Positions 1 to 64,000 of a stretch of 64,000 bases of DNA are shown one piece after another. The number at the start of each line of letters is the position of its first letter. The first letter of the stretch is position 1. Location of the stretch: contig OX597814.1 of the NCBI GenBank assembly GCA_951406725.2, forward strand, positions 16,864,001 through 16,928,000, read 5' to 3'. Origin of the DNA: Octopus vulgaris (Eukaryota). The notes below the pieces were generated by a model. It did no database searches. It had not been told where the DNA came from and saw only the letters and a program-made list of their open reading frames with translations. Both the position numbers and the translations under genes were made by a program.

Positions 1-47
1 ATTTCCATATCAAGATATGAGTGTTTATATATACGTACACACACACA

Positions 48-98
<51 letters not shown>

Positions 99-101
99 TC
101 A

Positions 102-150
<49 letters not shown>

Positions 151-268
151 TTGCGAAGATGATCCGGTTCTTGACTGAAGATTGAAGGCTTCGAATGTCC
201 CGTCCCTGTTTTTTGTATCGTCTTCTAAATGTTTCACGTTCTTGTCCCAGTTTGTATTTTTTTACATT

Positions 269-270
<2 letters not shown>
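151..270 (+). mobile_element. Fragment of the same family as 11131-12056, opposite orientation, between (TA)n tracts
   Basis: GATGATCCGGTTCTTGACTGAAGATTGAAGGCTTCGAATG is the reverse complement of ~11228-11267. Confidence 0.75.
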
Positions 271-309
<39 letters not shown>

Positions 310-669
310 TAATACTAAGGTATATACGTACGTACATACAGAGACATACACGTATATAATTTACATGCATATAGAAAAATATGCATGCACACTCTAACAT
401 ATATACAGGAAAACACATAGTAAACACACTCGCGTGTACACAAACTATGTGAATAGGTTAATATTTCTTTGCATTATGATGTCTATGGTGTGCATCAGTT
501 TTGTTTTCCAGGTTCTCTTCACCGAGTGATTTAATTCTAGAGAAATTAATCTATGAATTTCTGTATACTTTCTTATGGTATAGTTGTATATCTAGAAAGG
601 AAAGACATTCTTCTGGAGAGTTAAAAATGAAGGATGCTGTTATTCGAATGTACGTATATGTCTAACGGA

Positions 670-925
670 TGTGGAGGCGCGTGGCTTAGTGGTTAGTGTG
701 TCAGCATCATGATCGTAAGGTTGTGGTTTCGATTCCTATTCCGGACGACGCTTTGTGTTTTTGAGCAAAACGCTTCATTTCACGTTGCTCCAGTCCACTC
801 AGCTGGCAAAAATGAGTAACGCTGCGACGGACTGGCGTCCCATCCCGCTGGGGAACACATGCGCCAGTGAAACCGAGAAACCGGGCCCATGAGCCTGGCT
901 AGGCTTTAGAAGGGCGCATTTATTT
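670..925 (+). mobile_element. tRNA-derived SINE, family C' (local label)
   Basis: A box TGGCTTAGTGG and B-box-like GGTTTCGATTCC; homologous to 19702-19952 and 39728-39974. Confidence 0.85.
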
Positions 926-1587
926 ATTTTTTTATTATATGTCTAACTGGTCTTCAGAAATGACGGAAACATAGCGTGAGTGAAATGGAGGAAGTTGAGA
1001 GACAATGTGAGACTGGGAAATGGGAGTATTAAGAGAGAGAGGGACAGAAAGAAAAAAAGAGAGAGAGAAAAATGAGAGAGATCGGGATGAATAAAGACAG
1101 TCAACAATATATTTATTGAAACAAAATATTCAAACACTCATCCTGAGAATCGATGATTAAGTTAGTGTGAAAAAATTTGATACAAGCTGTAGAAAATATT
1201 GTACAGGCAATGGTTTTGTTTTTTATGCAGTTCATTTTTAATGGAGTTGGCGTTATATGTTAGAGAATTGAATACATGGGGCTCGATATTTCATGGTTCA
1301 TTTCAGATCGGAAATATTGTATATGAGACGTGTGTTTAAAATACTCTTACGTATATAGCCACAATCAGGCATACAAACACGAACAGTTATATACACACGT
1401 TCACTCACAAGCAGGCACACGCAAGTACACATGTACAATCATGCACACACATACACACACACACACACATACACACACACACATACACACACTCAAACAC
1501 TCATGAAACACACACACGTCAAACACACACACCTAAAACCTCTGTGTGTTTATGTGAGTGTGCATATATGTGTATGCGTACGTGTAA

Positions 1588-1621
<34 letters not shown>

Positions 1622-2034
1622 TTAACCCCGACTCAACCGCATGTATGTGTGTATGCATTATGTATGGATACAAGCATGTATGTCGGTACATATTGCTAAA
1701 GAGCATGAATTGATTCTACTTAAGATGGCTGATGCAAGGATGTAATAGAGGAGGTCCGTCAGCATAAAGGTACATCTCTTTTGCATAGGGTTAACGCAAA
1801 TATGGATATAGAGAACTAGCGCAAGCTTCAGTAATGAATCTTGTGTGCTTGGTGAGTTAATGATGACTGCACGGGTTCAAATGAAAATGGAACTTGTATG
1901 ATTATTATTTTAATCCATATTTCCCTTGTATGCCTTTTGAATTTATCAGCACGCAAAGTCCAATTTGTCAAATACCACAAAATGTCCATTTTATGCCTAA
2001 ACGATGTTGCATGTTTTGGTATCTATATTCTAAT

Positions 2035-2429
2035 CTTTTTATTCTTTTATTTGTTTCAGTCATTTGACTGCAGTCATGCTGAAGCAGGGCCTTTAGTCAA
2101 GTAAATCGACCCCGGGATTTATTCTTTGTAAGCCAAGTACTTATTCTATCGGTCTCCCTTGCCGAACCGCTAGGTGACGGGGACGTAAGCACACCAGCAT
2201 CATTTGTCAAGCGATGTTGGGGGGACAAACACAGACACACAAACATATACGTGCATATATATACGACAGGTTTCTTTGAGTTTCCGTCTACCAAATCCAC
2301 TCACAAGGCTTTCGTCGGCCCGAGGCTATAGTAGAAGACACTCACCAAATATGCCATGCAGTGGGACTGGACCCGGAACCACGTGGTTGGTAAGCAAGCT
2401 ACTTACCACACAGCCACTCTTGCGCCTAT
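2035..2429 (-). mobile_element. tRNA-derived SINE, family B (CORE-like motif, internal microsatellite)
   Basis: Reverse-complement homologue of 22164-22588; head GGCTGTGTGGTAAG..GGGT(T/C)CAGTCCC. Confidence 0.85.
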
Positions 2430-4493
2430 CCTGGTAAATATTTCATATCTAGAAATGGTAAGTGAGAAAACTTTGTATAATATGGTGAAATGAGCTGCAT
2501 ATGAATAGCTTTGAAATTCAAGTCCGGCAATTTTAGTGAAGAGGTCTAGTAGATTACTTTGACCCTAGAGTGCATCTAATAATTATTTTTTCAACTCCAA
2601 AAGGATGAAAGCCACAGTTGACCTCGGCAGGATTTGAACTCAGGACCTAAAGAGCCGGAAGAAAGGCTGCTGTGTATGTAATCTGATCTGCTTACAATTC
2701 TGCAAGCTGGCCGTCTTAGTTAACTGTATGATACTGAGATGGATTTCCACTAGTTAACAATGCAGCTTTATGGCCAATTGATTGCATTACTTAGCAGGAA
2801 TGGTTGGTTTTCTGTTATGTAAACTCATTCTTCCTATGGTACTGATGTGCAGCACAACTGACATAGAGGGAGTCTCAAGACAGTTCATTTCCCATTTTCC
2901 CAGCTGCTCATCAGAGATGACGTTCACAGCACCCTTCTTCGAATCGGTAGCAGTGATCAATATGGAAGAAAACTGGGTTCTCTCCTCTAAGAATCGGTCA
3001 AGAAAAAGACTGAACTACTCTGTCATGAATCACCATTCTCTTTTTTCACGCATAAATGATATAAGAAAGATATACTTACATTTTTATATAAATTTATTTC
3101 AGTTCTCATAATCTACACTGCGTTATGCATAAGTATCTATTGTTCAATTCATGATGAGTTGCGAAAAGGAAAATATGCAAATCATGTCACCCACGACGGT
3201 ACTAGCCAACTTAGTTCATAGCTGTTTTATAAGTATCTGATCTATAATTATAGATTGAGAAGGAATTCGAGTACGTCTTCTCTGAAAAACAGTCGATAAA
3301 TTTTGAAATACTTCGTGAAGAAACTCCTTCTTTATTCGCACATCAAGAATATAGAAAGAATCTACTTACCACACACTGATGTTTCATAATGCTGAAATTT
3401 ATTTCAGTTCTTCTTATACACACTATTGTGTAATAACAAATACTGGTTAATTCATGACAGACTACCAAAAGCAAAGATATGTAAATGGGACTATCCACTA
3501 GTCTAATTCATGACTGCTTTAGAAACAACTGATGTATATTATTGATAGGTTGACTGAAGTCAGGCATGTCTCCTTTGAGCAGAGTCAAGGAAGCATGAAA
3601 CGCACCTTTTCATAATTTAGAGATAAATATGCGTGAGTTTCTACATCTACTGTAGATAATTCTATCCAGAGTTCGAGTTGGCTTAAAAACGGTGTAATTT
3701 TGTAGAAAAGCAGTATGGACGATTGTTTCATTTTCTTGATTTTAATATCTTTTTCATTAAGGTGGCGTGATAACAGAATCGCTAGCATGTCGAACAAAAT
3801 GTTTATCGACATTTCATCCGTTCTTCTGTCCTAGATTCAAATTCCCCCTAGGTCGACTTTGCCTTTCTTTCACTGGAGCCGATGTAATCGACTTCACTTA
3901 TCCCCGAAATGGCTGGCCTTGTGCCAATATTTGAAACTGATCTTTTGGTAATTAATGAAAACAGATGTGAAATTTAAATAAAAAAATTTTGTCGGGTCTT
4001 GAACCGTGACTATGCTGTTGTATAACATTCAAAAGATTAGTCGATTTAAATCCGACTACCTGACTAGTTTTATATTCAGAAAATGAAGGGACCCTACTAA
4101 ATACCAGAACGCATTTTGGCCGATGTTGTAAAGAGCCTGACATCGTATGAATACTAATAAAAATCTAATTGGATTCGCTACGATCAATTTAATATTTTAT
4201 AATAAATGCTGTATCTAAATTCTTAATGAGTAAATTAAAAGGCTATGAATATTTACAATATGCAGTATTATTATAACAACCTTGTGAATTGAAATGAAGG
4301 GTCAATTATTATCAAAGCAATTTGAACTAGAGAAAAACGTGGAAATGTTAAATGTTCATAATTTAGTGGACACTCCAGACTGATGACATCTCATGCATAT
4401 TTCATTTCTCTTAATCATCAAACGGTATTTCATATTGCAACATTTTGCTAATAATATTTATATGTCTAATACTGAATATTGAAAAACCACGCA

Positions 4494-4601
<108 letters not shown>

Positions 4602-5461
4602 AACTTGCTCTGAAACTTTTGTTTCTGCTAGTCTCTATGAGAGTCTTTCTATCTCTGTCTCTTTTCTCTTTCTCCCTTTCTCTTTAGATATACGCATATT
4701 TTTACATATTTGTATACGTACAAACGCGCATTCATACATACATACATACATACATACATACATACATACATACATACATACATACATACATACGTATCTA
4801 CGTACCTACGTATATACGCACATACGTACATACATACACACGCACCACACATATTTGTATGTGAATATACAATTGTATTATATAATGGCATGTTGGCATA
4901 TTGATAAAAAATCTATATATATATAATTTGGAATATTGAAATTTATAGTTCTATACCGAAAAGTTTGCGAAACGGCTGTAATCACATGGAAATCATATGG
5001 AAATAAGAAATCTGTATTCACCTGTCATGCTGCCTCCTCTTATATAATATAAGCCTTTTCGGTGTGGTGATCAAGCGACTTTTTAATAGTCAAGGGTCAC
5101 CCTAAGCCATGTAAGTGAAATTTGGCCATCCCTTGAGTTGACTACACCTGCAATTCAAGATACAGCCATGCCACGTACTGTGAAAGTTTTTCCACATACT
5201 GTGGCATGCCATATTTTAATTCTTTATATTAGCTAGTCCAATATTAATTGATCCAAACGTATTTGCTGCATTATATCGATGTGTGTTTTCCATGGACCTA
5301 AGATATCTGTTTATCTCACTCATCCTATTTATCAATCAATCAGTCTATAATAATAATGAAAGATGGTTAATAATTTTATGGGTGTCTGCTAAGTCAGCTG
5401 CCAGACGTCGGAGTTTCAATGTATCCATGCTCAGGGAAGTAAGGCATTCAGAATATGGCAA

Positions 5462-5550
<89 letters not shown>

Positions 5551-5645
5551 ACTATCTATCTATCTAACTATCTATCTATCTATCTATCTACCTACCTACC
5601 TACCTACCTACCTACCTACCTACCTACCTACCAGTCTATCTATCG

Positions 5646-5700
<55 letters not shown>

Positions 5701-7666
5701 GTCACCTACCTAGCTAGGTCTTCGTTTTTCTGCTTGTCAATCAGTAGCTTTCTCAATATGTGTGTGTGTTTGAGTATGTGTAGGTGTGTGTATAACTGTG
5801 TGTGTGTGTGTTTTGATTGATTGATAGATTATTTTGACACTCTTTTTAATACCACTCCCTGATATTTTGGGTAACTTTTGCCGAGACCACTCAACCCAGT
5901 TTTTATCTTACTGATACATTTCTTCTTCCATCACGCTCGAAGATCTTGTAAAGGTAAATAGGTGACCGTGTATATATCCATGTACCAACTATATAGCCAA
6001 TATATTTTTATCTCTCACCCTTCCTCTACTTGTGTATATATTTTTTATTCTTTCTTTAAATCTTACTATTAATATATCTATTTTTTCTATATTCTCAGTA
6101 ACAACTTTATCTGCCTATATGTTTCCATGGAGCGAATTTATTTGGAAATGTATGAATATATATAAATGTGTGATTTGACATAAAATGGATAAATTTTGCC
6201 GTTTCAGGTTATAACTTCTGTTGCAGAATTTGTAATCAATAAAATTGAAAGAATTTATAAACTTGAAAATAAATATAAACATTTTGATCTTTTTATGATG
6301 AATTTGAAATCAAAAATCATCAATTAGAAAATTTTTTTAAGAATTAGGAATAAAAAGCCAAACATTAATGAATAATTACAACATAATTTGAAAAACTGTA
6401 TCTGGGCAGAGTCGGATTAAGTGTATTATGGGTCTCCGGGCATTCCAGTACACTGGGCACTATAGAAATTATTTATTGACAGTAAGCTACAACATACTAA
6501 GATCAGTATTGGCCGCCAGAATGTTGGGGCCCTTAAACGACACTAGAGCTGATTTAATACAGTGGTTGAAAAGACAATATGGCTACTAGGATAGCATAAA
6601 CAAATTCCCAATTCAATAAGAGACCTTTACACATTTATATTTATGATCGTTTGTCATATAATTCCACTCGAGTAGTTCATAATTAATTCACACCACATGC
6701 GAATGTACTGACGTTCAAATGTGTAAATTCAATTCCGGATAACCACAGTATTTCCATGAAGAATGATAAATTCTATTTTTTCTTTCTAAAATGAACAAAA
6801 GTCACTTTTGAAGTCGTCAATATTTAAGAAAAAACACACCTACCACCTACCTATTATTCTGGTCGTTCTAACAAAAGGGTGAGAATGCAGCATCTCTGAA
6901 TACTTGAAATTTAGTTCGTAGATTATAATTTTTGATTTATCATCTAATGACTTAAACTTTTTGATTTATACTTAAATACAAAATTTCTTTCAATTCAAAC
7001 ATATTTTCCTAATATTCTGAAACGACAGCATATCTCCAGTATATACTAACTCAATATGCTTATTAAACGAAGATATGCAAATTAATTAAGAGTTTGTTCA
7101 GAAGTGCGCCGTTTCGAAGCTTAGTTGATACATACCACTGACAATGCGTTCATGTAAAAATGAAACAATTGGTATCAGTTGCTTGTCACACTTTTTATAT
7201 GTATAACTACTTGTAAGCCGCCTTCTTTCTCTAGAATTGAATTAAATAGGGACTACTCTTTTAACCAGGAATAACGTTTTCAAATTGGACGAATTCCCCA
7301 CCTCGATTCTTTCTGATAGAAAAGTTCCGCGGTTTAACCTTTTTACCCTATTTGAAGTTTAACCATTTTACCAAAGTGAAGTTTATGCTTAATTAACGTT
7401 TGCATGAAAATATATAATGCATTTGCAAACGGTTTTAATATTTTAGAAATACAACGGGCGCGCACGCACACTAATACTTACACGTATACACGCAAATATG
7501 CTTTTAAAGAGACAGAAAGTCACAAAAGTGACTCAAGGGTCGAATATTTCGTATCTAGCTCTTATCATACATTTTTCATAAGTGATATGCATGATATCCT
7601 TGGTCAGTGAGTCAAACTTGTAACATTTTCCAATTATAAAATAATAATATATTTACACTCATATAT

Positions 7667-8065
7667 TGGTTTCAAATTCTTGCACAAAACCAGCGATTCC
7701 GGGGGATGAGTCAAGTCGATTACATTGATTCAAGTGCACAACTGATGCTTAATGTATCGACCTCGAAAGGATGAAACACAAAATCAACCTCAGCAGTGTT
7801 TGAACGCAGAACGTAAAGACGAGTAAAATACCTATTTCTTTACTATCCACAAGGGGCTAAACACAGAGAGGACAAACAAGGACAGACAAACGGATTAATT
7901 CGATTATATTGATCTCAGTGCGTAACTGGTACTTATTTAATCGACCCCCGAAAGGATGAAAGGCAAAGTCGACCTCGGCGGAATTTGAACTCAGAACGTA
8001 GCGGCAGACGAAATACCGCTAAGCACTTTGCCGGCGTGCTAACCATTCTGCCAGCTCACTGCCTT
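7667..8065 (-). mobile_element. tRNA-derived SINE, family A (dimeric body)
   Basis: Reverse complement of AAGGCGGCGAGCTGGCAGAA..GAGTTCAAATTCCGCCGAGGTCGACTTTGCCTTTCATCCTTTCGGGGTCGAT. Confidence 0.85.
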
Positions 8066-9156
8066 GGTACAGTCATATATTGAGCACTAATTATCATGGT
8101 TGTTGTATAAATCATGTGTGTGTGTGAGTGTGTGTGTGTATGTGTGTATGTGCGTGTGTACACTCACTTACACTCCTTATTACATTTTTGTTTCGTACTG
8201 TCTAGCTCATCCAGTTTTTTTTTATTTCGTGGGAATGGATTAATATTCATTCGTTCAGCTCTACTAAATTTCTTTAACAAGAAGTAACATCCTGAACGGT
8301 TTCTCTACTATACGTCTCACAGCAAAAACGGTGCCAATTCCAACACGATGAAGATAATCGTCAAAAGAACTTGATGGGTAATATCTTCATCGGCCTCAAA
8401 AAATTGAGCAATAAAATTAATCTAGGTGAATTTGAACTCGAATTTCAAAGCGCAGAGAACAATAATCATTTCCCGAAAAATAATGATCAGTCAGAGGTAT
8501 GCTCTTGAACTGCTTCGGCTGCATAAAACTAATAAGAGATAATAATCGTATGTCAGTATAGCTTAAGGGAAATCGAAGAACTGTTAATCTTCATGCCTCT
8601 ACTTGTTCTTTTCATGGTAACATAGAATAATAGCTGCACTTATCGTAAAATTACGAGTACAGGTCAAATGACCAATAATGCATAAATTATTTGAAACACA
8701 TACAAAAAGGTAACTTATACAAGTATCTGCAGGTAAAATTGTGCTTGTTAATGGAATAGAGGTAAAATATCCTAAAAATTGATTAAGAAATAATTAGATA
8801 AATAAATAAATAAAAATTACAAGATGGCACAAATGAAGAAGAATGCATACTACTCTATTGCGAAAAGGAATAAAAAGAATGTATTTTCAAGAAGCATATA
8901 TGGGTGTGTGTACACGCACACACACACGTGCACATACTACACCCCACACACAAACACCACCACCACCACCGCATGAACATAAAAAGACAGAAAAAGAGAA
9001 TTATATACTCTTTAAAATGTAGTAGAAGCAAAATGATTCGTGAGTCTTATTTACATTAGAAGAAAAGGCAGACACACAGATAGTTAGACGAACAGGTATA
9101 TATATCTACAGAAAGAAATATATATGTACATATATATATAAATATTTATTTGTGTC

Positions 9157-9242
<86 letters not shown>

Positions 9243-9425
9243 GGGAGAGAGAGAGAGAGTGGGAAGGGAGAAGAAAGGGGAAAAGGGAGAGATAAAGAGC
9301 GATAGATTTGTAGAAATAGGAGGGTTTATAATTTATATATCATCTATTTTTCTTTATACATTATATATGTGTATGAGTGTGTGTATGTGTACATGTATAT
9401 ATAAATATACGTATATATATATATA

Positions 9426-9470
<45 letters not shown>

Positions 9471-9625
9471 ATATATGTATGTATATATATATATGTATGT
9501 ATATATACGTATATATATGTATGTATGTATATATATATATATGTATATATATGTATATATATGTATATATATGTATGTATATATATATATATATATATGT
9601 ATGTATATATATATATATATGTATG

Positions 9626-9658
<33 letters not shown>

Positions 9659-10321
9659 GAGAATATGTGTATTCGTTGAAGAGTATGTGTACTTCTGTGA
9701 GGATGTGTGTTCGTTGGTTTGTTGTGTCTATGTTCGTGGGTGGGTGTATTTGATTAGCAAGTAGGGTCGTTAATGATGTCATAAAACTGATATCAGACAG
9801 GCAATGAGGAATTTTCTTTAATCTTTTGGGCATTCTGTACTGATGGGACATTCGTTTTTGAAAGTGATATTTTCATTTTCTAATTATACACATCGGAAGC
9901 TTGACAAGGCGGTCACACAGAACCGTTAAGCATGGATGAGTTTTAATCCAATATTAGTTGTCATTAACAATGGCTGGTAATTTTGATTTCACGCTAACGG
10001 TCGCCTCTTCTTTTAATTCCTTAATTTTTGTTTATTTATTTTTGCGTTTGCGTGCGCGTACGCGAAAGCGCCAGGGTGTGTGTGCGTGCGTGCGTGTTCT
10101 GCGCTTGAGTGTTTGTTTTTTTATTATTCTTAATGTGGTTGTGGTGATGTTCATTTATTTGTTTACTGCTGATGATGTCGCCCTTGTAATAGAGTTGTTT
10201 GTTATTGTTTTAGCCACATTTAATATAGATGCGCGACATATATGCGTGCATATGCGTATGTATTTTATGTGTGCGTGCGTGTATATACATACATGCATAC
10301 ATACATATATGTGTGTGTATA

Positions 10322-10353
<32 letters not shown>

Positions 10354-10949
10354 TACATATATATATTGCTAAGATATGTGGATGTATGAACAGGCTCACA
10401 TACACACGCAGTGCACCCACACGCTCACTCACAGAATGACTCAAAATGATTCATAAAAAAATACAACCTTGTTAAATGCATTTAAATTCAATATATAAAA
10501 TATATTTTCATATACTTTCCTTCTTCATAAGACCCCGCTCATACTCTTCTCTATCTATATTTACTTACTATTCGTCTCTCCCCGACTCTTTATCTTCCAA
10601 TTTTTTTTCACGATTCTTCGTCTGGTTATAACATTTATTTGATCCTTTCTTTTCCTGACATTTCTTTCTTTGTGTGTGCATCAAGTACCATTCCACTTTC
10701 GTTTGTTCGATGTGGTTGCTCATAGAGAAAATTTAAATTCAGATGTATTTAATGAAGGCGAAAGAAAGATAGACAGAGAGAGGAGAGAGTGAGAGAGAGA
10801 GGAGGAGGAAGAGAGCTGATGGTGACAGACAACGTAAGAGTGGGTCGTAGAAAGTGAGAGAGCATCTGTTTCTTAGAGAGACACAAAATAGGGCCCAATG
10901 CGTAGGAGCTGGTTTAGTGTAAGGATGATATATATTATATATACATACT

Positions 10950-12056
<1,107 letters not shown>

Positions 12057-12140
12057 TATGTATGTATACATACCCCAGCATGGCTACAGCAGCCTTAGGG
12101 CTGAAACACATAAAACAATAAAAGAATATATATATATATA

Positions 12141-12295
12141 TAGGGGTGTGTGGTAAGAAACTTCCATCCTAACCACACGGTCTCGGGTTTAGTTCCTCCA
12201 CCTGGCACCTTGGGCAAGTATCTTCTCTGTAGTCTCGGATCGAATAAGACATTGTGAGTGGATTTAGTAAGCGGAAATTGAAAGAAGCCCATGTG
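12141..12295 (+). mobile_element. SINE family B, diverged 5' half
   Basis: GTGTGGTAAG..CACCTTGGGCAAGT..GGAAATTGAAAGAAGCCC. Confidence 0.7.
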
Positions 12296-13318
12296 TATGT
12301 GTCAATCTTATACATACACACATACATACATACATACAGACAGACAGACAGACAGTCAGATAGATAAATAAATAGATAGATAGATAAACAGACAGATAGA
12401 CACATACATACATACACACACATATACATAAATACATTATATGATACATTTAATCATAGATACAAAAATGTCATTCATACACACGGACGGTCATGGTCTA
12501 CAGAAACAGAAAATTATTTAAATAGCTAAAATAACTAGCAAGCCTTAAAACTATAGGCGTTAGAAATGTAAACAATTTTATTCCGTTAAATTTATTAAGG
12601 TAAAATACTTGTCACGGTAACTTTCATGACATTTTCACGATCGGATACCGCATCCTCTGTATCACTTCGATTTGTAGACTGCTGATTTTGAAAGTAAAAT
12701 TGCTTTAAAGCATTGATTTGAAGCGTTAAATAAAGTTTAAAATTTTTTTAAAATCTGATTTAACGCTTTTGGCATTCAGATTACTCTGTCAAACGTATTT
12801 CTTATTCATATTATTTAGAACTGTTCATTTATTATCATATAGCCTTGATATATAAATATGATTGCTTGCTTTAGAATGACATTGTGGGCTAGGTTTGAGA
12901 GGTTGGATCTGCTCAGCTCTAACATAAAAGAGATAGAATATTTGGGTTTTAATCCCACAGGGTTATGGCTGATCTTGGTAAATTACAGTTATTTTGATAA
13001 ACATTGGCATCATAGCGTACATGAATTCTATGTAAACCTTCGTTCTGTTCATTCTGTCTCCTGCTGATGAAGGTAACGTTTGTGTATTAAATTTTATAAT
13101 ATACACAATTCTCTTTGGACCATTTTAGGTGAGCATACACACGAAGTCGCATACGCACACAGGCATAATTTATTGATAGGTATTACGTAGATAGAGAAGC
13201 AAAGAAGATATTAATACATATATACATATATGTTTCAGCTCGAGGGTTGTATCTATCCTCAAGCACAAGCATATATATATATATATTCCGAATTTGTGTA
13301 AATGTGTATTGAATAATA

Positions 13319-14717
13319 TATCAGTTGAATAAAGTTAAAACATATTATGGTTTTAACGTTTTTTATTATAGGTATTTCAAAAAATATATATTCTTTTTCG
13401 ATGTTGAAGTAGGTTAAGCATTAACAAAGATATTATGTAATGTTCATTTAGATTAGTTAGCGCTTTCATACGTTCGTAGTAATCATCAGATTTCAAAATT
13501 TAACTGACAGTTGAATTCTTGACAACTGTAATAAAGTATCTAACTTCTTCCCGTTTGTACCTCTTAGAAGGCTCCAACAAGCCTAATTTTTGTAATACTG
13601 TTTTGACTAATCCACATGTAACTTGAACGTCACGGTTGGCCGGACGTACCGATATTACTGGCATAGATCACCCCACCTTATTTTAAACAATTAGCTTCTG
13701 GTTTACATGTAATGGTTTGACGAGTGAGCAAATTTAGTTTATTTCGATCGTTTTTATTTCAATTGGTAGGAGTCTTCTGTAATTTGTTTATATTCATAGG
13801 TTATAGATATATTTTAATCCGTATCATTAACTGGTGTGGATTAAACTGGTGTGGAAACAGAGAATTCGGTATCCACTCATGAGAATGTCATTTGATAACA
13901 GATGTAGTATGTGTCAATACATGTATACTGCTTGTTCCATTAGAACAAAAAATGAACAGATTTTTGCAAATGTAGATATGAACTGCAAAAAAAAAAACTG
14001 CTGCATTAAATGCCCGCTTTGGGAGGGGCTATAATATTGGCGATACAGGGAAAGTATTATCGGAACGCTCACGAATCCACGGACAAGAAATTTGGTACAC
14101 TAATGTTCGCCAAATTAAATTAAGTGAACATATAGAAACATGTGATCAGAAAATGTTTCTAATTCTTCTTTTCCTCAAACGTGATGTATATATAACAACC
14201 AGTTAATGATGTAGATTTTAAAAAATATCATTAACCTATGAAAATAAACAAATTACAGAAGACTGCCACTAATTGAAATAATAAATATCGAAACCAGGTT
14301 TTTGCGCACTCAGAAAAACACTACATGTAAACCGCAAGCTAATTGGTTAAAATAAAGGAGAGGGATCTATGCTAGTAATGTCGGTACGCCCGGCAAACCG
14401 TGTCGTTTAAACTGCATGCGGATTCGTCAAAACTGTATTTCAAAAACTCGGCTTATTGGAGCCTTCTAAGAGGTACAGAAAAGAATAATTTAGTGATTTT
14501 ACTACAGTTGTCAAGAACTCAACTGTCAGTTAAATGCATGTTGAAGTCTTATGATTAATACGAATGTATAAAACCGCTAATTGAATTCCATGAACATCAC
14601 ACAATATTTTTTTAAAGCTTAACACATTTCAACATTGTATAATAATTTATATTTTTTGAAAATACCATAATCAAATACATGAAAACCAGCCCATGTTTTA
14701 ACTTCATTCAACTGATG
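13319..14717 (+). mobile_element. Decayed Penelope-like element 3' part with inverted terminal arms (~520 bp) around a GIY-YIG remnant
   Basis: 13319-13836 is a diverged reverse complement of 14198-14717 (e.g. TGTACCTCTTAGAAGGCTCCAA / TTGGAGCCTTCTAAGAGGTACA). The loop translates, with frameshifts, to RCSMCQY..DMNC..CIKCP..IGDTGKVLSERSRIHGQEI..IKLSEHIETC. Confidence 0.8.
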
Positions 14718-14791
14718 TACACACAAGCACACACATATACACACACATACACAGACGCATAATGATTTCTAATACGGATATACTACCTCAT

Positions 14792-15181
14792 GTGGAGGCG
14801 CAATGGCCCAGTGGTTAGGGCAGCGGACTCGCGGTCATAGGATCGCGGTTTCGATTCCCAGACCGGGCGTTGTGAGTGTTTATTGAGCGAAAACACCTAA
14901 AGCTCCACGATGCTCCGGCAGGGGATGGTGGTGATCCCTGCTGTACTCTTTCGCCACAACTTTCTCTCACTCTTACTTCCTGTTTCTGTTGTACCTGTAT
15001 TTCAAAGGGCCCGCCTTGTCACTCTCTGTGTCACGCTGAATATCCCCGAGAACTACGTTAAGGGTGCACGTGTCTGTGGAGTGCTCAGCCACTTACACAT
15101 TAATTTCGCGAGTAGGCTGTTCCGTTGATTCGGATCAACCGGAACCCTCGTCGTCGTAACCGACGGAGTGCTTCCGTCCCG
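14792..15181 (+). mobile_element. tRNA-derived SINE, family C, full length with 11-bp TSD
   Basis: A box TGGCCCAGTGG and GGTTTCGATTCC. TSD TACTACCTCAT at 14781-14791 and 15182-15192. Confidence 0.9.
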
Positions 15182-15257
15182 TACTACCTCATAAGATCTC
15201 ATGCAAGTACATTTATGATTTATACGTCTTTATATATTTATCACTTGAAGACCAATG

Positions 15258-15749
15258 TACGAAAGCATCATGAAAATTCCCCGAAAAATTGACGAACTTG
15301 TTGATATCCCTTGTATGTCCTGGAGCTCCTAGCGAGGAAGTTGAGAGATGAATTGCGAATAAAAAGAGTGAAAGCAAACTTTGTGACTCGCTTGCTCACA
15401 GAAGATTGAATGCTGTCACGACTGAGTACACGTCAGGAACTGAAAGAAGAGTTGGAAATTGATCCGGACCATTTCTTCGAAGGTCATAACTGGCGACGAA
15501 AGCTGGTGCTACGGAATTAGCAGATGTGGAAGAGGTAAAGAAGAAAACGACGGCGGGGGGGGGGGGGTAAAAGAACATCGCTTTGCAAGTGTTCGAGCAC
15601 TGCTTCGAACAGTGGAAGACGCGTCTGGGCCGATGTATTGCTTCAAATGGTGAATACTTTGAAGGCGATAAAAGCGTAAACATGTAAAACTAGGTGAATA
15701 AAATAATATTGCAAAATTCCGGTTTCATTTGGGAATGCCCCACCACCCC

Positions 15750-15750
<1 letters not shown>
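15258..15750 (+). mobile_element. Internally deleted mariner element
   Basis: KVITGDESWCYG (first catalytic D motif) and C-terminal CFEQWKTRLGRCIASNGEYFEGD; ends at (TA)n. Confidence 0.8.
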
Positions 15751-15828
<78 letters not shown>

Positions 15829-15831
<3 letters not shown>

Positions 15832-16066
15832 CACAATGGCCCAGTGGTTAGGGCAGCGGACTCGCACTCATAGGATCGCGGTTTCGATTCCCAACCTGGG
15901 CGTTATGAGTGTTTATTGAGCAAAAACACCTCAAGCTCCACAAGGCTCCGGCAGAGGGTGGTGGCGATCCCTGCTGTACTCTTTCGCCACAACTTTCTCT
16001 CACTCTTTCTTCTGTTGGCCTGCTCGCTTAGCCAGCGGGGTGGCGTCATTTGGCGGCTAAAACTAT
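15829..16066 (+). mobile_element. tRNA-derived SINE, family C variant
   Basis: Same head and body as 14792-14970, with a different 3' part. Confidence 0.8.
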
Positions 16067-17178
16067 ACGGTCATGGTGATATATATATATATACATATAC
16101 ATATATGTATGTATGCATTTGTATGTATATGTGTGTGTTTGTGTACGTATGCATGTTTTTATCTATGTATCTATGCATGCACCTATATGTGTATGCATGC
16201 ATACATCTATGAATGTATGTATGTATGTATGTATGTATGTATGTATGTATATGTACATGTGTGTCTCAGTATTGGTATTTTTTCCCCATCATACGACCAC
16301 TAGTATGAGTGTGTTTACGTCCTGTAACTTCGCAGCTCGGCAGAAGATATCGATAGAATAAGTACCAGTCTTAAAAAAAAATTTTGTACTTGGATCGATT
16401 CGGTCGAATAAAATTCGTCAAGAAAGCGCCGCCCCAGCATGGCCGTATTCTAGGCTGCGAACACAGGGATTAAAAGAGACAGACAGAGACAGAGACAGAA
16501 ACAGACAAATGTACATATACATTTCATGCACGTGTATATGATTCGTAGAAGAAAGAGACAAATTTCCGAGGTCCTTAAATTATTTACAGCAGAAAAGACA
16601 AAAAAAAAAAAAAAAAAAAAGGTAGAGATACACAAAGATTATATAGACGTATCTTTTATCCAGCAACATAATTTGAATGTTTGCCAAAAGTGTTTATTTC
16701 AGCAGCACAACAGATTTACTCTTAATTTCTACCAGAGGCTGTTACTTTTATGTCTTAAGTGTCTATATAATTGTCCGCTTAAGCAAAACCCCAAAGCAAT
16801 TTTGCGGTCTCTTACTATTAATGCAGTAGAGAAAAGCGCAGCGATATCTCTATCTAAAATAGCATTAACTTCATAAGTAGATAGTGATGTCATAAATATT
16901 TATTGCAATAATTTGCGGTCATTATTAAATTACGACATTCTATATCGAAATTTCTTCTGAATTCTTAATTCAAACCTTGGGCGATTTGTAATTATCAATC
17001 AATCAATTTACTCAGGGTTTTAATATTATATGTTACAATGGAAAGTTGATGCCTAATTAAGACGCAAATAGACTTGCACAGAATCCTTCATAGGACACAC
17101 GTATACCAAAATGCACAATCATATAGACATTTATATCGACATAGACGCGTGTGTGTGTGTGTGTGTCTGTGTGTGTAC

Positions 17179-17227
<49 letters not shown>

Positions 17228-17254
17228 ACATATATATGCATATATATATATGTT

Positions 17255-17418
17255 GGAGTGGAGTGGGTGTGTGGTAAGTAGCTTGCTTACCAACCACATG
17301 GTTCCGGGTTCAGTCCCACCACGTGACACATTGGGCAAGTGTCTTCTACTATAGCCTCGGGCCGACCAAAGCCGTGTGAGTGGATTTGGTAGACGGAAAC
17401 TGAAAGAAGCCCGTCGTA

Positions 17419-17477
<59 letters not shown>

Positions 17478-17710
17478 ATGTGTGTATATATGCTTATGCG
17501 TCTGTTTGTCCCCCCCCCCAACATCGCTTGACAACCGATGCTGGTATGTTTACGTCCCCGTAACATTAGCGGTTCGGCAAAAGTGAAAGATAGAATAAGT
17601 AGGCTTACAAAGAATAAGTCCTGGGTTCAATTTGCTCGACTAAAAGGCGGTGCTGCAGCATGGCCACAGTCAAATGACTGAAACAAGTAAAAATGTAAAA
17701 GAAAAGTAAA
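17255..17710 (+). mobile_element. SINE family B, full length
   Basis: Homologous to 22164-22588, with internal (TA)n(TG)n and a GTAAAA tail. Confidence 0.85.
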
Positions 17711-17731
17711 TATATATATATATATATATAA

Positions 17732-18009
17732 TAGTTATCGCCATACTAATATGGCATTCTTATAAAAATAAGAAAAAAGCTGTCCGCTTATTAGCTCCAT
17801 GAGGCCATCGCCTTAAGTTAGCTATTTGATACACAAACTGTATCCATATAACCTTCGAACAAGGGAGGTCAGTCGCTCCACACTACTTGACCGGCAGCTA
17901 CAGACGCGTTTCGGGGTATTGCCCCTTTTCAATGCAGCGTAGACTTGAGAGAGACTTAGTTATTTTAATATTTCTAATATTTCATGTTGTACACATTTCT
18001 ATTATATAC

Positions 18010-18011
<2 letters not shown>
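17732..18011 (-). mobile_element. ~280-bp hammerhead-containing element between (TA)n tracts (solo Penelope pLTR or retrozyme-like)
   Basis: Unique-sequence island bounded by (TA)n at ~17710-17731 and ~18012-18058, containing a fully folded minimal hammerhead and no recognisable ORF. Confidence 0.6.
17897..17938 (-). ncRNA. Minimal type I hammerhead ribozyme, U3-A8 core variant, GUC cleavage site
   Basis: Minus strand GCTGCA-TTGAAAA-GGGG caata CCCC-GAAA-CGCG-TC-TGTAGC: 6-bp stem I (one G.U), 4-bp stem II, palindromic ACGCGT stem III. Confidence 0.8.
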
Positions 18012-18062
<51 letters not shown>

Positions 18063-18262
18063 CGTGACCGACCATGTTATCAGATGTTGTTACACATCGC
18101 TGGTCACATCGCTGGTCACAATCTTAGGATCACGGTTTCAAATCCACTCAGGAGGTTTTGGCCTGTCTGAGGCTATAGTAGACGACACATACTCAAGGTG
18201 GTACTCACTGACTATACGTGGAACCATGTGGTTCAGAAGCAAACTTCTTAGTACATGCGCTC

Positions 18263-18349
<87 letters not shown>

Positions 18350-18389
18350 TGTGTTTGTGTGTGATTTCTGTATGGTCCAATGTGATCGT

Positions 18390-18765
18390 TCATCATCATC
18401 ATCATTATCATCCTTTAACGTCCGCTTTCCATGCTAGCAAGGGTTGGGCGATTTGACTGAGGACTGGCGAACCAGATGGCTGCGCCAGGCTCCAGTCTGA
18501 TCTGGCAGAGTTTCTACAGCTGGATGCCCTTCCTAACGCCAACCACACCGAGAGTGTAGTGGGTGCTTTTACGTGCCACTTGCACGAGGGCCAGTCTGGC
18601 GGTACTGGCAACAGCAACGCTTGAAATGGTGTTTTTTACGTGCCACCTGCACAGGAGCCATTCCAGCGGCACTGGCAACGACCTCGCTCGAATTTTTTTT
18701 CACGTGCCACCGGCACAAGTGCCAGTGAGGCGACGCTGGTAACGATCACGCTCAAATGGTGCTGC
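18390..18765 (-). mobile_element. Retroposon fragment with RTE-related motif and (ATG)n tail
   Basis: Minus strand GGTTGGCGTTAGGAAGGGCATCCAGCTGTAGAAA, three TTT(T)(A/CA)CGTGCCAC sub-repeats, and a GATGAT tail. Confidence 0.6.
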
Positions 18766-19029
18766 GACTTAAGAACTTGTAATACCTTTGAACTGACCAC
18801 ATTCACAAATTTTGTTTTAACTGCTTTCTAAGTTTCATAGCCTCATTTTCAGCATTTGGAGTGGTGTTGACATCTGTAAAGCGACTTGTATATCAAGTGG
18901 CTTATGTGTATAAAAACATTTCTTCCAGAAATTGACCATCAGAATGTTAAGCTTCTATTTCGCCAGGTCCACATTGCGACAAGTATAGGTGAAGTGTAAT
19001 CTTGTTTGCAATATGAATATTGCTTCTTT

Positions 19030-19450
19030 AAGGCGGCGAGCTGGCAAAATCGTTAGCACACCGAGCGAAATGCCTGGCGACATTTCGTCTGTGCTAACGT
19101 CCTGAGTTCAAATTCCACCGAGATCGACTTTACTTTTCATTCTATCGGGGCCGATAAAATATCAGCTGAGTGCTGGGTTAAATGCAATCGCTTTAAACCC
19201 TCCCCTAAATTGCTGGTTTTGTGTTAAAATTTGAAGTCAATATGAATATTGCTCTTAGAGTGATGAGTTGGGAGAATCGTTCCTACCACTTTTTTGTACA
19301 TCTTCATATTCTGAGTCAAATTGTACTGAGGTTGACTTTGCCTTTCATCCTTTCGAAGTCGATAAAATAAGGACTAGATGAGCACTGGAGTCGATGTAAT
19401 CGACTTGTCTCATCCCCCAAATTGTTGACCTTGTGCCAAAATTTGAAAGC
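19030..19450 (+). mobile_element. Two tandem diverged SINE family A copies
   Basis: Family A head and body at ~19030-19240 and ~19255-19450. Confidence 0.75.
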
Positions 19451-19701
19451 AGTATGACAATTGCCCCATAGTCAACAGACTATTTCTGTAGGGAATTCTA
19501 TGAAGCGTGGCTGAATTTTCTGTAAACAATATTCTATCACATTCAGGAGAGAAACATTGTATAAGTGTAAATTCCCGAGAATAAAGTAACAGCACGATAT
19601 CCAACAACCCTCCCAATCATGGAAATGAGACTGAAATAGCCATGTTCTCAGCGCATATAACGACTGATAAGCAAATTTGAACAAGCTGTGATAAAATAAT
19701 A

Positions 19702-19952
19702 AATGTGCCCTTTTAAAGCCTAGCCAGGTTCATGGGCCCAGTTTCCCGGTTTCAATGGCGTATGCGTTCCCCAGCTGGACAGGACGCCAGTTCATCGCAG
19801 CGTTACTCATTTTTGCCAGCTGAGTTAACTGGAGCAACGTGAAATGAAGCGTTTTGCTCAGGAACACAACACGTCGCCCGGTCCAGGAATCGAAACCACA
19901 ATCTTACGATCATGGCGCTGACACCCTAACCACTAAGCCACGCGCCTCCACA
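19702..19952 (-). mobile_element. tRNA-derived SINE, family C', with 11-bp TSD
   Basis: Reverse-complement homologue of 670-925. TSD ATAAAATAATA at 19691-19701 and 19953-19963. Confidence 0.85.
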
Positions 19953-20538
19953 ATAAAATAATATATATATATATATAAATTAGAACCTAGCGGGATGCAA
20001 CTTCTAGCATTAGGACCAGATATTGCTCATAGCTTGCGAATTAAAGTCATACAACTCAGATGGCTAATGAAAGGCCTAAGTGAACTTCATTTCGCCTTAA
20101 AAAACATGCTTGGGATGTCTTAGCGGCATTACATAACAAAATATTGAATCTCGGACTGTAGAGAAATTATATAAAAGCTTATGAGTTACTCGTGATATCA
20201 CTTCTCTCATGGAATTCATATTACATTACTACATGTGTGAATGGGTGTTTGTATGTGTATGTATATGTGCGTGTGTAAATAAATGAGTATTTGTCCTAAC
20301 GTACAGTGTCAGCTAAAAAATGCATAGATACGTTCTATATTACATAATAGCAACAAAATGAAACAATCTCAATTTACCAAGAATTCAATATTCTTCAGTA
20401 CTTGCCAAGAAAGTGTTAAACGAGCAAATTGTTCCGTTTATGTTGCTTTAAATACTAACGTTTGTTGGGTTTATTGGCAGTTTCTTCGTGGATATTTAAG
20501 GAAGGAGCACAGCTCTAGATGAGACCAATCAATATGCA

Positions 20539-20572
<34 letters not shown>

Positions 20573-20698
20573 CTGTGCGTGTGTGTGTGTGTGTGTGTAA
20601 GTATATACGAACACAATGCTTATATTGGCACAATGTTCACATCCGCCATAGTGTATAGTTTCGGGTTACAAACTCGCCTTCCCCATCTCTCTCTATCT

Positions 20699-20739
<41 letters not shown>

Positions 20740-20767
20740 CTTATATGTAAATGCATACAATATCATA

Positions 20768-20888
<121 letters not shown>

Positions 20889-20939
20889 CTTATACACACA
20901 TATATATATGTGTATATATATATATATATTAAACATATA

Positions 20940-21004
<65 letters not shown>

Positions 21005-21494
21005 CGTATATAGTAATAAATAACAAAAGAAGAATAAGAAGACTTAATATGTGTACACTATTATCTATCTGTTACAAGTTTGACATTGACAGCCAATTAC
21101 TTTGAGTTATTTTTTCTAATCAAGCCCATCCATCAAAGTGCGATTTTCTTTATTACATTCAGGAAAAAAAACTTCTCCCCAAAGTAAATTTGTTGGTAGG
21201 ATTTGATCTCTTCGAAAACATTTCCCGTTAATTTATATAGTGTTAGTTCATCTTCCTTCCAATAGTGGCGTTTAGTAAATTATTGAAGCAATTATCGTCT
21301 TATCAAGGACTTTTAAGTGGTTATGGCGCTGATCCAGCCCGAATTAAATGTCTCGGCCGTGGACACTTGTGCCTGTTTTGGTAATCGATTACATAGAAGT
21401 CGGTACTATATCGATTCCACCAGCTACTAAGTCCAGAATGAGAAACTATATATCTGTTGAAACAGCTTTTGTGTGTGGAGTCTGTCTCTTAATG

Positions 21495-21566
<72 letters not shown>

Positions 21567-21598
21567 CACTACTACTACTACTACTACTACTGCTACTA

Positions 21599-21639
<41 letters not shown>

Positions 21640-21747
21640 TCTGCTACTACTACTACTACTACTACTAATACTGCTACTACTGCTGCTACTACTACTAATA
21701 ATAATAATAATATTAATAATATCAATAATAATAATAATAATAATAAT

Positions 21748-21918
21748 AACATAACATACAGAAAATTGCACTACTGGGCACTGCACACATCCTATGCAAA
21801 ACACTTACAATACAGTAACCATCAGAGCATCACAACAAACCACAGCACATACCCAAGGCACACAGTGCTGCGCTCGGTATTGAAGTGAAAGCACGTTATA
21901 AAAAGAAAACTACTGAAT
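21748..21918 (+). mobile_element. 3' end of an R4/Dong-like LINE between (TAA)n tracts
   Basis: Translates NIQKIALLGTAHILCKTLTIQ*, then a short 3' UTR ending in AATAATAAT. Confidence 0.7.
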
Positions 21919-21934
21919 AATAATAATAATGATA

Positions 21935-22928
21935 ACAAGACACAAACATGTTGGCCAGGTATGACCACTAGCTGTTGCGCGGTAAAGAAAACCTCGAGAG
22001 AGCCGAACAAGGGTATGAACACAAGCCAGCGGGAGTAATGGAAAAGGGAATATTAGAAAATACTCTGGGATTTTAACATGCAGTGCAACCAAGTCATAGA
22101 GGTGAGACGGCCAGATTAAGTGACCATCCATAAAAATGAAAAAGAAGGAAAGATAATAGATGCATAGGCGCAGGAGTGGCTGTGTGGTAAGTAGCTTATT
22201 TACCAACCACATCGTTCCGGGTTCAGTCCCACTGCGTGGCATCTTGGGCAACTGTCTTCTGCTATAGCCCCGGGCCGACCAATGCCTGTGAGTGGATTTG
22301 GTAGACGGAAACTGAAAGAAGCCTGTCGTATATATGTATATATATATATATGAATGTGTGTGTGTGTATGTGTGTCTGTGTTTGTTCCCCTAGCATTGCT
22401 TGACAACCGATGCTGGTGTGTTTATGTCCCCGTTACTTAGCGGTTTCGGCAAAAAGAGACCGATAGAATAAGTACTGGGCTTACAAAAAGAATAAGTCCC
22501 GGGGTCGATTTGCTCGACTAAAGGCGGTGCTCCAGCATGGCCGCAGTCAAATGACTGAAACAAGTAAAAGAGTAAAAGAGTAAAAGAGATGTTGCAATAC
22601 CAGGCGATTCGAAGAAGAATGGCCGGGAAACAGAAAAGAAAATCTGTGAAATATCAGCCACTACGAGATAGGAAAGTTATGGGGCATGAGTAAAGTAATG
22701 GTGTTACTTGTGTTAATTGGAGCATTAGGAGCAGTTTCCAAAGGCTTTGAAAAGCATATTAAGAATATTGGAGCTGTTGTCATGCTCAAAGTGATCCAGA
22801 AGTGAGCATTTTTGGATACAGCTCGCATTCTAAGGAGAGTATTGTCTCGAAACCTTCGGTGATTTTTTTATTGACTGCTTCCAAGTAAAGAATAAGAAGT
22901 AAGTAAATAAGAACTCTCCGAGAGTCAT
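21935..22928 (+). mobile_element. R4/Dong-like LINE endonuclease fragment, split by a SINE at 22164-22588
   Basis: KILWDFNMQC..RRPD..KIID|VAIPGD rejoins across the SINE. VLIGALGAVSK and TARILRRVL follow, then (TAA)n from 22930. Confidence 0.75.
22164..22588 (+). mobile_element. SINE family B, full length, inserted in a Dong-like LINE
   Basis: tRNA-like head, CTTGGGCAA CORE-like motif, internal microsatellite, (AGTAAAAG)n tail; AGATG on both sides. Confidence 0.88.
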
Positions 22929-22960
22929 TTATAATAATAATAATAATAATAATGATGATG

Positions 22961-23036
<76 letters not shown>

Positions 23037-23043
23037 CAACAAC

Positions 23044-23081
<38 letters not shown>

Positions 23082-23104
23082 CAATAATAATAATAATAAG
23101 AAGA

Positions 23105-23159
<55 letters not shown>

Positions 23160-23163
23160 CAAC

Positions 23164-23195
<32 letters not shown>

Positions 23196-23234
23196 TAACA
23201 ACAACAACAACAACAATAATAATAATAATAATAA

Positions 23235-23265
<31 letters not shown>

Positions 23266-23998
23266 AAGAAGAAGAAGAAGAAGAAGAAGAAGAAGAACCC
23301 TCCTGATAAGGAAGCCTTTTTATATCGAGGACCAGCCGAAGAATCTCACTGATCTAACTTCATCTTGAACACCAAAAGCAAATGCTATTTTCAACTTTTA
23401 TTACTCTACCCACGATATAAACATAGAGCAGTCTTGCCAAACGAGATCACATCGCAGCCAAGTTCGGAAACGTCTTAACAAAAGCTTAACAACTTCTTCA
23501 AGTTCACCTAAGATTGGATATAGGTAGGGTACTTCTGTGTTTTATTAATTTCTTAAAAGGTGTGCGTGAGTGTCGAGAATGGATCTCGTAAATAATTTAC
23601 AAAAACAAAACAAAACAAAACAGAAAATGATTCATACAAAACATCGTAATTAACAGGGTTTTTTTTCCCCATTTTGTTTTTCTTCGTTGAATCAATTACA
23701 AAAAAGAACAAAGCTCGATGACGATTTGGTTTTTCTTTTATTAAAGGAAGAACGCTGGATAGTTCTAGTGAAGAATGTGCGGTTCCGCGGATGACGCCTG
23801 GTGGCCGTTAGTGGTGAATGTGCACTCAAGGCACACTATTAGAGACATACCCAGAAAAAGATTTGGATACTACATATTAAAGTTTCCTATCTAAACTTTA
23901 ATTTTAAACATAACCTATAAATATGGACACTTTTATGCACACACACATATATATTTTGTATACCTATAGAAATGTATCTATGTATCTATGTACCTATG

Positions 23999-24063
<65 letters not shown>

Positions 24064-24100
24064 GTCTGTCTGTCTGTCTTTCTGTTTATCTATCTATCAG

Positions 24101-24157
<57 letters not shown>

Positions 24158-24350
24158 TGATGTATATAAATATATAATGCACTAAGTCCTCTCCTCATAC
24201 GTTTATAGAGAGTATCCACTAGGGCGCGCGAGCGCAGAAACACACATACTTCTAAGAATGTGCGCAGTCCTCAGTCTGGTTGTAAGAAAGTGAACATATA
24301 AATGTATGTATATTTATGTAGCAATATACAAACACAATGATACACATATA

Positions 24351-24434
<84 letters not shown>

Positions 24435-24436
<2 letters not shown>

Positions 24437-24667
24437 GGTGGCGAGCTGGCAGACACGTTTGCGCGCCAGGCGAAATGCTTAGCGGTATTTCGTCTGCTCT
24501 TACGCTCTGAGTTCAAATTCCACCGAGGTCGACTTTGCCTTTCATCCTTTCGGGGTCGATAAATAAAGAACCAGTTTCGCACTGGGGTCGATGTAATCGA
24601 CTTAATCCTTCTGTCTGTCCTTGTTTGTCCCCTCTATGTTTAGCCCCTTGTGGGCAATAAAGAAATA
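24435..24667 (+). mobile_element. SINE family A
   Basis: Family A head, B box GAGTTCAAATTC and body. Confidence 0.88.
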
Positions 24668-24723
24668 TATATGCATATATATATGTATGATATATATGAA
24701 TATATGTATAAATGTTTTTCCAT

Positions 24724-24764
<41 letters not shown>

Positions 24765-25164
24765 AATTTATTTATCTACTAATTTATCTATGTATCAAAT
24801 TTTCTATCTATCTCTGTCTCTCTTTCTCTCTCTCTCTCCCTCTCTCTCTCCATATTTATATATATATATATATATTTATATATCTATATATATATATATA
24901 TATATATATACTTGCTCACATACATATGGTTGAGTATGAGTGTGTGTATACGTTTGTGTATGTGCTATTTGTATGCAGATGAGATCTGAAGAAGAGTTGA
25001 TATTCGTGGTACAAAGGTGAAAAGTAGGTGAAGAGCTGGAAAACAAAGCAAAACTATGAAGTGAGATCGAAAGATACTGATACAATTATATATATGTATA
25101 TGGATATGTGTGTATATATATATATACATATATATATATGGATATGTGTCTCTGTATGTATATA

Positions 25165-25252
<88 letters not shown>

Positions 25253-26190
25253 ATATATTATATGTGTTTGTGTGTGTAGGTATGTATACACACAGTCACA
25301 CCCACATATACACATACATATCTATATAGGCCATTTTTATCAAGTATATAACGATGTCTCAGTTAGGTGCAGGAGTGGGTGTGTGGTAAATAGCTTGCAT
25401 ACAAAAACATGCATAATATATATATATATATATATACATACATGCTTATATATAAATATATGTATGTGTGTATGTATGTATGTTCGTGTGTACGATGGCG
25501 CATGTGTGTGTATGCACGTGTGTATGTGAGCATTTGTATGAATGTGTTTATATGATTATATGTATTTACGCACACATATACACACACACACGCACAAGCA
25601 CACAATCAACCTGAAAACCGATGCAAACATATGAAAAAAATAACTTCCAAAAGTTGATAAAAAAATAAAGCAAGTGCTAAAGATAAACATACGAAAACCA
25701 AAAGGAACAGGAAAGACGAACGTGACTCAGGGAGTATATTGGTTGATTCTTCTAACGGTCTGTGTCAAAACGGTGGCGAGGTGTTGTCAACCAATACGTT
25801 TAACCACCAGAGTGCGGGCTTGCTTTCTTTCATGCGTGAGCTGTCAAACTTGATCAGAACAGCGCGAGACGAAGGTCGCTCGTCTAGCTTCTCCGACGAG
25901 ATACACGCACACAACTCGCCTCACGCAAAGGCGCGAGAAATGCCTCCGGCACACGTTCGACGACATGATAGCTGCCCCAGAAGGGTAAAAATATGATGCG
26001 GAAAAAAAATCAAAAGATAAAAAGACAGAAAAAAAAAGGACGGGAACGTATATGAAATGATACAAAGTAAATATAAATAGACAAAATAAGTAAATACAGA
26101 GATCTTTTTTTTTTGCAAAAAATAGTTACGACAAACAACAGAAACATACACACATACAAGCGTACAAGCACACATACTTCACATATATAC

Positions 26191-26258
<68 letters not shown>

Positions 26259-26609
26259 GCATATATTTATGCATATATATGTGTGTGTGTAATTATATAT
26301 TTATCTACATTCACACACTCACAAGCACACACGCACACACATACAATTCATAGCATAAAAATGGTGTATATGAAAGATTAAGAATGAACATCAACAACTA
26401 ATTCTTAGTGGGAGGATCACGCTATTTAACATTTTATTTTTTCTTGAACGTCGGGATTAGTATTATTATTGGAAAAGCAGCGAGTGGCGACGTAAAGTGT
26501 GGCTCAGGTTAGGGAACAGAAGTTCAAGAAAAAAAAATTGGGACGGCATAAAAACAAAAACAAAAAATAAAAGACATGCTACGAAAAAATGCTATACGGA
26601 ATCATATAA

Positions 26610-26645
<36 letters not shown>

Positions 26646-26671
26646 ATATATATATTTATATACATAAATAC

Positions 26672-26716
<45 letters not shown>

Positions 26717-26745
26717 CATACATACATACATACATATATATATAC

Positions 26746-27052
26746 ATTCGCAAAGATACGTGGCAACTGGAATACAGATAGGTAGACGTAACTTTCTCAC
26801 TCACATTGTTGAAAATCAGAATTCAGTTTGATGTATATATATATATAAACATATATATATTTATATACATACATACATACATATATACATACATATATAT
26901 ATATATATATATTCGCAAACATACGTGGCAACTGGAATACAGATAGGTAGACGTAACTTTCTCACTCACATTGTTAAAAATCAGAATTCAGTTTGATGTA
27001 TATATATATATATATATATATACTTAGGTATATAATCATGTATGCGTATGCG

Positions 27053-27092
<40 letters not shown>

Positions 27093-27102
27093 GTCTGTGT
27101 GT

Positions 27103-27135
<33 letters not shown>

Positions 27136-27452
27136 CAAGGAATACATGGACATGAAATGTAAAAGTAGTTGAAAGTGCGAATCATCTGGAAATACGACCC
27201 AACTTTTACTCATAGAATGAAATACAAACTCATACTTACGTATGGATGCACACATATATATATACGTATAGGTGCAAACGCACACTTATTTACACACACA
27301 TACACACGAAGACACACACACACACACACCCACTCACACACACACTTACAGGATTACATACCTAAGCATACCTCAAACTGAATTCTGTTTTCCAACAACG
27401 TGAGAAAGTTCCATCTACGTCTGTATTCTAGTTGCCGCGTACGTTTGCGAAT
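26746..27452. repeat. Fold-back element with inverted arms; left arm core tandemly duplicated
   Basis: A 90-bp unit occurs at 26746-26835 and 26911-27000, with an inverted copy at ~27372-27452. Confidence 0.8.
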
Positions 27453-27814
27453 GCACATATGCTAACATACATGTGTCTATATGTTTCTTTGTCGATGTCT
27501 ATGCATGGGCTTGTAAGTTGAGTGCATGTGTGTGCATACATGTTTATTAATACGCCTGTGGTCCGTGTGTGTCTTCGTCTGTGTATATATGTATTATGCA
27601 TGCATGTATGCATGCCTGTATGTATGTATGTATGTATGTATGTATGTATATATGTATGTATGTATGAATGTATGTATGCATGCATGCATGTATGTATGTA
27701 TGTATGTATGTATGTATGTATGTATGTATGTATGTATGTATGTATGTATGTATGTATGTATGAATGTATGCATGCATGCATGTATGTATGTAGGCATGTA
27801 TGTATGTATGTATG

Positions 27815-27848
<34 letters not shown>

Positions 27849-27854
27849 TGTATG

Positions 27855-27885
<31 letters not shown>

Positions 27886-28369
27886 CTTTTTGCTTTTAGT
27901 AACATAATTATTTAACGGATGTGTACTGCTTTTGTCAACTTTTTTCGATTTCATTATTTTCGTTTTTTATTTTTTTTTTAGAAAGTTTGAAATTGTAAGC
28001 ATTATATTGTCGCAATAAATGCTTTTTTCTCCCTTGAATAATGCTTCATACACCCTAAAATAAGTATAGGCAATCAGAATTTTTTTTTAATATGTATAAG
28101 ACAAGAAATTTGGTAGGGGAATAGAGCAGTCGATGATTAGAGTTTGTTACTTCTCTTGTACTTATCGAAATTATTAGGGCTCTCTAGGTGGTATTTGGAA
28201 TCATATGTTAACGACCCGTAGCGAAGAATTGCAAGGCATTTTGACCGACACCCTACCAGGTCTATGATTCTAACTCGAGCCTAGAACTAGCAATACGGAC
28301 GATGATTTACAACCAAGTATCTGATGTGAGGTAATCTGGTACCCTGAATATTGAATCACACTTGTACAA

Positions 28370-28760
28370 TCTCTCTATATATAAAGCTGAAGTTGTCTGT
28401 GTATGGCAGGTTTGGTAGCCTTCAACTAACACTATCTCCTCTGAGACCCTGCGGCACAAGTTGACCAAAATTGAGAGTATGATGAAGAAGGCTTGTTTTT
28501 CCTTCCGTAGAAGAAAGAATTCAAATCGAACCATGTTAACACCAAAAATTATTTACATCAAATAGGTGCTTTTTTTCTATGAAAATCCCTATTTTTTACG
28601 ATTTTTTGACTGCTGTGTCGCCATTTTTCGGTGTCTTTCATCTAGAAAAATCTTCACTCAAAGAGAATAACAAGCTACATAATGCAAAATTTTTACTATT
28701 CAGAAATTACAATTCTAAAGGGTCGAAACAAACCCGAGCAACGCCGGACGATACTGCTAG
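28370..28760 (+). mobile_element. Non-autonomous Helitron (391 bp)
   Basis: A|TC start (TCTCTCTATATATAAAGCTGAAGTTG), 3' hairpin CCCGAGCAACGCCGG, then CTAG|T; no target duplication. Confidence 0.8.
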
Positions 28761-29609
28761 TGTTATTATAAATTTTGACGATGATGATGACGATATAGAC
28801 GTCAATACCGATGATGGTGGGTGAGATAGTGATTTTCATGGCTTGGGGATGAATATTAATTTCGACGCTAGAGCACAAGCATGTAAAGTTCTATAAGTAT
28901 TTTTAATCATCACCACTGCACTATTGTTGAGGTCTAAAAGCCTGATACTCCCATTAAAAACTAATGCTCTGGTTATGTTTCACTTCGGTTTTATTACCAG
29001 TCAATTAAAAAACTAGTCAATAGTGTAACTGGTTAATCGACTACTCTTTCATCGCACAGTGTGGCCTTCTCAATGAGTCTGTGTCCTTTAGGTACCTCTT
29101 CATCATTACTTAATGCCAAAGGGATAACTACCAAATCTTCGCTGGTAAGATTTGAACAAGGAAACAGACGAATCTAGAATCAAAGTTGATTCAGAATTTA
29201 TATAAGTCGAAAAATGTTACCATTGTTAATATTACCGGATAGTGGAAATATCTATATTGAAAAAAAACCCCCAAAAAAACCCACCTCTTCCTTTCATTAG
29301 TATAGAGTCTTCTACGAAATAGCGTATGATGGGGGTAGTTGATTGAATCAAGCCTCATAAAAACTTGGTAGTATTTTTCTGTCACTGGGATGCGGTAGTC
29401 TTGGGACAACGCTTTGCAGGATTTAAGCGGACAAATCGATCCAAGCACTTTACGTTCCTTCTTTAGGGTGCTACGTATTTTATCGAGGTCTTATGTAGAT
29501 GCACTAAGTTACGGATGTAATAAACATTAACACCATACATCTTTGTTTTATGTTCATGATATGTTTACACACACACACACGTACCTCTGTGTGTGTGTGT
29601 ATTTATATA

Positions 29610-29790
29610 TACAGGGTGCCTTAAAAACATGTACTCACATCTGACTCTCTATGGATCATTAAATCTTTCATTTCTCTTCAGATCAAATTGACCATAATAA
29701 CGGCAGAAGAACGACAAAGTTTTGAAGAAAGAAAATTTATCATAAATTGCTACTGGAAGCACCGAGGATTCAACCAGCTTCCTGCCTCAA
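29610..29790 (+). mobile_element. 5' fragment of a Tc1/mariner-superfamily element
   Basis: Starts TA-CAGGGTG, then an N-terminus-like SFEERKFIINCYWK. Confidence 0.45.
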
Positions 29791-29834
29791 ATAATCAAAA
29801 TAAAAGCAGTAATAATAGTAATCATAATAATCGT

Positions 29835-30275
29835 AACCAGGCAGTGGCTCTCATGGTTTTAGATCTTAGGTGTTATGTACATTGTTTTGTCTTGGTATAA
29901 AAGATGGGCTACATCAAATATTCTACCTAATACTACAGATTTGCTTGTAGTTGCCTCACATTAACCAGTTGAGCATGCCCAGTAGTGGCTAATAAGTGCA
30001 GCTCTGATCCAGAGCAGAGGTAGTGGCGGGAGAGCATCAAAATCATGCGTTGAGAGGAATTCTTTGCGGTTAGAATAAATCAACTCCAGAAACATGGGTG
30101 CTCATCATATTTAAACAAACCTTATTCAGGGACCTTTTGAGGGGCATCGGCTACACGACGTGAAGAAAATTCTAACTGGATCCCTGTATATCTTGCGCTG
30201 TATATCTTGATATGAGATCGCCATATCTGCACATATGTATGTGCCTGGTGTACACTTATGAGACAGGTTAGTCCT
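29835..30275 (+). mobile_element. Unclassified (TAA)n-associated interspersed repeat, family D
   Basis: TATCTTGATATGAGATC..TAGTC(A/C)TGATGG is shared with 36175-36335 (-) and 49885-50106 (+). Confidence 0.6.
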
Positions 30276-30279
30276 GATG

Positions 30280-30475
30280 GATACATGGGACTTAGACGAA
30301 AACAATAAAATCTGTTTTTTGATTGACGTGAGCATAACTTGTAATCATAATATCTCAGCAAAAGAATTTCATAAGCTCAGAAAATATAAACATTTGCTGA
30401 TTCAAATCGAAAAAAATGTGGCATTTGAAGACGCTCACAATACCAGTGATTGTAGGAGCACTTGGAATGATCAAA
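30280..30475 (+). mobile_element. R4/Dong-like LINE endonuclease fragment
   Basis: KICFLIDVSI..AKEFHKLRKYKHLLIQIEK / TIPVIVGALGMIK, then (TAA)n. Confidence 0.75.
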
Positions 30476-30499
30476 TAATAATAATAATAATAATAATAA

Positions 30500-31196
30500 T
30501 CTTTTCTACTGTAGGTGCAAGCCTGGAATTTAGTGAGGAGTTAAGTCCCACTACATCGACCCCAATACTCAACTGGTACTTAATTTATCAATCTCGAAAG
30601 AATGAAAGGCAATGTCAACCTCGGCGAAGTTAGAACACAGAACCTAAAGACAGACGAATTGCCGCTAAGCATTTTGACCGCTGTGATAACAATTCTGCCG
30701 GCTCACATGATAATAATAATAATTTCTTTTATTAACCAAAGGGGATAGTAGAATAATACAATAATACACCATTCTATGGGGCACAATGCCTCAAATTTTT
30801 ACGAGGTGGTACTTGTTTCGCCGACTCTGAAAGGATGAAAAGTAAAGGTGACTTCAGCGGAAGTTAAACTCAGAAGTTAAAGACGGATGAAACGCCACAA
30901 GTCAATTTGTTCGGCATGGTAACAATTGTACTAACTCACATCTTAATAATAATAGAATAATAGTAATATATAATACGGTCACAAATTTTGACACAACGCC
31001 AGCAACGTCGAGAGAGGTATTAAGTCAATAGCATCGACCCCCCCCCCCCCACTAGAGTTCAACTATTTTATCGACCCCGAAAGAAGAAAGTTAAAGTCCA
31101 CCTCAGCTGAAATTGAACTCAGAATGTGAAGCTGAGGAAATTTCCGCTAAGCATTTCGCCGGGGGTGCTTACAATTCTGCCATCTCGTCGCCTTAA
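30500..31196 (-). mobile_element. Cluster of three diverged SINE family A copies separated by (TAA)n
   Basis: GAAAGGATGAAAGG-like body at ~30595, ~30830 and ~31075. Confidence 0.7.
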
Positions 31197-31197
31197 A

Positions 31198-31279
<82 letters not shown>

Positions 31280-31294
31280 GTAATAATAATAGTA

Positions 31295-31382
<88 letters not shown>

Positions 31383-31903
31383 TAATAATAATAATGAATT
31401 GGTAGGGAGAAGAAGAAGAAGAAGAAGAAGAAGAAGAAGAAGAAGAAGAAGAAGAAGAAGAAGAAGAAGAAGAAGAAGAAGAAGAAGAAGGGAAGCTTCA
31501 ACAACAAAAGCAGAACAATAATATACAAGAATAACAACCTCTGTAGAGAATGGAAAACTTCAGTGGCCTAAACAAGGATAATAAAAATAACACTTGCACA
31601 ACAAATGCAGTAACAAACGGCAACACTTAAAGAAGAGAACAAATAAGGAAAAAAATATCTAAGTTGGCCAAAGAGCAAGGACAAAGAAAGCAAGATTGAT
31701 TTTAAACAAGTCTACTTCGGCTATAGCTCCCAGCATTGCCTGCAGGTGTTTAAAAAATATTAGGGTTTCAGGGAGAAACAAAAACAAGTATGTTAGGGGA
31801 CGTTATATATATAAAAGATAAAAATAAAAAGCAAGTAAGACAAGCGTACACTCCATAGCTTAAACGAGCGGCGACGGAAAAACGCCGTGGGGTAGAATTC
31901 AAA

Positions 31904-31956
<53 letters not shown>

Positions 31957-31994
31957 GTGTGCAGCCCTGTGTGGCTAATAAAGAAACATATCTA

Positions 31995-32064
<70 letters not shown>

Positions 32065-32141
32065 TCATCTATCTATCTTGCTGTCTATATCTATTTATTG
32101 CTCACTCATTTCCTCTCCCCCTATCTCTCCCCTCTCTCTGT

Positions 32142-32186
<45 letters not shown>

Positions 32187-32345
32187 TTATAAATGTATAC
32201 ACACATATGTATATATATATATATAAAACTATCCCTCTACAATTTATATGTATATCGTCTCTACCACTATAGCGTACTGCTCTATACGACACGTGCGTTA
32301 TTCAACACAAGGACCTATGTATGCATATATAGATATATACATATA

Positions 32346-32456
<111 letters not shown>

Positions 32457-32555
32457 CACACAGACATATCTGTATAGTAATATATTTGTAGATAGATAGA
32501 TAGATAGATAGATAGTCATACATATTATATGCTTGTATGATTATATACATGTACC

Positions 32556-32616
<61 letters not shown>

Positions 32617-32844
32617 CTATATCAGTGTATTTTCATTAAATTGTATTACACATTGTCGATTTCTTTTTTAAACGTACTATTCATACATACATACCCACAC
32701 ACACACGCACTCACACCCCCCACACACACATATATATATACATATACGTACACACACAGATACCCGCATGCACTCAAACACATAGGAAAAGTTATGTGTT
32801 ATATATGTATGCAGGTATTTATGTATGTACCTCTCTTTCTCTCA

Positions 32845-32879
<35 letters not shown>

Positions 32880-32885
32880 CTCCCT

Positions 32886-32931
<46 letters not shown>

Positions 32932-33314
32932 ACGATTCTGTTTAATTAGGTACTTACATTGGGGCAGTTTTCCGGTTCGGTATAGTCCGTAGAGCTCAAA
33001 TTTAGGTAAACAGAATGTAACTAACAAGGATGTATATGCATTAATACATATATATATATATGGATTCTGTTAAACAATGTAAATATTCTGGTTTCTACTA
33101 TTAATGAAAAGGTGTTTAAAATGGTTTATCCCTTATATAGGAAGTCTATATGGTTATCTGCCCCTGAGGAGAGAGGTTTCTTTCAATTTGATGTAATGTG
33201 ATCATTGCTCGATTAAATGGAGCCGTTCGAAACGGCCGCAGTGTATTGTTACCTATATATCCATGTTATTTATTTACATTCTCTGTGTGTGTGTGTGTGT
33301 GTGTGTGTTTATAC

Positions 33315-33702
33315 TTTTCTACTCTAGGCACAAAGCCCGGCATTTTGGGGGAGGGTCGATTAGATCGATCCCAGTACGCAATTGGTACTTAATTTATTGA
33401 TTCCCGAAATGATGAAAGGCAAATTCGACCTCGGCGGAATTTAAAATCAGAACGTAAAGTCAGACGAAATACCTATTTCTTTACTACCCACAAGGGGCTC
33501 AAGACAAAGAGGACAAACAAGGGCAGACAAACGGATTATGGCGATTATAACGATCCCAGTGGGTAACTGGTACTTAATTTATCGACCCCGAAAGGATGAA
33601 AGGCAAAGTCGATCTCGGCGGAAATTGATCTCAGAACATAACGGCAGGCGAAACACCTCGAAGCATTTCGCCCGGCGTGCTAACGTTTCTGCTAGCTCAC
33701 CA
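33315..33702 (-). mobile_element. SINE family A (dimeric body)
   Basis: Homologous to 7667-8065. Confidence 0.85.
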
Positions 33703-33766
<64 letters not shown>

Positions 33767-33795
33767 TCATACATACACACACGCATATATATATG

Positions 33796-33871
<76 letters not shown>

Positions 33872-33897
33872 CATATATATATGCGTGTGTGCATGTA

Positions 33898-33935
<38 letters not shown>

Positions 33936-33994
33936 CTTTACGTTCTGATTTTAAATTCCGCCGAGGTCGAATTTGCCTTTCATCATATATATAT

Positions 33995-34081
<87 letters not shown>

Positions 34082-34133
34082 CTTATTTTATCTAGTTTCA
34101 GCGCACGAGCTGTGGCCATGCTGGGGCACCGCC

Positions 34134-34197
<64 letters not shown>

Positions 34198-35607
34198 TAT
34201 ATGTAACCTGTTAGTGTCTTTTAATAACTTGCCCTCAATCCATAAATTTTGTAATACCTTTGGAAAAAATGTAGCGGTACGAATAGTATAAACAACAGCA
34301 AAAAGTGATCGTCTTTTGCAATAACTGTGAGTACAAATATGCAAATATGATACTCGATTTGAAATTACGAAAAAAAATCTAAGTGAATAAATGGGGGATA
34401 TCACAAAAAATAGTACCACATTAGATACCCTTTTAATTAGGAATGTAGTATATATTTTCAGAGATGCAGGGGAATGGAAGAACCTCTGGTCGATACTGCG
34501 CTGGACGCCTGCTCCATAAAACAGGATACTTAATTTGGAAGTTTGTACCGATTTTATAGAATGAAGAAATGGTAGAAGAAGCAATTATATTGAGTGCATC
34601 CATCATTTCTCCGCTTGCTTGTGGATCTCAAGGAGTACGAAGCTTATATCTGGAGAATTTGTTACTGATACCACTTGCAAATTTTGGCACAAGGCCAGCA
34701 ATTTCGAGTCCCAATCGAGGAAATTCAAAGTCGACCTCGACGGAATTTAAAGTCAGAACAAAATCTCGTTCAGCATTTTGACCCGGTGCTAATGCTTCTA
34801 TCAGCTCACCACCTTAATTTGTGTCACATGTGTGCAACTGTATATGCATGTGATGTATTCTGATTTCCTGACCACTGCTCTTTGTTTCAAAGGGTTCTGC
34901 AGGGGCCTTCGGTTTTGTTTACCCTTGATGGCCACAATGGTAATCAACAGCAGTACCCTTTGAAGGAAAAGGAATGGGTGTCACCTAGATTTACCTTCCG
35001 CTGCAAAAGGTGCAGTTGTTAGAAGCGTCGAGTTAAAAGCCACTTCTGTTCCTTCTCAGAAGAGACAAGAGAAAATCATAATAACCAGTAAGTGTCAGCA
35101 GAGATTGTAGCTCCAATAATGTAACGTTTCAGAGATGAAGTTCATTGGTGCATCTACTTGTTTCTATTTCTCCACTGGTTGCTAACTTGCATTTGAAATT
35201 CAAATTCTGAAAACGATAACGTTACCTTTCTTCCCGGGGGTCGATAAAGCAAATTACCAGTCAAGTGATACAATTAGTTGTATCGGTTGATTTCTTCTTC
35301 AAAACTGATCACTTTCTTTGTTAATTAGGGGCGACTGCCTGTCAGAATCGTTAGAAGTCAATTAACTTAAGAATTCAATTCGTCCAAGGTTAATAAAACT
35401 TGCGTCCTTTTTTAAGTAGATAAGCAAATCAGCGCAGATTAAATACTAAGATCGATAGTATCAACTAATCATTTCACATTAAAATCGCTGGTCTTGTGTT
35501 TTAAAGTGAAACCAATAATAATAATAATCTTTTCTACTCTAGGCACAAGGCCCGAAATTTTAGAGGAGGATTCCTGTCGATTAGATCGACCCCAGTACGC
35601 AACTGGA

Positions 35608-36080
35608 ACGACCACAAACCTGAAGGCATCGTCGAAAATAGAAATACAAAGATCCTATGGGATTTTATGTTTCCGTGCGACCATGAGATAGAGAATAGGA
35701 AGTCGGACAGAGTATTGAGACAGAAAACAAACTGTGCTGGATCATAGATATAGTATGCCCAGCTGACAACAAGTTATGCGATAAGGAAGAAATAAAAGTT
35801 GAGAGATATGACAGGTTAGCTTGGGAAGTTTAGTAGTTGTGGTTGATGAAAAAGGTAGCATTGTCGGAGCCCTGGGAACAGTTAGCAAAAATCTCAAGAA
35901 GTACGTGAAACAAATAGGGGTTGCAATAAAGGTGGAGCACTTGCAGAAAACAGCACTGCTTGGAACCGCTCGAATACTCCGGAAGGTGCTCTAAATTTAA
36001 GTGGTGTTACCTTAGTTCACTGGTAGTGAACAGCTGACACTGTAGTACATCTCCAGCGTTAGAAGCTGTGCAAAGGCAAT
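35608..36080 (+). mobile_element. 3' end of an R4/Dong-like LINE
   Basis: HKPEGIVENRNTKILWDF, CWIIDIVCP, VGALGTVSK and LQKTALLGTARILRKVL*, ending at an (AAT)n tract. Confidence 0.8.
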
Positions 36081-36133
36081 GATAATAATAATAATTGTTG
36101 TTGTTGTTGTTGATATTATTATTATCATTATTA

Positions 36134-36174
<41 letters not shown>

Positions 36175-36334
36175 GAGTGAGAGAGCAGTTCATGCCATCA
36201 AAGTGACACTGTGGTAAAATATACGAAGCCCAATATACCCATCATGACTACCCGTCTGATAAGGGTACACAAGGTACATGCATCACAACCATATGTGCGC
36301 GATATTGTGATCTCATATCAAGATAAACAGCACA

Positions 36335-36335
<1 letters not shown>
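36175..36335 (-). mobile_element. Family D 3' end inside (TTA)n
   Basis: Reverse-complement homologue of 49950-50106; ends CTCTCTCACTC(AAT)n. Confidence 0.65.
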
Positions 36336-36388
<53 letters not shown>

Positions 36389-36396
36389 CATCATCA

Positions 36397-36500
<104 letters not shown>

Positions 36501-36829
36501 TAGTATTCAGTATAGTCTATGAGTGGTGAAAAAGCTACAAACGACGAACAGACACGTTTGAGTGATTCGTTTCGCTGCGAATTCAAAAACCTATGAGATT
36601 CGATGTTTTTACTTCAATTAGTGTTAAGATCAATAAAATACGTACAATGTAAATGCTAGGCTTAATATAACAGGCTGTATCTCCTCCTCTAGCATGTGCA
36701 ACGAGTAACCGATTAAGAAATAATTAGTATTTGAAAAATAATTAATTAGAGGAAAATCACTGAAGATTATAGTAAGAAAAAAAATATGAAGAAATTTAAG
36801 TAGGATTTGAAGGAAAACCAGAATGAAAG

Positions 36830-36880
36830 AAAGAAAGAAAGAAGAAGAAGAAGAAGAAGAAGAAGAAGAAGAAGAAGAAG

Positions 36881-36911
<31 letters not shown>

Positions 36912-36929
36912 GTGTTTCAATCTCTAGTC

Positions 36930-36961
<32 letters not shown>

Positions 36962-37015
36962 AATGGTAGGGAGAAGAAGAAGAAGAGAGAGAAGAAGAAG
37001 AAGAAGAAGAAGAAG

Positions 37016-37046
<31 letters not shown>

Positions 37047-37064
37047 GTGTTTCAATCTCTAGTC

Positions 37065-37114
<50 letters not shown>

Positions 37115-37425
37115 ATTGGTAGGGAGAAGGAGAAGAAGAAGAAGAAGAAGAAGAAGAAGAAGAAGAAGAAGAAGAAGAAGAAGAAGAAGAAGAAAAAGAA
37201 GAAGAGAAAGAAGAAGAGAAAGAAGAAGAAAAGAAAGAAGAAGAAGTAAAAGAAGAAGAAGAAGAAGAAGAAGAAGAAGAAAAAGAAGAAGAAGAAGAAG
37301 AAGAAAAAGAAGAAGAAGAAGAAGAAGAAGAAGAAGAAGAAGAAGAAGAAGAAGAAGAAGAAGAAGAAGAAGAAGAAGAAGAAGAAGAAGAAGGAGAAGA
37401 AGAAGTGTGTTTCAATCTCTAGTCA
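36830..37425. repeat. Composite tandem repeat (GAA)n-GTGTGTTTCAATCTCTAGTC-(AAT)n-GAAWTGGTAGGGA
   Basis: The 20-bp spacer occurs at ~36910, ~37045 and ~37404; the 13-bp spacer at ~36960 and ~37113. Confidence 0.9.
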
Positions 37426-37923
37426 ATTGTAGTCAATTGTATCGGGTTTAGCGTTTGATAAATCCACTATTTGACTAAAAAATTATTTTATTGAATCCAA
37501 TATTTCAATGATAATTTTTCTTCATGACCTCGAAAATATAGAAGTCGATGTGACTGAAATCAGAATATAAGAAAGAAATTAAAATAGTAACGTAAAATTG
37601 TCCGTTAGCTACTCTGCCGCTTTTGCCAATCTGCCGCCCTCATAGAAGAAGAAATAATAAACGTCATTTTCAAAAGGTCAATAAAAATGAGTGGTTGGTT
37701 AGTGCATGCCCACAAACCGCATCGACGTTGGTCTGCGGTTGATGTTATGCACTGATGTACACCTTAGAGGGTAGCAAAGTGCGTTCGTGTAACGGTTCAC
37801 TGCCTCAATTGTGGAAGAGGGATTGATACATGGAGATCATGTATGTGTGTGCGAGTGTACGTGTAAAAATACACCACACGTTAGGGGAAGCTGAGAGAAG
37901 TAAAGGAAGGCTATTATAAAATA

Positions 37924-38221
37924 CTAGCAGTATCGCCCGGCGTTGCTCGGGTTTGTAAGGGAAATAACTATATAAGCATTTTTAGAGAGTTATAGCCAAA
38001 AAATAGCAAAACAATGCATTAAAAATGGGAAAAAAATGATGGTAATTTTTTTTTTTAAATCGTAGACTCATCGTAGACGCGCGCTATTACCCAGAAGGGC
38101 TCGATATGAATCACGACTATAAGATACCCGGTTTTGGTTAAACTGCACCGCAAAATATGGGAGTAGTTAGGAATCTAAATCGTAGGAGACATACACACAA
38201 CTTCACTTTTATATATAAAGA
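37924..38221 (-). mobile_element. Non-autonomous Helitron (298 bp), same termini as 28370-28760
   Basis: Minus strand A|TCTTTATATATAAAAGTGAAGTTG ... ACAAACCCGAGCAACGCCGGGCGATACTGCTAG|T. Confidence 0.8.
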
Positions 38222-38569
38222 TTTAACTAGGAAAGGAATAATGGTGCGGCGGAAAGAAGAAGAGCGAGAGAAAAAGGTTTAGAGAGTGTGGTAAGAGAGA
38301 TGGAGAGTTAGATAGTTGTTTGCCAAGGAAATGTGAAGTTTTAAAGGTGAACAAAGAAATGAAATAGAAGAGATGATGCTGTTGGGGTTAAATTGAAATT
38401 ATTTTAAGGTAGAAATATCAAAACCGTTAAAGGGTAAATGTGAGGTTAAAACAAGTTGTTAGAGGAGAAAAGAGAAGTGAGATATATATGGAGAGAAAGA
38501 GAGAGAGAGAAAGACTCTGTGTGTGTGTGTGCGTGCGCGAGTATGTGTGGTGTGTATGTGTATGTGTGT

Positions 38570-38805
38570 AGGGTGGTGCGCAGGCAGAATCGTTAGCACG
38601 CCGGGCTAAATGCGTAGCCGTATTTCGTCTGCCGTTACGTTCTGAGTTCAAATCCCGCCGAGGTCGACTTTGCCTTTCATCCTTTCGGGGTCGATAAATT
38701 AAGTACCAGTTATGCATTGGGGTCGATATAATCGACTTAATCAGTTTGTCTGTCCTTGTTTGTCCTCTCTGTGTTTAGCCCCTTGTGGGTAGTAAAGAAA
38801 TAGGT
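38570..38805 (+). mobile_element. SINE family A
   Basis: Homologous to 24435-24667. Confidence 0.85.
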
Positions 38806-39727
38806 ATGTGTATGTGTGTAAGTGTTCCGTCTTTAAAAATTTTACTATTTTTTGTCACTGTGCCTCCTTTATTAAATGCTTCCCTTTATTTTATGTTTCC
38901 TTTTTATTATTTTTCATATTTGTCTTTTTTGGAGTACGAAACCTGGAAACTCAAGAGGTGTCAGATGATGAGAGAGAAATAACGTGTGTATGTGTGAGAG
39001 AGAGAGAGAGAGAGAGAGTGAGTGAGTGAGAGAGTGAGAGAGAGAGAGAAAGAAAAATTTGAGAGTAATGAGAGCTTACTGCGAAACATTGGCAGTAAGC
39101 TCTGAGGCTGCAAGTGAAAATAGAATAGAGTGAATGAGTAAATAAGCCACAACGTACCAGAGTACAATATGGGAAGTGTGTTTGGGAAGAGAGAGGAAAA
39201 CAAAGGAGGGAGAAGAAAGAAAAATTATTTAGTTTTGGTCATAAAAAAATGTAGAATCTAAATTAATGTATAAGCACATGAAAACGAGAGATTTGATTTG
39301 TATGGGATGGGGAAAGAGAGAGAGAGGAAGTCCGAATGCGTTGGAAGAAGGTTTGACGAGGATGAGAGCGGGGTATTTAAGAAGATAAGGAATTGAGTGT
39401 ATGAAAATGCTTTGTTATAGGTATGAGAAAGAACATCTGATATTCTAAGACAGAGAGCGGAGAAGTGTGTTTGAGAAAGTGCTAGAGAGTGAGAAATGAA
39501 GTAAAGATAAGGAATGATAAAAAGAAAAGAGGATGGTGTGAAAAAAAAGAGTGAAAGCGAAGTGAGACTGGTGAAAACGGCGGTGAATGGGTCTGTATAA
39601 TTTTGTAGGTGACATCATGGGAAAATGGTTGTAAATATGTTAAGGGTTTTGTATATTATCAGTTCATGATTTTTTTTTTTATATGAAATTGTGAATGGAC
39701 GTAATAATTAATGTATATGTGCGTAGT

Positions 39728-39974
39728 TCCTTCTCGAGTCATGCCAGGCTCATAAGGGCCGGTTTCCCGGTTTCAGTGGCATAGAAATTCCCCACCTGGC
39801 CGGGACGCCTGTCTGTCGCAGGATTACTCATTTTTGCCAACTGAGTGGACTGGAGCAACGTGAAAATGAAGAGTTTTGCTCAAGAACACAATGCATCATC
39901 CGGTCCAGGAATCGAAACCACAACCTTATGATCATGAGTTCACTACCCTAACAACTAAGCCACGCACCTCCACA
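39728..39974 (-). mobile_element. tRNA-derived SINE, family C', with ~12-bp TSD
   Basis: Homologous to 670-925. TAT(G/A)TGCGTAGT at 39716-39727 and 39975-39986. Confidence 0.85.
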
Positions 39975-40329
39975 TATATGCGTAGTAGTTTAATGAAATT
40001 GCAAATGAACCTATCAATTAACGAGTGAATGAAAATCTGTACGATTCTCTGGCCATTGTCTTACAGAAAGTCTTAATGAATCTGGGAATAATTGTGTAGT
40101 CTACGTACAATTCTGAGCATGATTGTGTAGATGAAATTATGTGTATGTGATAAAACTGGAGTGAAAGAGTTTATAAAACAAACCGTAGATGAGACTGCAT
40201 GTATACCTGTGTATGATCCTGTGACTGAATATTCGAAGGAATATGTAGATAAATCTGTGTAAGAGTTAGTGTGAGATGATACACAAAATAAATCTGTGTA
40301 TGATTTATATCTCTCTTACTCATTATTAT

Positions 40330-40809
<480 letters not shown>

Positions 40810-42616
40810 GACATCGCACAGCGTACAATATTGTGAGGTTGTTGATTGAGGATAATGTGTCTACCGGGGATTTGTACTGTTTGTCAAGTCACAAGAACCT
40901 CAAACAGACAGTGCTTTACGCCATATGCGTGCAGTTCCAAGAAATGCCAACTTTTGCAATACATCTAGATTGTAGAGCATTTCTAAGGTTTTCCGATTTT
41001 TTTTTCATACTGGGTATTATTGAACCCAATGCTCCGATGACAATAGGGATAACATTTATGTTCGGCTCTCGTACCTGTCACATCTTAGCGATCTCAATTC
41101 ACATGTCTCCATATTTATCAACTTTTCCTCTTTTATTGATGATGATGTATTTATCTCCTAACACTGCTACGTCGATTACTAGGCACACTCGTTTGCCCCT
41201 TCAAAAGATTACTATATCCAGCCTTCGGTGCTCTAATGTTTTGTTCGTCTGGAAATCAAAGTCCCCAGAGGATTGTTGCCTTCCCCCTTTTCGTCCATTA
41301 CTTTTACCGGTGTATGTTAGTACCAAGCACTCGTAACCTCATATCCATACTTACGGCATAGTAGCCAGTGGAGGTTTTGGGCTACTTTGTCGTGTCTTCA
41401 CTTGTACTCTTTCTGCGCAAAACTTCCACAAGCACTGACTATGTGAGTCACACTTTCGACCCTCTTTCCACACATTCTGCAGATGCCCGCTGCACTTGTG
41501 TGATATATGTTATTTTTCACTGAGTTGGTATTCAATGCCTGGTCCTGGGCCGCGATGATTAGGCTTCCAGTATTCTTTTTTAGGCCACCTTATGATGCTC
41601 CCTGGTCTTTTAATTTGTTGGTTTCACAGTGGAACTGACCATTTAATTCCATACGGAGTGGGGTTTCTTCTTTCTCATTGGCTGTTCGGAATTCATGAGC
41701 ACTCTCAAGTGCAATTTTGCTCACTCCTTTTGCACTAGCAGTATACTGTAGTAGGTTTTCTTTGCTATTTACCAAATATTCTGCCACGTTTCTTCTTTCA
41801 CAGTTGATGCACTCCCGTACGCTAATCAGCCCACGTCCACACTTACCTCTGTTCATGTAGAGCCTGTGTACATTCGCCTTAGGATGGAGAGCACCATACA
41901 TTGTCATTGCCTTTCGGGTAGTGACATCAAGTTGGTCAATCGTCGCTTGTGTCTATCTCAGGATGGGTGTATTATAGCGGACTACAGCAACAGCCCATAT
42001 GTTGAAAGCAGTCACAAGGGTCCTTGAGTTGAGCTTCGATTTCAAGAGATGTTTGAGGCGCTTGAAATATGCAGTAGTGACTTTCTCTTTCATTTCTCTG
42101 TGCAAGATATTGTCCAGGATTCCAAGGTACTCGTATCCATGATCATCCGGATCTTCCAATTTCTCTCCCTTTGGCAATTCTATGTCCCTACAATTTACTC
42201 TTTTCTCTTGCTTCAAAGTAAGCACCGCATACTTCGAGATACCGAATTCCATCCTTATATCCTTGCAGCACATTTGCACAGTCTCAACCAGTTTCTCCAT
42301 TTCAGGCTCTGTTTTTTTTGGCGAACAGTTTTAAATCATCCATGAAGGGAAGGTTGTTGAGACGAGGTCCGTTTTTTTTCTCAGCTGATAGTGCACGTTG
42401 AATATACGCAGGACTACAGAAAGTGAGATCAAGACTATAACAAATAACAGAGGTGAACAAGAGTCTCCTTGGAAGACACCTCTTTTGATTGTTACCTCGG
42501 CTAAGTGCTGGTTGTTACAGGAAAGACGCGTTTTCCAAATAGACACGCTGTTCTTAATCAGTGCACGCACGTTCTCAGCTATTTCTCACATGTCGAGTGT
42601 TTCCAAAATCCACGAA
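40810..42616 (-). mobile_element. R4/Dong-like non-LTR retrotransposon, 5'-truncated and frameshifted, flanked by (TAA)n
   Basis: RT motifs RGVFQGDSCSPLLF, FMDDLKL, YEYLGI; HPKANVHRLY..GRGL; IIAAQDQAL; CRMC..ESVTHIVSAC zinc knuckle; RHDKV; restriction-like endonuclease (IDVAV, IVIGALG, QKLAFLGTARI). (TTA)n arrays at both ends. Confidence 0.9.
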
Positions 42617-42643
42617 TTATTATTATTATTATTATTATTATTA

Positions 42644-42692
<49 letters not shown>

Positions 42693-42756
42693 CATCATCA
42701 TCATCATCATCATCATCATTATTGTTATTATTATTATTATTATTATCATCATCATC

Positions 42757-42833
<77 letters not shown>

Positions 42834-42852
42834 CATCATCATCATCATCATC

Positions 42853-42908
<56 letters not shown>

Positions 42909-43050
42909 CATCATCAGTATTGTTGTTGTTGTTGTTATTAATTTCATTGTTGTCATTGCTGTTGTTATTGTTGTTGTTGTTGCTGCTGCTGTTGTTGTTA
43001 TTCTTGATGATGCTGCTGCTGATGATGATGATGATGAGGAGGAGGAGGAG
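42617..43050. repeat. Compound trinucleotide array (TTA/TCA/TTG/CTG/GAT/GAG) between two head-to-head LINE fragments
   Basis: Seen directly in the sequence. Confidence 0.95.
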
Positions 43051-43099
43051 GATGTTAAGCTGCAAGTGTAACAGAAGTGATGCATGACGAAAAGCCGAG

Positions 43100-44470
43100 G
43101 GGCAAAGGATCAACTTCTCATAGAGAGAACGGTATTATACTGGCTCAGGCATGGAACGATTATCAGAAAGCTTATGACATAATGGTAACATTTTAAATTT
43201 TATCAGAAAATCAATGAAGAACTAGAATACACATTTTTGGTGAAGGTTAGCATCGGGGGAAGCATATTTCAGGGAGATAGCTTATCGCCATTGCTGCTTG
43301 TGATTTGCATGATATCCCTCATACAGATATTTCGGAAAATAACATCGTGTTACACTTCGAAAACTGAAGAAAATTTAAATATACGGATGGCTTAAAGATG
43401 GTGTGAAAGCGTGAACGTGAAATAAATTACCCGTTTTCAACAGTGCAGGTATTCAGTAAGGATATCGGGTGGAATTTAGGATTAAAACGTGTGGTATGCT
43501 TATCATAAAAAAAGGCAAAGTAGTGTCACCTGATAGCGTAGATTTGCCAAGAGGTGAGAGAATCAAGTATGTTGAGACTAATGGATATAAGTATCTGGGT
43601 ATTTTCGAATATGGTAAAATCAAGGAGAATGAGATGAAGGAAAGGTTTAGAAGAGAATAACTCAGTAGAACCAAGTTAATTATAGAGAGTAAACTCAGTG
43701 GGATGAACACGATCAGAGTAAGGAATACATGAGCTGTCTCCTTAATGCGTTGTTAGTTGGACAAAGAACGAGCTTGGGTAGAAAAACCAGGAAAGTGATG
43801 ACAATAAACAAGGAACTGCATCGATAAAGCGATGTCGATAGACTGTAAGCGCCTGGATGGAAGGGGGGGAGGATGCAAAATCAGTGTTTTTAATGAGGAA
43901 AACAGCCAGGGATGGTACGTCAAAGAGCAGATTGAATCTTTGTATGTCATTGTTAGAAACAGCAATACGATACCTACTAAGAATGTGATACACCCAAAAA
44001 CATTTAAGAAACAGAGTGGAGAAGAAAGGGGATTAGCAGATTAATTTCGAAAGGCATTTATTTTGAAAATAAATGTATTTTTTCAGACAAATTTTGTAAT
44101 TGTTTTAATTCAGACAGATTTTGGCGAGTCTATCTTTTGACGAGTTAACTCGCCAGAGATAGAAAAAAAACGATTTCGGTCAAAACGCATATATTCGTTT
44201 CTGCCGGGTAAGGGGTTAAACAGAGGAAAAATTAAAATGATGCATAAGCAATACCTCAAATAAATCAGAGTCGAAAGACAAGATCAATACCTGGAGGTGG
44301 CTAAAGTAAAGTGATCTGAAAGGATGCACTGAGGAAATGACATGCAGCGCCCTGAAACAAGCTTTGGAAGCTAATTAGGTTAGGTTCCAGAATAGATAAG
44401 AGCAGTAAATTGTCCGTTTGTAGGATGTGTGGCAGTAAAAAGGATACACTCTCGCATATCACTTGTTAAG
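43100..44470 (+). mobile_element. Decayed R4/Dong-like LINE RT fragment (second subfamily), interrupted at 44030-44215
   Basis: DYQKAYD, IFQGDSLSPLL, EFRIKTCGMLIIKKGK..YKYLGI and CRMCGSKKDTLSHI, with many stops and frameshifts. Confidence 0.8.
44030..44215 (+). mobile_element. piggyBac-like right-end fragment inserted in a LINE at TTAA
   Basis: Ends ...CTGCCGGGTAAGGGG|TTAA (44216-44219). 44024-44057 is an exact 34-bp inverted match to 46922-46955 in the piggyBac-like remnant. Confidence 0.6.
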
Positions 44471-44698
44471 TTTATATCCACAGATTTTCTATAACAATTA
44501 TATCTAGCACAGGTTTGTTACGACGTTTCGTATCCGAGTACGCTTAAGGTAAGCAACGATGGGATCGAAACTGAAAAAATGTGTAATGGCAGTATAAACC
44601 ATATTTCAGTTATTGCGCCTTAGTCGTAAAAATCACTAACGGAGTTAAGCATATATATTCAGTAAAAGGAGTAATCCGTACGTATGATGGCATACAGT

Positions 44699-45090
44699 GG
44701 ATGGATGGAAGCACTCCGTCGGTTACGACGATGAGGGTTCCGGTTGATCCGAATCAACGGAACAGCCTGCTCGTGAAATTAACGTGTAAGTGGCTGAGCA
44801 CTCCACAGACACGTGTACCCTTAACGTAGTTCTCGGGGATATTCACCGTGAGACAGAGAGTGACAAGGCCGGCCCTTTGAAATACAGGTACAACAGAAAC
44901 AGGAAGTAAGAGTGAGAGAAAGTTGTGGTGAAAGAGTACAGCAGGGGTCACCACCATCCCCTGCCGGAGCATCGTGGATTTTAGGTGTTTTCGCTCAATA
45001 AACACTCACAACGCCCGGTCTGGGAATCGAAACCGCGATCCTATGACCGCGAGTCCGCTGCCCTAACCACTGGGCCATTGCGCCTCCACA
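44699..45090 (-). mobile_element. tRNA-derived SINE, family C, full length with 12-bp TSD
   Basis: Highly similar inverted copy of 14792-15181. TSD ATGGCATACAGT at 44687-44698 and 45091-45102. Confidence 0.9.
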
Positions 45091-45204
45091 ATGGCATACA
45101 GTAACCGATTACTGTATAGGGGCTTTGCACTGTACCCAGTGAGGCTATTACCCAAATGATATTTTATATATATATGTGTATGTAAATATATATATGTACA
45201 CACG

Positions 45205-45259
<55 letters not shown>

Positions 45260-45554
45260 TATATATATATATATACTTATACCTATATATATATGCATCC
45301 TTTTACTTGTTTCAGTTATTTGACTACTGCCATGCTGGAGCACCGCCTTTAATCGAACACACACGCACACACATACACATATACATATACCATATACACA
45401 TATATACATACACATATATATACATATAGATATAGATACATACGTACACACATACATACATACACACACATACATAAATACATACATACATACATACATA
45501 CATACATACATACATACATACATACATACATACATACATACATACATACATACA

Positions 45555-45585
<31 letters not shown>

Positions 45586-45932
45586 GTATATGTATAATAA
45601 TAAAAATAATAATTCCAATTTCGGTCTACTCAAAAGCGGTTCCCTTTTATTAGTTCCAATGCCATTGCGACACTTTCCTATCATAGCTAAATTCACTCCA
45701 TACTACAAGGACATTTACTGGCATAAAAGAAAAACAACAACAGCTTCAATAAAATGAGCAGAATCAGATGAGTGATAATAATGAATAATCAACACAAACA
45801 CATAGTAAAATGTAAAATAACACTGAAGGACAGATGGCGTGGGAAATCTCCACATCTGCCAAAATTCTGTGTTCCAAGATTGAAGTGTATAAAGCATAGC
45901 ACCGAGTAGAACTTTTGATTCAGTAGCGGGTG

Positions 45933-45988
<56 letters not shown>

Positions 45989-46016
45989 CCTACCTATCTA
46001 TCTATCTATCTATCTA

Positions 46017-46075
<59 letters not shown>

Positions 46076-46183
46076 AATATTAGGGAATAAATCCAAACTT
46101 ACAGGGAAAAATCAGATTTAGGATTGAATCCAATTTTATAGTAAAATATTATATTATATTTAATATAATATAATATATATATA

Positions 46184-46217
<34 letters not shown>

Positions 46218-46263
46218 CCCTCTCATTCTCCTCCTCTCCTTCCTCTTCTTTTCTCTCTCTTCC

Positions 46264-46303
<40 letters not shown>

Positions 46304-46659
46304 GCTGTCATGCCCTTGGTATTCCACTTTAGGCGAGTACTATATGTGTACATGCAGTTATATGAGCACCTAACACAATTAGCGAAAACATAATAAATAC
46401 TACCAGGCCATACACACATATGACTGTAAATCTACATCCACACACTCACACTTGCCCACACACACATACAGGCACAGACTTATATATACATATAAATATA
46501 TATTCACATATACATATACAAGCATGTATTCTTGTATGAGGAGTGTATTTATACATGTTTATGTATATACATGTATCCCTATATCTTGTGCTATAGAGTA
46601 CTCTACTGCGAAGTTAACTTGGGTATCCTGCTGTGATTTGTCCTAGTTCACATATTAAA

Positions 46660-47950
46660 TAACGAAATCTTATTTGAAACTTTGCAGGCAGGTCAGTGCA
46701 CTATGCCATCCTATATACCATTTATACATATTCCAGTACCTTGTATTTAAGACAGCATTACATTCTCTCCGTAGGTTTATAATCAACGTTGTTTCCATAT
46801 CATATATCTTAATTTATCTATTTGGCTTCTGTAAACCTAGGCGCTTCGGCTTCGGATGCTATTGAAATCTTGTATATCAAACCTGCTGTTCTGTCTACAG
46901 AGACCATTAGAATTTCAAGACATGCCTTTCGAAATTAATCTGCTAATCCCCTTTCATAATTAGCAACGGTGCCACATCTGGTTTTGGGTACTTAAAAATG
47001 AAGGAAGACATGAGAATTAGCGAATCACAAAATTTCGAGCTATCCCACATGGACAAATTTCTAAGAAATCCTGAAGAGACGGTTCTTCCCACTACATCAC
47101 TTTCATCGAGTTCATTTCCTTTTTCTGAGATTTTCACTAATCTCTTAATACTAGTGTACATCCTCTCTTGCAATTCATTTCATGCATTGTGAAATACTTA
47201 CAAAGAAAAATGATGGGTAATTCATTTGACGAGGAAAATTTCTGGCCTTAATTTTCTCATTATTTGCACCATATTACGTATGTCATTATACCCAACCGCC
47301 AAAGAAATATTTTTTCCTTACTCATTAAAAGATCGAGAAGTGATGCAATCCATGTAATACCTTCCACATTTTGTCCTTCATGAGGATCCAGTACAGCAAC
47401 ACACGAGTTTTATATAAATGTATCGACAAAATGTTTTCATATTTTCACCGCCACTTATCGGACGAATAATTTAACCGTTATGATGTTGGCAGTAGGCGGA
47501 TTATATAATCACCTTGTAAATTTGACTTGGAGCATTTTTGATATGTACTTCGATACAACTTGTTACAAAAAAGACTTTATTTTACTGTGAGTGCAAAACT
47601 GCATTGGAAAAATGCAAATATGCATCATAAAATTTCTTCTTTGAATTTATCATGTTATTTGTTTCCCCAATAGGATATGACACGGATTTTTCGCAAGCAG
47701 GCAAATTGCAGGTATCAGAATGATACACTATATCATCTGCTGAACTTGTTGCTGTATGGGTCACATGTTTTACTATCTGATTCTTATAATACCACATGGT
47801 AATATCCTATGGCGTACACGGTGGTAGTTGAAAAATGTTGAAATACATATATTGTACGACCATCGCATTAACAAATCGCTGAAAATTGTCATGTAACAGA
47901 GACAATCGTTGCTCTATAGTTAGTGACTTATAAACTATCTCACCTCATGA
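46660..47950 (-). pseudogene. Highly decayed piggyBac-like transposase
   Basis: Frameshifted fragments in piggyBac order: ILMKDKM (WKDKR-like), LPIIFLCKYFTMHEM (KP..YN..MGGVD-like), NLSMW/LEI..ANSHV, FRKACLEIL and a C-terminal Cys-rich RRECNAV..LTCLQSF. Matched by eye only. Confidence 0.55.
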
Positions 47951-48073
47951 CTACTTTGCAGCAAGATCTTACTTGAAGTCTGATACCTCGATGTCCTCCT
48001 ATATTTATGTAAGGCCTTCGCAGTTCATATTTCGTTTAATTTTTACTGAAATAAGTGGGCTAAGTATAACTAG

Positions 48074-48127
48074 CTTCATCATCATAATCTTCATCATCAT
48101 CATCATCATCATCAACATCATCACCAT

Positions 48128-48164
<37 letters not shown>

Positions 48165-48295
48165 GTCATCATCATCATCATCACCATCACCATCACCGTC
48201 ACCGTCACCGTCACCATCATCATCATCATCATCACCATCACCATCTCCATCATCATCATCATCATCATCATCACCATCACCATCACCGTCACCAT

Positions 48296-48333
<38 letters not shown>

Positions 48334-48536
48334 CCACCACCATCATCATCACCATCATCGTCATCATCATCATCGTCATCATCATCATCATCATCATCAC
48401 CATCACCATCACCGTCACCGTCACCATCATCATCATCATCATCACCATCACCATCTCCATCATCATCATCATCATCATCATCACCATCACCATCACCATC
48501 ACCGTCACCATCACCATCATCATCATCATCATAATC

Positions 48537-48567
<31 letters not shown>

Positions 48568-48658
48568 CCACCATCACCATCACCATCACCATCACCGTCA
48601 CCATCATCATCATCATCATCATCATCACCATCACCATCACCATCACCATCACCGTCAC

Positions 48659-48693
<35 letters not shown>

Positions 48694-48700
48694 CGATGAT
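48074..48700. repeat. Compound (CAT)n/(CATCAC)n microsatellite with higher-order blocks
   Basis: About 630 bp of CAT/CAC/CGT/CTC triplets; source of the poly-Met and poly-Ile ORFs in the track. Confidence 0.95.
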
Positions 48701-49177
48701 CATTGGCGTCTTCTGTACAGCCGTCATCATTATGATAGGTATGATTATCATCACATCGCCGCCATCGTAATTATTGTCCACGTGTTCATTCATCATCGCC
48801 ATGACCAACTTAATCGACTGTACCATCATCACCCTTATCACATTGTCGTGAACATTGTTAACGTTAATCTTGTTAATCGTTACACCTCCGCCTCCTCTTT
48901 TATCATCTCCTCTTCCTTGTTCTCTCTTCCTTTCCCTCCCTCCTTCTCCTCTTCCTCCCCCCTCTTCTACTCCTCTTACTCTCCATGTTTTTTCTCTACC
49001 ATTCCGCTACTTATTAACATTCCATCCTTACAGTGATTGCTAACAATCACGATTACTATCAAGATCGAGATTATTATCAACGTTGTTTGTTATCAAGGTC
49101 ATCAGGTTTGTCATCACCATAATCATCATGGTCCTTATAATTTCTGTAGTAAAAGATGATGATGATGATAATAATGT

Positions 49178-49230
<53 letters not shown>

Positions 49231-49580
49231 TGAATGGTGATGACACTGAATATGACGGAATCAGAATTGCATTCATTCATGACAATAACAATCGTAATGA
49301 CATTTTAGCACTGTCCTTCCTTCTCGTTGCCAGCTTCCCCATCCCCAGTCGTCATCACGATCATTGTAATGATTTGTGTGAATAAGGTTATTCTGCAGGT
49401 AATGACATGTGTTCGGCCGTTACGTTTAACTATGCATTGCAATCGAAAACATAACCGTAATCTTTTAAAAGAGTTTAAAAAAAAATATTATGAATATCTA
49501 AAAATGTATGCAGCAAATTTAGAAATATGTAAGTTTTAGCACACATGGAATGGCCTCGGGTCTCGTTAGTAATTTTAATA

Positions 49581-49648
<68 letters not shown>

Positions 49649-49679
49649 TGATGATGATGATGATAATAATAATTATAAC

Positions 49680-49752
<73 letters not shown>

Positions 49753-49884
49753 ATAATAATAATAATAATAATACTAACAGCGACAACGATGATGATGATG
49801 GTGGTGGTGGTGGTGGTGGTGATTTTGGTCGTCGTCGTGGGCGTGGTGGTCGTGGTCGTCGTCGTGGTGAGGAAGAGCGCTTCG

Positions 49885-50106
49885 TTCATCAAACCTTATT
49901 AAGGGGGACTTGTAAGCAAGATGGGCTACTAGGCTCCCACCTGCAAGTTTACGCGCTGCTTATATTGATATGAAATCACCATGTCGCGCACATACTGTTG
50001 CCATGCAAGTACCGGGCGTACCACTATCTGGTAAGGTAGTCATGATGGGGTATATTGGGCTTCTTATATTGATGCCGCAATATCGCTGGCATGCGCTGCT
50101 CTCTCA
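49885..50106 (+). mobile_element. Family D 3' fragment
   Basis: Homologous to 30120-30275 and 36175-36335. Confidence 0.6.
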
Positions 50107-50578
50107 GTGATGACGATAATGAGGAGGAGGATAACGATGATGATGATGATACTACTACTACTACAACGACTACTACTACTACTACTACTACTACTAATAA
50201 TAATAATAATAATAATAATAATTCATTAGTCACAGGGGCCCACAGTATGGAGGACAATATCAAGGGACGAGATTCAACACAGAAACAAGTGGGGGTTGCA
50301 TCAGTTAAGGGGTAACACAAAAATAAAGATATAGCAAAAAATATAAAAATCGAAATTTAATGAATAGTAAATAGTATCCAGAAAAGTGGGGCAATCCGCT
50401 TAGAGTAACAAGGGATACCCGCTCCCTACCAAAAATGTCCCGCATGCTCTGCCATCACCAAGGCATTGGAAGTAGCATCACCCAGTTTCTTTCCTTCCAC
50501 TTTGAAACGCTTACTTGAAAGTTTACGTAAGATCATAATACTACATGTAAAGTAAAATAAATAAAACAAAAAATAAAT

Positions 50579-50975
50579 AAGTGGCTGTGTGGTAAGTAGC
50601 TTGCTAACCAACCACATGGTTCCGGGTTCAGTCCCACTGCGTGGCATCTTGGGCAAGTGATTTCTGCTATAGTCCCGGGCCGATTAATGCATTGTGAGTG
50701 GATTTGGTAGATGGAAACTGAAAGAAGCCTGTCGTATATATGTATATATATATATGTATGTGTTTGTGTGTCTGTTTGTCCCCACTAGCAATGCTTGACA
50801 ACCGATGCTGGTGTGTTTACGTCCCCGTCACTTAGCTGTTCGGCAAAAGAGACCGATAGAATAAGTACTGGGCTTACAAAGAATAAGTCCCGGGGTCGAT
50901 TTGCTCGACTAAAGGCGGTGCTCCAGCATGACCGCAGTCAAATGACTGAAACAAGTAAAAGAGAGAAAGAGAAAT
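50579..50975 (+). mobile_element. SINE family B, near full length
   Basis: Homologous to 22164-22588. Confidence 0.88.
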
Positions 50976-51160
50976 AAACAGATTCCTTCTCCGGTGCCGG
51001 ATAGATCCCAAAATCTAATCAGTTCGTGCCAGTCACGAGGCCAAACATCCCTGAATGTTTCATCTGAGTTCATTCTGTGGTTTTTGAGATATCGTGTCGA
51101 CGGACAAAGAAACAAACTCGACTGAAAGAATACCTCCGCCTTCGCTAAGGCAGAGGTAAT
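50976..51160 (+). mobile_element. Helentron/DINE-like non-autonomous element end
   Basis: Terminal hairpin TACCTCCGCCTT-cgct-AAGGCAGAGGTA preceded by a GACGGACAAA-like tract. Class is inferred from structure. Confidence 0.45.
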
Positions 51161-51289
51161 AGTAATAGAAATAATGATGATGATGAGGAGAAGGACGAGG
51201 ATTTTTTTTATTTGCCACCAGCGCGAAGCATTGGGTGGCGGGGACAACAGAAAAGCAGACATAAAGTGTGCAGGATTATATATAACGAA

Positions 51290-51517
51290 ATGGCGAGCTG
51301 GCAGAAACGTTAGCACGCCGGGCAAAATGCGTAGCCGTATTTTGTCTGTCGTTACGTTCTGAGTTCAAATTCCGCCGAGGCCGACTTTGCCTTTCATCCT
51401 TTCGGGGTCGATAAATAAAGTATCAGTTTCGCACTGGGATCGATGTAATCGACTTAATCCGTTTGTCTGTCCTTGTTTGTCCCGTCTATGTTTAGCCCCT
51501 TGTGGTTAGTAAAGAAA
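51290..51517 (+). mobile_element. SINE family A
   Basis: Homologous to 24435-24667. Confidence 0.85.
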
Positions 51518-51887
51518 TATATATATAACGAAATGATATAGAAAAGAATGTATACGCGTTAGGCAATAAGACAAAGAAGGGAGGTATGCACAGTGTAGAA
51601 CGGTAAAGGAAAGAAAGAAGGGAAAAAAGGGACTCTAGTGATGTCGTCCTCCTGATGCAGGAGAACTGGGGATAATCGAGAAACTCCACCGTCCAGGATC
51701 TCCCTGAACAACAAGAGCAAATTCTCTTTCAAACAAATTTTCTCTAGCAGGGAGACAGCTATATGCGTGTGTGTGTGTGAGTGCGTGTATACATACACAC
51801 ATACATATATACGTATATATACATATATTTAAGCATATATATCTATATATACATATATACACATATATGTGTATATTTATATATATG

Positions 51888-51959
<72 letters not shown>

Positions 51960-52018
51960 TGTGTATATATACGTATGTATATATATATTTATTTATTTAT
52001 TTCTCTTTCTCTCTCTCT

Positions 52019-52071
<53 letters not shown>

Positions 52072-52124
52072 TGTGTATATAAATGTATGTATATATATAT
52101 ATTTATCTCTCTCTTTCTCTTTAC

Positions 52125-52176
<52 letters not shown>

Positions 52177-52870
52177 GTGTGTATGTGTGTGTGTGTGTGT
52201 GCACATGTGTATTTCTGTATGTGATACGTCTATGTGCTGAGCATCTCATCTTTAAATCATTTATTAATGTAGACATCATTCTCCTACGGATTATTTATCT
52301 ATTTTACTGTGGATTTGTCATATTACCTCATTACTCCTATATACTGTTGCGGAAAAATTAACGTTCTTAATTCCTTCTAGTCTTTTAAACATTACTGGTT
52401 TTATCTTCGGAATGAAGTGGTATTAATGGTGTTTACTATTGCCATTTCATTGTACGAAAGATTCTTTTGAATGATGAGTTCATGACAATATCATTATCAA
52501 AGGATTTAAAATGTTTGACCTGCAAAGTCACGTTACTTTCAACAATCAAGAAATATTTTGGCTGCACTGACTGCTTCAGTATGTTGCTAGGCTGCACATT
52601 CAGTGTGTTATATTATGCGTAAATTATCTTCTATGTTCGAATTAAATGTTATTTTTTTCTTTTTATGGGATGGTTAACAAAAATATAATACTTAACTTCA
52701 TACGTTGCTATATTGTAGTCCCAGGTCGTTTGGAGTTTGACCAGTCCTCGGCCTAAACATTTTCCATCCTTAGCGATTAAGTCTTCAGTATATCTTGAAC
52801 TAAGTTATCATATATATTCATACATACACACATGTATGTATACTTGTATGTATGTATGTATACGTGTATG

Positions 52871-52925
<55 letters not shown>

Positions 52926-53154
52926 ACCGACCTCGAACAAGTAAACAAGAGAGACTGAGACAGGCAGAAACAGGGAAAATGCCACTTGTATTTGAACACT
53001 ATACAAATATTCTTTTAAAAAAAAAACTTTTCTTTTAATTTTTTCTAAATTTGATTGTTTAATTGTTACAGTTGAAAAGTGCTCAATGACTGAAACCGGT
53101 ACTGAAATGTTTTTTATAAAATTATTTTATCATTTTCTATCTTGACTTTTTTCC

Positions 53155-53207
<53 letters not shown>

Positions 53208-53218
53208 TGTGTGCGCGC

Positions 53219-53252
<34 letters not shown>

Positions 53253-53656
53253 ATGTGTGTATCTGTGTTTGTGAGTGAGTCTGTTGTGTGCGAGTGAACA
53301 AGGAAGACGTGTTCATTTTTGTCTCCTGCCCCAAGCTTGATTTACGCGTTCGCCACCATAACCTCCTCTAGCCTTAGCAGCCATTCCTGTTTTTCACTGT
53401 CCTGTTAGTGTTACCTATTTTGACCCTTTGCAAAATCCCAAAGTTTATTTAATTTGCTTTGCGGGAGTAGCTGTTTTATCGAAAGAGTATATTGTAGTTA
53501 AATGCTCGAAATATGAGACTAGAAAAACAGCCAACAACTGATGAAGGGTTGTTCTTTTTTTTTCAATATTTTCGAAAGAATATTTTATGTTCCATGTACT
53601 CGTACTTCGTATTTTTTTGTTATTGTACACGTTCCATGATGTCCTGTACCCACATA

Positions 53657-53718
<62 letters not shown>

Positions 53719-53999
53719 TATAGATGTAAGTATGTACATATACGTATGTATATATGCATATGTATGTATATACACACACATACATATATATATATATACA
53801 TATATGTATACGTGTATATATATATATATATACATATTTATATGCATATATATGTATATATACATATATACATGCATACATATATACATATATACATACA
53901 TATTTACATATATATATACATGTATACAAATATATATGCATACATAAATATATATGTGTGTGTATGTGTGTGTTTATGTCCACTCTGAAGCAATTCATG

Positions 54000-54830
54000 T
54001 GTAGAATGTAGTATCTACTTTCTCATTGTCACTTTTGTCTGGTCAGTATCATCAAATCATTGTTTCCGAAGATTGTCCGTCATTAGACGGAACAGATTGA
54101 AGACAGAGGGCATCAGATCCGTCTGTACGGTAAATGAGAGAGGATTTTGAACAACCCAAATCTTTGGCTGACTGCCTAATTTATTGCCAAAATGTTTTTC
54201 TGTTGGCGTATTATCCTTCTATCTGGAAATATCTTCAGGTTCTCGATTGGTTTCTTCCTCCAAATGACGTTTCTAAGCTTTTGGAGTGTCTCAATATACA
54301 TCTCACAGTTCGCAGTAACGACACGTTCCAGAATTTCAAAGAGAACAGTGTTCTTGATCTTACCTCAAAAAAATAAAGGTTTTATATTGTTCGTTGGCTC
54401 TTAAACTTCTTAGGATTTCGAAAATGGTGTGATGTCATGCAGGGACTGAGCTTTCGATTATGGGTCGTAAAAATACAACTGCATTCAATCCCCTGTAATT
54501 TAATTGGTAAAATGGGTTTCCTCATTGGCTTCAGTCACTTTTGGCAGCTAAGACTAGACTTCCAACATTCTTTCCCTCAGACAGGTTATCCACTTTGCTC
54601 ATATTTTCGATACCCAACGTAATCTATTGTAACTACAGTCCAATTGTGTAGCAAGCTTAAAGGCCTTGATTCGTCTATTCATTCGATCAAAAATTCCACT
54701 AGCCGGTAATTTATTCATGTTTCTGGTCACATTTGCAAGTCTCCTACAGCGTCTTCAATGTAGATTTACGTTGTTTTGAAATTTATCCGTCTGAATACAT
54801 TACTCTACAACTGAAGTCTTGTCTCTAGAC
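54000..54830 (-). mobile_element. Highly decayed Tc1/mariner transposase remnants (possibly two elements)
   Basis: DLMPSVFNLFRLM (like SPDLAPSDFHLF) near 54080-54125, and IKPLFF..VTANCEMYIETLQKL (like IGPYFF..TVNSERY) near 54280-54390. Confidence 0.5.
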
Positions 54831-54878
54831 ACCCAGACTGTCTTTTCCTTAATGTCGCGTCATCTTCGAAGGATTTTA

Positions 54879-55104
54879 TTGGGTTGTCCGGAAAGTTCGT
54901 GCCGATTTTTAAAGGAAAGAAAAAGGTCGATAAATACTTGCCACTACATTTTTAATAAACCAAATATGAACTATTTTGTTGCACAATACATCTCCATCTT
55001 TCCTTTAACTTGAAAATACCCTCTTCCCAGAATTGAGGTGCCTGGGAGAGTAAGTCAAAAGGTAAGCTATTATAAAAACGGTACGAACTTTCCGGACAAC
55101 CCAA
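54879..55104 (-). mobile_element. Mariner-derived MITE (226 bp)
   Basis: ~30-bp TIRs TTGGGTTGTCCGGAAAGTTCGT(G/A)CCG with TA target duplication. Internal transposase C-terminus FWEEGIFKLKERWRCIVQQNSSY. Confidence 0.88.
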
Positions 55105-56062
55105 TATATTCTTGAAAGCATCTACTCTCCCAATTAAATTTGTCCAATCCAAATAAAAAAATAGTACCCAATGTACCATCATGTGAAATCGAAAACAAAA
55201 TATAATGGAAGCGATACGAACGTCTTAACCACGCAATCATGTATGTGTCTATTAATTTCAATTGTTAAGTTAGCGTTACCATTATTCTATTCAGGGAACT
55301 TCATAAAGTAAGAATTAAGATTCCTGAGCTTCTACGAAAGTTATAATATTCTGTTCTCTCTTTCATAATTACTAATTTCCTAAAATAAATCCCACTATTT
55401 ACTTTACGTTTTAAATGTTTTCATTTGGCATACAAGTTTAATTAATTATAGTTTTGTTTTGTTTGTTAATATTTTGCTACTTTATTTTAAACTATTTATC
55501 ATGTATTCACGACATCTTGCTTATTTTTTTCACTTCTTTTCGTGGTTGACAATATTTCTTATATCTTATTCATAATAAGTACATTTTTGATAATATCTTC
55601 CTAAATAACATTGTTCTGAAATATTTCATATTTTATACCTAGATGTTCTACTGTATATCTGTGCGTGCATGTGAGTATGCATATATGTGAGGGTATGTAA
55701 GTATGTGTGATTACGAATATTTCATCATGGAACTCTAAGGATTTGTCAAAATAATTACTATTTAAATAAACCAAGAAATAAATGAGACTGAAACTTTTTT
55801 TCTTGGAGTCTTCGTGCATAATTCTATTTCCCTTTTATATTATAACCATCCATTTTCTTTTCTCCCACTTGAGTTACGTAAGAATTCAAAATGGTTACAT
55901 ATATATAGGGGCGTATTTCAGTAATTACGTATAGGAAATTAAAGAGCATTGGCGATTTTTGCAGCTGTCTTCTTTTAAGTGATACGTGTGCGTTTGCGTG
56001 TGGAAGAGAGGGAAAGGAGAGAGAGAGAGAGATGGAGAGAGAAGTGGGTGTATGTGTGTGTG

Positions 56063-56136
<74 letters not shown>

Positions 56137-56546
56137 GCGCTCGCGAGTTAAACCTACATACAAAGACGTGTACAAAACATTGATTGATAAATTTCACTTG
56201 CAAACCATGAGGATCTTGTTTCGATGCAACAAAACCAAACATTAGTAAATTATCGTATACAGTATGCTACGATTGATCTCGAAGTGATGAAGGCAGATAG
56301 CAAGACATTTCTAATTTCGCACAAAAAAAAAGGAACAGAAAAAAGCATATTTACAAGTTTGATATGACTATAGGTGTGGCTGTATGCTTAGAAGATAGCT
56401 TCCCAACCACATCGTTCTGGGTTCAGCCCCACTGCATGACACCTTGGGCAACTGTCTTCTACTATAGCCTCGGGCCGACCAAAGCCTTGTGAGTGGATTT
56501 GGTTGAGTGAAACGGAAAGAAGCCCGTCCTATATATGTGTGTGTGT

Positions 56547-56596
<50 letters not shown>

Positions 56597-56603
56597 GTAT
56601 GTA

Positions 56604-57759
56604 TAGGGGTTGGACAAAGTAATGGAAACACCATAAAATTTCAAACAAATTTACTTTAATATGGTGTAGGACCACCTTTAGCAGTAATTACACCTTGAAT
56701 TCTACGATGTATGGACTCGTACAAATTTTGAATTGTTTCCAAAGGAATGTTTGTCCATTCTTCAGCTGAAACAGTCTCCAGTTCTTGTAGTGATGATGGT
56801 GGAGGATATTAAATCCTTACTTGTTTTTCTAAAATGCACCATAAATGTTCAGTAATATTGAGATCTGGAGACTGTGGTGGCTAGATAAGTTCAACTTCAC
56901 TAGAATATTCCTCATGCCATTCAGTAACAAATTTAACTGTGTGAATTGGTACATTATCATCCTGAAAGATTGCGTTTTCCTCCAGGAACCGTTCGGCAAC
57001 ATAGGATGAATTTGATCAAATAAAATGCTTAAATAGTCTTGACTATTAATTCTGCCATGAAGAGAAACCGGCTAATTTCCAAGATATATATTCCCCCACC
57101 AGAACATTACAGATCCTCCTTTATGTTTAACATTTGGAAGAAGGCAGTCTGGGTCAGATACTTCTTTTGGCTGTCCCAGAAAATAAAATTCTTCCACTGC
57201 TCTAGGGACCAGTTCTGTAGGATTTTACTCCACTCTAAAAACTTTGCAATGTTTGCTTCCTAATTGCAGCTCTCTCGTGAAATCCGGCTTGTGGAAAGTG
57301 GGATCTTGAGGTGGTCATTACGTTCAGCAGTAATCTGGGGATCTGTGCTTTTGTGATCCATTCTAACAACTCACGTTAGAGTCTGACTGTCCCTATCTGA
57401 AAGATTTGGTTTTCTTCCGGAGTTTTGTTTCAACAAGGAGGTCTTTCTCTCCTTCTCAAAGGCTGCCATTACTTTCGAGACAGCACTTCTTGATACATCA
57501 AATATTTCGGTTGCTTTCGTTACGCTAGCACCTGCCATACTAACACCAACAATTTCACCTATATGAAAGTCTGATAGATCTGTCACTTTAATGAATTTTA
57601 ATTACCTTTTTCTGATGATAACTGAAAAGAAACAGCAAGCTATTAAGCAACACTAACAATGAATCAAAAAACAAAATTAAACAAGGTTTTGACGGTTTTA
57701 TAGACATTTCAAAATTATGATGCTGTGATGCTAGGTGTTTCCATTATTTTGTCCAACCC

Positions 57760-57762
<3 letters not shown>
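56604..57762 (-). mobile_element. Tc1-like DNA transposon with both TIRs and a decayed transposase
   Basis: 29-bp TIRs (C/T)AGGGGTTGGACAAA(A/G)TAATGGAAACACC (27/29 match), flanked by TA on both sides. Confidence 0.92.
56660..57586 (-). pseudogene. Tc1-family transposase pseudogene
   Basis: N-terminal HTH (DLSDFHIGEIVG..VSRSAVSKV..SGRKPNLSDRD) and catalytic remnants IFQDDNVPIHT..PPQSPDLNITEHLW, with stops and frameshifts. Confidence 0.85.
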
Positions 57763-57808
<46 letters not shown>

Positions 57809-58147
57809 TGTGTATCTATATGTGTATGTGTTTTTGTATTTGTGTTTGTACCACAACCATCGGTTGACAACCGATGTTGGTGTGTTTACGTCCCCGTAAC
57901 TTAGTTGCTCAGAGAAAGAGGCCGATAGAACAAGTACTAGGCTTACAAAGAATAAGTACTAGGCCCGATTTCTTCGGATAAAACCCTTTAAAGTGGTGTA
58001 CCAGCATGGCTGGAGTAAAATGACTGAAACAAGTGATAGAATGAAAAAATAAGAAAGAGTATATCCCGTTTAAAATAGTTTTTGGAACTTCGATCCTGCG
58101 TATCGATTACACTTCACAATGTCTGCCTTCAATATTTTATAAATGTC

Positions 58148-58738
58148 AAGGCGGCGAGCTGGCAGAAACCTTAGCACGCCGGGCGAAATGCTTAGCAGTA
58201 TTTCGTCTGCATTTACGTTCTGAGTAAAAATTCCGCCGAGGTTGACTTTGCCTTTCATCCTTTCGGGGTCGATTAAATAAGTACCAGTTACGCACTGGGG
58301 TCGATATAATCGACTTAATCCGTTTGTCTGTCCTTGTTTGTCCTCTCTGTGTTTAGCCCCTTGTGGGCAGTAAAGAAACAGAAATAGGTATTTCGTCTGC
58401 CACTACGTTCTGAGTTCAAATTCCGCCGAGGTTGACTTTGCCTTTCATCCTTTCGGGGTCGATTAAATAAGTACCAGTTACGCACTGGGGTCGATATAAT
58501 CGACTTAATCCGTTTGTCTGTCATTGTTTGTCCTCTCTGTGTTTAGCCCCTCGTGGGTAGTAAAGAAATAGGTGTTTCGTCTGCCTTTACGTTCTGAGTT
58601 CAAATTCCGCCGAGGTCGACTTTGGCTTTCATCCTTCCGGGATCGATAAATTAAGTGCCATTTGCGTACTCAGGTCGATCTAATCGACAGGCCCCCTCCC
58701 CAAAAATTTCGGGCATTGTGTCTAGAGTAGAAAAGAAT
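58148..58738 (+). mobile_element. SINE family A with triplicated ~185-bp body
   Basis: TTTCGTCTGC..GTTCTGAGT..GACTTTG(C/G)CTTTCATCC recurs at ~58200, ~58390 and ~58575. Confidence 0.88.
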
Positions 58739-59823
58739 ACTTTATTTCAGACCCTGCTAAGGTTTAACTTAGACTATCGTCGATAAAAGAGCTAACATTT
58801 CCAGTGTAGTGAGTTCTAACCACAATGCAGACAGTATGTTTATATGAATGTATAGATAGATAATGTGTGTGTGTATGTGTGTATGTATGTATGTGTGTGT
58901 ATGTTTGTTTATTTGCTACGTTTGTGCATGAATGCGTGTACTTAATTAGGGATGTATGTCCCCGTATTGGAGAATTATCTTTTAATTAGTTGCGTTTGTA
59001 TAATTATTTAAGTATATTTGCTAATATTGATTTTATTCTCATAATGATTTTTACATTTAATTGCCATTTTCCTTTTCTCGGTCGTTCTTTGTATGAGTCG
59101 GGTGTTCTTGTACGTATGCTTCAATAAATGTGTGTTAATTAGTGTTTGAAAGGCCAATTGTTTGTCCGATGTTTAATTAGTACAGCACATTCTATGTAAA
59201 AATTCTCCATGAAAGTTTATAATGCAATGGTATTCATATGAAGTTCTGATTCCTTTTCTAATGAGAACACCAATTGAGAACACACATTCGTAATCATTCA
59301 GCTGAGAACGACTTCTGTAGAAGCGGCCACTTAGTTACTAGATTACCCAAATTTATAGAAATAGCAGCAAGTACTTCCTCATATCAAACTCGTCTGTCTT
59401 AGAAAAAACATTTGTTTGATAACGTATCCCCTTGTACACAATTTCACAAAGAAAAAGAATCAGAAAGAAACGAAAAAAAAGAAAAGAATGAAAGAAATTT
59501 AGAAGGGTGTTGTCTAGCTTTTTATGCGTTAGACTACATGTCTTCTTACTTGTGGCTGAGTTGGATCAAATAATGTTCGTTCCTATAATCAGAGTAAGAT
59601 TATTAAGCATATAATGTAAGTGCGTTCGTTTCATATAGATTGTTTAAAGGGCGCCCGAAATATTGTTTATTTCCCTTTCTTTCTTTGATATATTAACATA
59701 ATGTATAGTTAGAAAATGGAAAAGCAGCTGAAGTTGAAAATTTTTGAGTGTCTCCATTCCTTTCTTTAACCAGATATGCATAAATGACAAGTCGCACTCA
59801 AACTGCGTGAGTTCACACACACA

Positions 59824-60048
<225 letters not shown>

Positions 60049-60197
60049 GCACACATACAGACACATATGTGTGTGTGGATATGTACGTATGAAGTAAAAC
60101 GTTATTTGCCAACCTAATGTGGCAGTTCCGATTGTGACGAATGCTACATACATGCTATATATGTATATATGTATACGTATATTTATCTATCAGTCTA

Positions 60198-60322
<125 letters not shown>

Positions 60323-61223
60323 GTATATATATATGTGTGTGTATGTATATATATATATACTCACACACAGTGTAGAGTATTGTATCTCAGTAATATTCAT
60401 TGAAATAGGTGAGAAATACTTGTTAATACATAGATTGTTCTGTTTATTAATTACTTATACATTCAATGTTTCGTTTGCTACTGATAGGAACGTATCTTTG
60501 TTGGATACATCGTTACACATTCATTGTTTCGCTTGTTAATGTGCTGCAAACAACATTGGTTACGAATGCATGGAATATGGAAATGCACGTTGAAGGATTA
60601 CAAAGGAGACAACCGCCTATAATATAAAATAAAAATAAAAATAAAACAGAAATTTTATACCATGAGCCGAACATTGAATAGAAGACAATCTATTATCAAA
60701 CGAAAGCCAGAATGAAAAGTATAACGTTGTTCTTTGAATTAAAGATTCAAAATGTCTGCCTTTAAACTATAGATGCAAGAGGGAATCGATTTTACGAGAT
60801 GATTTTCACCTGCACCAATGTCTTGCGTTGGTAAACTTTTTTGTTTCTAGGGAATACCATCAGCCTTCCTTTCTGCTGCCATTAGTAATTTGTCAATCAG
60901 GAATTTGATAATTCCGTACCAATGTTGCTGTTGTTTCTTTTTATTAACATCATCTTAGCCAGGTTGCTTTCGAGCTCTACGAAAAAAAAGCAAAGAAAGA
61001 AAGAAAGTAAAACATAACAAAAAAGAGATCAAACAAATACAAATCACAAAATACATTTCCATAGATTTTTAAGTTTTGTTCTGTGAGTTCTATGATATTT
61101 ATATATCAAATTATATATATATATAACGGGAAGCTTTATGAAAATAAACAAAAGACGAAGGCAGGTGGAAAACAAACGAACAATTGTATTAGTATGGCGC
61201 TCAGGAAATATAAATAAAACAAG

Positions 61224-61261
61224 TCTTTAACGTTTCGAGTCTACGCTCTTCAACAGAAAGA
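61224..61261 (-). ncRNA. Minimal type I hammerhead-ribozyme-like motif in the Penelope 3' repeat (non-canonical core)
   Basis: Minus strand TCTTT-CTGTTGA-A-GAG cgtaga CTC-GAAA-CG-TT-AAAGA: 5-bp stem I, 3-bp stem II, palindromic ACGT stem III. Core has U at position 6 and an extra A. Confidence 0.6.
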
Positions 61262-61439
61262 TACACAGAGAGAGAAAAACACAGAAAGAGGAGAGAAAAA
61301 AAATGCGTGCAGTAGCTAACGAATCAACATGGCGATCTGATTTCGGCCAGAGGTCAAAGATCAAACATGAGACGCGAGAGCGAAATAAGGGGAGATAATA
61401 GGGTTGATAAAAGGGTTGAGGGACCAGCTAAAAGTGCGT

Positions 61440-61760
61440 GGGAGGGGTCTGGATGTGTGTATGTATAGGGTTGGTGTATGTATTAGTATGTATAAGGGTG
61501 TGTGTGTGTGTGTGTGTGTATGAGAGAGTATTAGTGCATAGGATTGGTCTGGACGTGCGTATGTATGGGGTTGGTGTATGTATTAGTATGTATTAGTATG
61601 TATTAGTACGTATTAGTATGTATAGGTGTGTGTGTGAGAGAGTATAAGTGCGTATGCGGGGTCTGGACGTGTGTATGTATAGGGTTGGTGTAAGTATTAG
61701 TATGTACTAGTATGTATTAGTACGTATAAGTATGTATTAGTTGGTGTGTGTATTAGTATG
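61440..61760. repeat. Minisatellite in the Penelope 3' region (three ~100-115 bp units with TATTAGTATG sub-repeats)
   Basis: GTCTGGAYGTGYGTATGTAT(A/G)GGGTTGGTGTA recurs at ~61447, ~61547 and ~61661. Confidence 0.8.
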
Positions 61761-63926
61761 GCACATCATATGTGATGTGATGTGTAAAGTCATGTGGTGT
61801 AGTGAGGAGAAGAGGGGGAGGGGGAGAGAAGGGGAGGGGAAGAAGAGAGGGAGGAGAAGGGGGAAGAGGAGAGGAGGGAGAGAAGGAAGGGGAGGAGGGG
61901 GATGAAGGAGGAAAGAGGGAGAGGGGGAGAGAGGGAGCAGAGGGAAGGGGAAGAGGGAGGGAGAAAGAGGGAAGAGGGGAAGGGGAGTAGGGATGAAAGG
62001 ATGAAGGACTGAAGAAGTAGGGGTCGGGGGAGAAAGGATAGGTGAGGAGGGGGAGAGGGGGGTTAGATGAGGAGGGGGGAGAGTTTAGACCAAATGGCGT
62101 ATAAGAGCGAAGAGAGAAGATTAATTCCTGTTCACGGCGCAAACGGGAATCCGGATGGCCTCTGTGTAAGGACAAACCGAACACAGATAGGTGTTGCAAG
62201 GAGTGACCGGTGGAGCGGAAATGTCGTGAGACCGGTGTGTCGTTCGCAAGGTGGATGTCACGAAGGTGTTCCGCGAACCGGTCAGCCAAGCGGCGTCCCG
62301 TTTGTCCGATGTACAAGGAATTGCAGAGAGAGCAAGAGATGCAATAGATAATATTGCTGGAGGTGCAGGTGAAGGAGTGGATGATGGGATAGGGTCGATG
62401 GTGGGTGCTAGTGAGGCGGGTGGTGTTGGAGAGGTATGGGCAAGTGCGGCAACGTGGGCGGGAGCAGGGGAACGAGCCGGGTTGGGAGGTAGGGTCAGGG
62501 AAGGAGCTATGGACCAAAAGGTCTCGAAGGTTGTGGGCTCGTTTGAAAGAGGGGAGGGGTCGGTTAGGGAAGAGGTGTGAAGTGGAGGGGTCGGACTGGA
62601 GATGACGGAAAGCTCGAAGAATGGTGCGTTGGAGACGTAGGGTCGTGGGGTGGTAAGTGAGGGGAAAAGGGAGGCGGGAGACTACAGGGCGGGTTCGGGG
62701 AGAGAGAGCAGATACACGGTCCACGGACCGTGCTCTGGCAAGGGCGGTGTGGATAGTGGTGAGGGGGTATCCACGTAGGGTGAAGTGGTGAGCCATACGT
62801 TGAGACTGAGTCTCAAAGTCATGGTCGTCACTACAGAGCCTACGTAGACGGAGGAATTGGGAATAGGGGATGGAAAGCTTGGTGTGTTCTGGGTGGGAGG
62901 AAGAGAAGTTGAGGTATGAGTGTGAGTCTGTGTGTTTGTAGTGAATGGAGGTGGTAAGAGTGGAGTGAAGAATGCTAAGCGAAATGTCGAGGAAGGAGAC
63001 AGAGGTGTTGGAGATAGTGGAAGTGAAGTGGAGGGCTGGATGGAAAGATTGGACGAAAGAGAGGAAGGAATCTAGATGTTCGCGGGAGAGTGAGGTGGCA
63101 CCGATAATGTCGTCAATATAACGACCATATAGTTCAGGAGTGGGACCAGTGAAATTAGAGAATATTTGGGCCTCAACATAGCCAACGAACAGGTTCGCAT
63201 AGTTGGGGCCCATTCGCGTTCCCATGGCCACTCCCGAGACCTGATGGTAGAACTCGCCCGCGAACGAGAAGCAGTTCAGAGTAAGGACAAGTTCGGCCAG
63301 ACGAATGAGTGTGGAGGTGTCAGGTACAGGGTTAGAGCGGAGGTCAAGAAAGTGTCGAAGGGCCTGCAGTCCTTCGTGGTGAGGGATAACAGTATAGAGG
63401 CTTTGGATGTCCATAGTAAAAAGGATTTTGGAGGAGCCGGGAGGAAAGGAGAAAGAGTTGAAAAGCCGGAGAGCATGGTTGGTATCGTGGATGTGGGAGG
63501 GAAGAGATGCCACTAGGGGGGCAAGGACACGGTCGAGGTATTTAGAGATGAGCTCCGTGGGGCAGTTACAGGCGGAGACGATGGGGCGGCCAGGGTTGTT
63601 GGGTTTGTGGATTTTGGGGAGGAAGTAAATGGTGGGGGTACGTGGGGTTCGCACAATTAGGTTGGATGCGGTGCGGGGGAGACGGGAGGACGAGATGAGG
63701 TCTTGGACAGTAGAGGATACCGTCTGTTGGTAGCTACGTGTGGGGTTAGAGGGCAGAGGGAAATAGAAGGAGGTGTCATTGAGTTGGCGGAAAGCCTCGG
63801 CCCTATAGAGGTCCGCGCGCCACACCACTACAGCTCCACCCTTGTCAGCCGGTTTGATGATAATGTCAGCGCGCCGTTGGAGGGAACGAAGAGCCAAGAG
63901 CTCAGCCGGGGAGATGTGAGGCGGCG

Positions 63927-63927
<1 letters not shown>
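61753..63927 (-). CDS. Penelope-like reverse transcriptase / GIY-YIG endonuclease polyprotein (N-terminally truncated, no internal stops)
   Basis: PLE RT motifs IIIKPADKGGAVVV, YFLPKIHK..PGRPIVS, TMDIQSLYT, GVAMGTRMGPNYANLF, RYIDD, SFLD. Linker PCSRPRCRTC. GIY-YIG region NIIYCISCSLCNSLYIGQTGRRLADRFAEH ... PFGLN. The track's first 19 aa (MNIYIY...) are translated (TA)n and are excluded here. Confidence 0.93.
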
Positions 63928-63983
<56 letters not shown>

Positions 63984-64000
63984 TATATATTCATATATAT

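What the first reader, a model, noticed from the sequence alone, without database searches (positions are those of the whole stretch)
17897..17938. Fully folded minimal hammerhead ribozyme with a compensatory U3-A8 core in a ~280-bp ORF-less element
Seen: the minus strand reads GCUGCA-UUGAAAA-GGGG caaua CCCC-GAAA-CGCG-UC-UGUAGC. All three stems close and the cleavage triplet is GUC (cut between 17903 and 17902). The core differs from CUGAnGA only at positions 3 and 8. Established: C3-G8 is a Watson-Crick pair in the active hammerhead, so U3-A8 is a compensatory double change. Minimal type I hammerheads with a palindromic stem III are typical of Penelope pLTRs and retrozymes and are thought to cleave as dimers. 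Inference: this is a functional ribozyme family that CUGAnGA-based searches would miss. It sits in a small (TA)n-flanked element (17732-18011) that could be a solo pLTR or a non-autonomous retrozyme producing circular RNA.
Basis: partly seen in the sequence, partly recalled or inferred. Interest (0 to 1): 0.75.

Follow-up and report, generated by a model that had tools for sequence, protein, structure and literature searches.

The report
Jumping ribozyme repeat with Penelope footprint
This is a truncated copy of a young, protein-free 362-base repeat, present hundreds of times in this animal genome, that carries a predicted self-cutting RNA with an already published core variant; the shape of its insertions suggests that a Penelope-type jumping-gene enzyme likely pastes it in by copying one small, probably circular, RNA.

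Summary
The motif is real and family-wide: 1,249 exact core matches genome-wide (control 0); U3 in 238 of 238 and A8 in 240 of 240 unit copies; an older subfamily keeps the fold through compensatory changes. U3-A8 is already in print (PMC3088659, PMC4209133). Stem III cannot close in a monomer. The element is not a solo pLTR but a 5'-truncated piece of a 362-bp ORF-less tandem unit, a non-LTR retrozyme; this copy lacks the partner helix and is predicted to misfold. The interest is the insertion anatomy. 93 of 126 insertions are two back-to-back arms ending at fixed unit positions 175 and about 238 in (TA)n, the Penelope 'inverted copy plus tail' footprint. Rare variants are shared by all units of one insertion (31 cases), fitting rolling-circle copying of one RNA. 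A LINE lands at one site of the unit (21 of 28 3' ends). Cleavage, circles and the helper element are untested or not found; an A-to-G editing hint did not replicate. This scan noted the same family and anatomy before on other DNA.

The parts
17728..17942 (-). Arm A: 5'-truncated copy of the 362-bp unit, unit positions 323-362 then 1-175 (position 1 = first base after the predicted cut); ends at the family's short end
   Evidence: (L001, L124): 100% identity to the unit over 215 bases
17897..17938 (-). Type I hammerhead motif: stem I 6 bp, core UUGAAAA, stem II 4 bp, GAAA, palindrome, GUC
17926..17932 (-). Catalytic core positions 3-9 with U3 (17932) and A8 (17927)
   Evidence: U3 in 238 of 238 and A8 in 240 of 240 unit copies
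17904..17909 (-). Palindrome ACGCGU, predicted to form stem III between two hammerheads; ACAUGU in the older subfamily
17902..17903 (-). Predicted cleavage site after C17
   Evidence: sequence read against the hammerhead consensus quoted; not assayed
17740..17755 (-). Hairpin just inside the short end, kept in the older subfamily; candidate start signal for reverse transcription (inferred)
17945..17981 (+). Arm B: short inverted copy, unit positions 203-239, ending at the family's long end (the 'tail', about 60 bases beyond the short end)
17982..18010 (+). Filler not in the unit, partly repeating the last bases of arm B; this copy is one of 4 of 93 whose long end is not followed at once by (TA)n
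17709..17730 (.). Left (TA)n flank
18003..18059 (.). Right (TA)n flank

Best explanation
This is a 5'-truncated, likely inactive copy of a young 362-bp non-coding tandem element (a non-LTR retrozyme) whose U3-A8 hammerhead is predicted to self-cleave as a dimer, and which a Penelope-like reverse transcriptase-endonuclease likely copies into (TA)n from one, probably circular, RNA. Shown: the family, its fixed core, its tandem units, the two back-to-back arms with fixed ends at unit 175 and about 238, the (TA)n target, and variants shared by all units of an insertion. Inferred steps: arrays are transcribed; neighbouring hammerheads pair through the palindrome and cut out 362-nt monomers; a host ligase closes them; the Penelope-like protein nicks both strands of a TA repeat and starts cDNA at two fixed sites about 60 nt apart; each cDNA runs round the template until it breaks off; the two broken ends are joined, giving the inverted pair.
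For: Family and core. Selection on structure: the older subfamily (81-90% identical) keeps U3/A8, varies position 7, swaps the first stem II pair G-C to A-U and the palindrome centre to ACAUGU; 97.8% of cells paired on 11 distinct motifs against 23-52% for slid controls. The unit folded as a circle has z -7.4 against 60 shuffles, with stems I and II at 0.94 or more. Penelope footprint: 93 of 126 insertions picked by the short end have an opposite arm ending at 232-239, and 89 of 93 of those ends run into (TA)n. An autonomous element of the same genome (784-aa RT + GIY-YIG) shows the same anatomy with ends at +64 and +98 in L086, L087, L088 and L090 and also carries a U3-A8 hammerhead. Inverted copy, one-sided tail and two start sites are described Penelope traits. 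One template: 121 of 219 arms run through the cut site; 2 of 257 crossings have an indel; 31 rare variants are in all 2-6 units of their insertion, 18 in both arms; both arms stop at the same base in 6 of 93, 0.8 expected.
Against: No cleavage or circle was observed. In the one Penelope-like element studied in vitro the hammerhead was dispensable for insertion, uncleaved RNA was the main template, and no reads ended at the cut (PMC11167929). Eight of nine Xenopus retrozyme dimers did not cleave (bioRxiv 2026.07.22.740005). The helper was not found: three Penelope-like pLTRs share no clear sequence with the unit (best 6 of 200 shuffles, one of six tests), and the tail here (about 60 nt) is longer than the 30-40 nt described and the 34 nt of the autonomous family. 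19 multi-copy sites are mixed within a locus (some of those loci hold two insertions). No arm of the end-anchored set stops at unit 1-2. Homogeneous source arrays would also give shared variants.
Confidence: 0.7

Rival explanations
1. Same Penelope-type mobilisation, but from uncleaved linear multimers or from cleaved linear monomers joined by template jumping; no circle is involved and the ribozyme may cut rarely.
For: [quoted passage not shown] Excess of arm break-offs in unit 1-60 (67 seen, 35 expected) and one arm starting exactly at unit 1 (L038) could reflect linear 5' ends.
Against: With linear multimers arrays can only shrink, yet a variant seen in at most 2 of 145 loci fills up to 6 units on both arms. 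Junctions at the cut site are almost free of indels (2 of 257), which jumping would be expected to leave (inference). Unit 7-60 lies in a long predicted helix, which explains stalls there equally well.
Confidence: 0.17
2. The unit is the orphan pLTR of an autonomous Penelope-like family not yet found, and the window copy is a truncated end of it.
For: Xenopus retrozymes are related to pLTRs. This genome holds several Penelope-like families, and only three were compared. The genome searches score only the best candidates.
Against: In the fetched copies the unit repeats head to tail with no ORF over 39 codons; long gaps between hammerheads held unrelated DNA or a LINE; no unit segment abuts a segment of the three families.
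Confidence: 0.1
3. A DNA-level minisatellite with a fossil hammerhead, expanded by slippage or unequal crossing over.
For: DNA-level amplification is proposed for retrozyme arrays in bioRxiv 2026.07.22.740005.
Against: Dispersed 97-100% identical insertions on many contigs, fixed 3' ends with variable 5' ends, and compensatory changes.
Confidence: 0.03

Closest known systems
Metazoan non-LTR retrozymes (Cervera and de la Pena 2020, PMC7229834: passages and Discussion read; Li, Clavereau and Pollet, bioRxiv 10.64898/2026.07.22.740005: parts 1-3 of 5 read)
   Same: ORF-less tandem unit in the 150-450 bp range (mussel 350-390 bp), one type I hammerhead per unit, low G+C, strongly self-paired predicted circle with the ribozyme free to fold, Penelope-like elements in the same genome.
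   Different: Core is U3-A8. In the parts read, Penelope mobilisation is proposed from co-occurrence and pLTR relatedness; the two-armed, tailed insertion, the (TA)n target and a LINE landing inside the unit are not described there. Expression, cleavage and circles are shown there and untested here.
U3-A8 hammerheads (Perreault et al. 2011, PMC3088659: passages; Schistosoma Cercyon elements, Cervera and de la Pena 2014, PMC4209133: parts 1-2 of 4)
   Same: The same compensatory 3-8 pair, stated there to be natural and shown active in vitro in earlier work.
   Different: The Schistosoma motifs are minimal forms in pLTRs, mostly single and heterogeneous; here the architecture is canonical, tandem and nearly uniform.
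Endonuclease-bearing Penelope-like elements (Craig et al., bioRxiv 10.1101/2021.04.23.441226: passages; Frangieh et al. 2024, PMC11167929: parts 1-2 of 4)
   Same: 5' truncation, partial tandems, adjacent inverted truncated copy, tail on one end only, AT-rich or (TA)n target, two start sites for reverse transcription.
   Different: No ORF; tail about 60 nt rather than 30-40; no detected homology to the three local families tested.

Membership tests
Type I hammerhead ribozyme | Core positions 3-9, 12-14, the 15.1-16.1 pair and UH triplet, with a Watson-Crick 3-8 pair | tested here: met
   U3-A8 replaces C3-G8, a published natural variant
Type I hammerhead ribozyme | Stems I and II conserved as pairs | tested here: met
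   (12 hand-picked motifs, 11 distinct; the two-sided changes are single inherited events)
Type I hammerhead ribozyme | Stem III closes within one molecule | tested here: not met
   2-nt loop forbidden; palindrome pairs between copies and covaries, as in dimer-type metazoan hammerheads
Type I hammerhead ribozyme | Site-specific self-cleavage | not testable with these tools
   needs an in vitro assay
Type I hammerhead ribozyme | Match to an Rfam hammerhead model | tested here: not met
   no hammerhead hit at E up to 10
Non-LTR retrozyme | Tandem units of a few hundred bases, each with a type I hammerhead | tested here: met
   362-bp units; 33 of 126 insertions have two or more tandem hammerheads, a lower bound. 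The window copy itself has one.
Non-LTR retrozyme | No coding capacity, G+C under 45-50% | tested here: met
   longest ORF 39 codons; 151 of 362 bases G or C, 42%
Non-LTR retrozyme | Expressed as linear and circular monomers | tested here: inconclusive
   only assembled contigs of runs guessed to be RNA were available
Penelope-mobilised element | Inverted truncated copy, tail on one end, microsatellite target | tested here: met
   93 of 126 and 89 of 93; same pattern in a local autonomous family
Penelope-mobilised element | Shared terminal sequence with an autonomous partner | tested here: not met
   three families compared, none matches; other families not compared
Solo pLTR of an autonomous Penelope-like element | The same sequence flanks an RT-GIY-YIG ORF elsewhere | tested here: not met
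   not seen in fetched copies; the genome was sampled, not scanned whole

The most novel reading that the evidence does not exclude
A three-tier parasite system readable from genome sequence: a Penelope-like enzyme writes each retrozyme insertion from one RNA circle, from two fixed start sites on both nicked strands, fixing RNA-stage changes (possibly A-to-I edits) in every unit; and a site-specific LINE lands at unit position 302, perhaps the retrozyme's transcription start, borrowing its promoter and flanking ribozymes and sometimes riding along in Penelope-made copies.
Probability: 0.3. Interest if true: 0.75.

Novelty: new variant of a known kind. Interest (0 to 1): 0.5.

Why it matters
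How animal retrozymes get back into the genome has been proposed (circles copied by Penelope-like enzymes) but, in the papers read here, not shown. This family leaves countable footprints of that step: two fixed start sites, both strands primed, one template per insertion. It names the RNA, the start positions and the target for a direct in vitro test with an active Penelope-like protein. It also shows that hammerhead surveys limited to C3-G8 or to Rfam models miss a family of over a thousand motifs. The core variant itself is not new.

Tried and rejected
Rfam scans of the window copy and of a tandem array: no hammerhead hit; one search gave only microsatellite-driven matches. Helper search: three Penelope-like families compared with the unit by blastn and local alignment, none matching; a shared 13-mer with the second family is on the opposite strand and was not pursued; no direct unit-Penelope chimera among the fetched loci. 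A-to-G editing: 10 A>G against 1 T>C among rare shared variants in the first 78 loci, but 1 against 1 in 67 further loci, so not established; the overall purine excess (22 to 6) is post hoc. Break-offs just after the cut site: 15 seen against 6.1 expected in unit 1-20, then 8 against 4.4 (p 0.08) on replication; structure explains them as well as cleavage. Expression: no RNA holder listed; 8 of the 24 listed runs were laid, 7 guessed RNA and 1 of unknown kind, all contigs. Two runs of one sample each hold a 392-base contig lying wholly on the array (one unit plus 30), which a circle or a tandem array would both give, and DNA carry-over was not controlled, so it is not counted as evidence. A search for U1 promoters to compare with unit 230-300 returned only the one chimeric copy. 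A second LINE family at unit 302 was considered for L170 and dropped, because its protein match lies at the other end. Two papers on dimer cleavage and on exchange of the 3-8 pair were not held. No supplements were read; those of PMC4209133, PMC7229834 and the 2026 preprint (closed) may list cephalopod or U3-A8 families.

Full report
Observation. Stems I (6 bp) and II (4 bp) can pair. Stem III cannot close in one molecule because it would need a 2-nt loop; the palindrome ACGCGU pairs with a second copy at -7.5 kcal/mol. By the definitions of PMC4209133 this is the canonical metazoan type I architecture, not the minimal one. Rfam has no hammerhead hit here or on a tandem array.

The family. A genome search gave 128 matches from the 40 best of 411 candidates, many spaced 362 bases apart. 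A 17-mer of the core has 1,249 exact matches, control 0; two short-end patterns give 307 and 27 matches. The unit is 362 bp, 42% G+C, with no ORF over 39 codons. For variant calls I used 148 loci: 126 chosen by the short end, 11 by similarity and 11 by the core 17-mer. One segmental duplicate and alignments under 93% identity were dropped, leaving 145. U3 is in 238 of 238 and A8 in 240 of 240 unit copies. An older subfamily, 81-90% identical, keeps U3 and A8, varies position 7, and changes the first stem II pair to A-U and the palindrome to ACAUGU. On 12 motifs that I picked as intact (11 distinct; the older L031, with an insertion in the palindrome, was left out) 97.8% of cells pair, against 23-52% for slid controls; the two two-sided changes are single inherited events. 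Folded as a circle the unit has -123.6 kcal/mol against -82.2 (sd 5.6) for 60 shuffles, with the hammerhead stems at 0.94 or more at the end of a long helix joining unit 7-60 to about 270-323.

This copy. It holds unit 323-362 and 1-175 on the minus strand (17942-17728) and an inverted piece, unit 203-239, at 17945-17981, between (TA)n runs. It lacks the upstream strand of the long helix and has no tandem partner; its stem I probability is 0.02. It is most likely dead on arrival (inference).

Insertion anatomy. Of 126 insertions anchored at the short end (this copy included), 93 have an opposite arm ending at unit 232-239, 66 of them at 238, and 89 of the 93 run into (TA)n. The other 33 are cut by the fetched flank, have an arm too short to align, have a LINE inside, or are single-armed; one has two short ends. 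An inverted 5'-truncated copy and a tail on one end are Penelope traits (bioRxiv 2021.04.23.441226, passages), and the tail marks two start sites of reverse transcription (PMC11167929). An autonomous family here (RT and GIY-YIG; at least 150 matches) shows the same layout with ends at +64 and +98 and a different U3-A8 hammerhead. Neither it nor two other families shares clear sequence with the unit, so the helper is not identified.

One template per insertion. 121 of 219 arms run through the cut site, and 2 of 257 crossings carry an indel. At sites covered more than once in a locus, 248 variants are shared by all copies, 273 are private and 19 mixed; 31 shared variants occur in at most 2 loci, fill 2-6 units, and 18 are on both arms. 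Both arms stop at the same base in 6 of 93 against 0.8 expected. A monomer must have been multiplied at some step; rolling-circle copying is the simplest reading, and homogeneous source arrays or template jumping remain rivals. Two hints failed to firm up: the A>G excess (10 to 1, then 1 to 1) and break-offs just after the cut (15 against 6.1, then 8 against 4.4), which the long helix explains as well.

A second parasite. That 302 is the retrozyme's start site is a hypothesis taken from another note and only partly tested.

Expression. No holder on record as RNA was listed, and contigs cannot show ends or circles; nothing is concluded.

Comparison with print. U3-A8 is natural and was shown active in vitro in earlier work (PMC3088659, passages) and occurs in Schistosoma Penelope-like elements (PMC4209133). 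The element fits non-LTR retrozymes (PMC7229834), for which Penelope mobilisation and circular templates are proposed; the 2026 preprint adds pLTR relatedness and found cleavage in 1 of 9 dimers. Searches for hammerhead with U3-A8 (1 paper), hammerhead ribozyme with octopus (4 listed, none on this by title or abstract), retrozyme with inverted or target site (20 of 126 listed) and retrozyme with LINE insertion (3 listed) showed no description of this family, of this anatomy in retrozymes or of the LINE target; the library lacks most subscription journals, and supplements were not read. Earlier notes of this scan report the same or sister families and the same anatomy in this and other genomes; they are not independent support. 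The anatomy and variant analyses above were done before I read them.

Verdict. A real, selected hammerhead in a known kind of element with a known core variant; the value is in the mobilisation footprints. New variant of a known kind, interest 0.5.

Noticed in passing
L047 2091-7436; L260-L287; L308-L321: A 5.35-kb LINE (zinc-knuckle ORF1; endonuclease-RT ORF2) is followed by unit position 302 in 21 of 28 3' ends, 16 of 23 separate places. 9 of 12 refetched target loci are full length between a 16-bp duplication of unit 302-317. One of the other 7 is followed by U1 snRNA from its first base. In L321 a piece of it lies inside a Penelope-type arm. 'Tx1-like' is my recalled label. The window copy lacks this site.
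   Followed up: yes
L081-L090: Very young autonomous Penelope-like family, unit about 4.4 kb, with its own U3-A8 hammerhead (palindrome ACCGGU, triplet GUA). It has two overlapping frames (446 and 784 codons stop to stop, about 60 nt overlap) with the same break in all long copies: a possible programmed frameshift or intron.
   Followed up: partly
window 61120-63927 (-); L093-L122: A second Penelope-like family in the window: 612-codon open RT + GIY-YIG frame; its hammerhead-like motif reads CUGUUGA (U at position 6) in 30 of 30 loci chosen by similarity.
   Followed up: partly
L256 3380-3430 (-); L289-L292: A third Penelope-like family has a hammerhead-like motif with an 8-nt palindrome, an apparent A3-U8 core and a weak stem II.
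   Followed up: no
unit positions 242-275, e.g. L022 1058-1091: A second, degenerate hammerhead-like stretch just past the long end; its GAAA is not kept in the older subfamily. A TATA-like run lies about 30 bases before position 302.
   Followed up: no
L032 about 8260-8840 (-): Two C3-G8 minimal hammerheads 573 bases apart, possibly another retrozyme family.
   Followed up: no
window 58198-58688: 2.6 tandem copies of a 190-bp unit that resembles, from recall, an octopus SINE; with the 2.8-Gb genome this suggests a cephalopod host.
   Followed up: no
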